64,000 bases of DNA from an uncultured Nitrososphaerota archaeon (GCA_963838925.1 CAWISW010000002.1:160001-224000); one strand, 5' to 3'; shown: positions 1-64,000, counted from the stretch's first letter. A program made the numbers and translations. The notes: generated by a model from the letters alone, not told the origin.

Positions 1-172
1 CGAGTGGTACAACACCCCGAACCTCCACTTCCTCAGCATAGCCGACTTCCAGGACTACTGCAAGCTGAGGGCCCTGCGGATCGAGGCGTCGGCGTACCTC
101 AGCAAGGACAGGCGGATCGGCATCCTTCCGAACCTTCGAGCCGAGCAAGGGCTGTTCCTGCTCTCCAAGTGA
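1..172 (+). CDS. metW: 3' end of methionine biosynthesis protein MetW (SAM-dependent methyltransferase), truncated by window edge
   Basis: Frame from nt 2 reads EWYNTPNLHFLSIADFQDYC...LPNLRAEQGLFLLSK* (TGA 170-172), matching the MetW WYxTPNxHF motif. Not in the ORF track. Confidence 0.75.
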   Translation, partial: EWYNTPNLHFLSIADFQDYCKLRALRIEASAYLSKDRRIGILPNLRAEQGLFLLSK

Positions 173-239
173 CCGCGCGCCCCTGGGCCCAGGGAGCCCT
201 CCGCTCCCTGAGCCCCCAGTTTGGCTGCCGCGTCGGGTG

Positions 240-407
240 CTACTTGTTCCTGCCCATGAACGCGCCGAGGAGCGCGACGATGAATATCAAGAGGAACAGC
301 GTGGTAGTTGTCATGTCGTAGACGTTGTCGAGGTCGAACGCCGAGTTGACCACCAGTCCTACCAGAGCCAGTAGGGCTGCGATCAGTACGAAGTTTCTGC
401 TGTTCAT
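240..407 (-). CDS. Small two-TM membrane protein (55 aa)
   Basis: Manual translation MNSRNFVLIAALLALVGLVVNSAFDLDNVYDMTTTTLFLLIFIVALLGAFMGRNK*; two hydrophobic segments; not in the ORF track. Confidence 0.6.
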   Translation of the reverse strand: MNSRNFVLIAALLALVGLVVNSAFDLDNVYDMTTTTLFLLIFIVALLGAFMGRNK

Positions 408-467
408 TGTTTGTCAGCGGGCCGCTCCGCGAGGCGTATTTACAGGTTGTCCGGAAGGTCAGGCCGT

Positions 468-932
468 CTAGTTGTTGCGCGAGGAGAGCGCGACGTCCTG
501 CGTGATCCACGGGGTGGGAGCATCCATACCCAGCGCGTCGAGGAGAAGGTACACCGACTCGTAGTTCTTCCGGAATATCTCGACCGCCATCTCGTTTGAG
601 ATGTCGTTGCCAAGGGCGTGGAAGTCGTTCTTCGGGTTGAACCGTAAGAACCGCACGACGGCTGACCCTCTGACCTTGCAAAGCTGCCCTGAGGAAGGCT
701 TTCCGAATGAAAAAGCGTACCGAACGTTAAGGCTGTCCTCGGTCCTGGAGGACTCGCTCATGTCGACGTCGAAGTCGAACTGGCCCGCGCTCCGCTCCTT
801 GGTCGTCCCACCCGAGTTCGTGAGCGATATCTCTTGGATCGCAGACTCCACCGCCAGTATCCTGACCCCCAGGCTGGGAGTGGCGAGCTCCGCGTCTTCC
901 CTGGGCGTCTGGACCAGAATTGCGGAAGGCAT
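468..932 (-). CDS. Hypothetical protein, possible SecB-like fold
   Basis: 154 aa; four predicted beta strands, then a helix and a Pro-containing tail (LLLDALGMDAPTPW); starts 1 nt after the upstream stop. Confidence 0.6.
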   Translation of the reverse strand: MPSAILVQTPREDAELATPSLGVRILAVESAIQEISLTNSGGTTKERSAGQFDFDVDMSESSRTEDSLNVRYAFSFGKPSSGQLCKVRGSAVVRFLRFNPKNDFHALGNDISNEMAVEIFRKNYESVYLLLDALGMDAPTPWITQDVALSSRNN

Positions 933-933
933 G

Positions 934-1245
934 CTACGCGTGGACCTCCGCCGTGCCCGTCCCCGTCCTATCGATGATGCTAGCGTAGTCGCGAAGGACT
1001 TCCATCCCTCTGTCGGTGATGGCGTACTCCACGCGCGACGACTCGCCGCTCACGCGCATGAACCCCGACGCCACCAGACCCTCGAGGTTCTTCTGCATGA
1101 CCATCCACGACGTGTTGCTGCGATACATGATGTGGGTGGGCTTCGCAGAGCCTGCCGCAGCGACCTTGAGTATGTCCATCCTGATCTCGAAAGCGGACCT
1201 GCGGGATTGAACTGGTCTCGTCTGCGTGTTCAGTACTTGCGCCAT
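934..1245 (-). CDS. Winged helix-turn-helix transcriptional regulator (COG3432/HTH_45-like)
   Basis: RRSAFEIRMDIL...KPTHIMYRSNTSW...YAITDRG motif; start moved to ATG 1245 (track start 1317). Confidence 0.85.
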   Translation of the reverse strand: MAQVLNTQTRPVQSRRSAFEIRMDILKVAAAGSAKPTHIMYRSNTSWMVMQKNLEGLVASGFMRVSGESSRVEYAITDRGMEVLRDYASIIDRTGTGTAEVHA

Positions 1246-1346
1246 TTTCTTCGACGTCTCTGTATAGGTGCGTGGCGTTATATAGCACGAAGAAACCAAA
1301 ACCAATACCAACGACATATTGCTATAACATGGAATCCGGTTCTATG

Positions 1347-1362
1347 ATTCCTTGCAAGGAAT
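1347..1362. promoter_or_regulatory. Perfect 16-bp palindrome, candidate operator
   Basis: ATTCCTTGCAAGGAAT in the AT-rich intergenic region upstream of the wHTH gene. Confidence 0.45.
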
Positions 1363-1438
1363 GCAGACTCTAGGACGCTAGTTGCACTATTTGCACAAAT
1401 TTGGCTAACGGGATTTACATCGTTAGAACGTTCTTTCC

Positions 1439-2686
1439 CTACGTCTCTCTCGTCACGGTCAGCCCGGAGCCGTCGTACGAGAGGTGGAGCGCATATAGGC
1501 CCTTTATGAGGCTCACGACCCGCTCGTCCTGTGCGTGGCGTTTCACCACGAAGAGGGCGCTCGAGTTCGCATCCTTTGAGAGCAGCTCCTTCTGCGCCTT
1601 CAGGAAGCCGTAAGACCTTTCGAAGCCAAACGACACTACAAGGTCTGATATGCTGTCGAAGATCATGAGGACCTTCCGGCTGGAGTGCGCCTGAAGGGTC
1701 TTCGCGGTCAGGTCGAGCAGCACGGCCGGATCGTCCTGTGGCACGGAGACCTCGTCTCCCTGCCCGGTGGGCTTAGGGTAGGTCGTCTGCGACGACATGC
1801 TGAATATTTGGACGCCCTCCACCGAAGAGAGCGCGGAGTAGATAGGCCCTCCCTTCCAGGTAAACGCGAAGACGGCGCTCTTCGAGGCCTTGAACGCGTC
1901 TGCGAACTCCTTCACGATGGCCTCGTAGCTCATTCCGGGGTCGACCTCGATGAGCATGCTCTTTCCTGCGAACCGGGCGACGTCCACCTCGCTCCTGGTT
2001 TGACCCTGGCCTCGACCTGGCGGGTCGTCCGGCTCGCCCCAAGGCGTCAGCTCCAGCGAGTATGCCCGGGCGAGCGCGTCGACCTTGGGTGAGAGCTCCC
2101 CGGCGTAGAGCGCGTGGATGCTCAGCTCGGTGTCGAGCTGGGTGACGAAGAGCTTCATTATCTGAGTCTCGTCCACGTCCTGTAGGATGACGTACCCGTG
2201 CTTCGACCCGTCCCTCCTCTGGGAAACCAGTCCCAGTGAGTGCACCGCGCCAGACTTGCCGACCATCTTGGGGCTCAGTATCTTGGCGCCCTCCGCCCTG
2301 ACCCTGGCCTCCAAGCTCAGGTAGAGGTCAGACTCCTGCGAGCCTACCTTGGGGAGGTAGGTCAGGGCCTTCGAGATGCGCTCCTTCGTTATGGTCTCAA
2401 GCTTCAGAGGCGCCGCCTCACGCTTCAGGTTGACGTAATAGTCCAGAAGCCTCGAACCGCTTTCTGTCAGGGAGTACGTCACCCTCTTGCCGTCCACCTG
2501 CCTCGAAAGCAACTGGTTCCTGATTAAGGCCTCAAGGTACATGATGAGGTCGTCCCACGTGACGTTCGCGATCTGCATTATCCTTGTGGGCTTCTCCGTC
2601 CCCTTCGATATCACGCTGAGTATGTCGCAGATTATCTCTAGTTTTGACCGTCTACCTGACGATTTTGGGGTGTCTTCTTCGAACAA
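1439..2686 (-). CDS. wHTH regulator fused to an inactive restriction-endonuclease-like domain and a C-terminal degenerate KaiC-like/DUF835 domain
   Basis: N-term RRSKLEIICDIL...KPTRIMQIANVTW; central GKSGAVHSL; C-term KVLMIFDSISDL with no Walker A. Confidence 0.7.
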   Translation of the reverse strand: MFEEDTPKSSGRRSKLEIICDILSVISKGTEKPTRIMQIANVTWDDLIMYLEALIRNQLLSRQVDGKRVTYSLTESGSRLLDYYVNLKREAAPLKLETITKERISKALTYLPKVGSQESDLYLSLEARVRAEGAKILSPKMVGKSGAVHSLGLVSQRRDGSKHGYVILQDVDETQIMKLFVTQLDTELSIHALYAGELSPKVDALARAYSLELTPWGEPDDPPGRGQGQTRSEVDVARFAGKSMLIEVDPGMSYEAIVKEFADAFKASKSAVFAFTWKGGPIYSALSSVEGVQIFSMSSQTTYPKPTGQGDEVSVPQDDPAVLLDLTAKTLQAHSSRKVLMIFDSISDLVVSFGFERSYGFLKAQKELLSKDANSSALFVVKRHAQDERVVSLIKGLYALHLSYDGSGLTVTRET

Positions 2687-2785
2687 GTTTGGCCGTTTTC
2701 CCTATTTTCTTTGGCTTTTCCTATGATATGTAAGTTTTGGCGCCGGGTTGGGACGAGAAATCAGCGACTGCGCATCCTGCAGACC

Positions 2786-3064
2786 TCACTGCTTCTGGCT
2801 CTTCGAGGGAGCGCGTCCACCGCCGTCTGGCTTCCCGCCTGGCGAGCTCCTCCCAGACTCGAGCGCGGCTTTCTCGAGCTTCGAGTTGCTGCGCCATATC
2901 GCCAATATCGCTCCGCCCACCAAGACCGTGACGACGAGGGCGAAAGCTATCCTTGTCAGGTCGGGCGACGCCGAGAGGATTGCCCCGTCTAGGACCGCGA
3001 GCAGCGCGCCCGCGCCGACCATGTTGCGCCTCCACTTCTGCGGCGGCTTCCGCTCGCGTTTCAA
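2786..3064 (-). CDS. Small membrane protein (2 TM)
   Basis: 92 aa, two hydrophobic helices with basic flanks. Confidence 0.6.
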   Translation of the reverse strand: MKRERKPPQKWRRNMVGAGALLAVLDGAILSASPDLTRIAFALVVTVLVGGAILAIWRSNSKLEKAALESGRSSPGGKPDGGGRAPSKSQKQ

Positions 3065-3119
3065 GCTTGCGCCGTTAAGGCTTGCAGGCTTTTTAGGGGT
3101 TCCGGGAAGAGGGCGCGCC

Positions 3120-3533
3120 TCATTCAGGATTGCCCTGGAAGAGCATCTGGAGGTTCCCCTCGGAGTCCTTGAAGAACGCGGTGGCGCCCGCGGCGGGGTC
3201 GTAGGTTATCGGCCCCTCGACCCTGCTGCCCTTCCCCATCTTCTCCCCGCGGCCGAACTTCACTCCCTTGCCCTTCAGCTCGCCTACGACCGCCTTGATG
3301 TCTTCGACGACGAACACCGAGTACGCGAGCTCCCTCTTCTCCCACTTCTGCGGCGTGACGAGCCAGAACTCGCAGCCGCTCACCTTGAGGGAGGCCCAAA
3401 AGTCCTTCATGTCTCCCTCCATCCGGTGGAGGACCTTCCCACCGAGGGCAGCGGTGTAGAACTTCACTGCCCTGTCCATGTTCTTGACAGGCACTAGCGT
3501 GGCGTGGCTGCTGGTTTGAGAGAGGGATGCCAT
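3120..3533 (-). CDS. VOC/glyoxalase family protein
   Basis: HATLVPVKNMDRAVKFY...FFKDSEGN motifs. Confidence 0.9.
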   Translation of the reverse strand: MASLSQTSSHATLVPVKNMDRAVKFYTAALGGKVLHRMEGDMKDFWASLKVSGCEFWLVTPQKWEKRELAYSVFVVEDIKAVVGELKGKGVKFGRGEKMGKGSRVEGPITYDPAAGATAFFKDSEGNLQMLFQGNPE

Positions 3534-3612
3534 GTTTCAAGATGCTCGCGCGGCTTATTTAAAGCGGAAAGGGAAATAGCGGATATCGGTCCGGCACTCG
3601 GCCTACTCCTAG

Positions 3613-5043
3613 CTATGATCTGAAGGCGAACGGGTTGACCGGGAAGTAGGCGAAGAAGAAGACTACAGCCGCGACCAACCAGAGCAGGATCAGCAGCCTC
3701 TCGGCCTTCACGCTTCCTCGCGCCAGGAACGTGACCGCCAGCGGGATCCCGAGCGCGAGACCCACGTCGGTGTTGATGAAGTAGAACGCGTACTCCACCC
3801 TGTCGCTGACCAAAGAGATGTAGTATAGGGGGAGATACGTCCCCGCGATGACGCACGCGACCAGCGCGTCGACCGCCTTCGCAGTTCTCCGCACGAGCCT
3901 CCACGCCACTATGGGAACCACCACCCAGATCGAGTACCAGACGACTAGGTTCCCGATCCCCTGCCAGTCTATCGGGTGAGTGATCTCGACCGTCGACGTG
4001 GGCGCACACGTCGACGAGGACACGCATGAGTTGGACGTCACCGTGACCGTCACTGTGCTGACATAGTAGGGTAGCGGGGCGACGTCCCAGGGCAAGATCC
4101 AGTCCCACGGGTAGCAGTTCCACTGGTTCGTGCTCCCGCAGCCCTTCAGCGATGTCTGGTAGGTGAAGTAGTATTCGAAGTTCTGGAGCGGGTTGGTCAC
4201 ACTACCCGACTCCGTCGTCGTGGTCGTCGTCGTCGTGAAGGTCTCGTTGATGAGCTGGTTCACGGTGACCGTAGGCTCGACGACGACCGTCGTCTTGGTG
4301 TACGGGTGGTACGCCGCGTCGTACCCCCAGAGGGGGAGCCCGACCACGAGCGAGACTATGATCGCGAATGCTAGGACCTTCTTCAGGCCGATGGGCGAGC
4401 CCGGCGTCCGCAGGCTCTTCGCGTTGGCCCAGAGGTGGTAGAGCACTAGGGCGAGCAGAAAGAACACTCCGCTCTCCTTGCTGAGCACGCACAGGCCGAA
4501 GGCCAGCGCAGAGAGGTAGTATCTCCTCTTGAAGTAAGCCAGGAACCCCGCGAGCGCGAAGAGGACCGGGGGCCCGTCAAGGAGGAGGAGGGACGTGTGT
4601 ATGAAGAAGAGGTTCTCGAACGCGAGCATCGAGGCGGCGAGGAGGGCGTTCTCCTTCGAGAAGAACTGCCTCGCGAGCTCGTACATCAGCCAGACCGAAA
4701 GGGTGCCGATCAGCGCGTAGAATATCCTCCATCCGAAGAAGTTGTCTCCGAACACCAGGATGCCAAGCGCGCCCCAGATCTTGCCGAAGAAGGGGTGCTC
4801 GAGGTTCGACGCGACCCCGTGGAGCAGGTCGAGCGACGCCTTGACGTAGTATGACTCGTCGAACACCTGGCCCGCTCCGTTGGACGTGTCAGAGGGGAAC
4901 GATAGCGCGAAGAGGTGCAGGGCGAAGATGACCAGGAGCAGGTGACCGATGTTGATGCCCCTCACCGCCTTCTGCAGGTAGTCGATGACCGACCCCTCTT
5001 CGCCGGCGGGCGCCACCTCGGTACTCTCGGCCAAGACGTCCAC
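3613..5043 (-). CDS. GT-C glycosyltransferase family 39 (protein O-mannosyltransferase-like)
   Basis: FDESYY and EHPFFGK motifs, FGWR, many TMs, Thr-rich loop. Confidence 0.8.
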   Translation of the reverse strand: MDVLAESTEVAPAGEEGSVIDYLQKAVRGINIGHLLLVIFALHLFALSFPSDTSNGAGQVFDESYYVKASLDLLHGVASNLEHPFFGKIWGALGILVFGDNFFGWRIFYALIGTLSVWLMYELARQFFSKENALLAASMLAFENLFFIHTSLLLLDGPPVLFALAGFLAYFKRRYYLSALAFGLCVLSKESGVFFLLALVLYHLWANAKSLRTPGSPIGLKKVLAFAIIVSLVVGLPLWGYDAAYHPYTKTTVVVEPTVTVNQLINETFTTTTTTTTESGSVTNPLQNFEYYFTYQTSLKGCGSTNQWNCYPWDWILPWDVAPLPYYVSTVTVTVTSNSCVSSSTCAPTSTVEITHPIDWQGIGNLVVWYSIWVVVPIVAWRLVRRTAKAVDALVACVIAGTYLPLYYISLVSDRVEYAFYFINTDVGLALGIPLAVTFLARGSVKAERLLILLWLVAAVVFFFAYFPVNPFAFRS

Positions 5044-5115
5044 CGCTCTCGCTCGGAGATATAACCTTCAAAGGTCTAAATCCCGAGGTGCGAGCCGGTC
5101 CAAGCGTAGACTTCC

Positions 5116-5793
5116 TTGGTCGCCCCCGCCTCCTTTCTTGACAAGCTGGCCGGCAAGGTCGTCTTGGCGTCCTACTTCGCGGCCTTGTTGGTTCTCCTCG
5201 CGTCGGTCGCTCTGACCTTCGAGGGACAGATCTGGGTTGGCCAGGTGGGAGACGTGTCGTCGGTCTCGCTCGCCTCGGTGTCCGTGATCTACGTCCTCGG
5301 CCAGTACCGGTTCAGGAGCGTCGGCTACTCTATCATGAAGTCGGTAGTCCTGGGAGTTCTCCTAGCCAACGCGTTCCTCCAGTGCTACGAGCTCGCCTAC
5401 GGCCTGACTTGGGGCCTCAGCGGCCTCTTATCCGACCCGCCCACGTTGACCGGCACCGACGTCAGGACGTTCCTCCTGTGGGTCGTGATGATATCCCCAA
5501 TACTCTTGGTGCACGAGCACCTGAGGTTCAAGCGGACCAGCGCCCTATTGATCTCCTTGACAGGTGCGGTCTGGGTGGTGTGGATTCTCTACGGCTTTCC
5601 TCAATACTACCTCTCCGGCTACTTCTTCCCCCAAGTACTGAAGACCTCTGACCCGTTCCACCTCAGCCTCTGGCTCAACTTCGGCTCAAAGGCGCTGCTC
5701 GCAGTTTTCTTCGTGTCTTTGCTGGAGCCCCTGAAAGCCCTCAGGAACCTTCGCCACATCCCGGAGCAGGGTACCGAGAGGGGAACGACCTAG
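5116..5793 (+). CDS. Polytopic membrane protein, unknown function
   Basis: 225 aa, about 6 hydrophobic segments. Confidence 0.7.
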   Translation: MVAPASFLDKLAGKVVLASYFAALLVLLASVALTFEGQIWVGQVGDVSSVSLASVSVIYVLGQYRFRSVGYSIMKSVVLGVLLANAFLQCYELAYGLTWGLSGLLSDPPTLTGTDVRTFLLWVVMISPILLVHEHLRFKRTSALLISLTGAVWVVWILYGFPQYYLSGYFFPQVLKTSDPFHLSLWLNFGSKALLAVFFVSLLEPLKALRNLRHIPEQGTERGTT

Positions 5794-6234
5794 TCAGGGC
5801 AAGAGCCCGCCGGCGCCCAGCATCGCCGTCACGGTGGTCCCGTCCGACAGGTCGACCACGACCACGCCGACCGAAGCGGGCCTTTGGCTGGATCCGACGT
5901 CTCCCAGCCCGCGAACCATCGTGATGCCCGGCAGGGTCACCGCTATCGTCACGGCTCCTCCGCTTGCCGTCACCACGGGCTGGGTCACGGTGCCGTTTAT
6001 TGTGACAGACCTTACTTCTGATACGCTTACCAACCCCTGATTCGCGTCGAGGACGATCGTGCAGGAGAACGTGCCGCCGCCCTTGCAAGAGCTCTGGTGC
6101 GGGTCGACGAAGACGTTCGTGCTAGCGGGGGGCGTAGCTGACGAGAACGGAGAGTCAAGAACCAACGCCAGGGAAACAGCGAGTGCAACAAAGAGGACTG
6201 CTGTCCCGATTGCAGCGACCTTCTTCTTCTCCAG
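5794..6234 (-). CDS. Secreted or membrane-anchored beta-rich protein
   Basis: Track ORF 5794-6165 extends in frame to a signal-like LEKKKVAAIGTAVLFVALAVSLAL beginning at CTG 6234; start uncertain. Confidence 0.6.
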   Translation of the reverse strand: MEKKKVAAIGTAVLFVALAVSLALVLDSPFSSATPPASTNVFVDPHQSSCKGGGTFSCTIVLDANQGLVSVSEVRSVTINGTVTQPVVTASGGAVTIAVTLPGITMVRGLGDVGSSQRPASVGVVVVDLSDGTTVTAMLGAGGLLP

Positions 6235-6565
6235 CCTTGCTCGCCTGGGTGCGTTTCCGTTTCCCTCGACTAATATGGATGACTGACAGCCCTTGAATCA
6301 AGAATTCGCGGTAATTCAGGGGTCTTCTTGGATGTTCCTCGCTCCAGTGACTTGACGTTCGTCAACGGAATTACGCTACTTGTCTAGATTTCATGGCACC
6401 GTCGGTAATCTGCCCGGCGGACGATTTCCTAGCGCTGACCCAGCGATGAAGCTATTTCGCTCAACTCACGGAGCAGAATCCGGCGCGAAACACGGGCCCA
6501 TGCGGGAAAAAATCGAGCATTACTTCTTAACGCTTAAATCGAGTGACCGAGTTGGTGTATCAAGT

Positions 6566-7564
6566 TTGAGAAGATCTCTCTCTTTTGCGTCAGTTTTGGC
6601 TTTGCTCGCGGTCATCACGGTTTCGGGGGCGAATTTGGCCCATGCCCAGCCTCAGAATGCCTGGACAGCAAACGGATGGGTCTCCTCTGGAACCATCCAG
6701 GACCTGACGGGCAACTCGAACCTAGCAACGAACTCTCCGCTCATCGCAGGGCACTCTTACAACATGACGCTGCAGATCAACGTCCCCAACACTTCGACGA
6801 GCACCCCGCAGTTCCAAGTGAGCCTCAACACGAGGTTCGGAGCGGCCACAGGGCAGTCTGTGTATTGGGTCGTCCACAACCCAACTTACCCGGGCTATAA
6901 TCGCACGGGATTCACTGGCGGAAGCAAGACTGTGAGCTTCAACTACGTGCAGGGGACTGTCAGGGTCTCGGCTTACTTCCAGATCCCGGTGAACTTCACC
7001 ATTCCGATCGCGAAGTACTCCACTCCCTCGGGCAACGGCACGCTGACGCTGCACCTTCCGCAGGACAACGTGATATTCGTCTCCGTCGTTCCAGTCGGAT
7101 CGACCAGCGCTGGCTCGTTCTTGGCCTCCGTACAGGACCAGACCATCCAGACGTACGCGAACAACTACAACCAGACTTCCAGCTACGTCCCCGCGGGGAA
7201 GATCCCTTCAGCCTACTCGTCTTTGGTCAGCTCGATCATCAATGAGGCGCAAGCCCTCAACAACCTAGGTCTGCCAGACCAGGGCACAGCGCTGCTCAAC
7301 GACCTCGCTCCCTCGGCCTTCCCGGTTCCTCCAAACGGCTCCCTCACGACCTACGCCTTGGTGGGATTGGCAGGCGCGGTGGTCGTCGTCGTCCTACTGG
7401 CCGTCCTAATGCTGCGCAGCAGAGGAAAGAGCGGCTACTCGGTCGGGATAATCAACGACGTCCAGAAGGACCTCGCTGTCCTTGAGGTAACGGCGGCGAA
7501 GTACGACAAGGCGATGGCCGACAAGCTAAAGTCTCTCAGAGACAAGTTGAGCGAGTCAAGTTGA
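6566..7564 (+). CDS. Signal-peptide, beta-rich extracellular protein with C-terminal TM and short cytoplasmic coiled coil (gene 1 of tubulin-like operon)
   Basis: TTG 6566 after TATA-like CTTAAA (~6533); signal ends AHA|Q; S/T/N-rich body; TM YALVGLAGAVVVVVLLAVLML. Confidence 0.8.
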   Translation: MRRSLSFASVLALLAVITVSGANLAHAQPQNAWTANGWVSSGTIQDLTGNSNLATNSPLIAGHSYNMTLQINVPNTSTSTPQFQVSLNTRFGAATGQSVYWVVHNPTYPGYNRTGFTGGSKTVSFNYVQGTVRVSAYFQIPVNFTIPIAKYSTPSGNGTLTLHLPQDNVIFVSVVPVGSTSAGSFLASVQDQTIQTYANNYNQTSSYVPAGKIPSAYSSLVSSIINEAQALNNLGLPDQGTALLNDLAPSAFPVPPNGSLTTYALVGLAGAVVVVVLLAVLMLRSRGKSGYSVGIINDVQKDLAVLEVTAAKYDKAMADKLKSLRDKLSESS

Positions 7565-7594
7565 GCGAGTCAAGTTGAGCGAGTCAAGTTGAGC
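7543..7594 (+). repeat. 14-bp tandem repeat CAAGTTGAGCGAGT x3.7
   Basis: Units 7543-7556, 7557-7570, 7571-7584, partial 7585-7594; spans the upstream stop (7562-7564) and downstream TTG start (7589). Confidence 0.95.
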
Positions 7595-10267
7595 AAATCC
7601 AACTCCGGCAAGATGTCGTCGTTCGCGAGCATCCACCTGGTGGGGCTGGGCGGCACCGGGACTAACGTGATCCAAGCACTCATCGAGAGCGACCGGTTCT
7701 TCAAGCTGCTTACGGCGGAGGACTTCAACATCGCGTGCCTCTCTATAGACGTTGCAGACGCCGACATCTCCAACCTCGTGAGCTCCTACAAGGCGACCCA
7801 GGCGAAGCTCGAGGCCGCGGGAGTCTCCGTCGACCGCCTGTGGGTCAGGGGCCTCAACATGAAGTTCAACACCCCCGAGTCTCTCTTCGAGTTCATGGGG
7901 AAGTACAACACATATCTCATGAAGGAGGGGATAGTCGCCACCAACTACAAGCCCTGGGTGCAGTCCTCGATGACCATCCCGCCTCTCGCGGGAGGCGTCG
8001 GGAGGATGAGGGCCCTGAGCAAGGCGGTCTATGCCCTGAACTACTACCACTACAGCGAGCTCAACAGCGCCATCTCGGTCTTCAAAGACCGGGTCCTCAC
8101 CTCAAAGTTCCAGCCGATAGTCGTCCTAGTCTTCGGGCTGGGCGGGGGCACAGGCAGCGGGATGGTCTTCGACTTTGCGAGGCACCTCCGCGCCAAGCTG
8201 GGGTCCTCGGTCCCGATAATGGGCCTCGCTATCCTTCCCAGCGCCGCCGACGACCTCTTGGCGAGAGGTCCTGCGCCCTACAACGCGCTGATGGAGGCAG
8301 AGCTCCTCTTCAACAGAAAGCTCAACGAGCAGGTCGCGAAGAAGTACGGGGCGGCATACACCAACCCCTTCAACTCCTTGTTCTTCGTCCCCCTCGACCC
8401 GGTGTACAACAACAGGAACAACCTGGTCACCGCGAAGAAGGAGCTCGACGAGTCTATCATAGACATCCTGAGCATGTTCATGCGTTTCGACCTCGCAGAC
8501 CTCCTCAGCAGGGTCGGGACCAACAACGACTTCGGTGCCAACTGGGCTCACACCCTCGCCTACCTGCGGATCCGGTACCCCGTCCAGGACTACATCGACT
8601 ACATGCACGAGTACCTCAAGCTGCTCGAGACCCTCGGCTCCTTCATGGACTCCAAGAAGGAAGCCCTCGTGACGATCAACGACGCGATGAAGAACAGGTT
8701 CGCCGCGCTCAAGAACCTCTACCGCAAGAACCTCATCCAGACGAACAACTACCGACCCGACTCCTTCGACTCCGAGGTCGAGGAGGTCATCAGGAGGGCG
8801 GGGAAGTTCGAGGCCGAGTTCAAGAAGCAGGTCAGGGGTCTCGAGGACTTCGCTCTGAACTACAACCAGCGGTGGAGCAAGGTGCTCCAGGCGATGGCCT
8901 TCGGGCCGGAGACCGTCGAGTACAGCGTCATCCAGGGTCTGACGCACTGGCACCAACAGATCTCCAACCTCGGAGCGAACTACGAGCAGTTCCTCAAGGA
9001 CATACCGCTCTACACCTCTGAGCTCGAGAACAGCATCACCGCTAGCAAGTTCCTCACGTCTAGCCAGATACGGCAGATCAGGAGCTACGTCAGCTTCGTC
9101 AACCTGGTCGCGGTGTCCCTCGATACGCTCAACCTCTACATCAGGGCGAAGGGCCTGGCCGACGAAGTGGCGGTACTCTACGCGAAGGACGAGAGCAAGG
9201 AGGGCAGGATGGCGGCGGCGAAGGGAGAGACGGACCTGCTGCCCCTGTACAAGGCCGCTGGGTACATCCTCAACCGCCCCGAGACCGAGATAAAGGTCTC
9301 CGACCAGTACATCCCCGGCATCAGGGTCGTCAAGAAGGGCCTGGACGACTCCTACAGGGAGGCCAGCGCCAGCCTGGAGTCGACGGAGAGGCTACTCGCG
9401 CAGAAGGAGCAGGACGTCGCGAGGCTGAGCAAGGAGATCGACAAGATCAAGCTCGACGTCAGCGGGAAGAAGAAGCTGATCAAGCGCACGCTCGACTCGC
9501 TGCAGAACGAGGTGGAGGCGGTGCGCGTCCAGATAGAGGGACAGAGGCAGGACCGCGACAAGCTGAGGGCGGACCTCGACAAGCTCACCGAGCTGGAGAA
9601 GGCCTTGGAGATCACATCGCCGTACAGGAAGATCCTCGCGAACGTCGTGAACAAGACCACGGAGCTCAACACGCTGATGAGCGGGATAACGAACACCGGC
9701 AGCTACTACGAGAGGGTCGTCGAGCTCAGCGAGGTGGAGCAGGTAAAGATAATGGAGAAGATCCTCCGCGAGGACGAGGAGAGCCTGAAGGGCGACTCCA
9801 TCCTGAAGGAGATAGTCGACAGGGAGAGGTTCCGGAGCATAGTCAAGAGCTACATCCGCATATTCAGCGTCCCCAACTACCCGGGGCTCTCAGACACCTA
9901 CCGGTCGGACCTGATATGGGCGACCGTCGGCATCCCGCCCGGCCTGTGGGACCAGGAGCTGCAAGGCGCGCTCTCGAGCACCCTCAACGTGTATTCGAGC
10001 GTCGAGGCCAGCAAGAGCATCTCCCTGCGGCAGATCCCCCAGATGGACCCCTGGACGATCACCTTCCTCGTAATCATGGCCAAGGCGAGGATCGACCAGA
10101 TAGAGAAGTTCCCGTCGATGAAGAACGACATGGAGGGGGTGCAAAAGTCTGAGAGGCTCCTCTTCAGGAGCTTCCTACTCGAGCAGGGACTGGCGAGCCT
10201 CGACGAGCTAATCGCCAAGTTCGAAGAGAGAAGGGCGGCACAGAACACCAAAGAAAGGGAGGTCTGA
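7589..10267 (+). CDS. Tubulin/FtsZ superfamily GTPase (Tubulin_2/FtsZ-like) with long coiled-coil insert
   Basis: T1 VGLGGTG, T3 GGVGRMR, T4 GLGGGTGSG, T5 AILP, T7-like FDLADL; heptad-rich K/E/L region around aa 590-700. Confidence 0.9.
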   Translation: MSKSNSGKMSSFASIHLVGLGGTGTNVIQALIESDRFFKLLTAEDFNIACLSIDVADADISNLVSSYKATQAKLEAAGVSVDRLWVRGLNMKFNTPESLFEFMGKYNTYLMKEGIVATNYKPWVQSSMTIPPLAGGVGRMRALSKAVYALNYYHYSELNSAISVFKDRVLTSKFQPIVVLVFGLGGGTGSGMVFDFARHLRAKLGSSVPIMGLAILPSAADDLLARGPAPYNALMEAELLFNRKLNEQVAKKYGAAYTNPFNSLFFVPLDPVYNNRNNLVTAKKELDESIIDILSMFMRFDLADLLSRVGTNNDFGANWAHTLAYLRIRYPVQDYIDYMHEYLKLLETLGSFMDSKKEALVTINDAMKNRFAALKNLYRKNLIQTNNYRPDSFDSEVEEVIRRAGKFEAEFKKQVRGLEDFALNYNQRWSKVLQAMAFGPETVEYSVIQGLTHWHQQISNLGANYEQFLKDIPLYTSELENSITASKFLTSSQIRQIRSYVSFVNLVAVSLDTLNLYIRAKGLADEVAVLYAKDESKEGRMAAAKGETDLLPLYKAAGYILNRPETEIKVSDQYIPGIRVVKKGLDDSYREASASLESTERLLAQKEQDVARLSKEIDKIKLDVSGKKKLIKRTLDSLQNEVEAVRVQIEGQRQDRDKLRADLDKLTELEKALEITSPYRKILANVVNKTTELNTLMSGITNTGSYYERVVELSEVEQVKIMEKILREDEESLKGDSILKEIVDRERFRSIVKSYIRIFSVPNYPGLSDTYRSDLIWATVGIPPGLWDQELQGALSSTLNVYSSVEASKSISLRQIPQMDPWTITFLVIMAKARIDQIEKFPSMKNDMEGVQKSERLLFRSFLLEQGLASLDELIAKFEERRAAQNTKEREV

Positions 10268-12528
10268 TGGCCCAGGTTGAGAGCAGGTCAAGGGCAAGGG
10301 TCATTGCCTACACCTCCGCACTAATAATCGCAATCGCCTCGTCGGTCTACCTCGCGGTCGTCCCATTCCTGCCCGCGTCTCCCATCGTCCCGCTCCTGGT
10401 GGGCGTGGCGCTCGGCGGCCTCTCGCTGAGGAACAGAGGGATCTCCATCGCCACCCTCTACCTTCTCGTCTACTTCTCAGTCCTCTGGCAGATGATCGGC
10501 TTCGGGTTCTTCCAGCTCCTCTCAGCGGGCGTCGGCGTCTCAGTCCTGCTCGCCATGGCGGTCCCGCTCCTCCCGTTCATGACGAAGAGGGTCGAGCTGA
10601 GCTCCATGGCGCTCGCGGTCCTGGCCGTCGCGCTCATGCTGACCCCCGCGTACTTCGTCTCCATACCGCTCATCGCCGCGGCGGCTCTGACGTTCGGCGG
10701 CCTGGCGAGCCTCGAGGCCCTCGCCACGACCTTCCTCTTCTTCCTCACCCCCTTCATGCTGCTCGAGAACGCCCTCTACTTCACGACGACGAGCGGCGCG
10801 ACCGCACCCATAATCTTCGGGCAGTTCTCCCTCCTCTCTCAGAACATGAGGCCGCCCCTCCCTGGCCTCAACGTGCTTCTCACCGGCCTTCCCGCTAACT
10901 ACCTGTCCCACTACGCCCTGCCCGTCTCGGGCTGGCTCTCGGAGAGCTCGGGCGTCCTGCTCATACCTCTGTTGATCCTCGGGGTGATCCTCGTCGCCTC
11001 CTCTTCCATGGGGGGTCTCACGCGAACCCTGGTCGAAAGGCTCGAGCGGTCGAGGGAGATGACCGGAAGGGTGAGGCTCGTACTGGCGCCCCTCGTGGTG
11101 GCCGTTGTGACCCCCACCGTCTTCATCGTGCTCCTTACCCTGCTGTCTCGCCCCGAGGCGGGCGGCTTCCAGACCTCGCTCACCGACGACCCGTCGCACC
11201 TTCAGGCGTTCTACATGCTCGGCTCCTCCTTCCTGCTGACCACGTCGTTCATCGGGAGGGAGTCCCTGATACTGAGGCTGGAGAGCGTCCAGGTCGGCAC
11301 CGAGGGGCTCGAGGAGCTGATCGGGAGGTGCCTCGGGAAGATGAAGGAGGTCCAGGAGCTGCTAGACCTGGTCTCGCGCCGGGTCCCGTCGATGAGCCTG
11401 AGCGGGGAGAGGCAGTCGCTCTCAGAGTATGCAACTTACATCGCCGACGTCCGAAGGCAGCTCAAGGGGGCGAGCGGCGCCCTGATAGGGCAGTTCCAGA
11501 CCCAGTTGCAGGCGACCGTCCTCCAGCCCCTGACGCAGCTGCCAGACATCGTCAGGCACAGGGTGGCGAACGAGATCAGAGGGCTCATCTCGGCGACCGC
11601 AACCGCCAACAACCACCTCAAGGAGGCCAACGTCCCCCTCGAGTATCCTGACATCCCTGCCCCGGAAGACGGGGCGAGGCTCGACGACCTGATCGGCGCC
11701 TACGAGGCTGCAGCGTCCGCCGTGAAGGAGGTCACGCTGGAGCTCTCAGACGAGTACGGCCGGGAGTCGACCGCCCTCGACGTGCTCATGGGACAGGAGG
11801 AGGTGAGCCCGCCGGTCAGCGCAGCAGTGCTGATGGAGTCGAACGAGCTCGTCGGCGCAATGAGGCTGGTTGCCGAGGAGTACTGGCTCAACTTCCACCT
11901 CCGATGGGCGGAGCAGGTCGACCAGAAGAAAGCCGCCCTCCTGGCTAGGATGAAGGACCTCGAGGACGCCGTGAGCGAGACGGAGCGGCCCCGCATCGAA
12001 GAGATAGAGAAGACCGTGGAGGCCGCGGAGCCCGCGAGGTCTGTCGCGACTCTCAAGGGCCTCTCGCAACTGCGGACAATGCTTGAGGTCATCGTCTCCC
12101 GCACGTCCTCGGGAGCTGACAGGGTCGGTGCGATGCTCGAGTCGCTAGACCTCAAGTCCGTGAGGACGCTCAGGTTCGAGACCGTGAACCGCCTCACCGA
12201 GGTGGTCGAGCTCAAGAAGAGGCTCGATAACGTAGTGGCAAGCTTCGACAGCCTGACAAAGTTCCTCGACAACGCGACTGGCGTCCTCAAGAGCCAGTCC
12301 GCAGCATGGAAGAGCGACCGCGAGAACCTCGTGGCCCTCGCGCAGTACCCGCTCGCCAAGAAGATAATCCGGTCGATGCTGGAGAACCAGACGACGCTCC
12401 CGTTGGCAAAACTGCCTTACCAGAAGAGGGCTGCGGGCCTCTACGCGCAGCTCTACGCGACCGGGAACCCAGGAGTGGAGTACGACGAGGGCGGGGAGAG
12501 CTTGGTGGTGAAGGAAGAGCATGGCTAG
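10267..12528 (+). CDS. Polytopic membrane protein with large cytoplasmic helical/coiled-coil domain
   Basis: About 9-10 TMs in the first ~330 aa, then ~400 aa of amphipathic helices; TGATG coupling to the tubulin-like gene. Confidence 0.85.
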   Translation: MAQVESRSRARVIAYTSALIIAIASSVYLAVVPFLPASPIVPLLVGVALGGLSLRNRGISIATLYLLVYFSVLWQMIGFGFFQLLSAGVGVSVLLAMAVPLLPFMTKRVELSSMALAVLAVALMLTPAYFVSIPLIAAAALTFGGLASLEALATTFLFFLTPFMLLENALYFTTTSGATAPIIFGQFSLLSQNMRPPLPGLNVLLTGLPANYLSHYALPVSGWLSESSGVLLIPLLILGVILVASSSMGGLTRTLVERLERSREMTGRVRLVLAPLVVAVVTPTVFIVLLTLLSRPEAGGFQTSLTDDPSHLQAFYMLGSSFLLTTSFIGRESLILRLESVQVGTEGLEELIGRCLGKMKEVQELLDLVSRRVPSMSLSGERQSLSEYATYIADVRRQLKGASGALIGQFQTQLQATVLQPLTQLPDIVRHRVANEIRGLISATATANNHLKEANVPLEYPDIPAPEDGARLDDLIGAYEAAASAVKEVTLELSDEYGRESTALDVLMGQEEVSPPVSAAVLMESNELVGAMRLVAEEYWLNFHLRWAEQVDQKKAALLARMKDLEDAVSETERPRIEEIEKTVEAAEPARSVATLKGLSQLRTMLEVIVSRTSSGADRVGAMLESLDLKSVRTLRFETVNRLTEVVELKKRLDNVVASFDSLTKFLDNATGVLKSQSAAWKSDRENLVALAQYPLAKKIIRSMLENQTTLPLAKLPYQKRAAGLYAQLYATGNPGVEYDEGGESLVVKEEHG

Positions 12529-13564
12529 GTGCCCCAACGGCCACGAGCAGCGCCTAGGGCTAAAGTGCGCGATGTGCGGAGCGGAGCTCTCATACAGGGA
12601 GTCCGTCACCGAACTTCGGAACCTGCCAAGGGTCGAGCCGGACTACGGCAAGGTCTCGATACTCACAGTAGGGTACCCGAGGCTCTCCCCCTCGGCCTAC
12701 TACGTCGGCGAGGTCTCCACAGGGCCGACTGACGTCAAGACGGCGACGACCTTCCAGGTGGCCAGCATACGGGGCGGCAGCTGGCGCGACCTCCAGAAGA
12801 AGTACCAGGAGGACCTTCGCAGGTGGATGAAGCTCGTAGGCGTCGACAAGTCCACCGACAGGATAGTGGTCGTGGACACGACGAACCCGCTCTCGGTCCT
12901 CGCCGTCTCAGCCCTCCCGAAGCTCGAGCACACCGCGGTGATCGCGGTCGTGGCCGACCGCGACTCGACCCCGCTCGAGCAGAACACGAGCTACGTCGCC
13001 CTCTCGCTCGCCCTCAACAGCGGCCTTCCGGTCATCGTCCTCTCCGAGACGTTCGAAAGAGAGATGCTCTACTTCACCGAAGACAGGGGGTTCGCGACGC
13101 GCGCCGAGGCCATGTCGAGGCTACTGAGTCCCATGCTCGAAGCGGCAGACGATCTCATGGACCTCCTCGAGAGAGACCTGAAGCTGGGCGTGAGGCTTCA
13201 CTGCCTTTCTGCGATAGTGGCGGGCTCAAAGTCCGTGTACGGGATCGCAACCAACGCGTTCATGGCGCAGAGCTACAACCTCTCAGTAGGGTCCATGCCC
13301 GACGATTGTCAGACCGTCCACTCCCTCGTCTTCTCTGGTGAGGAGACGGAAGGCGAGTTCGAGAAGAGCTTCGGCGTCTTCCGCAACAGGAAGTTCAAGG
13401 GAGCGCTCAGCGCCGAGTTCCGCTTCCACGAGTCCAGGTCGGCGCTGTACGACATGGTGACGCTATACGGGATGGGAGCAGACGCATTCCTCCAGGGCCT
13501 TGCGGACGGCTATCAGGCGATTGCGAAGAGCATGCCCGAGCTCAAAGCGGAAGGGGTGTCCTGA
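12521..13564 (+). CDS. Zn-ribbon plus degenerate tubulin/FtsZ-like protein
   Basis: N-term CPNGH...CAMC; IAVVADRDSTPLEQNTSYVALSLAL resembles the tubulin T5-H5 region; no GGGTG motif. Confidence 0.6.
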   Translation: MARCPNGHEQRLGLKCAMCGAELSYRESVTELRNLPRVEPDYGKVSILTVGYPRLSPSAYYVGEVSTGPTDVKTATTFQVASIRGGSWRDLQKKYQEDLRRWMKLVGVDKSTDRIVVVDTTNPLSVLAVSALPKLEHTAVIAVVADRDSTPLEQNTSYVALSLALNSGLPVIVLSETFEREMLYFTEDRGFATRAEAMSRLLSPMLEAADDLMDLLERDLKLGVRLHCLSAIVAGSKSVYGIATNAFMAQSYNLSVGSMPDDCQTVHSLVFSGEETEGEFEKSFGVFRNRKFKGALSAEFRFHESRSALYDMVTLYGMGADAFLQGLADGYQAIAKSMPELKAEGVS

Positions 13565-13569
13565 AGCCC

Positions 13570-14346
13570 ATGGCCGAACCGCCTCAAGCCGGGACCCCGC
13601 GAGCCTACAAGCTCGTCTCGGCGACATACCGGGACAAGGCCTATCCTGACGGCATCTTCCTCGTGGACGAGAAGCGTGGCGAGATCGAGCTCAGGCAGTG
13701 GGTGGGCAGGCGGAAGAAGGAACAGGCCCCGGTGGCCAGGTTCCGCTTCGAGCCCACCACGGAGGTGCGGGTGGACGGCCCACTTCTCAAGGTCTCTGAC
13801 CTCGCGATAACCCTCGAATCTCCCGAAGAGGCGGCAGAAGTGGCCGGGCTGCTCCGGAGGCCCGCCCGTGAGCGCGAGGCCTCGAGCGTCCTCTCGGACT
13901 CGGAGTCGGCTGTGAGGAGCTTCCTGGAGTCCAGGGGCGAGGCCATGGCCTTCCTCGCCAAGCTGAAGGCGGAGCCGAGGGAAGCGCTCTTGAGCGCAGA
14001 GTCGTCGTGGCCAGCCGATTACTCGGGTGAGCCGATAGACGCCGTGTACTCTACCTATTCCTCGAGCCTCGCCGTGTCGCTTGAGAAGATGACCTCCTCG
14101 CTTGCGGACGCCGAGAAGAGCCTTGGCCCCGGGGTCACCGGGAGGCTCTACGCGGTCGCTTACACCATCGGGGCCGTGCAGAACTCGCTCTTCGAGGGCG
14201 ACTCCGATCTTGCGCAGGAGCTCGCCGCCCTACAGGAGCTCGGCATCTCTTCCACCGCCCAAGAGTTGCGAGCGGAAGACCCCACGGAGAAGCTGCTTCA
14301 GCGCGCCCACGGATCGCTATCGATCCTCGCCAACGCTCCCGCCTGA
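13570..14346 (+). CDS. Hypothetical protein: N-terminal PH-like domain plus helical bundle
   Basis: Beta-strand-rich N-terminus closed by helix SPEEAAEVAGLLRR; 5 nt after the upstream stop. Confidence 0.65.
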   Translation: MAEPPQAGTPRAYKLVSATYRDKAYPDGIFLVDEKRGEIELRQWVGRRKKEQAPVARFRFEPTTEVRVDGPLLKVSDLAITLESPEEAAEVAGLLRRPAREREASSVLSDSESAVRSFLESRGEAMAFLAKLKAEPREALLSAESSWPADYSGEPIDAVYSTYSSSLAVSLEKMTSSLADAEKSLGPGVTGRLYAVAYTIGAVQNSLFEGDSDLAQELAALQELGISSTAQELRAEDPTEKLLQRAHGSLSILANAPA

Positions 14347-14388
14347 CCGATGCAGCCCGGAGCCTGGGCCGCGACGCATCTGCAGCGA

Positions 14389-15603
14389 CTACAGGGCCGG
14401 CCTTGCGCCCACCGTGACGAGGACTGTCTTCAACGTCGTGCCCCTCATTATGCCGACGCTGAGGGAGTGCCCGGGAACCGCATACTCCTCGAGGTATGAC
14501 GCCAAGGCGTCGTGGTTCTCGATCCTCGTCCCGTTTATCGAGACGATGACGTCCCCGCCAGTGATGTACGTGTTCCCCTCGACGCTCGCCTGCTTGGTCC
14601 CTGCCTGGATGCCCGCGCTGGCTGCCGGACCTCCCGCCACGACGTTCTCGATCAGGACGCCGTAGGTCACGTTGTTGCCGTTGGCCTGGGCCAGCTGGTA
14701 GAACATGTCCGCCGTGCCTATCCCTAGGTACGGGTGCATGCTGAATGTCCCGGTCGTGATCAAGGAGGAGAGCTCCCTTGAAACCGCGTCCGAGGGAATG
14801 GCGAACCCGACCCCCTGGGAGCCGTTGACGGTGGCCGTGGTGAGCCCTATCACTTGCCCGTTCACGTTGAAGAGGGGGCCCCCGGAGTTCCCCGGGTTGA
14901 TGGGCGCGCTGAACTGGATGACGTCAGCAATCGAGTAGTTCCCAGACGTGGTCTCGCTGATGGTCCTCCCCAGCTGGCTGACCACTCCGACCGTGAGCGA
15001 GCCGGAGAGGCCGAAGGGGTTCCCTATCGCCGCGACGGGGTCCCCCACGTGGACCGCAGAGGACGAGGAGAGGGTGAGGGGGTGAAACTCGGACGCGGGT
15101 GCGTTGGGGACCTTGACGACCGCGAGGTCGCTGTAGGGGTCGGTCCCTACCACCGACGCCGGATACGCGTTCCCGTCCCAGAAGATGACCGTCATGTTGG
15201 TCGCGCCATCGACCACGTGGAAGTTGGTCACTACGTAGTCCGCGCCGTTGTAGGTCATGACGAACCCCGACCCGAGGACCTCCTCGGTGACCGGGACGCT
15301 GTAGAACCCGTTGCTCACTGTCGTGGAGACGAACCCGTCCACGGTGACGACGCTCCCGTTCGAGTCCTTGTAGATCTGGACCGCGTCTATCGAGGCAGCG
15401 GTCGACCCGGTGACGGCCGCGCCGCCTCCTGTGACGGTGGTGGTGGAGACAGACGTGGACGTAACCGTGTTGGTGGCCGCGGAGGCCGCGTGTCCTCCCA
15501 CGACGTAGTACGACGCCCCAGCGCCCAGCCCGGCTGCCAGAATCAACAGGATCGCGATTGCGGCGATCCTCTTAGCCCCAAGACCTTGAGAAGGATAATC
15601 CAT
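14389..15603 (-). CDS. htrA: HtrA/DegP-family serine protease with PDZ domain, N-terminal membrane anchor
   Basis: TNFHVV, SDLAV, INPGNSGGPL catalytic triad; C-terminal PDZ (GDVIVSING). Confidence 0.95.
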   Translation of the reverse strand: MDYPSQGLGAKRIAAIAILLILAAGLGAGASYYVVGGHAASAATNTVTSTSVSTTTVTGGGAAVTGSTAASIDAVQIYKDSNGSVVTVDGFVSTTVSNGFYSVPVTEEVLGSGFVMTYNGADYVVTNFHVVDGATNMTVIFWDGNAYPASVVGTDPYSDLAVVKVPNAPASEFHPLTLSSSSAVHVGDPVAAIGNPFGLSGSLTVGVVSQLGRTISETTSGNYSIADVIQFSAPINPGNSGGPLFNVNGQVIGLTTATVNGSQGVGFAIPSDAVSRELSSLITTGTFSMHPYLGIGTADMFYQLAQANGNNVTYGVLIENVVAGGPAASAGIQAGTKQASVEGNTYITGGDVIVSINGTRIENHDALASYLEEYAVPGHSLSVGIMRGTTLKTVLVTVGARPAL

Positions 15604-15724
15604 GCTCTACCAGAACCTCTGTGTCTTGGGGCATCTCGCCTCGGGACTTTAATAATCCGATTGGTGCATCTCTCTATCCTACCGGAGCCAGGACTTCACG
15701 CTCGCTAAGAAGAGCCCTCGGGCC

Positions 15725-16123
15725 TTATGCCTCGAGCGGTCCCAGCACCAGTATGGCAAAGAGCAACATCCCGAGCACCAGCAGGGTCACGCCCACGTAC
15801 AGCATGTCCCTCTCCCTGAGAAACAGGATGACCGACGCAGCCACGCGCACGAGCGGCGTCGCGAGGAGGGTCAGGGTGCCGAGCTGTAGTATGCCTACGG
15901 CGCTCCCGTGGGCGATACCCGCTAACCAAGCCGAGGGCGTGAGCGTGGGCCCGCCGAACTTGGCGGCGATCGTCCCTTGGAGGGTGCTGGGCGCCCCCGC
16001 TGGAGGCGCAGCTAACAAGAGAACCAGGCCGATGGCTAAGACCGCCGAGCTCAGGACTATCCCGTACCTCAGAATCTTTCCGATGGTGTCGTTGAGGTCG
16101 TCCTCGGGACGCCTGACCGTCAA
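15725..16123 (-). CDS. DUF1634-family membrane protein
   Basis: LLLATPLVRV-like motif; typical partner of TauE; 4-nt overlap. Confidence 0.85.
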   Translation of the reverse strand: MTVRRPEDDLNDTIGKILRYGIVLSSAVLAIGLVLLLAAPPAGAPSTLQGTIAAKFGGPTLTPSAWLAGIAHGSAVGILQLGTLTLLATPLVRVAASVILFLRERDMLYVGVTLLVLGMLLFAILVLGPLEA

Positions 16124-16986
16124 TGAGGTATCCCCATGTATATCATCTCGGCCCCGAAGACTAGCAGGATAATGATGAAGAGGACCCGGATTGAGGCCGG
16201 CTTAGACCTCACGAGCACCTTCGTCCCCGAAAGCGAGCCGACCACCACGCCCAGGGCCACGGGTGCCGCCAGGAGGACGTTGATGTACCCGCTGACGTAG
16301 AGGATCCCCGTGCTCGCCGTCGCGGTGACTCCTATCATGAAGTTGCTCGTGGTGGTCGAGACCTTGAAGGGGAGCCTCATCATCGTGTCCATTCCCAGGA
16401 CCTTCAGGACGCCGCCCCCTACCCCCAGGAGCCCGGACATGAGCCCCGCGAAGAAGATCACGACGAATCCGGCGGGGACCCTCGTCGCTATGTAGCTCAC
16501 CTTCTCGTTCAGGGACTTGTCGTCGTACTCCCCGCGGAGCCTGAACCTCTCGGCGAGGGAGTTTGACGCAGTGTTCACCATTGACTCTCCCCTCTGCTCC
16601 ATCCTTGCGTTGACGAGGACGCTGTAGGCCGAGGAGAACAGCACGAGCCCGAAGACTATGAAGATTATCCAGCTCAGGCCGCTCCTGACGAAGTAGATCG
16701 TTGTTACGACCCCGAAGATGGACCCGAGCACCGACCCCATCTCCAAGAACATCCCTATCCGCAGGTTGGTTATCCTGTCCCTCACGTACGCGGATGCCGA
16801 CCCGCTCGACGTCGCGATTGTGGAGATTATACTGGCACCGATGGCGTACTCTATCGGGACGCCGAAGCCTATCGTGAGCGCGGGCACGACGAGGATGCCC
16901 CCGCCGACTCCCACCATCGACCCGATGAGGCCCGCGAGGATCGCGATGAGGAACATCAGGAGGAGGTACTCGTCGATTCCTATCAC
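16120..16986 (-). CDS. Sulfite exporter TauE/SafE family protein
   Basis: Duplicated GxGGG motifs (GVGGGILVVP, GVGGGVLKV); TSNFMIGVT. Confidence 0.9.
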   Translation of the reverse strand: MIGIDEYLLLMFLIAILAGLIGSMVGVGGGILVVPALTIGFGVPIEYAIGASIISTIATSSGSASAYVRDRITNLRIGMFLEMGSVLGSIFGVVTTIYFVRSGLSWIIFIVFGLVLFSSAYSVLVNARMEQRGESMVNTASNSLAERFRLRGEYDDKSLNEKVSYIATRVPAGFVVIFFAGLMSGLLGVGGGVLKVLGMDTMMRLPFKVSTTTSNFMIGVTATASTGILYVSGYINVLLAAPVALGVVVGSLSGTKVLVRSKPASIRVLFIIILLVFGAEMIYMGIPH

Positions 16987-17060
16987 GAGAGGTCGTGCTC
17001 ATCTCGGCCTCACCGTAAATAAGCCTGAGCAGGCCGCGCCCCTCCCGAGGCGAGGGCTCT

Positions 17061-17360
17061 CTAGATCACTTCGATCGACGACTCGGAGAAGCCGCGCTTC
17101 ACGAGTATCTCGACGACCCTGTCCCTGTGGTCGCCCTGCAGCAGGACGATGCCGTCCTTGACGGTCCCGCCCGTGGCGAGCATCTTCTTCATCTTGGTCC
17201 CGAGCTCTTGAAGGTCCTTCTCGTTCATCTTGAGGCCCTCGATCACAGTGGTGGGCTTCCTGAACCTGCGCATCTCCATCCTAACCTTGACACGCGCCTC
17301 TTCGCGGTCGAGCTCTGCGACTATGTCGTCAAAGCCCTCTTCTTCGTCCGAGCTACTCAC
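17061..17360 (-). CDS. Translation initiation factor SUI1 (aIF-1)
   Basis: RRFRKPTTVIEGL...LATGGTVKDG...LQGDHR. Confidence 0.95.
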   Translation of the reverse strand: MSSSDEEEGFDDIVAELDREEARVKVRMEMRRFRKPTTVIEGLKMNEKDLQELGTKMKKMLATGGTVKDGIVLLQGDHRDRVVEILVKRGFSESSIEVI

Positions 17361-17502
17361 TTGTGAATCACGGTATATCTCATTCTCCTATTAAGACTTA
17401 GCAGTGATCGGTAGCGGACGAGGGCGGTATCGCGGACCGGCCCCAAACGCCTCAGGGACGTTATTCGCTTATTAACGGCAAGTCGGCTCGGTCCTCCGAG
17501 TC

Positions 17503-17614
17503 GGGCCCGTAGCTCAGAGGTTGGAAAACAACTGGGCAGTCTGGTCAGAGCGACCGGCTCATACCAGCAATGGGAGACACCGGTCGGTCGCCGGTCCGAA
17601 TCCGGCCGGGCCCA
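17503..17614 (+). tRNA. tRNA with CAT anticodon, probably tRNA-Ile2 (agmatidine type), with two introns: D-loop 15/16 (17518-17539) and canonical 37/38 (17564-17578)
   Basis: Spliced: GGGCCCGTAGCTCAG|TCTGGTCAGAGCGACCGGCTCATA|ACCGGTCGGTCGCCGGTCCGAATCCGGCCGGGCCCA folds as a cloverleaf; GGGCCC acceptor is typical of archaeal Ile rather than Met. Confidence 0.9.
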
Positions 17615-17796
17615 CTCTTTCTTCATCCCGGAACTGCCGCTTTGAATGTTGCCTCTTGCGCTAGTCTGTCCGAGCGGTGGTCATTGGGCCCATCACACCC
17701 TCCCTCGCACCGTTGTCATCAACGCGTCAAAAGATGAGCTTCCCGGCAAGCAACCGTTTTATCCACTCTGCGCCTCTCGCTGATTCGAAGCCCCAG

Positions 17797-18543
17797 ATGC
17801 GTCCAAAACTGCTCGTGGTCCAAAACGCGGAATGGGAGGGTCCGGGGTTAGTCGGTCTGCACGCACGCGCAGCCGGCGTGGAGATGGTGACGGCCGAGCT
17901 CTTCCGCGGGCCTCCCGGCGCCCACAAGATCCCTTTCGGCGATCTGGAGAGGGGGGCGTACTCCGCGGTCGTCGGCCTCGGGTCTCCTTCCACGGCGTAC
18001 CGTCCGGAGAGCAACCCAAACCACGACGAACTAGTCAGGCTCTTCAAGGTGATTCGGAAGCGCAAGATACCCTCGTTCAACATCTGCTACTCCATGCAGC
18101 TCTTCTCGCTCGTCCACGGCGGCGTGGTCATCAAGAACCCGGCTGGCAAGGAGGTGGGCTTCGGAGAGGTCCGACCGACGCAGGAGGGGAGGTCTGACCC
18201 CGTGGTCGGGCCTATAGGCCCGTACACAACCCTCCAGTGGCACAGCGACATCGTCGAGACGCTGCCCCCGGGCGCCGTGCACATCGCGTCGTCCAGGAAG
18301 ACGAGAAACCAGGTGGCCTCCCTCGATGGGATACACTACCTTGTTCAGGCAGACGGGCAGGCTGCCATCCCCGCGATGGTCAGGAGCTGGCTGAGGCACG
18401 ACTCGAAGTGGGCGACCCAGGGGACGGGCATCAGGGCTGTCGAGCTCATACGCGAGGCCGTCGAGTACGAGGCGTACTTCAGGAACACTTTCCTGAGAAT
18501 CTTCGGAAACTTCCTCGCCCAGGTCCTCCCGCCCCAGCGCTGA
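17797..18543 (+). CDS. Class I glutamine amidotransferase-like protein (divergent)
   Basis: EGPG, NICYSMQL nucleophile elbow, QWHSD; QFHPE replaced by QADGQ; start moved to ATG 17797. Confidence 0.8.
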   Translation: MRPKLLVVQNAEWEGPGLVGLHARAAGVEMVTAELFRGPPGAHKIPFGDLERGAYSAVVGLGSPSTAYRPESNPNHDELVRLFKVIRKRKIPSFNICYSMQLFSLVHGGVVIKNPAGKEVGFGEVRPTQEGRSDPVVGPIGPYTTLQWHSDIVETLPPGAVHIASSRKTRNQVASLDGIHYLVQADGQAAIPAMVRSWLRHDSKWATQGTGIRAVELIREAVEYEAYFRNTFLRIFGNFLAQVLPPQR

Positions 18544-18566
18544 GGCGGAACGCACGAAGGCGGCGG

Positions 18567-19007
18567 CTAGGGCGACTTGTTCAGGTCCTCGAACCGGCTC
18601 ACGTGATGGTGGACTATCTTCCAAACGTCGCCGAACTTGCCGAGGACCATCGTCACCCTCGACCGCCCGCCCACCGTCGAGCCTTCGAAGGAGTAGTCGT
18701 TCACGAAGACACCCTTGTAGCTCAGGTAGAACGTCGCCACCGCCATGAACCCCACGACGTCGATGCGCAGGTCGTCTATCTTGTACTCGTAGTCCGATAT
18801 GTTGGCGAACCTCGCCTGCTCGTACATGAACGCGTCGTCAGAGTTCTGCCGCGTGTAGGGAGGGGACTCGTCGAACTTTGTGAAGTACTGGGACGGGGCA
18901 AAGAACGCAGACAGGTTCGTGATGTCCTTCGTCTTCCCGACCTCGAAGTAGGCCGTTATCAGGGCGGTCACCTCCCTCCTCGCCTGATCTACCTGGCGCG
19001 ACTCCAC
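18567..19007 (-). CDS. NTF2/SnoaL-like protein
   Basis: C-terminal RVTMVL...WKIVHHHVS. Confidence 0.85.
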   Translation of the reverse strand: MESRQVDQARREVTALITAYFEVGKTKDITNLSAFFAPSQYFTKFDESPPYTRQNSDDAFMYEQARFANISDYEYKIDDLRIDVVGFMAVATFYLSYKGVFVNDYSFEGSTVGGRSRVTMVLGKFGDVWKIVHHHVSRFEDLNKSP

Positions 19008-19061
19008 GGGCGCGCTTTGTCAAGCCATTAGATAAGCTGAGGAATCCCGGCCATGGCCGGC

Positions 19062-19247
19062 CTATTCGCGGCCTAGGAGCTCGAAGAAGGACGGGTGCAG
19101 CCCGATCCTGGCCAACTCCTCCCTCGCCTTGTCGGCGGTTTCGGCGACGACCACTATGGTGAGGGTCTCTGTCAGCTCGCTCCGAAACCTGTATTCAGAG
19201 GTTGCTGCGCGCGGGACAGAAGGGTCTCCCAGCTGGTTCGCTTGCAA
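19062..19247 (-). CDS. Small hypothetical protein
   Basis: 61-aa ORF co-oriented with neighbours. Confidence 0.35.
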   Translation of the reverse strand: MQANQLGDPSVPRAATSEYRFRSELTETLTIVVVAETADKAREELARIGLHPSFFELLGRE

Positions 19248-19300
19248 ATGCCTTCCAGCGATGGCCCCGCTCCCGCCGGATATGTGACGCTCCTCACAGG

Positions 19301-19705
19301 TTAGGGATTATCTGCCTTTGGGGCCTCGCGCCTGGCAATCCCGAAGGCGTCACGCGCTCGCAGCACAATCCTCTCTATCATTGGGAGGTTTGCGACCGGG
19401 CCGTGGACCTCGACGAAGCTCCCCTCTCGGAGCTCGTACACGGGAAGGTTCGCGCCTAGCGCGTGCTCGACCTCCTTCCTAACGCCCTCTGTGACGTAGC
19501 CATGTGACCTCGAGAAGACCATGCAGTCGCACCCGTCCAAGACCCCGAGGTAGTACTCTGTCTCTTTCCCGGGCTCGGGATTCGACTGAAGCGCGCTCGG
19601 GTCGACTATCTCGCACCCTGAGAACCGCCTCTCGATGAGGGAGATCTCTCTCCTCTCCGCGGCCGTCCCGTAGAGCTTGATCGGGTGGGAGTAGAAGACC
19701 TTCAA
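19301..19705 (-). CDS. Nucleoside 2-deoxyribosyltransferase-like fold protein
   Basis: KVFYSHP...CDCMVF...GVRKEVEHAL...PVY. Confidence 0.6.
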   Translation of the reverse strand: MKVFYSHPIKLYGTAAERREISLIERRFSGCEIVDPSALQSNPEPGKETEYYLGVLDGCDCMVFSRSHGYVTEGVRKEVEHALGANLPVYELREGSFVEVHGPVANLPMIERIVLRARDAFGIARREAPKADNP

Positions 19706-19727
19706 GCTCGCGACCCATCCTCCAAGG

Positions 19728-20585
19728 TCAATTGAGGGCGACCTGGCCCGGCCTCTGTACTGGAAAGTGCGCCTCGAGCTCAGCCCGTTCGTTCGGAGTG
19801 AGCCGCCAGCCGCTCGCGCCCAGGTTCTCCCTCACGTGTGCGGGATTCGAGGCCCTGGGGATGGGAAAGACGTTGGGCGTGGAGGCCAGCCAGTTGAGCG
19901 AGACCTGGGCGCTGGTCTTCGACGTCTGCCTGCATACCTCCCGCGTCTTCGCCTCCCCTCCTGCGAGCCGCCCGTGCCCAAGCGGGTAGTAAGCGAGCAC
20001 CGCGATGCCGTTCCTCTGACAGTAGGGAACCAGATCATCCTCTGGGCCTCTGTGGACGAGGCTGTAGTTGACCTGGACTGAGGATATCTCGGACCTCTTA
20101 AGGGAGGAGTTCGCCTCGGCGAGCTCCTTCAACGAGAAGTTGCTGACCCCAATCGACAAGATCTTTCCGCTCGCCATCAGCTCCTCCATCGCTCCCATCG
20201 TCTCGGAGATGGGGACGCTCGCGTTCGGAAAGTGCACCTGGTAGAGGTCGACGTAAGAGAGCTCGAGCCTCCTAAGGCTCCTCTCGAGGGCGGCGAGCAG
20301 GTCGTCCCTCCTTAGGTGGTCAAGCCACACCTTCGTTGCGATGAAGAGCTCGTCCCTCCTCCTCCCCTTGATGGCTTTCGCGACCAGGGATTCTGACTCG
20401 TAGGCCTCCGCCGAGTCGATCAAGTTCATGCCTCCCTCCAGCCCCGCGACGAGGGCCCTCACTTTGGTCGAAGCGCCCGCCCTCCATCCGTGCTTTGCGA
20501 GCCGTATCCAAGGCTTGTCGTAGTAGGTGCCCATGCCGATCTCGGAGACTCTCGGACCTGCCTTTCCGAATTGCTTCAGCTCCAA
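19728..20585 (-). CDS. Aldo/keto reductase
   Basis: IGMGT, DSAEAY, IATKV, DLYQVH, IGVSNF, IPRAS. Confidence 0.95.
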   Translation of the reverse strand: MELKQFGKAGPRVSEIGMGTYYDKPWIRLAKHGWRAGASTKVRALVAGLEGGMNLIDSAEAYESESLVAKAIKGRRRDELFIATKVWLDHLRRDDLLAALERSLRRLELSYVDLYQVHFPNASVPISETMGAMEELMASGKILSIGVSNFSLKELAEANSSLKRSEISSVQVNYSLVHRGPEDDLVPYCQRNGIAVLAYYPLGHGRLAGGEAKTREVCRQTSKTSAQVSLNWLASTPNVFPIPRASNPAHVRENLGASGWRLTPNERAELEAHFPVQRPGQVALN

Positions 20586-20642
20586 GTTGCTACGCCTCCC
20601 CTAGGCGCCTTGGGGGCATGACGAGGCCGGTTCCGTGGCTCA

Positions 20643-21608
20643 TCATGGCAACTTCAGCGACGCAGGGCCCTTCGACGCGATTACTGCATCCTGGCTCGAG
20701 CCGTGGCTGGGGCTCCCTCCAAGGTGGTACGACTCCAGCTTGTCCGACTCCGGGGTTATCCCTGACCAGGTACCGTGCCTGATAGGCTCGACAATCGACA
20801 GGCCGCTCTTGGCGACGAGGTCTCGCACGTAGCTCTCTGGTTGCGCGATGAAGTGCGCCGGGTCGTCCAGTGTCCGCACCTGAAAATCGCCGTACTGGTA
20901 GACTAGGTTCGGCGTAGTGAGGCCAGCTCGCACCGCGGGGAGGGTGGACTCGCTGAAGAGGCAGAAGGTCGCGAAGGCTATTCCTCCTGGCTTCAGGACG
21001 CGCGCAGTCTCGGACATGTAGTTGGCCGCCTCCGCCGGCAGCATGTGCGTATACACCGACCCGGCGAAGGCAAAGTCGAAGGTGTCGTCATCATACGGGA
21101 ACATCAGCCGGCTCGCGTCGGCACCTCCAGACGGGTTGTACCTCTGGCTGAATGTGCCCGTAGACCTGAAGCGGAAGTTGGGGAACCTCGGAGTGATCGC
21201 CTGCTGGCACCACTCGACCGGCTTCTTCGCCGCGTCGAACCCCTCGTAGGCGGCATTCGGGGATAGATACTTTGTCAGTGCGGCGGCTACCCTTCCGCAG
21301 CCGCAGCCGATGTCGAGGAACTTCGCGTCCTTCTGAAGCCCGGCGAGCTCCCTGAAGGCTGCCACGTTCCTCTCCCCAGTCATCCTGTAGAGCCGGGGGT
21401 CGAGGAACGGGCCGATGTGCAGCCTTATCCTGAGGGGAGGGGTGAGATTGTCCCTGACCCCTGACGCCTTCTCTCCAAGGTTGGTCATTCCGTCAAAGGC
21501 CGACGCCACTGCAGGGACTGCCGACGGCGGGACCATCCTCTTCGCGTAGCCGATCATGTAACCCGCGACCTTCGAGCTGGTCTCAGCGAGGTGTGTGGCA
21601 GACGTCAT
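20643..21608 (-). CDS. Class I SAM-dependent methyltransferase
   Basis: LDIGCGCGR, SVYTHM, RVLKPGG. Confidence 0.9.
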   Translation of the reverse strand: MTSATHLAETSSKVAGYMIGYAKRMVPPSAVPAVASAFDGMTNLGEKASGVRDNLTPPLRIRLHIGPFLDPRLYRMTGERNVAAFRELAGLQKDAKFLDIGCGCGRVAAALTKYLSPNAAYEGFDAAKKPVEWCQQAITPRFPNFRFRSTGTFSQRYNPSGGADASRLMFPYDDDTFDFAFAGSVYTHMLPAEAANYMSETARVLKPGGIAFATFCLFSESTLPAVRAGLTTPNLVYQYGDFQVRTLDDPAHFIAQPESYVRDLVAKSGLSIVEPIRHGTWSGITPESDKLESYHLGGSPSHGSSQDAVIASKGPASLKLP

Positions 21609-22408
21609 CTATCCACCAGGTCTATGATTTGACCGAAGGAACGCCCGCACGCCGCGCATCGCCTTTCGTGAATCTCCCCTCCGCACAAGCATTTCACGTA
21701 AGGCGCGTTCCTCCCTCCGCTCTTCCTGACGCGGTATCGGGCGAACAGCATGGACTTCGCGGGCCACAGGCGTGAAGTCTTGAGGTCTATCGTGGCGAGG
21801 GGCGAGAGCCTCTCGACCTTCCGTCCGAGCCTGTTGTCGAAGGCGCCGACCCCGAGGACCTCCACCCGCTCTAGCCCGGGGTGCCTGTAGCGGCTCAACG
21901 GCGTCGGGTATATCCTGTGGCCCTCGGGGCTGACCTTGACTTGGCCGTTTGCCCCATGGCCTTTGTCAATCTCGTTGGCTACTCCGAGGACAAACGTCCC
22001 TCCGTCCCTCGCGACTCTCACGATCTCGGCGAGGAGCGCGTCGGGGTCGGGTACGTGGTGGATGACCCTGACCAGGGCCACGAAGTCGAAGACGCTGTCG
22101 TCGAACGGTAGCCTCTCCAGGGTGCTCCTGACCAGGGTGGTCCTCTCGAGCCTTGACGAGGCTCTGCGAAGGTTGCTCAGAGAGTAGTCCAACATGAACA
22201 TCTGCCCCACTCGCCTTTCGATTTCCTGGGTGAGCCTCCCGAACCCGCCTCCCAGCTCGACCCCGGTCTCCCCCGCCGCCCAGCGCGACACGATCTCCCT
22301 CTCGGCTCGGTCCTCGATGCTTCTCCCTCGCCAGACGGTGGAGTAGTCGTACCTCTCGTAGTCGGGAATCTCGCTCCTCAGCTCTGTCGCGGCGCCCAAG
22401 GCGAACAC
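21605..22408 (-). CDS. Class I SAM-dependent methyltransferase with C-terminal Zn ribbon
   Basis: ELGGGFGR, LPFDD, RVIHH; CLCGG...CAACG. Confidence 0.9.
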   Translation of the reverse strand: MFALGAATELRSEIPDYERYDYSTVWRGRSIEDRAEREIVSRWAAGETGVELGGGFGRLTQEIERRVGQMFMLDYSLSNLRRASSRLERTTLVRSTLERLPFDDSVFDFVALVRVIHHVPDPDALLAEIVRVARDGGTFVLGVANEIDKGHGANGQVKVSPEGHRIYPTPLSRYRHPGLERVEVLGVGAFDNRLGRKVERLSPLATIDLKTSRLWPAKSMLFARYRVRKSGGRNAPYVKCLCGGEIHERRCAACGRSFGQIIDLVDR

Positions 22409-22409
22409 C

Positions 22410-23388
22410 TCAAGCAGACGGGGCGCGCCAGCCGCCCTTCAGCCGCCGATACATACTCCCGAGTTCCAGGTACCTGCGAGAGACGAACTCCAGGTGCCCA
22501 GGCCCCATGTTCGTCAAGAATAGGTCGTCCCGCCTGCCGTCCTTGGCCAGCCTCCTGTTCCGAGCCCATGCCTTGAGCGATACGAATGAACCTAGCGTGA
22601 GGAAGAGCCAGGAGTTCACGACCTTGGATCCCATGTCGGAGTGCAGGTCCCCGCCTTTGTGCGAGCCCGCCTCCCTCAACCTTCTCTCATAGAGGCTCGG
22701 AAAGTACGACTTCATCCACGACGCCCTCTCAAGGATCGGGTAGTAGGCGTCGCCCTCGGAGATCACCTTCGCGGTGAGCGAGTCCCTCGCGAACAGGGCG
22801 TCGTGCGGTCTGGTGAGCGCGTCTTTAGCCATGCGCTCGTCCATCATGAAGCTGAAGCAGAACGGCGCTGCGCGGTTCCTTGTCAAGGAGTAGATCCGGG
22901 CGAGGATGAAGGACTTGAGCATGAACGCCCACATCCCGTTTGTCTTCGTAATGCAGTAGAGGTCGATGTCGTCGTCCTCGGCAGCCGAGAGGTAGGAGCT
23001 AGTCCCGGCCACCGCCACGAAGACGGCGTCCTTGCTCAGCGGTCCGGTGAAGTCCCTCGCTCTCTCGAGGTTTGCTATCGCGCGCCGCCTCCTCCTGCCT
23101 TCCTCCAGGACTGCTTCCGCGCGACTGGCAGGGGCTGAGCCGCGTTGCCTCAGGAGCACAAGGCCTGACTCGACCAAGACCCTGGAGGAGAGCCAGTCGT
23201 CTGAAGAGACTCGCCTCTTCGACTTCCTCCGCGGTCGCGTCGATTGCGAGGAGGTCTACGAGGTCATCCAGGGAGAGCAGGCCGCCTGCTGCCGCTGCAA
23301 TCCTGCAGTATGCGTCCACCGCCTCCCTCTGCTTTTCGTCCAGCGGGGCTGTGGATTGCCGTCCGCTTGACTCTACCAGGGCTGTCAT
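22410..23388 (-). pseudogene. Nucleotidyltransferase-like protein split by a frameshift near 23211
   Basis: ORF 22999-23388 reads ...EEVEEA; dropping one base continues VSSDDWLSSRVLVESGL into ORF 22410-23177, which carries VAGTSSY...DDIDLY. Confidence 0.7.
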
Positions 23389-23527
23389 CCCCGGTTAGAA
23401 ATTATGTTCATAGGATGGATATAACCCAATCCCTTACGGGTTAGGTTGGAGTCTCCCCTCGTCACCGCGTGCGCCGTACCGGCCGAATCGGCCTAAACCT
23501 AAATCCTGACCAATCCACCGCCTGGCG

Positions 23528-24433
23528 ATGATGAACGCAGTCCCTGACGATGCCACGTCTCGCGTCCAGAGGAACACGGCGGTGATGCGCGGGTGGATCG
23601 ACGCGCACAACCGTCAGGACGTGGACGGCGCGCTCGTCTACTTCGACAAAGACATCGAGATCGAGGAGGTCCCGACGGGCGTGAGGTACAGGGGGATCGA
23701 CGCGATCAAGGAGATGGCCAGGGTGGCATACGGAGCTCAGGGTCACAAGGAGATGGTGAACCTGTTTGCGAGCGAGGATTGGGCGTGCGTGGAATACGTC
23801 GCGAAGGCCAAGCTGTCGGGAGCCGCGGGCATCTCCGGGCAGACCATCGTGGGAGATGTGAAGGCAGGCGTGAACGCCGCGTCTGGCAAGCAAGAGGTCG
23901 AGATGAAGGTGTGCTACCTCGCCCACTTCAACGCCGAGGGCAGGATAGACCGCGTCCGTGAGTACTACGACCTGCTGAGCGTGATGACCCAACTTGGAGT
24001 TGATGCGAAGGGCGTCGGTCGCGAGGGGGCTGCCCGCTCCTCAGAGCCAGACGCGCAAGAGTCCGAACGCACGCAGCCGGGAGCCGCGAGAGCGCCAGGG
24101 ACACAGGAGAGCTTCCCACGCTGCATCGAGGATCTCCGCAAGAAGTTCAGCGACCCGGCGGTCAAGGAATCGCTCGAGGGCTTCAGCCAGACCCTGCAGG
24201 TCTCGCTCACCGACCTGGGTGAGAACTATGTCTTCACCATCAAGAACGGGAAGCTGACGAAGGTGGACAAGAGGAACCTCCCTGACGCTGGCATAGTGGT
24301 AACCGTCACCAGCTCGGTGTTCGAGGGCATTCTGAACGGGACCTCGAATCCCATGATGGCCTACCTGAAGGGCAAGTTCAAGATGAAGGGGGCGAGGGAT
24401 GATCTGATGCGGCTGCAGAAGATAATGGGGTGA
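23528..24433 (+). CDS. SnoaL-like (NTF2) domain fused to SCP2 sterol-carrier domain
   Basis: N-term WIDAHNRQD...GRIDRVREYYD; C-term NPMMAYLKGKFKMKG. Confidence 0.85.
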   Translation: MMNAVPDDATSRVQRNTAVMRGWIDAHNRQDVDGALVYFDKDIEIEEVPTGVRYRGIDAIKEMARVAYGAQGHKEMVNLFASEDWACVEYVAKAKLSGAAGISGQTIVGDVKAGVNAASGKQEVEMKVCYLAHFNAEGRIDRVREYYDLLSVMTQLGVDAKGVGREGAARSSEPDAQESERTQPGAARAPGTQESFPRCIEDLRKKFSDPAVKESLEGFSQTLQVSLTDLGENYVFTIKNGKLTKVDKRNLPDAGIVVTVTSSVFEGILNGTSNPMMAYLKGKFKMKGARDDLMRLQKIMG

Positions 24434-24452
24434 AGGCGCGCCCAGCTCGGTG

Positions 24453-25406
24453 TCACTCGAGCCGGAGGCGAACGCCCAGGCGCCTTGAGAGGTTCTCGAG
24501 GTCCTGGGCGACGTAGAAGAACGCCATCCAGCTCCACTTGCCCCAGCGCCTGATGCCCTCCTGCTTCACCTTCTCTATCGCTTCCCTCCTGTCCTTGGGC
24601 TGCTTCCCGAAGAAGAGCAGCCCGAAGACGTCGACCGACCACGCGTCGATGGGGAAGCCTCCGTGTGGGTTGATGATGTCGGCGGCGTAGTCCCCTACCC
24701 CAGGCAACTCGACCAGCTTCTCCTTCGCCTTGTCAGGCGGCATCCCCATGATCTCCTGCATGTCAGGAAACCCAGATTCTACCATCTTCGCCGAAGCGAC
24801 GATGTACTTCGCCCTGTATCCTAGCTTGCATCGCTTCGCAAACGATCTGACGTCGAGCTTCGCGATCCTTGTGGCCGTCGGCTGAAGCACGACCTCCTTT
24901 CCGTCGAACCTGATGGTCTCCCCGTACTCTCTGTCGATGGCCTCCATCATCTCGGTGCTCCTCTTCAGCCTCGCCATCTGGAGGCATATGCTCAGGATGA
25001 CCGAGTTGAAGAGAGAGACGGCCTGGGTGTCGTGCATGCCGTACAGGCTCTCGACCACGTGCTTCAGGATCCGGTCCTTCAAGGCGAAGTCGTAGAACTC
25101 CTTCAGGTCTTTGTCTGCTCCGAGACAGACCTTGAGCGTGAGGCGCAGCCTCTCCGCCTCGCTCTCGGAGATCTTTCCCCCTGCATAGGCGCCGACCTGC
25201 ACCCGCGGCCTCTCCAAGGTGCCCATGGACTGAATCTTCAGCCCTACCGGGCTCCCTCCGAAGCGGATGCCCGACCATAGCGTCTCGTCATTGAAGACCT
25301 CATCGGAGGTGAACAAGTCCCAGCCGGCGGGCTTTCTCACCGTGAGGCGGAAGTTAAACGGGGGCACAGGCACTATCTCGAACTCCGCTCTGCGCCGCAG
25401 TTCCAC
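24453..25406 (-). CDS. HhH-GPD DNA glycosylase (AlkA/OGG1-like)
   Basis: LGYRAKY, LVELPGVGDYAAD, FPIDAW. Confidence 0.85.
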   Translation of the reverse strand: MELRRRAEFEIVPVPPFNFRLTVRKPAGWDLFTSDEVFNDETLWSGIRFGGSPVGLKIQSMGTLERPRVQVGAYAGGKISESEAERLRLTLKVCLGADKDLKEFYDFALKDRILKHVVESLYGMHDTQAVSLFNSVILSICLQMARLKRSTEMMEAIDREYGETIRFDGKEVVLQPTATRIAKLDVRSFAKRCKLGYRAKYIVASAKMVESGFPDMQEIMGMPPDKAKEKLVELPGVGDYAADIINPHGGFPIDAWSVDVFGLLFFGKQPKDRREAIEKVKQEGIRRWGKWSWMAFFYVAQDLENLSRRLGVRLRLE

Positions 25407-25472
25407 CGCTAGCTCCTCCCGGGAGACGAGTCCAATGAGACGCGATGCTTGTCAGTTAGAGCTGGCGCAGTC

Positions 25473-25868
25473 CTACTTCTTGCGCTTGGTGGTCCGCCGC
25501 GGGGCCGCCGTGGGCTCAAAGAGCGCGATGAGATTCCCCTCGGGGTCTGCTCCGATATAGGACCACCCTATCGTGGGAATCTCCATTTTCTCCATGATCT
25601 CCCTTCCGCCCGCCTTCTTGAAGGCCACGATGTGCTTGTCGATGTCGTCTACGCCGATGTAGTTCCTCGGAACGTCGGTCGCGCCGGTCCTCTTGTACAT
25701 CCCTCCAGGCACGCTCTTCCCTCTCGGTCCCGTGGAGATGTTCCAATAGTCCATGTCGGAAATCTGGGTCTTCTTGAACTTCCATCCGAAGACGTCCGAG
25801 TAGAACTTCGACAGTTTGCCGAGGTCGTTGGCGGGTATCTCAAAGTGGACAATAGTCTTGATGACCAT
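25473..25868 (-). CDS. VOC/glyoxalase family protein
   Basis: IVHFEIPAND...FYSDVFGW...DPEGN. Confidence 0.9.
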   Translation of the reverse strand: MVIKTIVHFEIPANDLGKLSKFYSDVFGWKFKKTQISDMDYWNISTGPRGKSVPGGMYKRTGATDVPRNYIGVDDIDKHIVAFKKAGGREIMEKMEIPTIGWSYIGADPEGNLIALFEPTAAPRRTTKRKK

Positions 25869-26005
25869 GAGGACAGGGACTGGGACGCCTTATTTTAGGC
25901 CTCTGAAGGACTGCTCGAGGCGCCCGCGGCGTTTCCGGACTAGGTCAACCGGCCCTCTTTCGCGTCTGGAACCTCTACGCGGCCGTCGGCTTTAGAAAGA
26001 TGAAG

Positions 26006-26123
26006 CGGCGTCGGACCGACTCGAACGGTCGACCAACAGGTGTTTGCAGTGCTTTACGCACTTTAACAGCCTGCTGCTCTACCATGCTGCCCAGTTGTTT
26101 TCCAACTTCTGAGCTACGACGCC
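26006..26123 (-). tRNA. tRNA-Asn(GTT) with two introns: D-loop 15/16 (26087-26108) and canonical 37/38 (26042-26063)
   Basis: Spliced: GGCGTCGTAGCTCAG|CATGGTAGAGCAGCAGGCTGTTA|ACCTGTTGGTCGACCGTTCGAGTCGGTCCGACGCCG folds as a cloverleaf. Confidence 0.92.
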
Positions 26124-26303
26124 AGACTTCGTGCGCGCCTTCGACGGGCACGCTATATGAAATTAACTATCCTCGATGTGAAAACATAGCAGGGCAGGGA
26201 GGAGCAAGTCGAGGTCCATGGAATACTACAAGTACTTCTGGCCATGGAGCAACTGCCACGCCGTGATGGTCGTGAGAGTCATCGGGGGTTACTTGGTTCA
26301 GAT

Positions 26304-27161
26304 ATGAAAGTCCAAAAAATCTCCGGAAAGGTTCACGCCAGGATAGCCTCAGGCGATTCCATCTACGAAGGGTGGGGAGCAAACCAGGGCTTCGTCACGA
26401 CCAGCGTGGGGGCGGTGGTCATCGACACGGGTTTCACCGCAATCTCCGCAAAGGCCCTCTTGCGGGACATGCGGTCGTCCGGCTCGGCGCCGGTAAGGCT
26501 GATAGTCAACACACACGATCACTCAGACCACGTCTTTGGGAACTCCGTCTTCGACGAGGACTCGCCCTTGATCTTGGCCCATCCCAACTGCAGAGCCAGG
26601 CTCCTAGAACTCGGCAACGAGCGGATTCGCGGATATCGGGCGTTCGACGAGCGGCTGAAGAACGACCTTACCGGACTCCGCCTGACTCCGCCGCAGGTCA
26701 CCTACGAGGACGACCTGGAACTGAGCATCGGGCAGACTACTTTCCGCTTCATCCATCCAAACAAAGGCGCGCACACCAGCGGAGACACGATGGTGCTCCT
26801 GCCTGACGAGAAGGTTCTCTTCGCGGGCGACCTACTCTGGGTGGGCTACCATCCCAATCTCGAGGACGCGGACTTTGACGGCTGGCTGCACGAACTTGAC
26901 GCCATCTCTAGGATGAAGGTCGACCGAATCATCCCCGGCCACGGAAGGGTCGCAGACAAGAGCAGCATCGCTCCGCTGGCCGCATACCTGCGCGAGTTTG
27001 ACGCTAGGCTGGGAAAGCTCGCGCGAGAAGGCGTCCCCAAAGCGAAGGTCGCCCAGCAGATGGAGATTCCAGGGTCGGAGGAGTGGAGCCTGAAGGATTT
27101 CGTACAGCGCAACGTGGAAATCGTCTACGACAGGTATTTGGCACGCGAATCGCCAGCTTGA
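26304..27161 (+). CDS. MBL-fold metallo-hydrolase
   Basis: THDHSDH, AHTSGD, AGD, PGHG; start moved to ATG 26304. Confidence 0.9.
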   Translation: MKVQKISGKVHARIASGDSIYEGWGANQGFVTTSVGAVVIDTGFTAISAKALLRDMRSSGSAPVRLIVNTHDHSDHVFGNSVFDEDSPLILAHPNCRARLLELGNERIRGYRAFDERLKNDLTGLRLTPPQVTYEDDLELSIGQTTFRFIHPNKGAHTSGDTMVLLPDEKVLFAGDLLWVGYHPNLEDADFDGWLHELDAISRMKVDRIIPGHGRVADKSSIAPLAAYLREFDARLGKLAREGVPKAKVAQQMEIPGSEEWSLKDFVQRNVEIVYDRYLARESPA

Positions 27162-27232
27162 CCAGCCCGAGTTGCGAACCCTGAGCGGGCTGAACTCTCA
27201 GTCTTCGCGATGCGCAGCCGCGCGCGAGTGAA

Positions 27233-28405
27233 TCATCGGCTCAAGCTATTGTCACTGAAGAATTCCTTCAGTCGCCGCGTTCCTTCCACTATGGTCTCCG
27301 GGGGGCTGCCGAAGGATATCCTGAGGTGTCCCTCGCCTGAAAGCCCGAAGATCACTCCCGGTAGGACGGCCACGTTGTGCTCGTTGAGCAGGCGGCGCGC
27401 CAGCTCTCTTGAGCCTGTCCGCGACCTGAAGCTGGGGAACCCGTAGAACGCGCCTTCCACCCTCGCACATTCGAGCGCCGGTATCTCCGAAAGCGATTGC
27501 TCCAGCAGGGCCCTTCTCTTCATGAGCTGGTTTCTGAACCTCATCGTGTAGCTCTCGCAGTTCCTGAGAGCGTACGCAGAGGCCGCCTGTATGAATGGCG
27601 GGAAGCAGGTCATGGTGGTCTCGAGGAACCTGTTGACCATGAGTATCGTCCTCGCGTCCGCGGCCACGTAGCCCGCACGCCAGCCGGTCATTGCGAAGCT
27701 CTTCGAGAGGCTGAAGAGGGAGACGACGGCCTCGGGTTTCCTCTCCATCGACCCGATAGACACATGCTTCTTCTCGTAGACCAGGTCTTCGTAGGCTTCG
27801 TCGCTTATGATCTTGACGCCCCGCTCGAGACAGAGGTCTAGTAGGCCGCGGAGCTCCCTTCGGCCGAACACCTTCCCTGCGGGGTTGGAGGGGGTGTTCA
27901 CGACTATCACCCTCGTCTTGGGTGTGATCCTTGACTTTATCTCGTCGAGGTCGAGGGAAAAGTCGTCTGCGAGCCTGTATCTCACCGGCCTGCCGCCGGA
28001 GAGCAGGACGGGTTCCGAGTAGTAGTAGCCGGGGTCGGGAAGAAGCGCCTCGTATCCTGGCTTCGATACGGTGAGCAGCGACGCGTAGATGGAGAGCTTG
28101 GTCGTCATGAAGATGACGTTCTCCTCCGCGGCCTTGATTCGGTTCTTCGAATTTACCTTCCAGACTATAGCGTCCCTCAGGTCCTCGGTTCCCCGCGAGG
28201 AGGTGTAGTGCCCCCCGCCCTTCCTCATGCTCTCATAGGCTGCCTTCACAATCGGCAGCGGCGTGTCGAACGAGGGCTCGCCGATGGCGAGGGAGAAGAC
28301 CTTCTCGCCCTTCGCCCGCTTCTTCGCAGCGAGGTTGAAGATCTCGAACGCGGGAGAGTCGTGGATCTTCTCGAGAAGCATCTCGAGAGCGGGGAGTTGC
28401 CTCAT
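27233..28405 (-). CDS. PLP-dependent aminotransferase class I/II (aspartate aminotransferase-like)
   Basis: GEPSF, PSNPAG, SDEAY, SLSKSFAMTGWRAG. Confidence 0.95.
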   Translation of the reverse strand: MRQLPALEMLLEKIHDSPAFEIFNLAAKKRAKGEKVFSLAIGEPSFDTPLPIVKAAYESMRKGGGHYTSSRGTEDLRDAIVWKVNSKNRIKAAEENVIFMTTKLSIYASLLTVSKPGYEALLPDPGYYYSEPVLLSGGRPVRYRLADDFSLDLDEIKSRITPKTRVIVVNTPSNPAGKVFGRRELRGLLDLCLERGVKIISDEAYEDLVYEKKHVSIGSMERKPEAVVSLFSLSKSFAMTGWRAGYVAADARTILMVNRFLETTMTCFPPFIQAASAYALRNCESYTMRFRNQLMKRRALLEQSLSEIPALECARVEGAFYGFPSFRSRTGSRELARRLLNEHNVAVLPGVIFGLSGEGHLRISFGSPPETIVEGTRRLKEFFSDNSLSR

Positions 28406-28543
28406 AATTTAAGCGTGCAAGAGGTCTCTCAGCTCCCTCGGGGAACCGAAGATTAGGCCGGCGGCCATCTCAAGAATTAGCAACCGAGGGTCAATTTCTT
28501 CCCGAACGGCTTAAATCAACTGGAGCAGAGAATCGCAGCCACA

Positions 28544-28951
28544 TTGGCAAAGGGAAAGGGAACCAAGGAGAGCCCCTGGGCTCTGAAGACCCCGCCCGGG
28601 ACCTCCGACTTCGAGGCGTACCGAGACGAGTCTTCCGCCCCGCCCGCTCTTGTCGTGCAGGTCGGCAAGACGCAACTGCGATACGACCTGCGGTGCATCA
28701 ACGACCTCCATGCCATGTTGAAGTCAAACGGCGGATGGATGCTTCTTGGAAGCGCGGACGAGCAGAAGCCCGCTGCCGAGGGCACCGTCGAAGCATGAGG
28801 GCGATCGCCAAAGAACCCAGTCGGAGGGTGGTATGGCCTCAAGAAGGGTCTTAGAGGCCGTTTCGCGATGTACGTCCCGCCCGTCCTCGAAGAGCTGAGG
28901 CTTGCGGAGGTCGAACACCTGCCAAAGAACAACCGGATGAAAGGGCTGTAG
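28544..28951 (+). pseudogene. Conserved hypothetical protein (DUF6855-like) interrupted by in-frame TGA at 28796-28798
   Basis: ...GTVEA*GRSPKNPVGGWYGLKKGLRGRFAMYVPP... continues in frame to TAG 28951; from memory the family has Trp at the stop position. Confidence 0.75.
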
Positions 28952-29001
28952 GCCCGCCGTTATTCTTACAAATGCACTTGAAGCAGGCTGCATAATGGAC
29001 A

Positions 29002-29015
29002 TTTGGAAGCTTCCA
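29002..29015. promoter_or_regulatory. Perfect 14-bp palindrome just upstream of the P-II gene TATA box
   Basis: TTGGAAGCTTCCAA followed by AAACTTATAT. Confidence 0.45.
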
Positions 29016-29065
29016 ATCCGGTAAACTTATATCTAATATCCACCTTCTGGTGATGCGTCAGCCAG

Positions 29066-29401
29066 TTGAAAAAGGTCGAAGCCCAGGTAAGAAAAGAGGT
29101 GTTCCCCGAGGTTGATTCCGCTCTTAAGGAAATTGGGGTCCCCGGCCTCACCGTGGTGGACGAGCCGAACGCGGGAAGGGGCTTGTGGTCATACACGGTC
29201 GACAACGCGAAGCACGTGCTCCTAACCGTGGTCGTGGAGGATGACGGAGCCAAGAAGGTCGTCGAATCGATTCGGGCCCACGCGTCCAGGCGCTCGTGGG
29301 GAGACGGAAGGATCGCGGTCACAAGCATCGAGGGAGCGTTTGACATAGGGTCGGGGCGACTGGACCAGAACGAGCTCGCCGCGCCTCTGCTGAGCAGCTG
29401 A
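29066..29401 (+). CDS. P-II family signal transduction protein (short T-loop)
   Basis: MKKVEA.VR, GVPGLTV, GDGRIAV. Confidence 0.85.
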   Translation: MKKVEAQVRKEVFPEVDSALKEIGVPGLTVVDEPNAGRGLWSYTVDNAKHVLLTVVVEDDGAKKVVESIRAHASRRSWGDGRIAVTSIEGAFDIGSGRLDQNELAAPLLSS

Positions 29402-29426
29402 CAACCTTCCAGAATCAGACGTAGTT

Positions 29427-29669
29427 CTACTGCGGCTTTTGCGTGCCGCTAGGCTTGTACTTGGCCACCAGGGCCACGAATCCCGCGACGATCAGCATGC
29501 TCGAGCACAGGTACAGCACTGGGACGAGCGGAGGCTGAATGACCGCCGCGCCAGTCGCCTGGTAGGTCAGGACTGTCATCCCGACTCCCAAAACGAAAAC
29601 CACGATTCCAACCAGTCTCACTATGACGTTGACCCTGGAGTCGTCGGGGTTGTACGCGGGGTTGCTCAT
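29427..29669 (-). CDS. Small two-TM membrane protein
   Basis: 80 aa, two hydrophobic helices. Confidence 0.65.
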   Translation of the reverse strand: MSNPAYNPDDSRVNVIVRLVGIVVFVLGVGMTVLTYQATGAAVIQPPLVPVLYLCSSMLIVAGFVALVAKYKPSGTQKPQ

Positions 29670-29750
29670 CTTCGCCTTCTTCCGACCATTGACGGGCGGT
29701 AAATAAGCTATGCACTCCGACGCCTACGGGGCCGGAGCTCCGCTCCTCGC

Positions 29751-30869
29751 CTAGGTGCTCTTGAGCAGCTGGAGCTTGTCGGGAAGGTAGGTGTCCACTA
29801 TGTAGCTGAGGCCGTACCTCGAGAAGGCCTCCTGCTCGCTCTTCCTCTTGTTCTTCAAGAACGTGTCGAGCTCGTCGTGCCAGAGCTTCTCCTTGTATCG
29901 AGGGTCTGCCTTTAGCTCGTATACGCGCTTGATGTCTATCTCGGTGAGCGGGTCCGAGGGCAGCTTGTACTTTTGGATGTCCGATGCCCACACCCCGAGC
30001 CAAACCCCCGACGGCGTCGTCAGGTCCCTGAGGTGGGCGGCGTTGGCCGATCCGCTCTTGATCACCATCGCAATGTGCGCCCCCCACGGGTCAGCGTCGC
30101 ATAGAATCCCGATGGGTAGCTTGAGCTCCGAGTGGAGCCTCCTCAGCAGGTACCGGGTGGCCCTCGGCGGCTGACCCGCCGTGTTGATGAGTATCGCCTT
30201 GTACTTCGCGTGGACCTTCTCCTCGATGAACCTCGTGAAGAGGCCGCCCTTCTCGATCGCGAGTACTATCTCGGCATCTGTGTCCGCGAACTCCGCGGTG
30301 GTCATGGCAGGCCCAATCATCATCCCGTCAGGGTGGGCAGAGAGGTCGAGCTTCTTCCCCTCGTAGCCAGGCACAGTGTATTCTATCGTGAGGTTCCCGA
30401 AGATCGCGCTCCTCTCCTCCGGATAGACGTTGAACTCCTCCCTCGCCCCGCCTAGAAGGACCTCGAGGTCGGTGATCAGCTCGTCCGACTCGGCCTGGTC
30501 CTGAAACTCAACGTCGAAGGCCTGTGCGGAGTAGTAGACGTCCCTGAGCGTGGAGGTCTTCTTCTCATCTACCAGCTTCTTTGTGAAGTAAGCGAGCCAG
30601 AGCAGCTGGGTGAACGGCCTGATGTGCTTGATGTTGCCGGCGGACCTCTTGACGGTCGAGGAGCCTAGGATGAACTGCTGGAGCTTCTTGTCGTAGACGA
30701 TGTTGCTGACCGACCTGCTGGCGAACGTCACCGAGGGGAACCTCGAGCTGTCCAGGTCGTTGTAGACCTTGTGGCCCAGCTCGTTGAGGACCTTCTCCAC
30801 CCGGTCCTTCCTTGCTTCAGCTGTAGTCTTCGATTTTTGCTTGCTCATGTTGACTCTTGACTCCGCCAT
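29751..30869 (-). CDS. top6A: DNA topoisomerase VI subunit A
   Basis: TLRDVYY catalytic Tyr, IEKGG, TOPRIM CDADPWG. Confidence 0.97.
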   Translation of the reverse strand: MAESRVNMSKQKSKTTAEARKDRVEKVLNELGHKVYNDLDSSRFPSVTFASRSVSNIVYDKKLQQFILGSSTVKRSAGNIKHIRPFTQLLWLAYFTKKLVDEKKTSTLRDVYYSAQAFDVEFQDQAESDELITDLEVLLGGAREEFNVYPEERSAIFGNLTIEYTVPGYEGKKLDLSAHPDGMMIGPAMTTAEFADTDAEIVLAIEKGGLFTRFIEEKVHAKYKAILINTAGQPPRATRYLLRRLHSELKLPIGILCDADPWGAHIAMVIKSGSANAAHLRDLTTPSGVWLGVWASDIQKYKLPSDPLTEIDIKRVYELKADPRYKEKLWHDELDTFLKNKRKSEQEAFSRYGLSYIVDTYLPDKLQLLKST

Positions 30870-32427
30870 TGCCTCCGACGTCGACGGTCAGTTCCTGCAC
30901 GGCCTTCTCCTCGCCGTCGACGACCTCCTGCTCGTCGGCAATCAGCTGCTTGTACTTTGGCGGGCGCTTCTCCCCGGCGAGCTCCTGCGAGAACCTGGCG
31001 ATCAGGGGGAGGTACTTGCCGTAGATGTTCATCTTCCGCTGTACCGCCTCCATGCTCCCCTTCTTCGACAGGTAGAGGCTCAGCCTCCTCAGGGCCTCGC
31101 GTACGGCGTTCCTGATCTCGGCCTCGATTTCGGGCCTGTCGGCGATGTACTCCTTCCCGACCGTCTTGTACGGGACCTTGGTCGAGCAGATGTGGGTTAT
31201 GACCGCGACCGGCGCCTCCTCCGGCACGTGGTACCTCCTCCAGTCTATCTCCTCGTTGAGGACCTTGAACGAAACGTCGCTGCTCTCGTCGTAGAGGAGA
31301 GGTATGCGGTTGGCGAACCTGAAGAGCTTCCTCCCGGGCTCCAGCACCTTGCCGCCGTAGACCAGCCCCACCTCCACGAGGAACGGGAAGCCTGAGTAGG
31401 ACGAGGGCGGCCTCACCACCACCGTCGAGAACTCGGGCTCGAGCTCTTTGAGGATCCCAGTGCTGAGGATCACCTCCCCGACAGGAGAGAGGCACGAGGA
31501 GTCGGGCGGCAGGAACTCCGTGAACCGCTGGAGCGCGTCGACTATGGTCACCACCTGCTCGTTGGAGAGCTTCTCGGGCGCGAGCTCGGGCTTCACTCCC
31601 GCGAACTCAAGGAACTTGACGGCCGTCCTGTCGCCTATCCTGTGGAAGTGCGTGGTCATGAAGCGCTTCAGCGTCTTCTCCTCGTTGAGCTTGACCATGC
31701 GCTTGAACGCCTCCACGTCGACCCCGTACGGGTGCGGGAGCGTCTCCTTGGGAGGTGGCGGGAGCGCCTCCGTAGCCCTCTCGTACGTCGAGATCCTCCC
31801 TATCGGGTCGACGAACGTGAGGTTTGCGTAGGAGCCGACCAGGGCTGTCTGCTTGAAGTAATCGTTGATCTTCTGCGCCGAGCGCGTGAAGTCGCCCTCC
31901 AGCATGACGTCGACGCGGGTCCCCGTCTTCCCGTTCGCCTCTTCGGTGTCCCTCCTGAGGATGATGGGCTTGTTCTCGCCGATGTCGATGAGCATCTCGA
32001 AGATGTGCTTGCTCTTCCCGTCGACCGAGGTCGTGATCTTTACCGGCTTGTTAGTCGTAATCTGGCCGTAGAGGACGGCCATCGTCCCTCCCATCCCGAA
32101 CATCCCCCTCGACTGGCGGAGCACGTACTTGGACCCGTAGAAGACCTTCCCGAACGCCCTCGGGACGTGGTGCGGGTCGACGCCTGGGCCGTTATCCGCG
32201 ACCGTGACCCGATACGCTCGGGGTTCCGAGGTCTCGCCCCCGTGGCCGTCTGCAACTATCCTGACGTAGACGTCGGGGAGCATCCCCGCCAGCTCGCAAG
32301 CGTCGAGCGAGTTCTCGACTAGCTCCCTGACCGCCATGTAAAGCGCCCTTGCCGGGTTGGTGAAGCCGGCCAGGTCTCGGTTACGGTAGAAAAATTCTGA
32401 TGGACTGATCTCTGAGAAGGTCACCAT
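30817..32427 (-). CDS. top6B: DNA topoisomerase VI subunit B
   Basis: ELVENSLDA, DNGPG, QSRGMFGMG, RFANRIPLLY. Confidence 0.97.
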   Translation of the reverse strand: MVTFSEISPSEFFYRNRDLAGFTNPARALYMAVRELVENSLDACELAGMLPDVYVRIVADGHGGETSEPRAYRVTVADNGPGVDPHHVPRAFGKVFYGSKYVLRQSRGMFGMGGTMAVLYGQITTNKPVKITTSVDGKSKHIFEMLIDIGENKPIILRRDTEEANGKTGTRVDVMLEGDFTRSAQKINDYFKQTALVGSYANLTFVDPIGRISTYERATEALPPPPKETLPHPYGVDVEAFKRMVKLNEEKTLKRFMTTHFHRIGDRTAVKFLEFAGVKPELAPEKLSNEQVVTIVDALQRFTEFLPPDSSCLSPVGEVILSTGILKELEPEFSTVVVRPPSSYSGFPFLVEVGLVYGGKVLEPGRKLFRFANRIPLLYDESSDVSFKVLNEEIDWRRYHVPEEAPVAVITHICSTKVPYKTVGKEYIADRPEIEAEIRNAVREALRRLSLYLSKKGSMEAVQRKMNIYGKYLPLIARFSQELAGEKRPPKYKQLIADEQEVVDGEEKAVQELTVDVGGNGGVKSQHEQAKIEDYS

Positions 32428-32677
32428 ATCTATCGTTCACCTCCGGCCATTTCCGTCGTATTCAGCAAAACTGTGGCTAGTGTTACCCGGTGAGGTATAA
32501 ACCCGCGCCCCACCTCGCTGAAACTATTTCTGAACAATAGCTGCCCCGACACTCTCGCTCGGCGTGGGGGTTGGCCATGACGGATTAATAACCAATCGCC
32601 CCATTTATCGCCGTTTTGCCCTCGGTTCACCGCTCCCCCGCGCTCTTTTGGCGGAATGGAGCCGTTTGTGGCGGATT

Positions 32678-33250
32678 TCAGCTTCGAATCTCTGGGGACT
32701 GGTCTTCCCAGAGAAGTATGCGCTCCATCTTTCTCTTCGTCCTTTCGCGCTGCAGCATGTTGTAGACAGACTTGTGCTGGCTGCCGGCCGCGAGCTTCTC
32801 GATGGCGTCTTTGGCCAGCCTCAGGTCTGCTGGTTCACCGATGATGGCCACGGTCTTGCCGTAGACCGAGACGTGGCACTTTGTCAGCTCCTCGATTACC
32901 CGCCTGGACTTGCCACTCAGGCCGATTATCCTGCCCTTGATTCTCTCAAGGTTGTTCTCGCTCTTCCCAGCGTAGTCCCTGAGGTCTATGATATCGAGCC
33001 CGACATCGGGGTCGAGCAGCCTGAGCGCTCGCGGTGGGGAGAACCCCCTCGCGATGGCCTCGACGACGTTCGCCGCCTTGAACGGGTCAGCCTCCACCGC
33101 GTTGGACCTTATCGTGACCTCGCCGCTCTGGCCGTCCACCAAGAGCGTGACCGCGCAGGCTTCCTCGACGCGCGCCTTCGTCTCCCCCTTCTTTCCGATG
33201 AGGACCCCGACCCGGTCGAGCGGAATGCGAAGTAGTCTCTCGAAACTCAA
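32678..33250 (-). CDS. KH-domain RNA-processing protein (Dim2/Pno1-like)
   Basis: GVLIGKKG, RGFSP, KGRIIGLSG. Confidence 0.93.
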   Translation of the reverse strand: MSFERLLRIPLDRVGVLIGKKGETKARVEEACAVTLLVDGQSGEVTIRSNAVEADPFKAANVVEAIARGFSPPRALRLLDPDVGLDIIDLRDYAGKSENNLERIKGRIIGLSGKSRRVIEELTKCHVSVYGKTVAIIGEPADLRLAKDAIEKLAAGSQHKSVYNMLQRERTKRKMERILLWEDQSPEIRS

Positions 33251-34032
33251 GCTAAAACAGCCTCTAGTATCTGCTCTGGAGCCTTCTCATAAACCCCTCT
33301 CTTCTTGAAGAACGCCACGATGTTGGTGATGTCCCGAAGCAGAAGCTCCTTCGACTCGGGGTGTGACGAGAGCACGGCGGAGCCCATGTCGAAGAGCACC
33401 CTCTCCTTGGGGGCGGGCTTGAAGATGTTGTACTCCGAGAGGTCCGCGTGGACAAGGTCTGCCTTCTTGTACAGCTGGCGGATCATCTTCAAGGTCCACT
33501 TGTAGTCCGAAGCGTCCACCTCGGCCTCGGCGAAGATTGGCGCTGGAGCCGGTGGCTTGCCGATGAACTCCATCACGATTATGTTCTCGTTGAAGGCGAA
33601 AGCCTCTGGGACGCGCACTCCGGCCTCGGCGGCGAGCCTCAGGTTCTTGTACTCCTTCTGGACCCAGAGCCTGATCAGCTGCCTTATCGAGCCCACAGGC
33701 AGCTGTTGGAACCTCTTGTCCCCGGCGACGTATCTCATCCTCTTCTTGAACTCGGCTGATGCGGTGAGGTAGATCTTCACGGCCCTGGGGCTTCCGTCGG
33801 CGGTCACCCCCCAATACACTCGGGCCTCCTTCCCCGCCCTGACAACGCCGTTGAGGTAGGCGAGCTCTCCCCTCGCCATGAGCTCGTTGAGGGCGAAATT
33901 GGTCGCCTTGTCGAAGACCTCCTCCACGGTCTTCCTCTCATTGGAGTCGTGCCTCAGGCGCCTGTTCTGCTTCTCGCTCCTCCGGATGCGCTCCCTTAGC
34001 CCAGAGCCCTGCTCTATGTCACCCTCGGTCAT
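33247..34032 (-). CDS. rio1: RIO1 atypical Ser/Thr kinase
   Basis: GKEARVY, AVKIY, VHADLSEYNI, FDMG; start set to ATG 34032 (track 34182), uncertain. Confidence 0.93.
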   Translation of the reverse strand: MTEGDIEQGSGLRERIRRSEKQNRRLRHDSNERKTVEEVFDKATNFALNELMARGELAYLNGVVRAGKEARVYWGVTADGSPRAVKIYLTASAEFKKRMRYVAGDKRFQQLPVGSIRQLIRLWVQKEYKNLRLAAEAGVRVPEAFAFNENIIVMEFIGKPPAPAPIFAEAEVDASDYKWTLKMIRQLYKKADLVHADLSEYNIFKPAPKERVLFDMGSAVLSSHPESKELLLRDITNIVAFFKKRGVYEKAPEQILEAVLA

Positions 34033-34194
34033 CGACCCGCGCTCGGCCTCGAGGCTGTCTTCTCTCGCCTCATCGCCTGCCTCCTCCTCGGGTCCTTCCA
34101 CACCTAGCCGACTTGGCACGAGCCCTTTAGGCTTGTGATGCAGCCCTTTGGCGAGGCGCAGAACTGGGTCTGGGCGAGGCAAGCTTTATTTAGG

Positions 34195-34215
34195 TATACA
34201 ACATTAAGTTGTATA
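34195..34215. promoter_or_regulatory. Inverted repeat TATACAAC-N5-GTTGTATA in the divergent rio1/grpE promoter region
   Basis: Perfect 8-bp arms in an AT-rich intergenic region. Confidence 0.55.
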
Positions 34216-34313
34216 GCGTCGGCCTCATGACAACGTCGAATCTGAATGGCATTTTCTCAAAGGGTTTTAGTAAAACGCCCCGCGCCGGCTCACCCGGGTT
34301 ATCGGTGACCTAG

Positions 34314-34910
34314 ATGGCGCTCGGTGAAGAAAACGAAGGGCAGGATGATGATAACGATTTGAAAACAGCGAACATGGTGAAGGAACAAGAGAGGAAGGCC
34401 ATCAAGGACGACCTTGCGAAGCTCGAACAGACGCTCGAAGAAGAGAGGAAGCGCAACGAGGAGTACCTCACGAGCCTCCGCTATCTCCAGGCGGACTTTG
34501 AGAACTACAGGAAGAGGGTCGACAGGGAGATCCGCGAACTCGAGGAGTTCTCCACGCTTGGGCTCGTCCGGAAGCTCATCCCGGTGCTCGACGACCTCGA
34601 CCTTGCGGTCGCCTCCGCCACCAAGGCAGAGGACAAGGGCCTGTTGGAAGGGGTCAAGATGGTCCAGAAGAACCTGAGCTCCGCGCTCGAGAACGAGGGG
34701 CTCCAGAGGATAGTGGCCGTGGGGGCGCCCTTCGACCCGTCGGCGCACGAGGCGGTGGACAAGGTACAGGGGAAGGACAACTCCGAGGACATGGTGGTGG
34801 AGGAGATGAGGAAGGGCTACACGTTCAAGGGGAAGGTGCTGAGGCCGAGCGCGGTGAAGGTCGCGCTGGCCGCGAGGCAGGCGCAGGCAAAGGGAGAGGG
34901 ACAAGCATGA
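34314..34910 (+). CDS. grpE: Nucleotide exchange factor GrpE
   Basis: [20 protein letters not shown]...LRPSAVKV. Confidence 0.97.
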
Positions 34911-36838
34911 GCGCCTCCACAGCAGCCAAGGGGGCCGCGACGAGCTCGGCTAGAGAGAAGATAATCGGAATCGACCTCGGCACGACCAACTCCGCGGCGG
35001 CGGTCATGGAGGCCGGGCGTCCAGTCGTCGTCCCCAGCGCGGAGGGGCAGACGGTCGCGGGGAAGATGTTCCCGTCGGTCGTCGCGTTCACCCAGGACGG
35101 GCAGCTGCTCGTCGGCGAGCCGGCGAAGAGGCAGGTCGTGACCAACCCTGACGGCACGATATTCGAGATAAAGCGGAAGATGGGCACAGACTACAAGGTC
35201 CGCATCGCCGGAAAGGAGTTCACGCCTCAGCAGATCAGCGCGTTCGTCCTCCAGAAGATCAAGAAGGACACCGAGACGTTCCTCGGCTACCCGGTCAAGA
35301 AGGCGGTCATCACCGTGCCAGCCCACTTCAACGACAACCAGAGGCAGGCGACCAAGGACGCGGGAGAGATCTCGGGTCTCGAGGTAGTGAGGATAATCAA
35401 CGAGCCCACAGCTGCGTGCCTGGCCTACGGGCTGGACAAGGCCGACAAGGAGATGAAGGTCCTCGTCTTCAGCTTCGGTGGCGGCACGCACGACGTCACT
35501 GTCATGGAGTTCGGTGGCGGCGTCTTCCAGGTGCTCGCGACCAGCGGAGACACGCAGACCGGCGGCGCCGACGTCGACTACGCCATCGTCAACCTGATCG
35601 CAAGCGACTTTAAGTCCAAGACCGGCATCGACCTCAAGAACGACAAGACCGCCACGGTGCGCCTCAAGGAGGCCGCCGAGAGGGCCAAGATTGAGCTCTC
35701 CAACATCATCTCCACAGACATCGACCTCCCTTTCATCGCTAGCGACTCTGCCGGGACGAAGAACCTCCACTTCACCCTGACCCGGGCGAAGCTCGAGGAG
35801 CTTGCCGGCCCCATAGTGGGGAAGGTCGAGGAGCCGATAATGCGGGTGATCAGCGACGCCAAGCTCACGCCCAAGGACATCGACAAGGTCATCCTCATCG
35901 GGGGGATGACCAGGATGCCCCTCGTGAGGCAGAAGGTCGAGCAAGTGATGGGCAAGCCGGCCGAGAGAGGGGTCGACCCGATGGAGGCCGTGGCCATAGG
36001 GGCAGCCATCCAAGGCGCCGTCCTGGCCGGCGAGGTAAAGGACATCCTCCTGCTGGACGTCACGCCGCTCTCCTTGGGCGTCGAGACCCTCGGCAACATC
36101 ACCGCGAAGGTGATCGAGAGGAACACCACCATACCCGTCAAGAAGAGCCAGACGTTCACCACGGCGGCCGACATGCAGACGGCGGTTACCATCCACGTAG
36201 TCCAGGGAGAGAGGGCCATGGCCCCCGACAACATCTCGCTGGGCATGTTCAACCTCGAGGGCATCCCGCCGTCGCCCAGAGGCGTGCCTCAGATCGAGGT
36301 CACCTTCGACATCGACGCCAACGGGATACTCAACGTCACCGCCCACGACAAGGGCACGGGAAAGGAGGCGAGGATAACGATCTCAGCCTCGACCAAGCTC
36401 TCCAAGGACGAGAAGGAGAAGATGGTCAAGCAGGCCGACGAGTACGCGGAGCAGGACAAGAAGAAGATGGAGGAGGCGCAGCTGATGAACGACGCCGACT
36501 CGCTCCTCTACACATCCGAGAAGACGAAGAACGACCTCGCGGGCAAGATCAGCAAGGAGTCCGAGAGCAAGATCACCGCCGCAGCGTCAGAGCTGAGGAA
36601 GGCGATGGATGCGAAGGACCCTTCCGAAGTGAAGGCCAAGATGGACGCGCTCAGGAAGGTGCTTCAGGAGGTGGGCACAGCCGTCTACCAGCAGGCTCAG
36701 ACGGCCCAAGCGGCAGAAGGCGGAGGAAACGCCGGGCCGACGCCTGGAGGACAGGGGCCGACGATGGGTGGCGGTGAGGCGGGCGAAGGACCCGTGACCG
36801 ACGCCGATTACAAGGTCGTCGATGAGGATAAAAAGTAA
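34907..36838 (+). CDS. dnaK: Chaperone DnaK (Hsp70)
   Basis: [41 protein letters not shown]. Confidence 0.99.
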
Positions 36839-36859
36839 CCCCGGAAGCGAAGCTGCACA

Positions 36860-37969
36860 GTGAGCAGCACTTCCACTCGTGACTTCTACGACGTCCTAGG
36901 AGTCAAGAAGGATGCCAGCAAGGACGACATCAAGGCCGCCTACCGCAGGATGGCCCTCCAGTTCCACCCTGACAGGAACAAGTCGCCCGAGGCAGAGGAG
37001 AAGTTCAAGGAGATCTCGGAGGCGTACGCGGTACTCTCCGACGACGACAAGCGCAAGCAGTACGATGCCTACGGCAGAGAGGGGGTGTACCAGAAGTACG
37101 GCGAGGAGAACATCTACCAGGGAGCCGACTTCCAGGACGTCTTCAGGGACATGGGATTCGGCTACGGAGGTGGCTTCGAGGACATACTGGGCGCCTTCTT
37201 CGGCACTGCGGGTGGGAGAGGCGGGGGGAGGCCGAGGCGCGGCGGCGACCTGACCCTGCACCTTCAGCTCGGCCTGGAGGAGGTCGTCAACGACATCACG
37301 AAGGAGATAGAGATACCAAGGACGGAGCTCTGCAACATCTGCAGAGGGAGCGGGGCATCCCCCGGGACGACGCCCAGGCGTTGCGCGCAGTGCGGGGGGA
37401 CGGGCCAGCTCCAGCGGGTGCAGCAGACGGGCCCTCTCAGGTTCATCCGCGTCGAGGATTGCGGCAAGTGCCGAGGGACGGGCAGCATCATCGACTCGCC
37501 CTGCAAAGAGTGCAAGGGGAGCGGACACGTGAGGAGGCAGCGCAAGATCCGGATACAGATCCCAGCGGGCGTCGACGACGGGCACACCCTCCGGCTTAGG
37601 GGCGAGGGAGAGGCCGGGGTGGCAGGCACTCCGCCCGGAGACCTCTACGTCGTCGTGAACATCCCGGAGCACCCCGTCTTCAAGAGGCGAGACAGCGACG
37701 TGTACGTCGAGGCTCGCGTGAACGCCGTCGATGCGATGCTGGGCACGGACCTCAGGGTCCCGACGCTCTACGGGGACACGATGCTCGACATCCCCTCCGG
37801 AACGCAGCCGGGGACGCAGTTCAAGATCAAGGGCAAGGGGCTCCCCAGGCTGAACTCCTACGGGAAGGGCGACGAGTACGCGGTGGTGAGGGTGGACATC
37901 CCGAAGAACCTCAGCGGGAAGCAAAAGGACCTCCTGAAGCTACTCCAGCGTGAAGGCAAAGTCCAGTAG
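36860..37969 (+). CDS. dnaJ: Chaperone DnaJ
   Basis: HPD J-domain, four CxxCxGxG repeats. Confidence 0.99.
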
Positions 37970-37997
37970 ACGGGGCGGGAGCCTTAACCTCGCTAGC

Positions 37998-38300
37998 TCA
38001 GAACTTGTAGATCATCAGGAACGGCACGCCCTCGATCTCCCTCACGGCGTGAGGCGAGCCCAGCCTGTTGGAGAGCGCGATGTTTACCGCCCTCTCCCCA
38101 GCCAAGCTGACCATCGCAGACTCCTTGATGAGCTTGAGCGCCTCATCCTCCTCTACCAGCTCTCCTGCGAAGAAGTCCTTCGAGATGTGCATCTTGAGCT
38201 TCCCCTCCACCAGAGTCCGGCCGATCAGCTCGGCGTCGCAGACGTTCACTAGGCTCGAGTTCTTCCAGGCGATGCTACGCAGCGAGAGGGTAGCCACCAA
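37998..38300 (-). CDS. DUF424 family protein
   Basis: VNVCDAELIG, ISKDFFAG, IEGVP; usual neighbour of aIF-2beta; start set to TTG 38300. Confidence 0.9.
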   Translation of the reverse strand: MVATLSLRSIAWKNSSLVNVCDAELIGRTLVEGKLKMHISKDFFAGELVEEDEALKLIKESAMVSLAGERAVNIALSNRLGSPHAVREIEGVPFLMIYKF

Positions 38301-38305
38301 CCGAG

Positions 38306-38722
38306 TCAGTTCACCCTGGCGCTGGAGCGCGCACCGCACGCCTCGCAGACCCTGAAGTGCAGCCTGCTCTCCGTTACAATGTGGGTGTCGGGGCTCCCGC
38401 AGACCGGGCAGGTGACGTTGTCCTGCATGTACCGCTGGAAGAGCTGCACGAAGGACTGCTTGTCCTTCCTGCCGATGAATATCGCCCTATCGGCATCAAG
38501 AGACGCGGCGGTCGCGAGCTCCTTCGCCAGATACATGAGGAGCCTGTCGGGGTCCCTCCTCATCAGCTTAGGGTACTCGGCGTAGTTGCGGAGGATCGTC
38601 TTGTTCCCGACCCAGATGACCTGTGGCTCCGGGATCTCAAGCCTGTTCTGTGTGGACTTGTGGGCGGTCTTCTCGAGCGTTGACTGGGCCCTCGCGAGAA
38701 GGTCGTCGTATTGCCTGGTCAT
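38306..38722 (-). CDS. eif2b: Translation initiation factor 2 subunit beta
   Basis: YDDLLARA, GNKTILRN, KELAT, CPVCGSPDT...CEACGA. Confidence 0.97.
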   Translation of the reverse strand: MTRQYDDLLARAQSTLEKTAHKSTQNRLEIPEPQVIWVGNKTILRNYAEYPKLMRRDPDRLLMYLAKELATAASLDADRAIFIGRKDKQSFVQLFQRYMQDNVTCPVCGSPDTHIVTESRLHFRVCEACGARSSARVN

Positions 38723-38821
38723 GTCGCCTGCCTGAGCGATTTCGACCCGCCGAGGTATTTCAACTCTCCTCTTCGATTCCTCGCTTCAAAGATTTTAAGC
38801 CAAACCGCGGGCGGGTCTAAC

Positions 38822-39631
38822 GTGAGTACAAAGTCCTCGAGCATCGGCGTCATAGGCGGCTCCGGATTCTACAAGTTCCTCCAGACGAAGGAGGCGTCCA
38901 AGCTGGACACCCCTTACGGGAGCCCCAGCGCGAGCGTCAAGATCTCGGACGTGAAGGGTAAGCGCGTGTCCTTCATCCCCAGGCACGGAGAGCGCCACGA
39001 GTTCCCTCCTCACGTCGTCCCCTACAGGGCGAACATCTACGCGCTGAAGCAGCTCGGCGCCCAGAGGGTGTTCGGGCCGACCGCCGTCGGAAGCCTGAAG
39101 GCGAACATCAGGCCCGGCGATTTCGTGATATCAGACCAGTTCGTGAACTTCACGAACGGTCGCAAGGACACCTACTTCGACGGCCCAGAGACCGCCCACG
39201 TGGGCTCGGCAGACCCCTACTGCCCCGAGCTCCGCGAGGTCGTCTTGGAAGCCTCGAAGGGCATGGGGATCAGGGTGCACAAGAAAGGGACGGTGGTGGT
39301 CATCCAGGGCCCCAGGTTCTCGTCGAGGGCTGAGAGCAAGTTCTTCCGCTCCCAAGGCTGGGACATCATCAACATGACCCAGTACCCCGAGGCCATCCTG
39401 GCGCGCGAGATGGAGATGTGCTACGTGAACATCTCGCTGGTCACCGACTACGACGTGGGGCTCGAGGGCGACCCGAAGGTCAAGCCGGTAAGCAACGACG
39501 AGGTGATGCGCGTCTTCAACGAGAACCTCGGAAAGCTGAGGTCGCTGCTCCTCAAGGCCATCGAGCTCACGCCCTCCAAGCGCTCGTGCTCCTGCGGCAC
39601 CGCGATGCGCAACGCGAGGATAAGCGCTTGA
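38822..39631 (+). CDS. mtnP: S-methyl-5'-thioadenosine phosphorylase
   Basis: IGGSG, TPYG, PRHG, GPRFSSRAES, NMT, VTDYD; start GTG 38822. Confidence 0.95.
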   Translation: MSTKSSSIGVIGGSGFYKFLQTKEASKLDTPYGSPSASVKISDVKGKRVSFIPRHGERHEFPPHVVPYRANIYALKQLGAQRVFGPTAVGSLKANIRPGDFVISDQFVNFTNGRKDTYFDGPETAHVGSADPYCPELREVVLEASKGMGIRVHKKGTVVVIQGPRFSSRAESKFFRSQGWDIINMTQYPEAILAREMEMCYVNISLVTDYDVGLEGDPKVKPVSNDEVMRVFNENLGKLRSLLLKAIELTPSKRSCSCGTAMRNARISA

Positions 39632-40188
39632 CGAAGCCTGCCGGCCGCGCCAGCGCGGAGAAGGAGTTCAAGGCCGCCATCAGACGAATCCCGAACTTCC
39701 CCAAGAAGGGGATCGTCTTCAGGGACATCACGACCCTCTGGAAGGACGGACGTCTCCTGAGGAAGTGCACCGACGTGCTCTACGACCACTACAAGAGCCA
39801 GAAGATCGACGCCGTCATGGGGATAGAGGCGAGGGGGTTCGTGGTGGGGGCGCCGCTCGCAGAGCGGCTCGGAGTCGGCTTCATCCCTCTGCGGAAGCTG
39901 GGCAAGCTCCCCGGCGCGAAGATATCCGAGAGCTACGACCTCGAGTACGGGACCGCGACCTTGGAGATGCACAGCGACGCCGTCCGGAAGGGAGAGCGGA
40001 TCCTGATCGTGGACGACCTGGTAGCAACCGGGGGCACGGCGCTCGCAGCCGCGAAGCTCGTCGAGGTTGTGAGGGGTGTGGTCGTGGGCTTCGCTTTCGT
40101 TGTCGAGCTCTCGTTCCTTCCTGGCCGGGAGGCCTTGAAGGGATACGACGTCTACTCCATCGTAAAGTACTCGTCTGAAGAAGAGTGA
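39628..40188 (+). CDS. apt: Adenine phosphoribosyltransferase
   Basis: PNFPKKGIVFRDIT, EARGF, RKLGKLP, VDDLVATGGT; TTGA overlap with MTAP stop. Confidence 0.97.
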   Translation: MTKPAGRASAEKEFKAAIRRIPNFPKKGIVFRDITTLWKDGRLLRKCTDVLYDHYKSQKIDAVMGIEARGFVVGAPLAERLGVGFIPLRKLGKLPGAKISESYDLEYGTATLEMHSDAVRKGERILIVDDLVATGGTALAAAKLVEVVRGVVVGFAFVVELSFLPGREALKGYDVYSIVKYSSEEE

Positions 40189-40252
40189 GCGGGCCGCTCG
40201 ATGCGACAACACTGAATTTAATAATCCAACCCCGAACGGAGGCCCGAATCTC

Positions 40253-41488
40253 ATGGGGAAGATAGCCAATCCTGACCTCGCCAAGGAGGGCGAGAAGAAT
40301 TTTCTCTGGGCCAAGGGCCACATGACCGCGCTGTCCAGCATCGCGTCGAAGTACGCCAAGGCCAAGCCCCTCGAGGGCGTCACGGTCGGCGTGTGCCTGC
40401 ACGTGACGAAGGAGACCTCCGTCCTAGTCGACTCGCTGCTCCTCGCGGGGGCAGAGGTGAAGCTCGCGGACGCCAACCCTCTCTCCACGCAGGACGACAT
40501 CGCGGCCTACCTCGCCACCCGCGCGGAGGTGTGGGCGTGGCGAGGCCAGTCCGGGAAGGAGTACGACTGGTGCATCGACCAGGTGCTGACAAGGAAGCCC
40601 GACGTGATAATCGACGACGGCGCGGACCTCCACGTCGCAGCCAACCTGAAGCACGTGAAGTCGGTCGTGGGCGGCTGCGAGGAGACGACGACCGGAGTTG
40701 TGAGGGTGAAGGCCCTCGAGAAGGACGGGAAGCTGGGCTATCCAATAATAGCGATCAACAACGCGAAGACGAAGTTCCTCTTCGACAACCGCTTCGGCAC
40801 GGGGCAGAGCACCTTCGACGGCATACTGAGGGCGACCTCCCTGCTGATCGCCGGGAAGAAGGTCGTCGTGGTGGGCTACGGGTGGGTCGGAAAGGGCGTC
40901 GCCAAGAGGGCCAGGGGGCTCGACGCCAACGTCACGGTGGTGGAGGTAGACCCCATCAAGGCGCTCGAGGCGTACCTCGACGGGTTCCTCGTGACCAACA
41001 TCGCGGAAGCCGCCCGCTACGGAGAGATCTTCATCACCTGCACGGGGCAGAAGCACGTCATCTCGCACTCGGCGGTCAAGTCGATGAGGGACGGGGCCAT
41101 CCTCTCGAACGCCGGGCACTTCGACGTGGAGATCGACGTAAAGTCGATCATGGACGAGGCGAAGTCGGTGAAGCAGGTGCGGCCGAACACCGACGAGATA
41201 CTCCTCCCAGGCGGGAAGAGGATCTACCTCCTCGGCAAGGGCCGCATAGTGAACCTCGTAGCAGCAGAGGGCCATCCCCCCGAGGTGATGCAGATGTCCT
41301 TCGCGAACCAGTTCATGTCGGCGCTCTACGTCTACAAGAACCACGCGAAGCTGAAGAACAAGGTACTCGACGTGCCGCTCGCGATAGAGGAGGAGGTGGC
41401 CATGTCGACCCTGCACTCTCTCGGCATCACGATTGACAGGGCGACGAAGGAGCAGCTGAAGTACGCCGAGAGCTGGGCGCTTGAGTAG
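40253..41488 (+). CDS. ahcY: Adenosylhomocysteinase
   Basis: NPLSTQD, DDGADL, EETTTG, FDNRFGTGQS, GYGWVGKG, EGHP. Confidence 0.97.
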   Translation: MGKIANPDLAKEGEKNFLWAKGHMTALSSIASKYAKAKPLEGVTVGVCLHVTKETSVLVDSLLLAGAEVKLADANPLSTQDDIAAYLATRAEVWAWRGQSGKEYDWCIDQVLTRKPDVIIDDGADLHVAANLKHVKSVVGGCEETTTGVVRVKALEKDGKLGYPIIAINNAKTKFLFDNRFGTGQSTFDGILRATSLLIAGKKVVVVGYGWVGKGVAKRARGLDANVTVVEVDPIKALEAYLDGFLVTNIAEAARYGEIFITCTGQKHVISHSAVKSMRDGAILSNAGHFDVEIDVKSIMDEAKSVKQVRPNTDEILLPGGKRIYLLGKGRIVNLVAAEGHPPEVMQMSFANQFMSALYVYKNHAKLKNKVLDVPLAIEEEVAMSTLHSLGITIDRATKEQLKYAESWALE

Positions 41489-43241
41489 CAGGACCAAGTC
41501 GAAGCCACCAGAAGCGCGCAAAGGGGGAGAAGACGGGCCCTCGCTGAAGAAGAGGAGGGTGCTCGTGTGCTGCGCGCTCCCGTACACCAACGCAGTACCT
41601 CACGTGGGAAACATCGTGGGGTCCCACCTGCCCGCCGACATCTTCGCGCGGTACTGCAGGCTGAAGGGGTACGAGACGCTCCTCGTCGGGGGGGCCGACG
41701 AGAACGGGACCCCGACCGAGGTGGCCGCCATCGAGCTGAAGGTGACCCCGAAGCGGCTGACCGACGTGTTCTACAAGGTACACAAGTCGATCTACGACTG
41801 GTTCGAGATCTCCTACGACAACTTCTCGAGGACTTCGCTCCCGGTCCACCACAAGACCACCCAGGACCTCTTCCTGAAGATCTACGAGAAGGGCTACGTC
41901 ACCAAGGGGGTCATGCGGCTCCCCTACTGCGAGACGGACAAGCTCTTCCTGGCCGACAGGTACGTCGTCGGCAAGTGCCCGGTCTGCGGTTACGAGTTCG
42001 CCAGGGGAGACCAGTGCGAGAACTGCGCGACCCTCCTGGAGCCCGAGCAGCTGATCGACCCGAGGTGCAAGATAGACGGGAGCGTCCCGGTCTTCAAGGA
42101 CAGCGACAACCTATTCCTCGAGCTGGAGAAGCTCCAGCCCGACCTCGAGGCCTGGATAACCAGCCAGACGCACTGGAGGAAGCAGGTCTCGTCCCTCGCC
42201 CTGGCGTGGATCAAGGAGGGCCTGAGGAGGCGCAGCATCACGCGCGACCTCAAGTGGGGCGTCCCGGTCCCGCTCAAGGGCTTCGAGGACAAGATCTTCT
42301 ACGTCTGGTTCGACGCCCCCATAGGCTACATCTCCTCGACGAAGGAGTGGGCGGAGAGGTCGGGCGACCCGAGGAGGTGGGAGGACTACTGGCTCGACCC
42401 AGAGACGAGGATCTACAACTTCCTGGGCAAGGACAACATCCCGTTTCACACGATATTCTGGCCAGGCATGCTCATGGCGAACGGGGGCCTCAACCTGCCT
42501 TACGACGTGGTCGGCCTCCAGTACTGCAACTACGAGGGGGACAAGATATCAAAGTCGAGGAACTGGGGGATCTTCTGCGAGAAGGTCGTCCAGAGCGGCC
42601 TCGACCCCGACATCTGGCGTTACTACCTGTCCTACCTCATCCCGGAGACAAAGGACACCGAGTTCAAGTGGGACGACTTCCAGACGAGGGTGAACAACGA
42701 GCTGGTCGCCGCGATAGGGAACTTCGTCCATCGGACCCTGACCTTCGCCTCGAACTTCCTCGGCGGGGTCGTCGAGAAGAAGGAGCTCGGCAACGACGAG
42801 AGGCAGGTGGAGGCGAGGGTGGCGGAGCAGGTCAAGGAGGCGGACCTCGCACTTCAGGACGTAAGGCTCAAGGACGCGCTCAGGAGCGTCCTCCAGATAG
42901 CGATAATCGGGAACGAGTACTTCCAGAAGAACGAGCCCTGGGCGCTCGTCAAGAGCGACCCGGAGGCCTGCAAGCGAGTGATCTACTGCTGCGCGAACAT
43001 CTGCAGGGTGCTCGCCGTTACGATGGCGCCCTTCCTTCCGGGGTCCTCCAAGAGGATCGCCGCCCTCCTCGACATCGAGGGTGCCCTCTCGTGGGAGGGG
43101 GAGCTGGGCTTCTCCCTCGGGACCGTCAAGATGCTCGCGAAACCGGAGATACTCTTCAAGAAGATAGACGACAAGGAGGTCGCGCGCCTAAAGTCCACAG
43201 TGACGAAGAGCTCCGACGCCGCGGAGTTCTTCAAGGCCTGA
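41481..43241 (+). CDS. metG: Methionine--tRNA ligase (no C-terminal tRNA-binding domain)
   Basis: ALPY...HVGN, YVWFDAPIGY, GKDNIPFH, KISKS. Confidence 0.97.
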   Translation: MSSRTKSKPPEARKGGEDGPSLKKRRVLVCCALPYTNAVPHVGNIVGSHLPADIFARYCRLKGYETLLVGGADENGTPTEVAAIELKVTPKRLTDVFYKVHKSIYDWFEISYDNFSRTSLPVHHKTTQDLFLKIYEKGYVTKGVMRLPYCETDKLFLADRYVVGKCPVCGYEFARGDQCENCATLLEPEQLIDPRCKIDGSVPVFKDSDNLFLELEKLQPDLEAWITSQTHWRKQVSSLALAWIKEGLRRRSITRDLKWGVPVPLKGFEDKIFYVWFDAPIGYISSTKEWAERSGDPRRWEDYWLDPETRIYNFLGKDNIPFHTIFWPGMLMANGGLNLPYDVVGLQYCNYEGDKISKSRNWGIFCEKVVQSGLDPDIWRYYLSYLIPETKDTEFKWDDFQTRVNNELVAAIGNFVHRTLTFASNFLGGVVEKKELGNDERQVEARVAEQVKEADLALQDVRLKDALRSVLQIAIIGNEYFQKNEPWALVKSDPEACKRVIYCCANICRVLAVTMAPFLPGSSKRIAALLDIEGALSWEGELGFSLGTVKMLAKPEILFKKIDDKEVARLKSTVTKSSDAAEFFKA

Positions 43242-43250
43242 CCCGGCAGC

Positions 43251-44291
43251 TCACTGGTCGCACGAGTCTATCTTTTCGAGGCCGCCGGCCAGCGCGCACT
43301 CTAGCGAGTCGTCGATGTTGTTCTTGGGGCCGAGTATCGCGTCTATGGGATCGTAGGTGTCGTACTTTGTCTGGATGAACCCTGACGCGAGGACGCTCAC
43401 CTGGAGCTGCGAGCCCGCGCCGCTGCGATAGCTCACCGCGTACTCCACGTCGAGAGACGGGTTCCCGAACATCGAGCCCAGCCTCCTGACCGCGGTGGCG
43501 GTGTCGCCCGCCGACAGGCTAGCGTCTCCCGTCAAGACGACCACCGCGTGGCTGGCGTCCTTCATCTGGGCCTTCTTCCCGATGCCTATGATGGCGCGAG
43601 AGAGCGCCTCCTCCGCCTTGTCCACCGAGCCGGACGAGGCGCTGGTGAGGAACGAGTAGCCGCTCTGCGCGACCGTCCCCAGGACCTTGTTCAGGCCGAC
43701 CGGGATGGAATCTTGGGACTGCTTCGCCAGCAGCGATCCGAGGGCCTTCACGGCCTCCTTGTTCGCCACCTCGTGGAGCTCCTTGAGGGTCGCCTCGCTC
43801 CCGACGTTGAAGAGCGCCCCGTTGTCGACCACCACTACGCCGTTGGAGACCGTCCTGAGCTTCTTGAGGGCCAGCCCCGCGTAGAACCTCAGCCTCTCCT
43901 CGAAGTCGAAGGGCATGACCGCTATCGTGACCGCGTCTGCGCCAGCGTCTCTCGCGAGCTTCGCCATTATCGGCGCCAGCCCCGAGCCCGTCGCGCGGCC
44001 CAGGCCTGCTACCACGAAGACGACCTTCGCGTCCTGCACGAGCCTCTTCATCTCGTCGTAGTGAGGCATTGCGAAGCCCCGCACCATGGAGGGGCTCGGC
44101 TTTTGGACCATAGGGGACTCGATTATCATCTTCTCGCCGTCGCCTGCAGCTTCAAGGTCTGCCGGGTCGCACGTGAGATACGCGAACCGGTTCACGAGCG
44201 TTGTCTCCCTGCTAAGGGCGGACACGATCCTGATTCCTGCGCTTCCTATTCCTAGAGCGACGACTTCAGACGAGGAGATGGGGCCTGACAT
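43251..44291 (-). CDS. ftsZ: Divergent FtsZ-family protein
   Basis: GIGSAG, AGLGRATGSG (variant of GGGTG), MPFDFE, VDN, VSVLASGF; T7 NxDFAD not conserved. Confidence 0.8.
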   Translation of the reverse strand: MSGPISSSEVVALGIGSAGIRIVSALSRETTLVNRFAYLTCDPADLEAAGDGEKMIIESPMVQKPSPSMVRGFAMPHYDEMKRLVQDAKVVFVVAGLGRATGSGLAPIMAKLARDAGADAVTIAVMPFDFEERLRFYAGLALKKLRTVSNGVVVVDNGALFNVGSEATLKELHEVANKEAVKALGSLLAKQSQDSIPVGLNKVLGTVAQSGYSFLTSASSGSVDKAEEALSRAIIGIGKKAQMKDASHAVVVLTGDASLSAGDTATAVRRLGSMFGNPSLDVEYAVSYRSGAGSQLQVSVLASGFIQTKYDTYDPIDAILGPKNNIDDSLECALAGGLEKIDSCDQ

Positions 44292-44402
44292 GGACTTTTG
44301 ACAAGGTCCATTGGCGGATTAGATTAATGAACCCACGAATCAAAAAAGTGGACCATTGGTTCATGAAAGTTCACCAGCGCCATTTCGGCGCGGGATCGAC
44401 GG

Positions 44403-45893
44403 TCACCACTTCACTTTGAGTGTGAGCGGGTGCAAGGCCTTCACCTCGTCGATCCTCCCGACGCTCGTGTTCTTGGGCTCGTCGTCCAGCTCCCCCGCCT
44501 TCAGCCTCACGAACAGGGAGTTCAGCGTCTCGGCGTAGTCGTCGAGGGACTCGATGGTCTCCGTCTCCGTGGGCTCGATCATCAGCGCCTCCTCCACTGT
44601 CAGCGGGAAGTAGACCGTGGGGGAGTGGACCCCGTAGTCTAGGAGCGCCTTCGCGATCTTTCCCGCGCCTCCGTGCCCGCCCTTCACGCTCACTACGGCC
44701 TCGTGCTTCCTCCTTATCCCCCCTCCGACCGGGATGGAGTAGCCCTGCGTGTCCAGCTTCGAGAGGATGTAGTTGGCACCGAGGACCGCGAGGCTCGAGA
44801 CGTTGTCGAGCCCGTCCGCCCCCAGGAGCCTGATGTAGCAGTACGCCCTGAGGAGTATCGCCGAGTTCGCGTAGAAGCCCTTGAGCCTGCCGATGGTCTT
44901 CGGGCGCTCGTAGTCGAGCCTGTACTCCTCTCCCGACTTCTCGACGAGAGGGACAGGCAAGTAGTCCTGGAGCTCCCCCGAGGCGCCGACCGGCCCCGCG
45001 CCCGGACCGCCGCCTCCGTGGGGCGTCGCGAACGTCTTGTGGAGGTTGAGGTGGACCACGTCGAAGCCCATGTCCCCGGGCCTGGCCTTCCCCAGGAGCG
45101 CGTTCATGTTGGCGCCGTCGTAATACATCAGCCCTCCAGCATCGTGGACCGCCTTTGAAATCTCGCTCACGTCGGGCTCGAAGAGCCCGAGCGTGTTGGG
45201 GACGGTCAGCATCATCCCGGCCGTCCGCGAGGTTAGCTTCGCCTTCACGGACTCGATTGTGACCTGTCCGCTCTCGTTGGAGGGGACCTTGACCACCTCG
45301 AATCCCGCCATCGCGGCGCTCGCCGGGTTGGTGCCGTGCGCGGAGTCGGGGACGAGGATTTCTGTCCTGTCGCCCCTCCCCTTGTCCTTCAGGTACTTCC
45401 TGATCATGAGGACGCCGGCGAACTCGCCCTGGGCGCCCGCCGCAGTGCTGAGAGCGAACCTCTTCATGCCGGAGATCTCGCAGAGCATGTCCGAGAGCTC
45501 GTAGAAGACCTGCAGGAGGCCTTGCACCGTCGAGTCGTGCTGAAGGGGGTGCGCTTCCCTCATCTTCGGGGAGGACGCTATCGCCTCAGAGACTTTCGGG
45601 TTGTACTTCATCGTGCAGCTCCCGAGGGGGTACATCCCCGTCTCTACGGAGAAGTTCATCTGCGAGAGCCGGTTGAAGTGCCTGAGCACCTGGAGCTCCG
45701 AGAGCTCGGGGAGCGCGGTGTCGCCCCTCCTGAGCGCTGCGGGGACGAGAGGCTTCCCCTTCGCCCAGTCCATTATCTCGGGGTCCTCGGGGACGATGAA
45801 CCCGAGCCTCCCCTTCCTCCCGATCTCCGAGAGCAGCGGCTCGTCCCAGAAGGCCTGGCGGTACCTCCGCTTCGGCTTCGTCGCGTCTTCCAT
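44403..45893 (-). CDS. gcvPB: Glycine dehydrogenase (decarboxylating) subunit 2
   Basis: YPLGSCTMKYNP, AHGTNPAS, HLNLHKTF.TPHGGGGPG. Confidence 0.97.
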   Translation of the reverse strand: MEDATKPKRRYRQAFWDEPLLSEIGRKGRLGFIVPEDPEIMDWAKGKPLVPAALRRGDTALPELSELQVLRHFNRLSQMNFSVETGMYPLGSCTMKYNPKVSEAIASSPKMREAHPLQHDSTVQGLLQVFYELSDMLCEISGMKRFALSTAAGAQGEFAGVLMIRKYLKDKGRGDRTEILVPDSAHGTNPASAAMAGFEVVKVPSNESGQVTIESVKAKLTSRTAGMMLTVPNTLGLFEPDVSEISKAVHDAGGLMYYDGANMNALLGKARPGDMGFDVVHLNLHKTFATPHGGGGPGAGPVGASGELQDYLPVPLVEKSGEEYRLDYERPKTIGRLKGFYANSAILLRAYCYIRLLGADGLDNVSSLAVLGANYILSKLDTQGYSIPVGGGIRRKHEAVVSVKGGHGGAGKIAKALLDYGVHSPTVYFPLTVEEALMIEPTETETIESLDDYAETLNSLFVRLKAGELDDEPKNTSVGRIDEVKALHPLTLKVKW

Positions 45894-45896
45894 CTT

Positions 45897-47303
45897 CTAG
45901 ATCATCCCCGCAAGGGCGTCCACAAGGCGCCCGATGTCCTCGTTAGAGTGTACCTCCGTCACGCAGAAGGAGCCGGCCTCTCGTATCTGGGAGTAGTGCT
46001 GGGTGAGAGGGTAGCCGCCCATCACGCCCTTCTTTGCCAGCTCTGAAAAGACCCAGGGAGCCTTGCGCCTCTCGTAGCCCACGGTGAACTCGTTGAAGAA
46101 CGGCCCGCTGAAGAGCGGCGCCTTGACTCCGTGGAGCTTGCCTATCCTCTCCGCAGCGTAGTGCGAGTTGGCAAGGTTGACCTCCCCCAACTTCCTGAAG
46201 CCGTTCTTCCCGAGGAGGGACATGTATGCCGCGCCCGCGAGCGCGAGGAGCGCCTGGTTGGTGCAGATGTTCGAGGTCGCACCCTCCCTTCTGATATGCT
46301 GCTCCCGCGTCTGGAGCACCATGCAGAATGCCTTCTGGCTCCCGTCCTTGGTCGTTGTCATGCCGATGAGCCTCCCGGGCATGCTCCTTGCGAGGCCGAT
46401 GTCCTTGACCGCGAAAATCCCCATGTGAGGTCCACCGAAGTTCATAGGGACGCCGAGAGGCTGCCCCTCGCCCACGACTACGTCCGCGCCATAGCTTCCC
46501 GGGTCGTGGAGCACCGAGAGGGAGATGGGGTTCAACCCGATGACGGCCAGACCCCCCGCTGCGTGCACCGTCTCGATTGCGCCCTGCGCGCCCTCTTCAA
46601 TGACGCCGAAGACGTTGGGGTTCTCCATGTAGAGGGCGGCGACGTCGCCTCCCGCCTGAGAGATGTTTGACTTGAGCGACTCCACATCCAACCCTCCCGT
46701 CTCGGAGTCGAATTCCACCGTCCGGAGTTTGACGCCCATCGGCTCGGCGTACGTCTTGATGACCTCGAGCCTCCCTTCTCCGATGCTCTTCGCGACCAAG
46801 ACCGTCCTCCTCTGCTTCACGCGGGCGGCCATCCTCACGGCCTCGCCGGCGGCAGAGGCCCAGTCGTACATCGAGCTGTTGCAGACCTGCATCCCTAGCA
46901 GGTCGCACATCATGCTCTGGTACTCGAAGAGCGCCTGGAGCATTCCCTGGCTGATCTCTGGCTGGTATGGCGTGTAAGCGGTGTAGAACTCCTGCCTCGA
47001 GAGTATCGAGTCCACGGCCGCGGGAATGTAGTGGGGATAGACGCCCCCACCCAGGAAGCACAGCTGGTCCGGCGGGGTCTTGTTCTTCGATAGCCTCCCG
47101 TGGAGCTCTCTCCTGACCATGGCCTCTCCCTGACCGTCGGGGATCGCGAGCCTCCTCTTGAGGCGCAACCCTTCGGGTATGTCTGAGAACAGGTCCGCGA
47201 TGGAGCCCACCTTAACTTGCTTGAGCATCCTCTCGATAGTCTCATCTTCGAGGTTAGGCAGGAACGGATGCGCTTCTACCATTTCTTGGAGCGACGCATC
47301 CAC
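45897..47303 (-). CDS. gcvPA: Glycine dehydrogenase (decarboxylating) subunit 1
   Basis: YTAYTPYQPEISQG, TREQHIRR.ATSNICTNQ. Confidence 0.97.
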   Translation of the reverse strand: MDASLQEMVEAHPFLPNLEDETIERMLKQVKVGSIADLFSDIPEGLRLKRRLAIPDGQGEAMVRRELHGRLSKNKTPPDQLCFLGGGVYPHYIPAAVDSILSRQEFYTAYTPYQPEISQGMLQALFEYQSMMCDLLGMQVCNSSMYDWASAAGEAVRMAARVKQRRTVLVAKSIGEGRLEVIKTYAEPMGVKLRTVEFDSETGGLDVESLKSNISQAGGDVAALYMENPNVFGVIEEGAQGAIETVHAAGGLAVIGLNPISLSVLHDPGSYGADVVVGEGQPLGVPMNFGGPHMGIFAVKDIGLARSMPGRLIGMTTTKDGSQKAFCMVLQTREQHIRREGATSNICTNQALLALAGAAYMSLLGKNGFRKLGEVNLANSHYAAERIGKLHGVKAPLFSGPFFNEFTVGYERRKAPWVFSELAKKGVMGGYPLTQHYSQIREAGSFCVTEVHSNEDIGRLVDALAGMI

Positions 47304-47349
47304 CCCCGCGAACGGTTAAAATACGTATCAGCGATGGCTATGCAATCCT

Positions 47350-49038
47350 TTGAACTGGAGAGGTTTGGTGGCCGTAGCACTGGCGGTGGCCCTCGCGCTC
47401 GGATTCCTGCCCATTCACGCGCAGTCTTCGGGCAGCTCCACCTCCGGCGTCGCCACCGTGTCGGTCAACCACTTTTACATCATAACTTCGTACGGATACG
47501 GAGTCCTAAACGACAGCATCACGTTCCACAACAACGGGACTTCGTCTGTGCAGATACCGACGGTGCAGGTCGGGATCCCAAGCAACGTCGCCTCTAGGAC
47601 CGTCGGCGTCGTCGTGAGCCCGAGCGACCAGTTCTCGGTCGCCGTCTCCAAAGGGACCACCAACACGACTCTGACGATCACTCCGACCCAGCCCACCCTT
47701 GGAGCGGGCTCTAACTCCACGGTCGCCCTGAAGGCGGTCCTGAACAACATCATGAACTACACGAACGGCGCCTACACGAACGCCGCCAAGATGCTCGTGC
47801 TCGTCAGCCCGTCTTTGAACGTCAACGTAACCACGATGAAGTCGACGCTCATCCTGCCCACGGGAGGCGCCTTCCAGCAGGCTCCTTCCGGGTTCGCGTC
47901 TCCAGCGGCGAACTCGACGGCGCCAGCCTACACATTGACGCAGAGCGCCCTTCAACCACAGGCGTCGGCGAGATACCTCAACTTCACCGACAACAACCAG
48001 TCGGCGTTTACCCCGCTCATCGTCAACAGCCTCGTCAGGACGATCGTGCCGTCGGCGAACGGCGCTCCGATGGTCGAGGACTACCTTTCGATATACAACG
48101 TCGCGTCCTACAACATAGCGCAGGTGCACCTCTACCTGCTCTACCCTGGCCTGAACGTGGTGACGCTGCTTCCCAACACGGTTCCCCCTCTAGTGAACCC
48201 GCAGCTCATCCAGCTCGGTTCAGGGGAGATCGCCTTCGCGAGCACAAGCATAGCGAGCCCCCTGCTCCCCAACAGCAACATCTCGCTGACGGTCTCCTAT
48301 CCGCTCCCCTCGACCTTGATGAAGCTGACAGGGAACAGCGTGCAGATCACCGTCCCGTACTCGCCCCTCATCGCGGCCCCGGTGACCAACGACAGCATAG
48401 TCCTCGCCCCTGCCAAGGGAACGACCGCGAGCGGGACGACATCCGTGCTTGACAAGACGGTCACCCCCTTCACGCCGGGAAGCATAGTGTTCACCTACTC
48501 CATCAGCGTCGGCTGGGCTGCGGACCAGGCCATCCCGGCCGGGGCATTGATCTTCGCAGTGGCCTTCGCGATGTTCGCGATCCAAAGGCCGTCGGTCAAG
48601 GAGAAGAGGAAGGAGGAGGAGGAAGAGACCCTCGAGACGGGCGACGTCCTGAAGGCCTTCGAAGACAAGACCGGCCTCGAGACCCAGTACATGGAGGAGC
48701 TCTCGTCCGCGACCAAGGGCTCGATCGGGAAGGCGGACTTCGACCGCATGAGGAACGAGGTGACCGACCTGAGGGCGAGGGCCATCCAGAGGCTCACAGA
48801 GCTCAAGGCGGTCCTCGGCTCGGGCAAGCAGTTCGACCTCCTAACGAGGGTCGGCGATGCCGAGAAGGAGGAGGACAGGGCGTTCAGGGACTTGCTCAAC
48901 CTGCACCTGCAGTACCAAGGGAGCAGGATGAACGAGGAGACCTTCAAGAGGCTCCAGCCCACGTACAGGAAGAGGGTGGAGTCAGCGGTCAACCGCCTGT
49001 CTGACCTTCTCCACGAAGTCCAGACCGAAGAGAAGTAG
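47350..49038 (+). CDS. Type I membrane protein, ribophorin I (Ost1/RPN1)-like
   Basis: Signal peptide, two beta-rich luminal domains, LIVNSLVRTIVPSANGAPMVEDYLSIYN motif, single TM, C-terminal helical bundle. Confidence 0.65.
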   Translation: MNWRGLVAVALAVALALGFLPIHAQSSGSSTSGVATVSVNHFYIITSYGYGVLNDSITFHNNGTSSVQIPTVQVGIPSNVASRTVGVVVSPSDQFSVAVSKGTTNTTLTITPTQPTLGAGSNSTVALKAVLNNIMNYTNGAYTNAAKMLVLVSPSLNVNVTTMKSTLILPTGGAFQQAPSGFASPAANSTAPAYTLTQSALQPQASARYLNFTDNNQSAFTPLIVNSLVRTIVPSANGAPMVEDYLSIYNVASYNIAQVHLYLLYPGLNVVTLLPNTVPPLVNPQLIQLGSGEIAFASTSIASPLLPNSNISLTVSYPLPSTLMKLTGNSVQITVPYSPLIAAPVTNDSIVLAPAKGTTASGTTSVLDKTVTPFTPGSIVFTYSISVGWAADQAIPAGALIFAVAFAMFAIQRPSVKEKRKEEEEETLETGDVLKAFEDKTGLETQYMEELSSATKGSIGKADFDRMRNEVTDLRARAIQRLTELKAVLGSGKQFDLLTRVGDAEKEEDRAFRDLLNLHLQYQGSRMNEETFKRLQPTYRKRVESAVNRLSDLLHEVQTEEK

Positions 49039-49060
49039 CGCCAGAGGCGTCTCTCGGCTT

Positions 49061-50002
49061 CTAGCCGCTCGAGCTCACGAATATCGGGCTGCTCGTCTTG
49101 CTGGAGGCGAGCACGGCCTCGGCTATCCTCGTTACCATGAGGCCGTCCTTCCCGGTCACGAGGGGCTGCCTCTTCTCCGAGATGGCGGCCGCGAACTCCT
49201 TGAGCTCTAGCATGAGTGGCTCTTGGAAGGTGTGCTTCGGGACCTTCGTCCCCGACTCCTCGTGAACCTGTATCTCCTGGGAGATGAAGTCGAGGGTCAC
49301 CACGGCCTTCTCGAACACCGCGCTGAGCTGCCTCACCCTGCTCGGGGTCACCCAGTTCGTGGTGATGAAGGCCGTCCTCTCGTCGCCGAACCCCAGCAGG
49401 ATCGTCGCGAAGTCCTCGTTCTTGCCCATAACGCTGCCTACCCGCGCGTAGACGGTCTTGGGCTCCTCCCCGAAGAGCCACCTCGCCGTGTCGATGTCGT
49501 GGACCGAGGCGTCCTTCACAACTCCAACGTCAACTATGTTCTCGCCCCTCCGGTTCTCGCGGTGATACTCGAAGAGTATCGGCCTTCCCAGGGTGCCGTT
49601 GGTTATCATCTTCTTCAGCTCAGTGATCGCGGGGTTGAACCTCTCGATGAACCCCACCGTGAGGATCTTGCGCGCCTTCTCAGCCTCCTTGATCAGGTCC
49701 TGGGCCTCCTTCACCGTGCTGGTCATGGGCTTCTCGACGAACGTGTTGACGCCCGCCCTGAGGGTCTTGGATGCGATCGCGAAGTGGGTGGAAGCGGGCG
49801 TGCAGATCGTGACGCCCTCAGGCCTCTCCTTGCCCAGCATCTCGTCGACGTCCGAGTATGCCTTCACGCGGTACTTCTCGGCGTACAACGCCGCCCTCGA
49901 CGCATCAAGGTCGCAGACCGCGACCAGGTGCCCGAGCTCGCTGAGCACCCGCACGTGGTTCTTCCCCCAGCCGCCGGTGCCAATCACTGCGATCCTAGCC
50001 AT
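49061..50002 (-). CDS. Gfo/Idh/MocA oxidoreductase (nucleotide-sugar 3-dehydrogenase-like)
   Basis: GTGGWG, VEKP, VGFIERFNP, DASVHDID. Confidence 0.9.
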   Translation of the reverse strand: MARIAVIGTGGWGKNHVRVLSELGHLVAVCDLDASRAALYAEKYRVKAYSDVDEMLGKERPEGVTICTPASTHFAIASKTLRAGVNTFVEKPMTSTVKEAQDLIKEAEKARKILTVGFIERFNPAITELKKMITNGTLGRPILFEYHRENRRGENIVDVGVVKDASVHDIDTARWLFGEEPKTVYARVGSVMGKNEDFATILLGFGDERTAFITTNWVTPSRVRQLSAVFEKAVVTLDFISQEIQVHEESGTKVPKHTFQEPLMLELKEFAAAISEKRQPLVTGKDGLMVTRIAEAVLASSKTSSPIFVSSSG

Positions 50003-50054
50003 GGGAATACGTTCGAAGTCGTCTTCCGGGCGGTTTTAACGGTTTATGGCGCCG

Positions 50055-51212
50055 TCACGCCCTGCTCATCCCGGTCGTGGCCTTGAGTATGGTGATCTCG
50101 GAGCTCCTGAAGCTCTTCTTCAGGCCTTTGAACCACTCAAAGTCGGCGGGGGTGCAGACTATCGCGACGCTGTGCTTGTAGCTGTCTATGAGGTCGTCCG
50201 GCCTGGCCCTGGAGTCGACCTGCCTCACGTCGGAGACGTAGTCCCTCAGCTTCTGGGTCAGCGACTGCGCCGTCGAAAGCCTGTCCGCGCGCATCTCGTA
50301 CCTGTCCGCTGACCACGCGACGAGCACCCTGGTCCTGCTCGCCTTGAGCTGCAGCTCCCTCAGGAGGTCTCTGGTCTCCTCGACCACGTATCTCTCGTAG
50401 TTCTCAAGGCTCTTCACTGCCGCACCCGCGAGGTAGGTTATCGGTTCCCCGACGTCCTCGCTCGACTGGATCGCCGTCAAGTCGAAGACCAGGGAGGCAA
50501 GCTGATCGATGTATCTCTCGTTCTCAGGCCCCCGTGGCACCTTCAGCTCGCGGGCCTTCCTCATCAGCTCGACGTCCGCCGCCATGGACGTGCAAGTCGC
50601 GAGAACCTTGGAGATGTACTCTAGCTCGAGGCTCGCGACCCCCTCGTAGACGGTCTTGAAGCCTAGGTCCTCCAGCGAAGCGAAGTCCTTCGAGGCTGAC
50701 TTCTCGCCCAGGACAGCCACGGGGTTCGCGGCGGCGGCGGCCTCCCCTCCCGCGCTCGGCTGGGGGGCTGCGGGGCAGTAGGCGTAGTTGATCCTCTCGC
50801 CGACCTTCATGCCAGTGTGCTTCTCGAGGAGCGCGACGTTGTCCGCGTTCCCTCCCACGCCCGTCGGGAGGAGGTTGATGACGGTCGAGCCGCTCGAGGC
50901 GTACTTCGCGACGTCCCTCAGCTTCCCGCTCGCCTCTATTACAGACTCGTCCCCCACCTTCTTCAGCTTAGGAGCGAAGACGACGACCTCGGCCTCCGAG
51001 AGCACCTGCGAGACGGGCTTGAGCCCCATCAGCATCTCGTCCCCGACGAGGTCTTGCACCGTCTTGTGCGACTTCACCATACCTGGCTCTAGGTCCATTG
51101 CCATCTGGAGAGTCTCGTCGACCAGGGTGACCACCGCCTTCTCGATGAGACGGACTGCCACGGAGTAACCTTCGCTTGTAAGACCGTATACCGCGACCTT
51201 CGGCTTTGGCAA
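50055..51212 (-). CDS. Degenerate UDP-sugar 6-dehydrogenase-like protein
   Basis: VAVYGLTSEG in place of GLGYVG, LEKHTG...YAYCP; no GGxC catalytic motif visible. Confidence 0.6.
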   Translation of the reverse strand: MPKPKVAVYGLTSEGYSVAVRLIEKAVVTLVDETLQMAMDLEPGMVKSHKTVQDLVGDEMLMGLKPVSQVLSEAEVVVFAPKLKKVGDESVIEASGKLRDVAKYASSGSTVINLLPTGVGGNADNVALLEKHTGMKVGERINYAYCPAAPQPSAGGEAAAAANPVAVLGEKSASKDFASLEDLGFKTVYEGVASLELEYISKVLATCTSMAADVELMRKARELKVPRGPENERYIDQLASLVFDLTAIQSSEDVGEPITYLAGAAVKSLENYERYVVEETRDLLRELQLKASRTRVLVAWSADRYEMRADRLSTAQSLTQKLRDYVSDVRQVDSRARPDDLIDSYKHSVAIVCTPADFEWFKGLKKSFRSSEITILKATTGMSRA

Positions 51213-51320
51213 AATTGTGAGAGCTCTGCGCCCGCATCTTCCATCCTAGAGATTATAGACTTTCGATTGCCGCCATCACGGTTGTCTTTTTATGACGTGA
51301 GTCGCGAGCAGCCATTGGCC

Positions 51321-52382
51321 ATGCGCTTCTGGGTGGACCTCTTGACGCCGAAACAGGTGCTCTTCTTTCGGCCAGTCATCGAGAGCCTGCGGAAGGATGG
51401 GCACGAGGTACTCGCCACGTCGAGGAGGTACAGGGAGGTGGAGCAGCTCGCGTCCATGCTCGGCGTCGAGCTCTCTTTCGTGGGCGCGAGGGGAGGCAAG
51501 GACCCTCTCGGGCAGCTCAAGATGAGCCTCGAGAGGATGGAGCAGCTCCTCCCCATTGCCGTGGGCTTCTCCCCGGACGCCTCAGTCTCGGTCGCCTCAG
51601 CGGACTGCGCCAGGATCTCATTCGGCCTGAGGGTCAAGCACGTCGCGGTGAACGACTCCCCTCACTCCGTCGTCGCAGGGAAGCTCTCGCTCCCTCTCTC
51701 GCACCATGTGATCACCCCGTGGATTATACCGTTCTCAGCCTGGTCGCCTTTCGGCGTCTCCAGGGAACAAGTGAGCCGGTACAAGGCGCTCGACCCCGCC
51801 GCATGGCTCAAGCGGAGGGTTGGAGGCTTACCCCGTAGGAAGGCGAGGAAAGGCGACAAGGCCACCATCCTCGTGAGGCTAGAAGAGTCGTACGCGCCGT
51901 ACCTCGCAGGCAGCGACGAGTCATGGTCGGAAAGGGTGCTCACGAGGCTCGCCCTCGACTTCAAGGGGCACGAGCTCGTCGCACTCTGCAGGTATGAGGA
52001 CCAGCTCGAGAGCGTGAGGAAGAAGTTTGGAGCCTCCTTCAAAGTCCCCCAAGACGCGGTGGACGGGGCAAGCCTGATCGAGCGCTCAGACGTCTTCGTC
52101 GGGATGGGGGGGACGATGACCACGGAATCTGCGCTGCTGGGCGTCCCCGCTGTTTCGGCCTTCCAGGGCGCCGAGCTCTACACAGAGAGGTACCTCCTCT
52201 CAAAGAGGCTGCTCATGAAGGCCAAGAGCCCGACCGAAGTCTCGAGGTGCGTTAGAGCCTCCTTGGACCCCCGCTACAGGGACGGCTATCGCAAGAGGGG
52301 GCGCGCGCTCCTGAACTGGATGGATGACCCCGCAGCAAAGGTGGTCGATTACATATCGACTCTCGTTCGTGCCTCAAGCTAG
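51321..52382 (+). CDS. DUF354 family GT-B-like protein
   Basis: WVDLLTPKQ, GGTMTTESALLGVP; start ATG 51321. Confidence 0.9.
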   Translation: MRFWVDLLTPKQVLFFRPVIESLRKDGHEVLATSRRYREVEQLASMLGVELSFVGARGGKDPLGQLKMSLERMEQLLPIAVGFSPDASVSVASADCARISFGLRVKHVAVNDSPHSVVAGKLSLPLSHHVITPWIIPFSAWSPFGVSREQVSRYKALDPAAWLKRRVGGLPRRKARKGDKATILVRLEESYAPYLAGSDESWSERVLTRLALDFKGHELVALCRYEDQLESVRKKFGASFKVPQDAVDGASLIERSDVFVGMGGTMTTESALLGVPAVSAFQGAELYTERYLLSKRLLMKAKSPTEVSRCVRASLDPRYRDGYRKRGRALLNWMDDPAAKVVDYISTLVRASS

Positions 52383-52484
52383 GCCGTCTTATTGCGGCTC
52401 TATACTTCGCGTTGTGCTCAATATATCTCATCGATAACCAATAAATCAAGAATTCGCGGAATCAGAATTCGAGTGAAAAGAATA

Positions 52485-52787
52485 ATGGAAAACCTTGTAA
52501 TGAGAGGGCATGAAGAGGAAGATGACGGGCTCGACGCAAAGAAGTTTCCGATAATGAGGACGCTCGCGAGGTTCCACGAGTGCGACGCGGAGACCCTCTA
52601 CAGCAGGGTCGACGCCAGCGAGCTCGATGTCCACGACATCCTGGTGGAGATGGTCTCGAAGAACGAGGTCGAGTCGTCGCCGAGGACGCAGTCAGAATCG
52701 CGACGCACCGAAAAATTCACCCTGACTCTGAAAGGCTGGGGCGAGTACATGAAGGTCCTGGGCTCGATCTACGAACTCCCGGAGTAG
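52485..52787 (+). CDS. Small winged-helix protein
   Basis: Helix-turn-helix-like core, then wing KFTLTLKG; start ATG 52485 or 52500. Confidence 0.6.
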   Translation: MENLVMRGHEEEDDGLDAKKFPIMRTLARFHECDAETLYSRVDASELDVHDILVEMVSKNEVESSPRTQSESRRTEKFTLTLKGWGEYMKVLGSIYELPE

Positions 52788-52983
52788 TCAAGAACCTGCC
52801 TTCCGACCGACCTAGCATTCCTTCCTTTCGCTTTTCATGCCGTTGTTGCTTGAAACGCGAAAGAGTTGCGCTGAGGCGTCCCACATGATTTATATCGCAA
52901 TCTGGTTCGACGGTGAAACATATGCTCTCGCGCGGAGAAGCACGCTCATGAAAGACATCACATTCCCGGGCCTGTGCTAGCGC

Positions 52984-53481
52984 ATGGACCTTTACATCTT
53001 GCGACACGCGGAGGCCGGAAAGAGGCTGCCAGCGCAGGCCAGGGACGTGGAACGGTCGCTCACCGCCGAGGGAAAGGAGGAGCTCGAAGACGTCGCGAGG
53101 GCTCTCTCCAGAATGAAGCTGCGGCCCGACCACATCATCACCAGCCCGCTGAAGCGCTCGCGGGAGTCGGCGAACATAGTCGCGAAGTCCCTGAAGGAGC
53201 GGGACAAGGTCGAGATATGGGACGAGCTAAAGCCTGAGGGGAGCAAGCAGGAGCTCTACAAACGGCTCTCGAAACTGAAGCCAGAGAGCATCGTCCTCTG
53301 CGTAGGCCATGAGCCGTACCTCTCTCAGACGATCAACGAGGTCATGGGCCATCAGGGCCTGCCCAGGATCGTACTCAGGAAATGCGGTCTCGCCCGGCTC
53401 TCGGTAAAGGCCTTCAATCCGAAGATTGAGGGAGAATTAAGATGGTTGTTGACACCAAGGCTCCTGAAGCGGATGTCGTAG
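52984..53481 (+). CDS. sixA: Phosphohistidine phosphatase SixA
   Basis: LRHAEA, TSPLKR, VGHEP. Confidence 0.92.
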   Translation: MDLYILRHAEAGKRLPAQARDVERSLTAEGKEELEDVARALSRMKLRPDHIITSPLKRSRESANIVAKSLKERDKVEIWDELKPEGSKQELYKRLSKLKPESIVLCVGHEPYLSQTINEVMGHQGLPRIVLRKCGLARLSVKAFNPKIEGELRWLLTPRLLKRMS

Positions 53482-55034
53482 GCTACGGCCCTGAGGGGCT
53501 CGGTCCCTCCACCGGCTTCACGGCCTCCGTCTTGGACCTCGGGTTCAACTCTGCGAAGCTCGCCACATACCACGTGAACGGCAGGACGAGCTACAGGATA
53601 ATCTCCCAGGAGGACGCCAAGGTCAAGCTTGGGGAGGAGCTGGACGAGACCGGGTTCCTAGCAGTCCCACCCATCGAGAGGACCCTGAGGGTACTCAAGA
53701 TGTTCAGGGAGATAGTAGACTTCGAGTCTCCCCGTCACATCCTACCTGTGGCTACGAGCGCAGTCAGAGAGGCCGCCAACAAGGCAGAGTTCCTCCACCT
53801 TGCCGAGGAGACTTCAAAGTTCAAGTTTCGGGTCCTTTCCGAGCAGGAGGAGGCTCTCCTCTCATACTTCGGCGCCGTCTTGGCGCTCCGCATACCGACG
53901 GGAGTCTTCTTCGACCTAGGCGGAGGGACCCTTGCGATAGTCTATGCCGAGGATTTCAAGGTCAAGAAGGTCCTCTGCCTCCCGTTGGGGGCCCGTCGCC
54001 TCTCCTACCTCTACGGCAACCCCAAGAAGGGCGGCCTCTTCCTCAGGAAGGACTACGAAAGGATGAAGGACCACATAGTCGAGCTCCTTCCCAACAGGAA
54101 GGAACTTCGTCTGGCGAAGAAGACCAAGCTCGTCGGCGTGGGAGGCACGGTCAGGGCGCTGGCGAGCTATCATGCTGACCGGTCGAAGTACCCATTCGAG
54201 AAGCTCCACAACTACGTGATGGACTACGACGAGGTGGCGTGGACGACGTCCCAGTTCTACAGGATGAAGAGGCGCCAGATGAAGTCCCTCCGCTCGATGG
54301 GCCAAGCCAGGGCAGAGACGATGGCAGCCGGCTCGTGCGTCGTGAGACTGCTGATGAAGAACCTCGGAATCTCAGAGCTGGTGTCGAGCACCCACGGGCT
54401 GCGCGAGGGCACCCTCTCGCTCTTCCTGCACGACCATCGCTGGTTCAACGCCCGCAGCTTCGAGCCGTCCACCATAGACCGCCAACTCAGTTCGGCGGGC
54501 AGGGTGTGGAGGACCACTTGGGAACGCCACGTCAGCGAGATCTTCACCGCGCGCATGATCAACGAATACGAGTACTCCCTTCTCCTCGAGTCGCTCCAGA
54601 TCGTGAAGAACGCCCCCCAGGCCGCCGACCTAAAGGCGCGGTTCCACGAGCTCATGGGAGTCGACTCGCCGCTCAGCCATGTAGACCAGCTGAGGATCGC
54701 GATATCGATAATCTTCGCTGGCAGCGGGAGCTACGCGAACGTCCTGGCGGATGAGTTCAGCCCTCCGCTGAGGCGGAAGGACAAGGAGACGATCAAGAGG
54801 CTCTCGGCGGCATACCGACTGCTCGAGCTGCTCGAAATGATGAGAGCCCGACTCTCGATCACCGGCACTGCTACCTCGGGGAGGCCAGTCAAGATGGAGC
54901 TCACCGTCCGCGGGGCCTACGCCGAGGAGCTATTGGCCCGCGCCGTCTCCACGGTCAGAGACGAATTTAAGATGGACATAGACTACTCCGTGATCAAGGA
55001 GCGCAAGCTGGCCCCCTTGGAGTTGCAGAGATGA
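53442..55034 (+). CDS. ppx: Exopolyphosphatase Ppx/GppA family
   Basis: DLGFNS, VATSAVREAAN, EQEEA, DLGGGT, GVGGTVR, GLREG. Confidence 0.9.
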   Translation: MVVDTKAPEADVVGYGPEGLGPSTGFTASVLDLGFNSAKLATYHVNGRTSYRIISQEDAKVKLGEELDETGFLAVPPIERTLRVLKMFREIVDFESPRHILPVATSAVREAANKAEFLHLAEETSKFKFRVLSEQEEALLSYFGAVLALRIPTGVFFDLGGGTLAIVYAEDFKVKKVLCLPLGARRLSYLYGNPKKGGLFLRKDYERMKDHIVELLPNRKELRLAKKTKLVGVGGTVRALASYHADRSKYPFEKLHNYVMDYDEVAWTTSQFYRMKRRQMKSLRSMGQARAETMAAGSCVVRLLMKNLGISELVSSTHGLREGTLSLFLHDHRWFNARSFEPSTIDRQLSSAGRVWRTTWERHVSEIFTARMINEYEYSLLLESLQIVKNAPQAADLKARFHELMGVDSPLSHVDQLRIAISIIFAGSGSYANVLADEFSPPLRRKDKETIKRLSAAYRLLELLEMMRARLSITGTATSGRPVKMELTVRGAYAEELLARAVSTVRDEFKMDIDYSVIKERKLAPLELQR

Positions 55035-55041
55035 TCTCAAC

Positions 55042-55830
55042 ATGATTTCACAGACTAGACGCGCTGTCAACGGCGGGGCGAAGAGCCGCGGGACCGGCGC
55101 GAGCGCTCTGGCCGCGACCACGCGGAGGAGGAGGCGGACCGACGCAGCTTGGGACGCCGCGGCGGGAAGGCTCATCGCAGTCGAAGGGGTCGACGGCTCA
55201 GGGAAGTCGACCCAGCTCCACCTCCTAGAGCAGTGGCTGCGGCACCAGAACCTCAAGGTCTTCAAGACCGAGTGGAATTCGTCCGAGACGGTCAAAGAGA
55301 TCACCTCGCGGGGCAAGAAGAAGGGCCTTCTCACCCCTACCACCTTCAGCCTGCTCCACGCGACGGACTTCGCCGACAGATACGAGCGGAACATCCTCCC
55401 CCTCCTAGAGGCGGGTTACTTCGTCCTCGCGGACAGGTATGTCTTCACAGCCTACGCGAGGGACATCGTCCGAGGCTGCCACCCCGGCTGGGTGAGGAAG
55501 ATCTACAGCTACGCCGCGAAGCCCGACCTCACCTTGTACTTCAGGGTGCCCGTGGACGTGGCCGTCTCGAGGATCCTCGCGGGAAGGCCGAAGCTAAAGT
55601 ACTACGAGGCGGGCATGGACATGAACCTGTCCAACGACCCGTACGAGAGCTACAGGATCTTCCAGGGCAGGATAGTCGAGCAGTACGAGTCCATGGTCGA
55701 AAGCGAGGGGCTCGTCGCCATCGACGCCAACAGGGGAATAGAGGAGCAGCAGGTCGAGGTCAGAGCGCGGGTGACCAAGCTGTTTGGAGAACGAGGGATA
55801 GGTCCCATTGCGACGGGGGCTTCGAGATAG
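55042..55830 (+). CDS. Thymidylate-kinase-like protein, putative PPK3 catalytic-type subunit
   Basis: EGVDGSGKST Walker A, ADRY, YYEAGMD; polyphosphate gene context. Confidence 0.8.
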   Translation: MISQTRRAVNGGAKSRGTGASALAATTRRRRRTDAAWDAAAGRLIAVEGVDGSGKSTQLHLLEQWLRHQNLKVFKTEWNSSETVKEITSRGKKKGLLTPTTFSLLHATDFADRYERNILPLLEAGYFVLADRYVFTAYARDIVRGCHPGWVRKIYSYAAKPDLTLYFRVPVDVAVSRILAGRPKLKYYEAGMDMNLSNDPYESYRIFQGRIVEQYESMVESEGLVAIDANRGIEEQQVEVRARVTKLFGERGIGPIATGASR

Positions 55831-55831
55831 C

Positions 55832-56635
55832 ATGTCCAACGAAAGTCCCGAGCTGGATGACGACGACCAGGCCGCTGTGCCCAGGCCGTACTCATCCCCC
55901 TCCCTGAAGCCTCGCTCCCCTGTAGGGAGTGAGGCCGGCAAGCGCAAGATGAAGTTCTACGGCCACGGCATGCCGTATCTGAAAGACCTCGAGGTGAAAG
56001 GCCACCTCATCGTCATCGAAGGGCCCGATGCCTCCGGGAGGAGCACTCACACGCAGTCGATACAAGCCAAGCTGGAGGCCGACGGCCACGCCGTCCTTGG
56101 CACCGGACTGAAGCGCTCAGAGCTCATCAGCGAGGGTATCATCGAGGCCAAGGGGAACTTGGGCGTTGGAAAGCGCACCCTCTCGCTCTTCTACGCCGCT
56201 GATTTCGCCGACCAGTTGGAGAACAAGATAATACCCGCGCTCGAGGCGGGATACGTAGTCCTAGCCGACCGTTACATCTACACCTTGATCGCTAGGAACA
56301 ACGTGAGGGGAATCGAGCGGCGCTGGTCGAGGAGCCTCTTTGGGTTCACCCTTGTGCCCGACCTGATCTTCTACCTCGACGTCAAGCCAGAGGAGCTCGT
56401 CCACCGCGTGTTTCAGAAGAACTCCATACTGGACTACTACGAGTCGGGGATGGACATAGGGCTCTCTGACGACATGTACAAGTCCTTCCTCATCTACCAG
56501 GGGAAGATGGCTAAGGAATTCGAGAGGATGAAGAAGCTCTTCGGCCTCCAGTTCATCGACGGGAACCGACCCATCGAGCAGGTCGACGCGGACCTCCAGG
56601 CGCGCATCGACGGATTCCTCAACCGCGCGAGATGA
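55832..56635 (+). CDS. Thymidylate-kinase-like paralog with degenerate Walker A, putative PPK3 regulatory-type subunit
   Basis: EGPDASGRST (K to R), ADRY, YYESGMD. Confidence 0.8.
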   Translation: MSNESPELDDDDQAAVPRPYSSPSLKPRSPVGSEAGKRKMKFYGHGMPYLKDLEVKGHLIVIEGPDASGRSTHTQSIQAKLEADGHAVLGTGLKRSELISEGIIEAKGNLGVGKRTLSLFYAADFADQLENKIIPALEAGYVVLADRYIYTLIARNNVRGIERRWSRSLFGFTLVPDLIFYLDVKPEELVHRVFQKNSILDYYESGMDIGLSDDMYKSFLIYQGKMAKEFERMKKLFGLQFIDGNRPIEQVDADLQARIDGFLNRAR

Positions 56636-57435
56636 CATCTACGCGAATCGCCCCCCAGCAGCTCGTCAGGACTTTCAACCGAAACGTCGCCACCGTCGAC
56701 GCCCGCCTTGAGGAGTTCCTAAAGTCAGGCGACTCCCCCACCACTGCTGCGCTGAGGAAGTCGACCAGGAGGCTGAGAACCACATATTCCGTGCTCCCGA
56801 AGGAGGTCAGGCGGGACTCGCGGGTGAAGCGCTATGTCTCCGCCGTCAGGAAGCTATCGAAGGCCGTGGGAAAAGTGCGGGACATAGACACGATAGCCGC
56901 GTGGTCGATGCAGCTTCCCGATGGCAAGGACCACCGGTCCTTCATCTCTGACCTTGAGAGGCTGAGGTCGGCAAACCTCCGAATCGCGACCCTAAAGGCC
57001 AAGAAGCTACGGAAGACCAAAGTTCCGTCTCTGGAACTCAGTGATGTCGAGGACTACGACGAGGGCAAGCGCGCCGCCAAGGTCGAGAAGCGCCTTTCGA
57101 GGAGGGTCGACAAGGAGTTCGAGGAGTTCCTCACCACACAGGAGGTCGACGTGATGCACTCGCTGCGCAAGGACTCGAAGAGCCTGCGGCATCTTTTGGA
57201 GCTCACCGAGCGAGGGGAGGCGCCTCCCCTGCTTGCTAGACTGAGGTCGATCCAGGACGACCTCGGGGCCATACGCGACCACGACCTCGTGATCGACTAC
57301 CTTCGCAGCCGCGTGAGGCTGACGAGCACAAGGTCTCTCATCAGGGAGGAGATAGCCAAGAGGCACGCGAGGCTGGAGGACTTTGTGACGAAGAACAGGG
57401 GCCAGGGTCACCTGGTCCCGGTCGCCGCGAAGTAG
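56632..57435 (+). CDS. CHAD domain protein (polyphosphate-binding)
   Basis: LRKSTRRLR, GKVRDID, HSLRKDSK.LR, QDDLGAIRD. Confidence 0.9.
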   Translation: MTSTRIAPQQLVRTFNRNVATVDARLEEFLKSGDSPTTAALRKSTRRLRTTYSVLPKEVRRDSRVKRYVSAVRKLSKAVGKVRDIDTIAAWSMQLPDGKDHRSFISDLERLRSANLRIATLKAKKLRKTKVPSLELSDVEDYDEGKRAAKVEKRLSRRVDKEFEEFLTTQEVDVMHSLRKDSKSLRHLLELTERGEAPPLLARLRSIQDDLGAIRDHDLVIDYLRSRVRLTSTRSLIREEIAKRHARLEDFVTKNRGQGHLVPVAAK

Positions 57436-57478
57436 GCTCTTTGATCCCCAATTCTCAGAGGGTCGATTAAGTACTTCC

Positions 57479-58450
57479 ATGGCCTTCCTTGGGGTGGCGT
57501 CACCTTCTCGTCCTCGTTGGCCGCCAACTTCACGAGCCTTGCAAGAAATGTATTGGGATAGGAAACTTTCGCTCCAAAAAATCGGTAACCTGTTCGGGAA
57601 AAGCGGAAGTTCGGTGTACCGAGAAATGAAAAAGCAAGGAATCAGCGTTCGGAGTCTGTCCGAGGCAATGACCAAATTTGAGAAACACCCCTTTTCGAAC
57701 GACGCGCACGAGGAGGCGTATCTTGCAGGCTTGAGTATCGGGGATTTCCATACCGCCTGGCACGGTCTCTCGGTAAGGGCTACGGTTTCCACCACGCACC
57801 CTGCGATGATGGAATTAGTTACAAGCCTGCTCGGCAAGTATAGTCGCGTCGTTGCCGCTCCGAAATATCTCGAAAGATGGAATCAGTTCGAGTGGGAAGT
57901 CTACAGCTACCTGCACAAGTCATTTGACTTTCTGCTTCGACCTTTGGAGATTTCTAACGAGACCTTTCTGAGCTTCTTCGCAGGGTTCTTCGACGCCGAG
58001 GGGACCATCTACATCTTCAAGCAACACAAATCGAGCACAACTGGCTTAAGAATCGAGGTCTCATCATGCAACAAGGAGCTACTTCTGTTAATTTCCGAAA
58101 AGCTTCGGAGCCTCGGTTACCATGTCCACTTGCCAGATAGACCAGTTCGTCGCAGAGGAGAGAACATCGGGTATGGCCCCTACGCCGACGACTTTTGGAG
58201 GTTGTCGGTCTCTAGATCCGATGAAGCCCTGAGAATCCTCAAATCTATCCCTCTGAGACACCGAGAAAAAGTAGCGAAAAAAGAGTTGGCCATTACAAGC
58301 CGAAACATGCCGTGGGTTGAGGTCGCGCCCCAAGTGCTCACGATTCGATTGTCCATCAAGTCTGAAGTTCGCGACTGTGTCAAAGCGGCGGAAAGAACTT
58401 ATCTAAATAAGCACGAAAAATTGCCCGAGGCAATCAGCCCGGTGGTGTAG
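57479..58450 (+). CDS. Free-standing double-motif LAGLIDADG homing endonuclease-like protein with N-terminal HTH
   Basis: AYLAGLSIGDF and FFAGFFDAEG motifs; LQEMYW..LSLQKIG HTH; visibly lower GC; stop lies inside tRNA-Gln. Confidence 0.85.
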   Translation: MAFLGVASPSRPRWPPTSRALQEMYWDRKLSLQKIGNLFGKSGSSVYREMKKQGISVRSLSEAMTKFEKHPFSNDAHEEAYLAGLSIGDFHTAWHGLSVRATVSTTHPAMMELVTSLLGKYSRVVAAPKYLERWNQFEWEVYSYLHKSFDFLLRPLEISNETFLSFFAGFFDAEGTIYIFKQHKSSTTGLRIEVSSCNKELLLLISEKLRSLGYHVHLPDRPVRRRGENIGYGPYADDFWRLSVSRSDEALRILKSIPLRHREKVAKKELAITSRNMPWVEVAPQVLTIRLSIKSEVRDCVKAAERTYLNKHEKLPEAISPVV

Positions 58451-58509
58451 TCGGTCAAGCATACTGGCCTTTGGAGCCGGTGACCCAGGTTCGAATCCTG
58501 GCCGGGCTA
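58436..58509 (+). tRNA. tRNA-Gln(TTG), intronless
   Basis: AGCCCGG acceptor, CTGGC-CTTTGGA-GCCGG anticodon arm, GGTTCGAATCC T-loop. Confidence 0.95.
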
Positions 58510-58589
58510 TCTTTGTTCAGGCGGTAGCTCGCCAGGTATCTCCTTTAACTGGCACTGAGGAAGGTATTCGAGGAGTCTGGTTTCAACTT

Positions 58590-59168
58590 TTGGAAAGTTC
58601 AAACGAGGTGATTCGGGCAATCAAGACCCGCAGAAATGCCGCAAAACTGAGCGCCGAGCAGCCCGTGAGCAGAGAAATGATTGAAACGGTGCTGGAAGCG
58701 GCAACATGGGCGCCAAATCATCACATGACCGAACCCTGGCGTTTTGTCGTCATCTCTGGTGACGAGCGAAAGAGACTGGGGGAAGCGGTGGCAGATGCCC
58801 TATCGTCAATGCCTGCCAACCCTCCGTCATCGACGGAGACGGTAGAACGCGAGAGGATCAGGCCCTTGACCGCGCCCGTGATCATCGCGGCGATATCCAG
58901 CCCACACCCAGAAAAGGGCGCCATCGTTCAGGAAGAGCTCGTCGCAGGCGGCGCAGCCCTTCAGAACATGCTCCTCGCGGCGCACTCCATCGGGTTGGCT
59001 ACCAAACTCAAGACCGGCGCCTTTTCCTATTCGCGGGTCATCCGAAGCTTCCTGAAGATGAAGGATTCAGAGTCGCTCATCACGTTCGTGTATCTGGGAT
59101 TTCCTGAGGGAGAAGCTAGGCCAGGCAGGAGGACGAGCCTCGAAGGCAAGGTCGACTGGCGATCCTAG
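58590..59168 (+). CDS. Nitroreductase family protein
   Basis: IKTRR, WAPNHHMTEPWRF, QNMLLAAHSIG. Confidence 0.92.
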   Translation: MESSNEVIRAIKTRRNAAKLSAEQPVSREMIETVLEAATWAPNHHMTEPWRFVVISGDERKRLGEAVADALSSMPANPPSSTETVERERIRPLTAPVIIAAISSPHPEKGAIVQEELVAGGAALQNMLLAAHSIGLATKLKTGAFSYSRVIRSFLKMKDSESLITFVYLGFPEGEARPGRRTSLEGKVDWRS

Positions 59169-59362
59169 CGAGTCCTGGACGGGCCAGCGCTTCCCTGTTT
59201 CTTCACAAGGATCAGCCATCCAGCGTGCCTACCGTGCGGTCGTCCGTCTTGCAAGCAAGCCAGAAACAGCGGCCAGGAACCCGGAACAGCGAGGGGTTTC
59301 AGCCGCCAGTTCGGATAGGCCTGACGACTAGAAACTAAATACTCCGGATTCGGGACGACATC

Positions 59363-59593
59363 ATGGGACTGAAACTGGTCATTCAGGACGACAACGGGAA
59401 GGTGCTCGGGATGGTTGACGCGACGTCTCGAGGCAGAGACAAGCCGTTCAGCTCCGGGTCGGCCGGATACTACGTCAACGGCAAGATATCCCTGCCTTCC
59501 GTTGTGGACGGCGAGTCCAAGACTCACCAAGTGAGTTGCAGCATCGTGGAAATCGGGACTAAAGGCAAGTACCAGGCAAGGAAAGAAGAGTAG
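59363..59593 (+). CDS. Small beta-rich hypothetical protein
   Basis: 76 aa with FSSGSAGYYVNGK...QV...IGTK; AT-rich promoter-like stretch upstream. Confidence 0.6.
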   Translation: MGLKLVIQDDNGKVLGMVDATSRGRDKPFSSGSAGYYVNGKISLPSVVDGESKTHQVSCSIVEIGTKGKYQARKEE

Positions 59594-59606
59594 CTGCCGG
59601 AGGCCG

Positions 59607-60119
59607 CTATTCTTTCCAAGCGTCCGGATAGCGTTCGGGGCGCTGCGCGAAGGCCAGCATGTTGGCAGCGTCGACCCTGATGAACAGGTCGATCCCTCCG
59701 AGGGCGTCCCTGCCGCCCTTGGACGCCTTCTCCCATTCTGGACGCACTTCCTCGAAGCCTGAGCTCCCCTTGCGCAAGGGTACGGCCTTCCCGTGTCCGA
59801 TTATCAAGAGATGGTCCTCGAAGTAGGTCATCCCGACCGCGGGCTTTGTGGCCAGGCGCTTGACCATGAGCGACGCTGTGTTCGCGGCGAGGTAGAACCT
59901 CCCATGAAGGAAAGCTGCGCTCCTTGGGCCCGCCCTCGGCTCACCCTTGGAGTTCACGGTCGCCACCGCCACCAGCCTTACGCCCTGGAAGCCGGACAGC
60001 TGGATGGCTGAGAGCCTGTTGCTAGCGTCGAAAGTCGAGAGGAGGTTCCCTCCGGCCCTGTCGAAGCTAGCGTCGAGCAGCCGCTGAAGCTCAGCGAGCT
60101 CCGCCTCGTTCTCGAACAC
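59607..60119 (-). CDS. Pyridoxamine 5'-phosphate oxidase-like FMN-binding split barrel
   Basis: ELQRLLDAS, VATVNSKGEPR, HGRFY. Confidence 0.8.
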   Translation of the reverse strand: MFENEAELAELQRLLDASFDRAGGNLLSTFDASNRLSAIQLSGFQGVRLVAVATVNSKGEPRAGPRSAAFLHGRFYLAANTASLMVKRLATKPAVGMTYFEDHLLIIGHGKAVPLRKGSSGFEEVRPEWEKASKGGRDALGGIDLFIRVDAANMLAFAQRPERYPDAWKE

Positions 60120-60228
60120 GACTTGCGACGCGGCTATGGATTGTATTTATTCCTTCGAACCTGCGAGCTATCTTCGGGCCCGCCTCAAGGCGAATCCGTA
60201 ATATCTCCCCAAGAAGCTCCGCCTGCGC

Positions 60229-60495
60229 ATGGCGACGGGACCCTTACTCACAGCCGTCGTTCCAATCGTGATAGTGGTAGTCGCAGTAGTTTTCGTTGCC
60301 CTGGCGGGGAGGGGCAAGAGTCTGAAGTGCCCCGACTGCGGCACGGTCTTCTCCGCTCCCGCCATGGACACCAAGAGGTCCGGCACGGGCTGGACCCTCC
60401 CCTACATGGGGAACGTGAAGTGCCCGAAGTGCGGCGAAGCACGTTCTCGGAGGGACTACCAGAAGGCGCCGCCTGCTTCGCCAACTTCTACTTGA
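60229..60495 (+). CDS. Membrane-anchored Zn-ribbon protein
   Basis: N-terminal TM, CPDC...CPKC. Confidence 0.75.
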   Translation: MATGPLLTAVVPIVIVVVAVVFVALAGRGKSLKCPDCGTVFSAPAMDTKRSGTGWTLPYMGNVKCPKCGEARSRRDYQKAPPASPTST

Positions 60496-61345
60496 AGAGC
60501 TCCTCGAGCGGGTTCTGCATCTCCTTCACTTCCCTGATCTTCACGCCCCTTCCGGTGAGGTCGCTGATCAGCTGGGGAACGTCTTCCGGGCCTTTCAGCT
60601 CAAAGAGATAGTACTCTCCCTCCTTCTTCCCTGATTCCATCGACGCCTCGGGCGCGACCGTGCGCACGCCGATGGTGTACGTCTGGGTCCTGATCTCGTC
60701 TATCTTCCCAAAGAGCGCGAGCTTCCCTCCCTTGACGGCGATTACGCGGTTCCCGATCTCTCTGGCCTCGAAGAGGTTGTGCGAGGAGTAGAGCACGACC
60801 TTGTCCTTGGCGAGCTGGAGCACGAGCTCCCTGATCTCCCTCGCGACCTTGGGGTCGAGGTTGCTCGTGGGCTCGTCCAGGAGGTAGACGCTCTTCTCTC
60901 GGATGAAGATCCTCGCCACAGAGACCCTCTTCTTCTGCCCCTGGCTGAGCTGGGCGAAGCGCATGCTCGCGAGTTCCTTCAGGTCAAGGAGTTCGATGAC
61001 CCTCCTGACGTCCTCCTCGCTCGCGCCTTCGACGTCCGCATAGAACTTGAGCCCGTCGTGGACGTTCATCCCCTCGGGGATCCCGTCCAGGTGGGTGATG
61101 TAGTCGATCTGCCTCCGCGCCTCTCTGTCCTGGCTCGGGATGCCGTTGATCTCGACCCTCCCGCTGAAGGGCCGGAGAATCCCGGCAAGCGTCCTGAGAA
61201 GGGTCGTCTTGCCCGCACCGTTGGGGCCGAGGACTATGTAGACGCCAGGTTCGGAGACCGTGAACGAAATTCCGTCGAGGACCTTCTTGCCGTAATAGCC
61301 AGACGAGACATTCTCGACGAATATCGCGGATGCCGGAGTGGTCAT
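60488..61345 (-). CDS. ABC transporter ATP-binding protein
   Basis: GPNGAGKT, LSQGQ, LLDEP, SSH. Confidence 0.95.
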   Translation of the reverse strand: MTTPASAIFVENVSSGYYGKKVLDGISFTVSEPGVYIVLGPNGAGKTTLLRTLAGILRPFSGRVEINGIPSQDREARRQIDYITHLDGIPEGMNVHDGLKFYADVEGASEEDVRRVIELLDLKELASMRFAQLSQGQKKRVSVARIFIREKSVYLLDEPTSNLDPKVAREIRELVLQLAKDKVVLYSSHNLFEAREIGNRVIAVKGGKLALFGKIDEIRTQTYTIGVRTVAPEASMESGKKEGEYYLFELKGPEDVPQLISDLTGRGVKIREVKEMQNPLEELFK

Positions 61346-61366
61346 GGCCTGTTCTCTCCTGCGCTG

Positions 61367-62884
61367 TCAAGCATTTGAAAGGAACCTCTCCCTTTGCATC
61401 TTGCCGCTGGCGATTGACGCCAGGGCGACGACCGCCAGAATCATGGCGGCAGAGGCGCCGCCGACGACGTACAGGATGTGTCCAGATCCGGGGCCGACCG
61501 CCAATAATAGGACTACGAGCACTGGCGCTATCCCCAATAGCGGCGCTATCCCGACAGGGCTGTTTACCCCGGGGCGGCGCGCGGTGAGCTGGGACCATAT
61601 CATCCCCGTCATGCTCATGAGCATCGCAGCCGCGTAGCTGAGAGGTATCGTGTAGAATAGAACCAGCTCACCGAACGCGACCGAGAGCGCGCCTGCGTTC
61701 GTGAAGGCGAGGACGCCGACAGAAAGGATGAGCGAGACCGCGAGGACCAAGGTGACGAGGCCCATCGTAGCGGCGATTATCGACCAGAAGATGGTGGAGA
61801 CGTCCACCCCATAGGCGAGCATGTACTCGTAGACTCCCTTGTCCTTGTCGCTAGCGAATATCATGAGGGCCCCGCTCGCCCCAAGCACAACGAACACAGG
61901 CAGGAGAAGAGGATAGATCTGGGAGACTATCGGTCCGACGGGTGTACTTGCCGCGCTCGTTGAGCTCCCAGCCACCGAGAGCTCTGCGATGAAGAGCAGC
62001 GGGAGGACCATGCCCATGGCCACGTAGATCTTGCCGAAGTTGAAGGCCCGCCTGAAATTCGTGGAGATAAGGGCCCCGAGACGCGCGCTCCCTTCCACAG
62101 GAGGAGGGCTCGCGAAGTTGGAGCTCGCCCTCCTGTACTCGCCGCGGGTGACCGTCAAGGCAACGCCGACGGAGGCCAGGCCAAGCGCGAAGATGAACCC
62201 TTCGAAGACCCCCAGGCTGAACGAGCTATCGAACGGGACGAAGAAGTCGACGAGACCCATCGGCAGGGCGCATAACAGGAAGACTCTCTTCTTGTAGACC
62301 GCGGCGAGCACGCAGAGGTATCCCCAGGAGAAGTGGATGAGGAGCGAAGACACCCTCTCGAGGACCTGGTAGCCCACGAGGGGCAGCGCGCTTGATGTCG
62401 AGTAGAAGAGCGAGGGCGCGTCTTGGCTGAGAGTGGTGAAAAGCTGCTGGGCGGCGGCCCCTGACCCCGAGAGTGTCGAATAGTAGATCGCGTACTCGAT
62501 TGAAGCCAAACCAGCAACGAGCACCGCGTTCTCCCAAAGGGCCAAGCTGATTCCGTACCCTTCAGCGTCGTTAGCCCGGAGGAGGCCGTGAGAGACGGCG
62601 TATCTAGCGAAGAGATAGGCGAACCCCACCTCCACGAACATCGTCTGCAAACCAAAGTAGGGGCCGAGCACCCAGGGGTTCCCGCCAACCGCCGAGTCGA
62701 GCGGCCCGTAGGTGAGGGCCTGGATCAAGGCCTTCGTGCCGATAGCCCCGAAGTAAGCTACCACCGAAAAGAGGATGACCCAAGCGGTGAGCCTCCTTCG
62801 CCAATGCCAATAGGCGACAAGACCGAGGCTGAACGCGACTATGACCAGCGGGCCTATGAAGTAGACCGGGTCTATGTCTTGCAA
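61367..62884 (-). CDS. YhfC/PrsW-like intramembrane peptidase domain fused to ABC-2-type permease domain
   Basis: N-half FVEVG, GISLALWENA, ERVSSLLIHFSWG; C-half FASDKDKGVYEYMLAYG. Confidence 0.7.
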   Translation of the reverse strand: MQDIDPVYFIGPLVIVAFSLGLVAYWHWRRRLTAWVILFSVVAYFGAIGTKALIQALTYGPLDSAVGGNPWVLGPYFGLQTMFVEVGFAYLFARYAVSHGLLRANDAEGYGISLALWENAVLVAGLASIEYAIYYSTLSGSGAAAQQLFTTLSQDAPSLFYSTSSALPLVGYQVLERVSSLLIHFSWGYLCVLAAVYKKRVFLLCALPMGLVDFFVPFDSSFSLGVFEGFIFALGLASVGVALTVTRGEYRRASSNFASPPPVEGSARLGALISTNFRRAFNFGKIYVAMGMVLPLLFIAELSVAGSSTSAASTPVGPIVSQIYPLLLPVFVVLGASGALMIFASDKDKGVYEYMLAYGVDVSTIFWSIIAATMGLVTLVLAVSLILSVGVLAFTNAGALSVAFGELVLFYTIPLSYAAAMLMSMTGMIWSQLTARRPGVNSPVGIAPLLGIAPVLVVLLLAVGPGSGHILYVVGGASAAMILAVVALASIASGKMQRERFLSNA

Positions 62885-62905
62885 CTCATCGTCCCCGAAT
62901 GCGGA

Positions 62906-63586
62906 TTACGCGACAGTTGCGCTCGAGCCCGGAGCGGCGCCTGGCTGACCCTTGCCGTCGGCCTTTCGGGCGAGGTACTCGCCCGTGATCGAGCCGGTCT
63001 CGCTCTTGGACAGCTTGTTGTATAGCCTCTCGAAGAAGAAGAAAAAGTCCTCGGCAGCGTATTTCTTGCGCATCCCGAGAATGAAGGGCTTTGTGGCATC
63101 CCACGCTGTCTTCGTGGCGAACATGTCGTCCACGATCTCTGCCTTGACGTATCCCTTCTCGACGAGGAACCCGAGCGACTCGAAGAGCGACGCTATCTGG
63201 TAGAACGCGAGCTGCCTCTCCTCAGGGAGCTTCTCAAAGTCATCCAGCGTGGCGACGCCTGCCCGGATGACGGTCACGAACGACCTTTGGACCTCCATGC
63301 TGTCGGCGAACTCGTACATCCTCATCACAAGGTCCATCGTCGCGAGCTCGTTGTTCTGGACGAACTGCTTCATGGTGAGCCTCGCCTGCTCGGCGTTTGC
63401 GTCCGCCGCCCTCATCTGGGCCTGAAGCATCTCCTTGTCCTGCCTTATCTGGTAGACGACGAATACCGCTCCGAGTATGATTGCGATGGAGCTCAGTATC
63501 GAAGTGTCGGTGGCGATCGCTCCGACGTCAACCTGGAGCGGTGAGAGGAGCATCACTCGTCGTAGGCTCGGCGCCGCCGATTCCAT
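62906..63586 (-). CDS. Membrane-anchored DUF4760-like protein
   Basis: N-terminal TM ending VYQIR; FESLGFLV..GY, FFERLY. Confidence 0.7.
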   Translation of the reverse strand: MESAAPSLRRVMLLSPLQVDVGAIATDTSILSSIAIILGAVFVVYQIRQDKEMLQAQMRAADANAEQARLTMKQFVQNNELATMDLVMRMYEFADSMEVQRSFVTVIRAGVATLDDFEKLPEERQLAFYQIASLFESLGFLVEKGYVKAEIVDDMFATKTAWDATKPFILGMRKKYAAEDFFFFFERLYNKLSKSETGSITGEYLARKADGKGQPGAAPGSSATVA

Positions 63587-63667
63587 ATAAGCTCTCTTCG
63601 CCGAATCTTCGATAGAGTCTGTGCCATGGGTGTTGCCTTAAGACACGGTAGGCAGGGGGTGAATTTC

Positions 63668-64000
63668 ATGAGCCTAGGAGCAATCGCCTCCTGTCCCGCC
63701 GCTTGCGGGTGCACCGAGAAGTATTGTGGAAACTGTCATACTCCCAGTGAATGCTCGAACTGTTCTTCGTGTTGCTGCACTCCGACCCATCAATCGTGGA
63801 GGCGAATGCGGATAGGGACGGGCATCAAGGTCGAGTACTTCAGCTCGGCGTGGATGATTGTTGAGGCCTTGGGTTCAGTAGGATTAGGCTTGATGGCGGG
63901 GAGCTTCGCCCTGCTGGCATTCGGAGGCGACAGCATCGTGGAGCTCGTCTCAGGTTTTGCGGTACTGAGTCATCTTCGGAAAGATGCGACCACCACCGAA
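63668..64000 (+). CDS. Cation diffusion facilitator-type transporter with N-terminal Cys-rich domain, truncated by window edge
   Basis: Manual translation MSLGAIASCPAACGCTEKYCGNCHTPSECSNCSSCCC...WMIVEA...GSFALLAFGGDSIVE; SD-like GGGGTGA upstream; not in the ORF track. Confidence 0.75.
   Translation, partial: MSLGAIASCPAACGCTEKYCGNCHTPSECSNCSSCCCTPTHQSWRRMRIGTGIKVEYFSSAWMIVEALGSVGLGLMAGSFALLAFGGDSIVELVSGFAVLSHLRKDATTTE

Follow-up and report, generated by a model that had tools for sequence, protein, structure and literature searches.

Near-identical D-loop introns in two neighboring tRNA genes of a Nitrososphaerales archaeon: a probable case of recent copying by gene conversion

Why do two tRNA genes of different identity carry nearly the same intron at the same position? 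The question is raised by two genes in a window of 64,000 nucleotides, the whole stretch of DNA analyzed here, which belongs to a metagenome-assembled genome (MAG) of the Nitrososphaerales (Thaumarchaeota group I.1c, Gagatemarchaeum-like) and not of the Thermoproteales. This genome (G000) comprises 1.84 Mb and is 87% complete. Our answer is that both loci are real tRNA genes and that the intron sequence of the tRNA(CAT) gene was recently copied into the tRNA-Asn gene, most likely by short-patch gene conversion. Such recent copying is a known kind of event, previously undescribed in the Nitrososphaerales group.

Two interrupted tRNA genes escape standard callers

The two genes are convergent, 8.4 kb apart and in conserved synteny, the tRNA-Asn gene occupying the same syntenic position as in relatives. 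Each is interrupted twice, and the relevant features are the following.

17468..17475, plus strand: A/T-rich box CTTATTAA, a putative archaeal TATA box proposed by inference only, 28-35 nt 5' of the tRNA(CAT) start
17503..17614, plus strand: elongator-type tRNA(CAT) gene, 112 nt including its two introns and 75 nt when spliced in silico (RF00005)
17518..17539, plus strand: D-loop intron of tRNA(CAT), 22 nt at 15/16, AGGTTGGAAAACAACTGGGCAG (from the sequence and HBh' pairing)
17564..17578, plus strand: canonical 37/38 intron of tRNA(CAT), 15 nt, CCAGCAATGGGAGAC (ARAGORN i(40,15) after removal of the D-loop insert)
26006..26123, minus strand: tRNA-Asn(GTT) gene, 118 nt including its two introns and 74 nt when spliced in silico (RF00005, ARAGORN)
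26042..26063, minus strand: canonical 37/38 intron of tRNA-Asn, 22 nt (ARAGORN i(39,22); the boundary slides by 1 nt)
26087..26108, minus strand: D-loop intron of tRNA-Asn, 22 nt at 15/16, AAGTTGGAAAACAACTGGGCAG, a probable copy from the intron of the CAT gene (sequence comparison)
26153..26160, minus strand: A/T-rich box TCATATAG, a putative TATA box likewise only inferred, 30-37 nt 5' of the tRNA-Asn start

The anticodons lie at 17560-17562 (+) for CAT and at 26067-26065 (- strand) for GTT, and Infernal scores tRNA(CAT) at 47.1 bits and tRNA-Asn at 44.5 bits against RF00005, both over model positions 1-71. The tRNA(CAT) gene is not an initiator, since its sequence reads G1-C72 and an anticodon stem without GGG/CCC. 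Only one other CAT tRNA, initiator-like, was found; a search for a third gave none in the 87%-complete genome. Both tRNA-Ile2, the label used in the earlier note, and elongator tRNA-Met are candidate identities for the 17503..17614 gene.

The earlier note on this DNA had warned that standard callers might miss both genes, and they do. ARAGORN called neither in its default mode, nor was either among the 31 genes that it reported genome-wide with introns allowed, and a Rfam scan at the gathering threshold with default filters missed them as well. Given the unspliced sequences, ARAGORN returned 0 genes; both were called once the 22-nt insert was removed, and removal of both introns left cloverleaves of 75 nt for tRNA(CAT) and 74 nt for tRNA-Asn. 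In addition, the intron-less Asn orthologues of G010 and G014 read GTAGCTCAG joined to CATGGTAGAGC, which is exactly the junction predicted for the spliced gene of G000. Exact removal restoring a standard cloverleaf, the insert has the properties of an archaeal protein-spliced (BHB-type) tRNA intron, as judged in silico. Because ARAGORN and the default Rfam scan miss such genes, MAG quality in this family is probably being graded on tRNA counts that are too low. A brute-force ARAGORN census of D-loop introns was dropped, being too permissive to be useful.

The D-loop inserts differ at a single nucleotide

Read from 17503 to 17614 (+), tRNA(CAT) begins with GGGCCCGTAGCTCAG, followed by the insert AGGTTGGAAAACAACTGGGCAG and by TCTGG...; read from 26123 to 26006 (-), tRNA-Asn begins with GGCGTCGTAGCTCAG, followed by AAGTTGGAAAACAACTGGGCAG and by CATGG..., its intron being of the type AAGTTGGAAAACAAC.... 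Direct reading at both loci bears out the claim that two different tRNAs hold the same 15/16 intron: 21 of 22 nt are identical, intron nt 2 alone differing (G in tRNA(CAT), A in tRNA-Asn). The canonical 37/38 introns, as had also been claimed, are unrelated (15 versus 22 nt). That of tRNA-Asn has a ...GCAAAC end common to the Asn genes of relatives, with orthologous introns in G020, G008, G007, and G012.

Since the 10 exon nt upstream of the intron are also common to both genes, the identity extends to 32 nt. Indeed, the blastn HSP between them covers gene nt 6-37 in both, at 31/32 (96.9%).

17508..17539, plus strand: shared 32-nt stretch of tRNA(CAT), 10 exon nt CGTAGCTCAG plus the intron (blastn HSP), the maximal conversion tract
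26087..26118, minus strand: its partner in tRNA-Asn (blastn HSP)

The 20-mer GTTGGAAAACAACTGGGCAG occurs twice in the window versus 0.01 expected, and 0 of 100 shuffles gave at least two copies. With up to 3 mismatches allowed, the whole 1.84-Mb genome holds it only at the two tRNA sites; the same search of relatives returned six matches besides those of G000 itself, only two of them in tRNAs, compared with eight for a reversed-pattern control. In metagenomes, the exact 20-mer was found at 13 loci, which share one unrelated conserved coding context, with 0 in a tRNA, and no closer relatives were gained. Four public DNA runs over the loci yielded variant contigs only.

The insert has a relaxed splice motif conserved by covariation

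The D-loop intron of tRNA(CAT) consists of a bulge nucleotide, a 5-bp hairpin (G.U closing pair, loop GAAAA), a GGGC strand, and a terminal AG. The D-stem exon GCTC pairs with the intron GGGC to form the central helix, after which AG/N follows on both strands, and the cut sites are predicted two nt 3' of this 4-bp helix on both strands. In neither gene could an outer helix be drawn 3' of the second cut, so that the motif is of the relaxed HBh' form and not of the strict hBHBh' form.

This fold is maintained across relatives. Over 26 distinct 22-nt introns, 94.9% of cells pair in the HBh' scheme and 91.3% in helix 1; the inner helix displays compensatory changes in four of five pairs, with 35 cells changed on both sides, and the covariation score of 0.438, versus 0.167 in shuffles, was reached by 0 of 500 shuffles. 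Three to four of the four central pairs with GCTC are kept in all 79 distinct introns examined. Family covariation thus upholds the BHB-like motif that had been proposed, with its GCTC/GGGC pairing, AG/N sites and hairpin. A 6-bp GCUCAG/CUGGGC helix is the thermodynamic optimum (-11.7 versus -8.9 kcal/mol) but shows no covariation, and was therefore not accepted as the conserved fold. For the relaxed HBh' form at 15/16, natural covariation evidence comes from about 80 distinct introns, all from this one position of the two genes.

A broad-specificity splicing endonuclease had been expected, and typing of the EndA subunits agrees with this. G000 encodes two EndA paralogues. The alpha subunit matches crenarchaeal catalytic subunits (3p1z_B, 9.6e-42), keeps the Y/H/K residues, and carries K45 aligned to A. 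pernix K44, the specificity-loop lysine. The beta subunit is full length (195 aa) and keeps the Y, its catalytic His is replaced, and its sequence is nearer to the chains of M. kandleri and M. jannaschii than to beta subunits from crenarchaea. By these residues and alignments, the enzyme would be a two-subunit EndA of the broad-specificity (alpha-beta)2 type, with the loop lysine in alpha. Such an EndA would cut the HBh' motif, and the RtcB ligase, also encoded in G000, would join the exons.

The position is ancient and the sequence identity recent

The intron pattern at 15/16 matches 73 of the 97 family genomes, in tRNA(CAT) in 59 and in tRNA-Asn in 43, compared with three of 226 genomes in 19 other families of the order. 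Occupancy of the site in both tRNAs across the family makes the position an ancient one; what is recent is the sequence identity. The earlier note had held that equal conservation in distant relatives would speak for an ancient intron; this applies to the position and not to the sequence, orthologous introns differing widely.

Same-genome CAT and Asn introns could be compared in 42 pairs, with a median identity of 0.52; G000 is at the top with 21/22 and G020 follows with 20/28. None of the 2214 between-genome CAT versus Asn pairs reaches 21/22 (0.95), and neither does any of the 377 pairs restricted to the CAT introns of the clade described below. The recent copying or gene conversion originally proposed for this lineage is supported, with the refinement that the site was not a new one. 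Four of the 2214 unrelated between-genome pairs do reach 20/22, because introns of this design share about 14 fixed positions by a rough estimate; for the same reason, such cross-genus pairs were rejected as a signal of transfer. Transfer of the whole tRNA-Asn gene from the other large genus, where G099 and G104 carry look-alikes, was likewise rejected, the exons, T-arm, canonical intron, and synteny of the G000 gene all matching those of its own genus.

A CAT intron type of 22-23 nt is common to all eight genomes of a clade with 100/100 support that includes G000. The Asn intron of the clade is of an AGGCA type in five of eight genomes, is absent from one, and is CAT-like only in G000 and G020; the AGGCA type is also found in five g1 genomes outside the clade. 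Of the seven genomes most closely related to G000, five have a different, ancestral Asn intron. The 15/16 site of tRNA-Asn is empty in G010 and G014, and G014 has a same-design insert at 43/44 of tRNA-Asn instead. A second D-arm intron is present in five of eight clade members and missing from G000, G020, and G014, whereas G011 and G001, outside the clade, have a 28-nt Asn intron of the TAGTTG...CAACT type. The family survey shows introns that turn over quickly, by sequence change, loss, and extra introns, in a mesophilic soil lineage outside the Thermoproteales.

Direction, timing and route of the copying

Because the closest relatives keep a different Asn intron, and only the Asn introns of G000 and G020 resemble the CAT intron of their own genome, the CAT gene would be the donor and the Asn gene the recipient. 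This direction rests on parsimony and is the most likely one. The copying in G000 would postdate the split from all sampled relatives; terminal branches measure 0.13-0.22 substitutions per site. The two G000 introns differ at one position in 22 nt, in contrast with flanking genes that are 66-83% identical to those of relatives. A similar event in G020 would be older or separate; a sister grouping of G000 and G020, which would point to one event for both, has a support of 49/93, is absent from a second tree, and has a p-AU of 0.497. Donor, recipient, ancestral state, and branch can all be identified here, which is rare for archaeal tRNA introns.

In the ancestral state of the family, an intron would have occupied 15/16 in both neighboring tRNAs, with hairpins evolving freely and separately in each gene. 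Once the lineage had separated from all relatives sampled, tRNA-Asn would have received a copy of the CAT intron's central strand and hairpin, which either overwrote the resident intron or refilled a site emptied shortly before. Loss and then regain at the Asn site would fit the missing second D-arm intron, which G000 and G020 lack like G014. The route that we propose is DNA-level, non-allelic gene conversion over a short patch, with the two convergent genes, separated by 8.4 kb, as partners. The exon CGTAGCTCAG common to both may have seeded it, together with the common intron ends if an intron was still in place at the Asn site. A later single A to G substitution at intron nt 2 of the CAT copy would account for the 21/22 identity.

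Several features of gene conversion are observed: the paralogues are alike and the orthologues unlike, both genes lie in one genome, and 10 identical exon nt precede the intron. No exon difference was co-converted: on the 5' side the nearest one lies 11 nt from the intron, and on the 3' side it adjoins the intron. Homology on the 3' side is poor, with TC versus CA right after the junction and then TGGT. With its end at most 2 nt from the splice junction, the tract would also be compatible with an RNA-guided process precise to the intron.

Alternative explanations

An RNA-guided swap or a true transposition is unlikely, but retains some weight. The CAT intron, excised or not, would have been joined into the Asn pre-tRNA at the BHB-compatible 15/16 site by reversed EndA/RtcB chemistry or mis-ligation and fixed via cDNA, or inserted after loss of the Asn D-arm introns. 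On the 3' side the copied tract and the intron end within 2 nt of each other, the 15/16 site can be emptied precisely, as in G010 and G014, and the G014 insert at 43/44 has the same design; G000 and G020 are moreover without the second D-arm intron of five of eight clade members, and transposition is the published reading for Thermoproteales, as summarized in PMC4090602. Against these points, the reverse transcriptase domain PF00078 was not found in the 87%-complete genome, and a single cross-gene intron match among 39 tRNA candidates gives no sign of an active copying process. Plain recombination is favored because donor and recipient share exon context and lie 8.4 kb apart. We regard as more doubtful still an intron-precise exchange guided by the splice motif and not by DNA homology, in which a foreign intron is swapped at a BHB-compatible junction and fixed, independently in G000 and in G020. 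If it were true, the family would be a natural system for catching an unknown mechanism of archaeal tRNA-intron movement.

Gene conversion from CAT to Asn also has to be weighed against the reverse direction, in which an AAGTTG-type Asn intron, as found in some other genera and in a longer version in G011 and G001, replaced the CAT intron of the G000/G020 lineage. In their CAT introns, G000 and G020 do share a T-A pair (GTTG/CAAC) versus GTCG/CGAC or GTCA in the six other clade members, and the Asn introns of G099 and G104, from another genus, are 21/22 identical to that of G000. This reading is nevertheless very unlikely: the Asn intron would have had to change, in a way left unexplained, from the AGGCAT type of five of eight clade members and five outgroup genomes, the CAT introns of G000 and G020 are only one compensatory pair and loop changes away from the clade type, and the cross-genus look-alikes, whose exons differ (CGTGG, AATTGG), are at the level expected from about 14 fixed positions (a rough estimate).

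Convergence, with the likeness arising from the same exon pairing (GCTCAG) and a short hairpin, is highly improbable. Although the central strand, the end dinucleotide, and the first nucleotide are constrained in 79 of 79 introns and unrelated pairs can reach 20/22, 13 hairpin nt are free to vary, as the 23 and 12 distinct stem strands and many loops among the 79 introns testify, and yet 12 of these 13 are identical in G000. Its pair is the top one of 42, no between-genome pair equals it, and the nearest relatives have another type of Asn intron. Finally, an assembly-error duplication, or an insert kept in the mature tRNA as an enlarged D-loop, is scarcely credible even for a MAG, as the two copies lie on one contig but differ in their exons and flanks, both loci are covered by public contigs from two runs, one of them matching the window at variable sites (the runs may include the source sample), the splice motif covaries family-wide, and the insert is precisely absent from G010 and G014.

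Comparison with known systems

Concerted evolution by short-patch gene conversion is known between dispersed tRNA genes. The G000 pair resembles it in that paralogous stretches within the genome are more alike than orthologues between genomes, and in the neighboring location of the partners. It differs in that the partners have different tRNA identities and that the converted stretch, of 19-32 nt, amounts to essentially just the intron.

The splicing system finds its counterpart in A. pernix, whose (alpha-beta)2 EndA with a Crenarchaea-specific loop cuts relaxed HBh' non-canonical introns, according to PMC5829648. Both substrates have a central 4-bp helix, one proper bulge, an inner helix, and no outer helix at the 3' cut, and G000 encodes a catalytic alpha subunit bearing the loop lysine together with a beta subunit lacking the catalytic His. 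Unlike in that system, cleavage of the G000 substrate by the G000 enzyme is a prediction, and the beta subunit is full length and less close to crenarchaeal beta subunits than to chains from M. kandleri and M. jannaschii.

The tRNA genes of Asgard archaea are described as heavily interrupted, with D-arm introns missed by standard callers, and the same source (10.64898/2026.10.13.758758) reports cross-type copying to be nearly absent (1.5% at 80% identity). The D-arm introns of G000 escape standard callers in the same way, whereas this genome, from another phylum, has a clear single cross-type copy.

In Thermoproteales, near-identical BHB-type introns occur across amino-acid identities in one genome (2010, Mol Biol Evol, as summarized in PMC4090602 and 10.64898/2026.10.13.758758). 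The same summaries explain them by copying at the DNA level, restricted to junctions compatible with a BHB, and 28.3% of intervening sequences are given as belonging to cross-type families at at least 80% identity (10.64898/2026.10.13.758758). The analogy drawn in the earlier note holds insofar as G000 has related introns in tRNAs of different type (CAT and GTT, 21/22). It fails on scale, because the 39 tRNA candidates (an incomplete list) yield no cross-gene intron match but this one, compared with many families, genes, and positions. The lineage differs too, being one of mesophilic soil Nitrososphaerales. The G000 case is an isolated event and not large-scale transposition. As the position is the same in both genes and was ancestrally occupied, it would be a replacement or refilling and not the colonization of a new site; a new site of gain does not have to be assumed wherever different tRNAs carry identical introns.

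A near-identical insert in two tRNA genes

Two tRNA genes of the window, tRNA(CAT) and tRNA-Asn(GTT), are interrupted after tRNA position 15 (site 15/16, in the D-loop) by inserts that agree at 21/22 positions, and the earlier description of both stretches was confirmed. Each gene also carries an intron at the canonical site 37/38.

Features of the two tRNA genes
17503-17614, + strand: tRNA(CAT) gene; 5' part GGGCCCGTAGCTCAG, followed by the 22-nt insert
17518-17539, + strand: D-loop insert of tRNA(CAT), 22 nt, AGGTTGGAAAACAACTGGGCAG
17560-17562, + strand: anticodon CAT, preceded by the remainder of the D-arm; the T-arm and acceptor 3' strand lie downstream of the 37/38 intron
17564-17578, + strand: 37/38 intron of tRNA(CAT), 15 nt
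26123-26006, - strand: tRNA-Asn gene; 5' part GGCGTCGTAGCTCAG, followed by the insert
26108-26087, - strand: D-loop insert of tRNA-Asn, AAGTTGGAAAACAACTGGGCAG
26067-26065, - strand: anticodon GTT
26063-26042, - strand: 37/38 intron of tRNA-Asn, 22 nt

The shared stretch extends to 32 nt at 96.9% identity once the common upstream exon is counted. The 20-mer core of the insert has a chance expectation of 0.01 in the window, two copies were obtained in 0/100 shuffles, and at up to three mismatches the whole 1.84-Mb, three-contig genome contains these two sites only. With a G1-C72 pair and an anticodon stem devoid of GGG/CCC, tRNA(CAT) is of the elongator type and may be either Ile2 or elongator Met; only one other CAT tRNA, initiator-like, is present in this 87%-complete genome.

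The suspicion that standard callers may miss both genes was borne out by ARAGORN, at its default setting and with introns allowed, and by an Rfam scan at the gathering threshold, neither of which reported them. When the genome was scanned with Infernal under more permissive settings, both were recovered over the full length of the tRNA model, at 47.1 bits (CAT) and 44.5 bits (Asn). When the 22-nt insert alone was deleted in silico, ARAGORN called tRNA(cat) i(40,15) and tRNA-Asn(gtt) i(39,22), and deletion of both introns left cloverleaves of 75 and 74 nt, respectively.

Contigs matching 17494-17546 and 26000-26126 of the window are found in the public soil runs X1, X2, and X4. In contigs whose flanks are different, the D-loop intron of a CAT tRNA differs at 2-5 sites and has A at the sole site where the two introns of the window differ. 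Further contigs span the entire tRNA-Asn gene, and no difference is listed for them. These soils therefore harbour related populations side by side. Within the 8.4-kb interval between the two tRNAs, the stretches 18800-21600, 23200-24400, and 25600-26400 lack a counterpart at the DNA level in the corresponding syntenic regions of eight relatives, and the gene content of the interval therefore varies. Elsewhere in the window, the N-terminal 220 residues of an 892-aa ORF (7589-10267, +) match Tubulin_2 (PF13809, 6.8e-16), and the three ORFs that follow it have no Pfam match.

Insert fold and splicing machinery

The BHB-like model first proposed for the inserts is a relaxed bulge-helix-bulge motif (HBh'): its central helix pairs exon G10-C13 (GCTC) with intron nucleotides 17-20 (GGGC), its 5' bulge is A14 G15|N, its inner helix joins intron nucleotides 2-6 to nucleotides 12-16, and the 3' cut is placed after AG, the outer helix being absent. 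When 26 distinct 22-nt introns of relatives were aligned without gaps, 94.9% of the cells are paired in this fold, compensatory changes affect four of the five inner pairs (35 cells), and the covariation score of 0.438, compared with 0.167 in shuffles, is reached by 0/500 of these, which supports the motif and its hairpin. All 79 distinct introns of any length form 3-4 of the 4 central pairs and 62 of them end in AG; the end-anchored hairpin averages 3.28 bp in CAT and 4.92 bp in Asn introns (0.64 and 0.51, respectively, when shuffled). A thermodynamically better 6-bp exon-intron helix was rejected, as covariation gave it no support (0.091 versus 0.095).

Several other tRNA candidates of the source genome look D-loop-interrupted, including the initiator-like CAT tRNA (390091-390187 of contig C3). 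On the same contig, outside the window, the 15/16 intron of tRNA-Ile(GAT) (C3:568417-568515) is 24 nt long (AGTCAAAATTCTCCTGACGAGCAG) and follows the same design, its hairpin being unrelated.

The genome encodes RtcB and two EndA paralogues, the latter both outside the window. The 190-aa paralogue retains the Tyr/His/Lys motifs and is matched by catalytic subunits of Crenarchaea (3p1z_B, 9.6e-42); in the alignment, its K45 falls on A. pernix K44, the loop lysine credited with broad specificity in the accessible part of PMC5829648. The 195-aa paralogue has the Tyr and lacks the catalytic His, as would be expected of a structural subunit, and Thaumarchaeota EndA is given as alpha2beta2 in the accessible part of PMC4090602. 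Judged by sequence, an endonuclease of the broad-specificity type that these introns were thought to need is thus probably encoded.

An old position and a recent identity

The host lineage is Gagatemarchaeaceae-like (group I.1c), not Thermoproteales; one close relative, Candidatus Gagatemarchaeum stordalenia, shows 83% TopoVI-B identity. A pattern accepting any 12-42-nt insert between GTAGCTCAG and GGT(N)AGAGC matches 73/97 family genomes, with 0 matches for the reversed-pattern control. By hand tally, the 113 matches comprise 60 tRNA(CAT) (59 genomes), 44 tRNA-Asn (43 genomes), and 9 Lys or Thr tRNAs. Order-wide, the pattern occurs in 55/74 family genomes versus 3/226 genomes from 19 other families, and the 15/16 intron is therefore family-old in both genes, which adjoin across the family at 0.6-8.5 kb. 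Relative G077 has two CAT tRNA genes (loci L080 and L081) whose exons are identical and whose introns are not; the G036 gene (L076) is identical to one of them, suggesting a duplicate or bin contamination.

For the identity comparison, introns were taken from the individual tRNA loci. The 42 within-genome CAT-versus-Asn pairs have a median identity of 0.52, the highest being that of the source genome, G000 (21/22), and the second that of G020 (20/28). Among 2214 between-genome pairs, 0 reach 0.95 and four reach 0.90; these four set CAT introns of the clade described below against Asn introns of another genus, near-matches that would be expected if, by our own estimate, about 14/22 positions are fixed by the design. 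The CAT/Asn identity in G000 is not old.

In a tree built from TopoVI A+B DNA for 19 genomes belonging to the genus, G012, G000, G020, G009, G008, G018, G014, and G006 form one clade (100/100). All eight carry a CAT intron of one type (22-23 nt, NAGT[CT]..loop..ACTG[GA]GCAN), and the short type found in other genera occurs in the remaining nine genomes for which a CAT match was obtained. An AGGCA-type Asn intron is present in five clade genomes (G012, G009, G018, G008, and G006) and in five outside the clade (G016, G002, G022, G004, and G007), while G014 has no Asn intron at 15/16; within the clade, only G000 and G020 have an Asn intron resembling their own CAT intron. The G000 Asn gene matches its relatives in exons, T-arm, canonical-intron end (...GCAAAC), and syntenic place, and its D-loop intron is its only foreign part. 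By parsimony, the CAT intron is the donor.

Relations within the clade are star-like, with terminal branches of 0.13-0.22 substitutions per site, and a G000+G020 grouping is neither supported nor rejected (49/93 support; p-AU 0.497). Genes neighbouring the tRNAs are 66-83% identical to those of relatives. Because a single mismatch across 22 nt is much less than two such branches would produce, the G000 copy was made within its own terminal branch. GAGC is common to both G020 introns and GGGC to both G000 introns, which points to a separate or repeated copying event in G020. The earlier note was right in its core reading of recent spread or gene conversion in this lineage; conservation across distant relatives, which it had set against a recent origin, applies to the position, which is family-old, and not to the sequence identity, which is recent. 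The TopoVI-B gene of G020 (L050) is broken into two reading frames around residue 132-137, owing to a frameshift or to an error of assembly.

Mechanism of copying

Short-patch non-allelic gene conversion, by which the CAT intron would have been copied into the tRNA-Asn gene, is favoured because the exon context is the same (10 identical nt 5'), because the intron ends would be shared if the site was occupied, and because the genes are convergent, 8.4 kb apart, in a genome (87% complete) in which no reverse-transcriptase domain was found. The copied tract measures 19-32 nt and ends at most 2 nt from the 3' junction. Since no exon differences were co-converted and the 3' homology is poor, a motif-guided, intron-precise route could also have produced it, as could loss and subsequent regain of the Asn intron. 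A second D-arm intron is missing in G000, G020, and G014 and present in five clade members.

The tRNA-Asn of G008, G007, G012, G009, G018, G006, and G016 (L010, L011, L013, L046, L047, L049, and L053, respectively) is additionally interrupted on the 3' side of the D-stem (about 23/24) by an intron that G000 and G020 do not have, so that a single 74-nt tRNA can contain as many as three introns. The tRNA-Asn of G014 (L048 from 9058), without the 15/16 intron, is interrupted between positions 43 and 44 by 21 nt of the same design (AGGTGGGAAACCACCGGGGAG); this insert may be an intron that has moved inside the gene. In G012 (L190:12053-12070), an 18-nt copy of the intron-less tRNA-Asn 5' end (GGCGTCGTAGCTCAGCAT) lies 0.66 kb upstream of the full, intron-bearing gene, from which about 640 nt of other DNA separate it; this copy looks like an att-type duplication from an integrated element targeting the intron-free form.

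Comparison with known systems

Among 39 tRNA candidates of G000, no cross-gene match apart from the CAT/Asn pair extends into intron sequence, and the CAT-to-Asn copy is an isolated single event. Our literature search found no paper describing the copying of tRNA introns in Gagatemarchaeaceae, and the word "intron" is absent from the accessible part of the family paper (PMC10640624). Transposition has been put forward for the tRNA introns of Thermoproteales (PMC4090602, accessible part). The copy is a known kind of event in a lineage without an earlier published report, and it differs in scale: in Thermoproteales, 28.3% of intervening sequences fall into cross-type families, according to the accessible part of a preprint on Asgard archaea (10.64898/2026.10.13.758758), versus one pair in G000.
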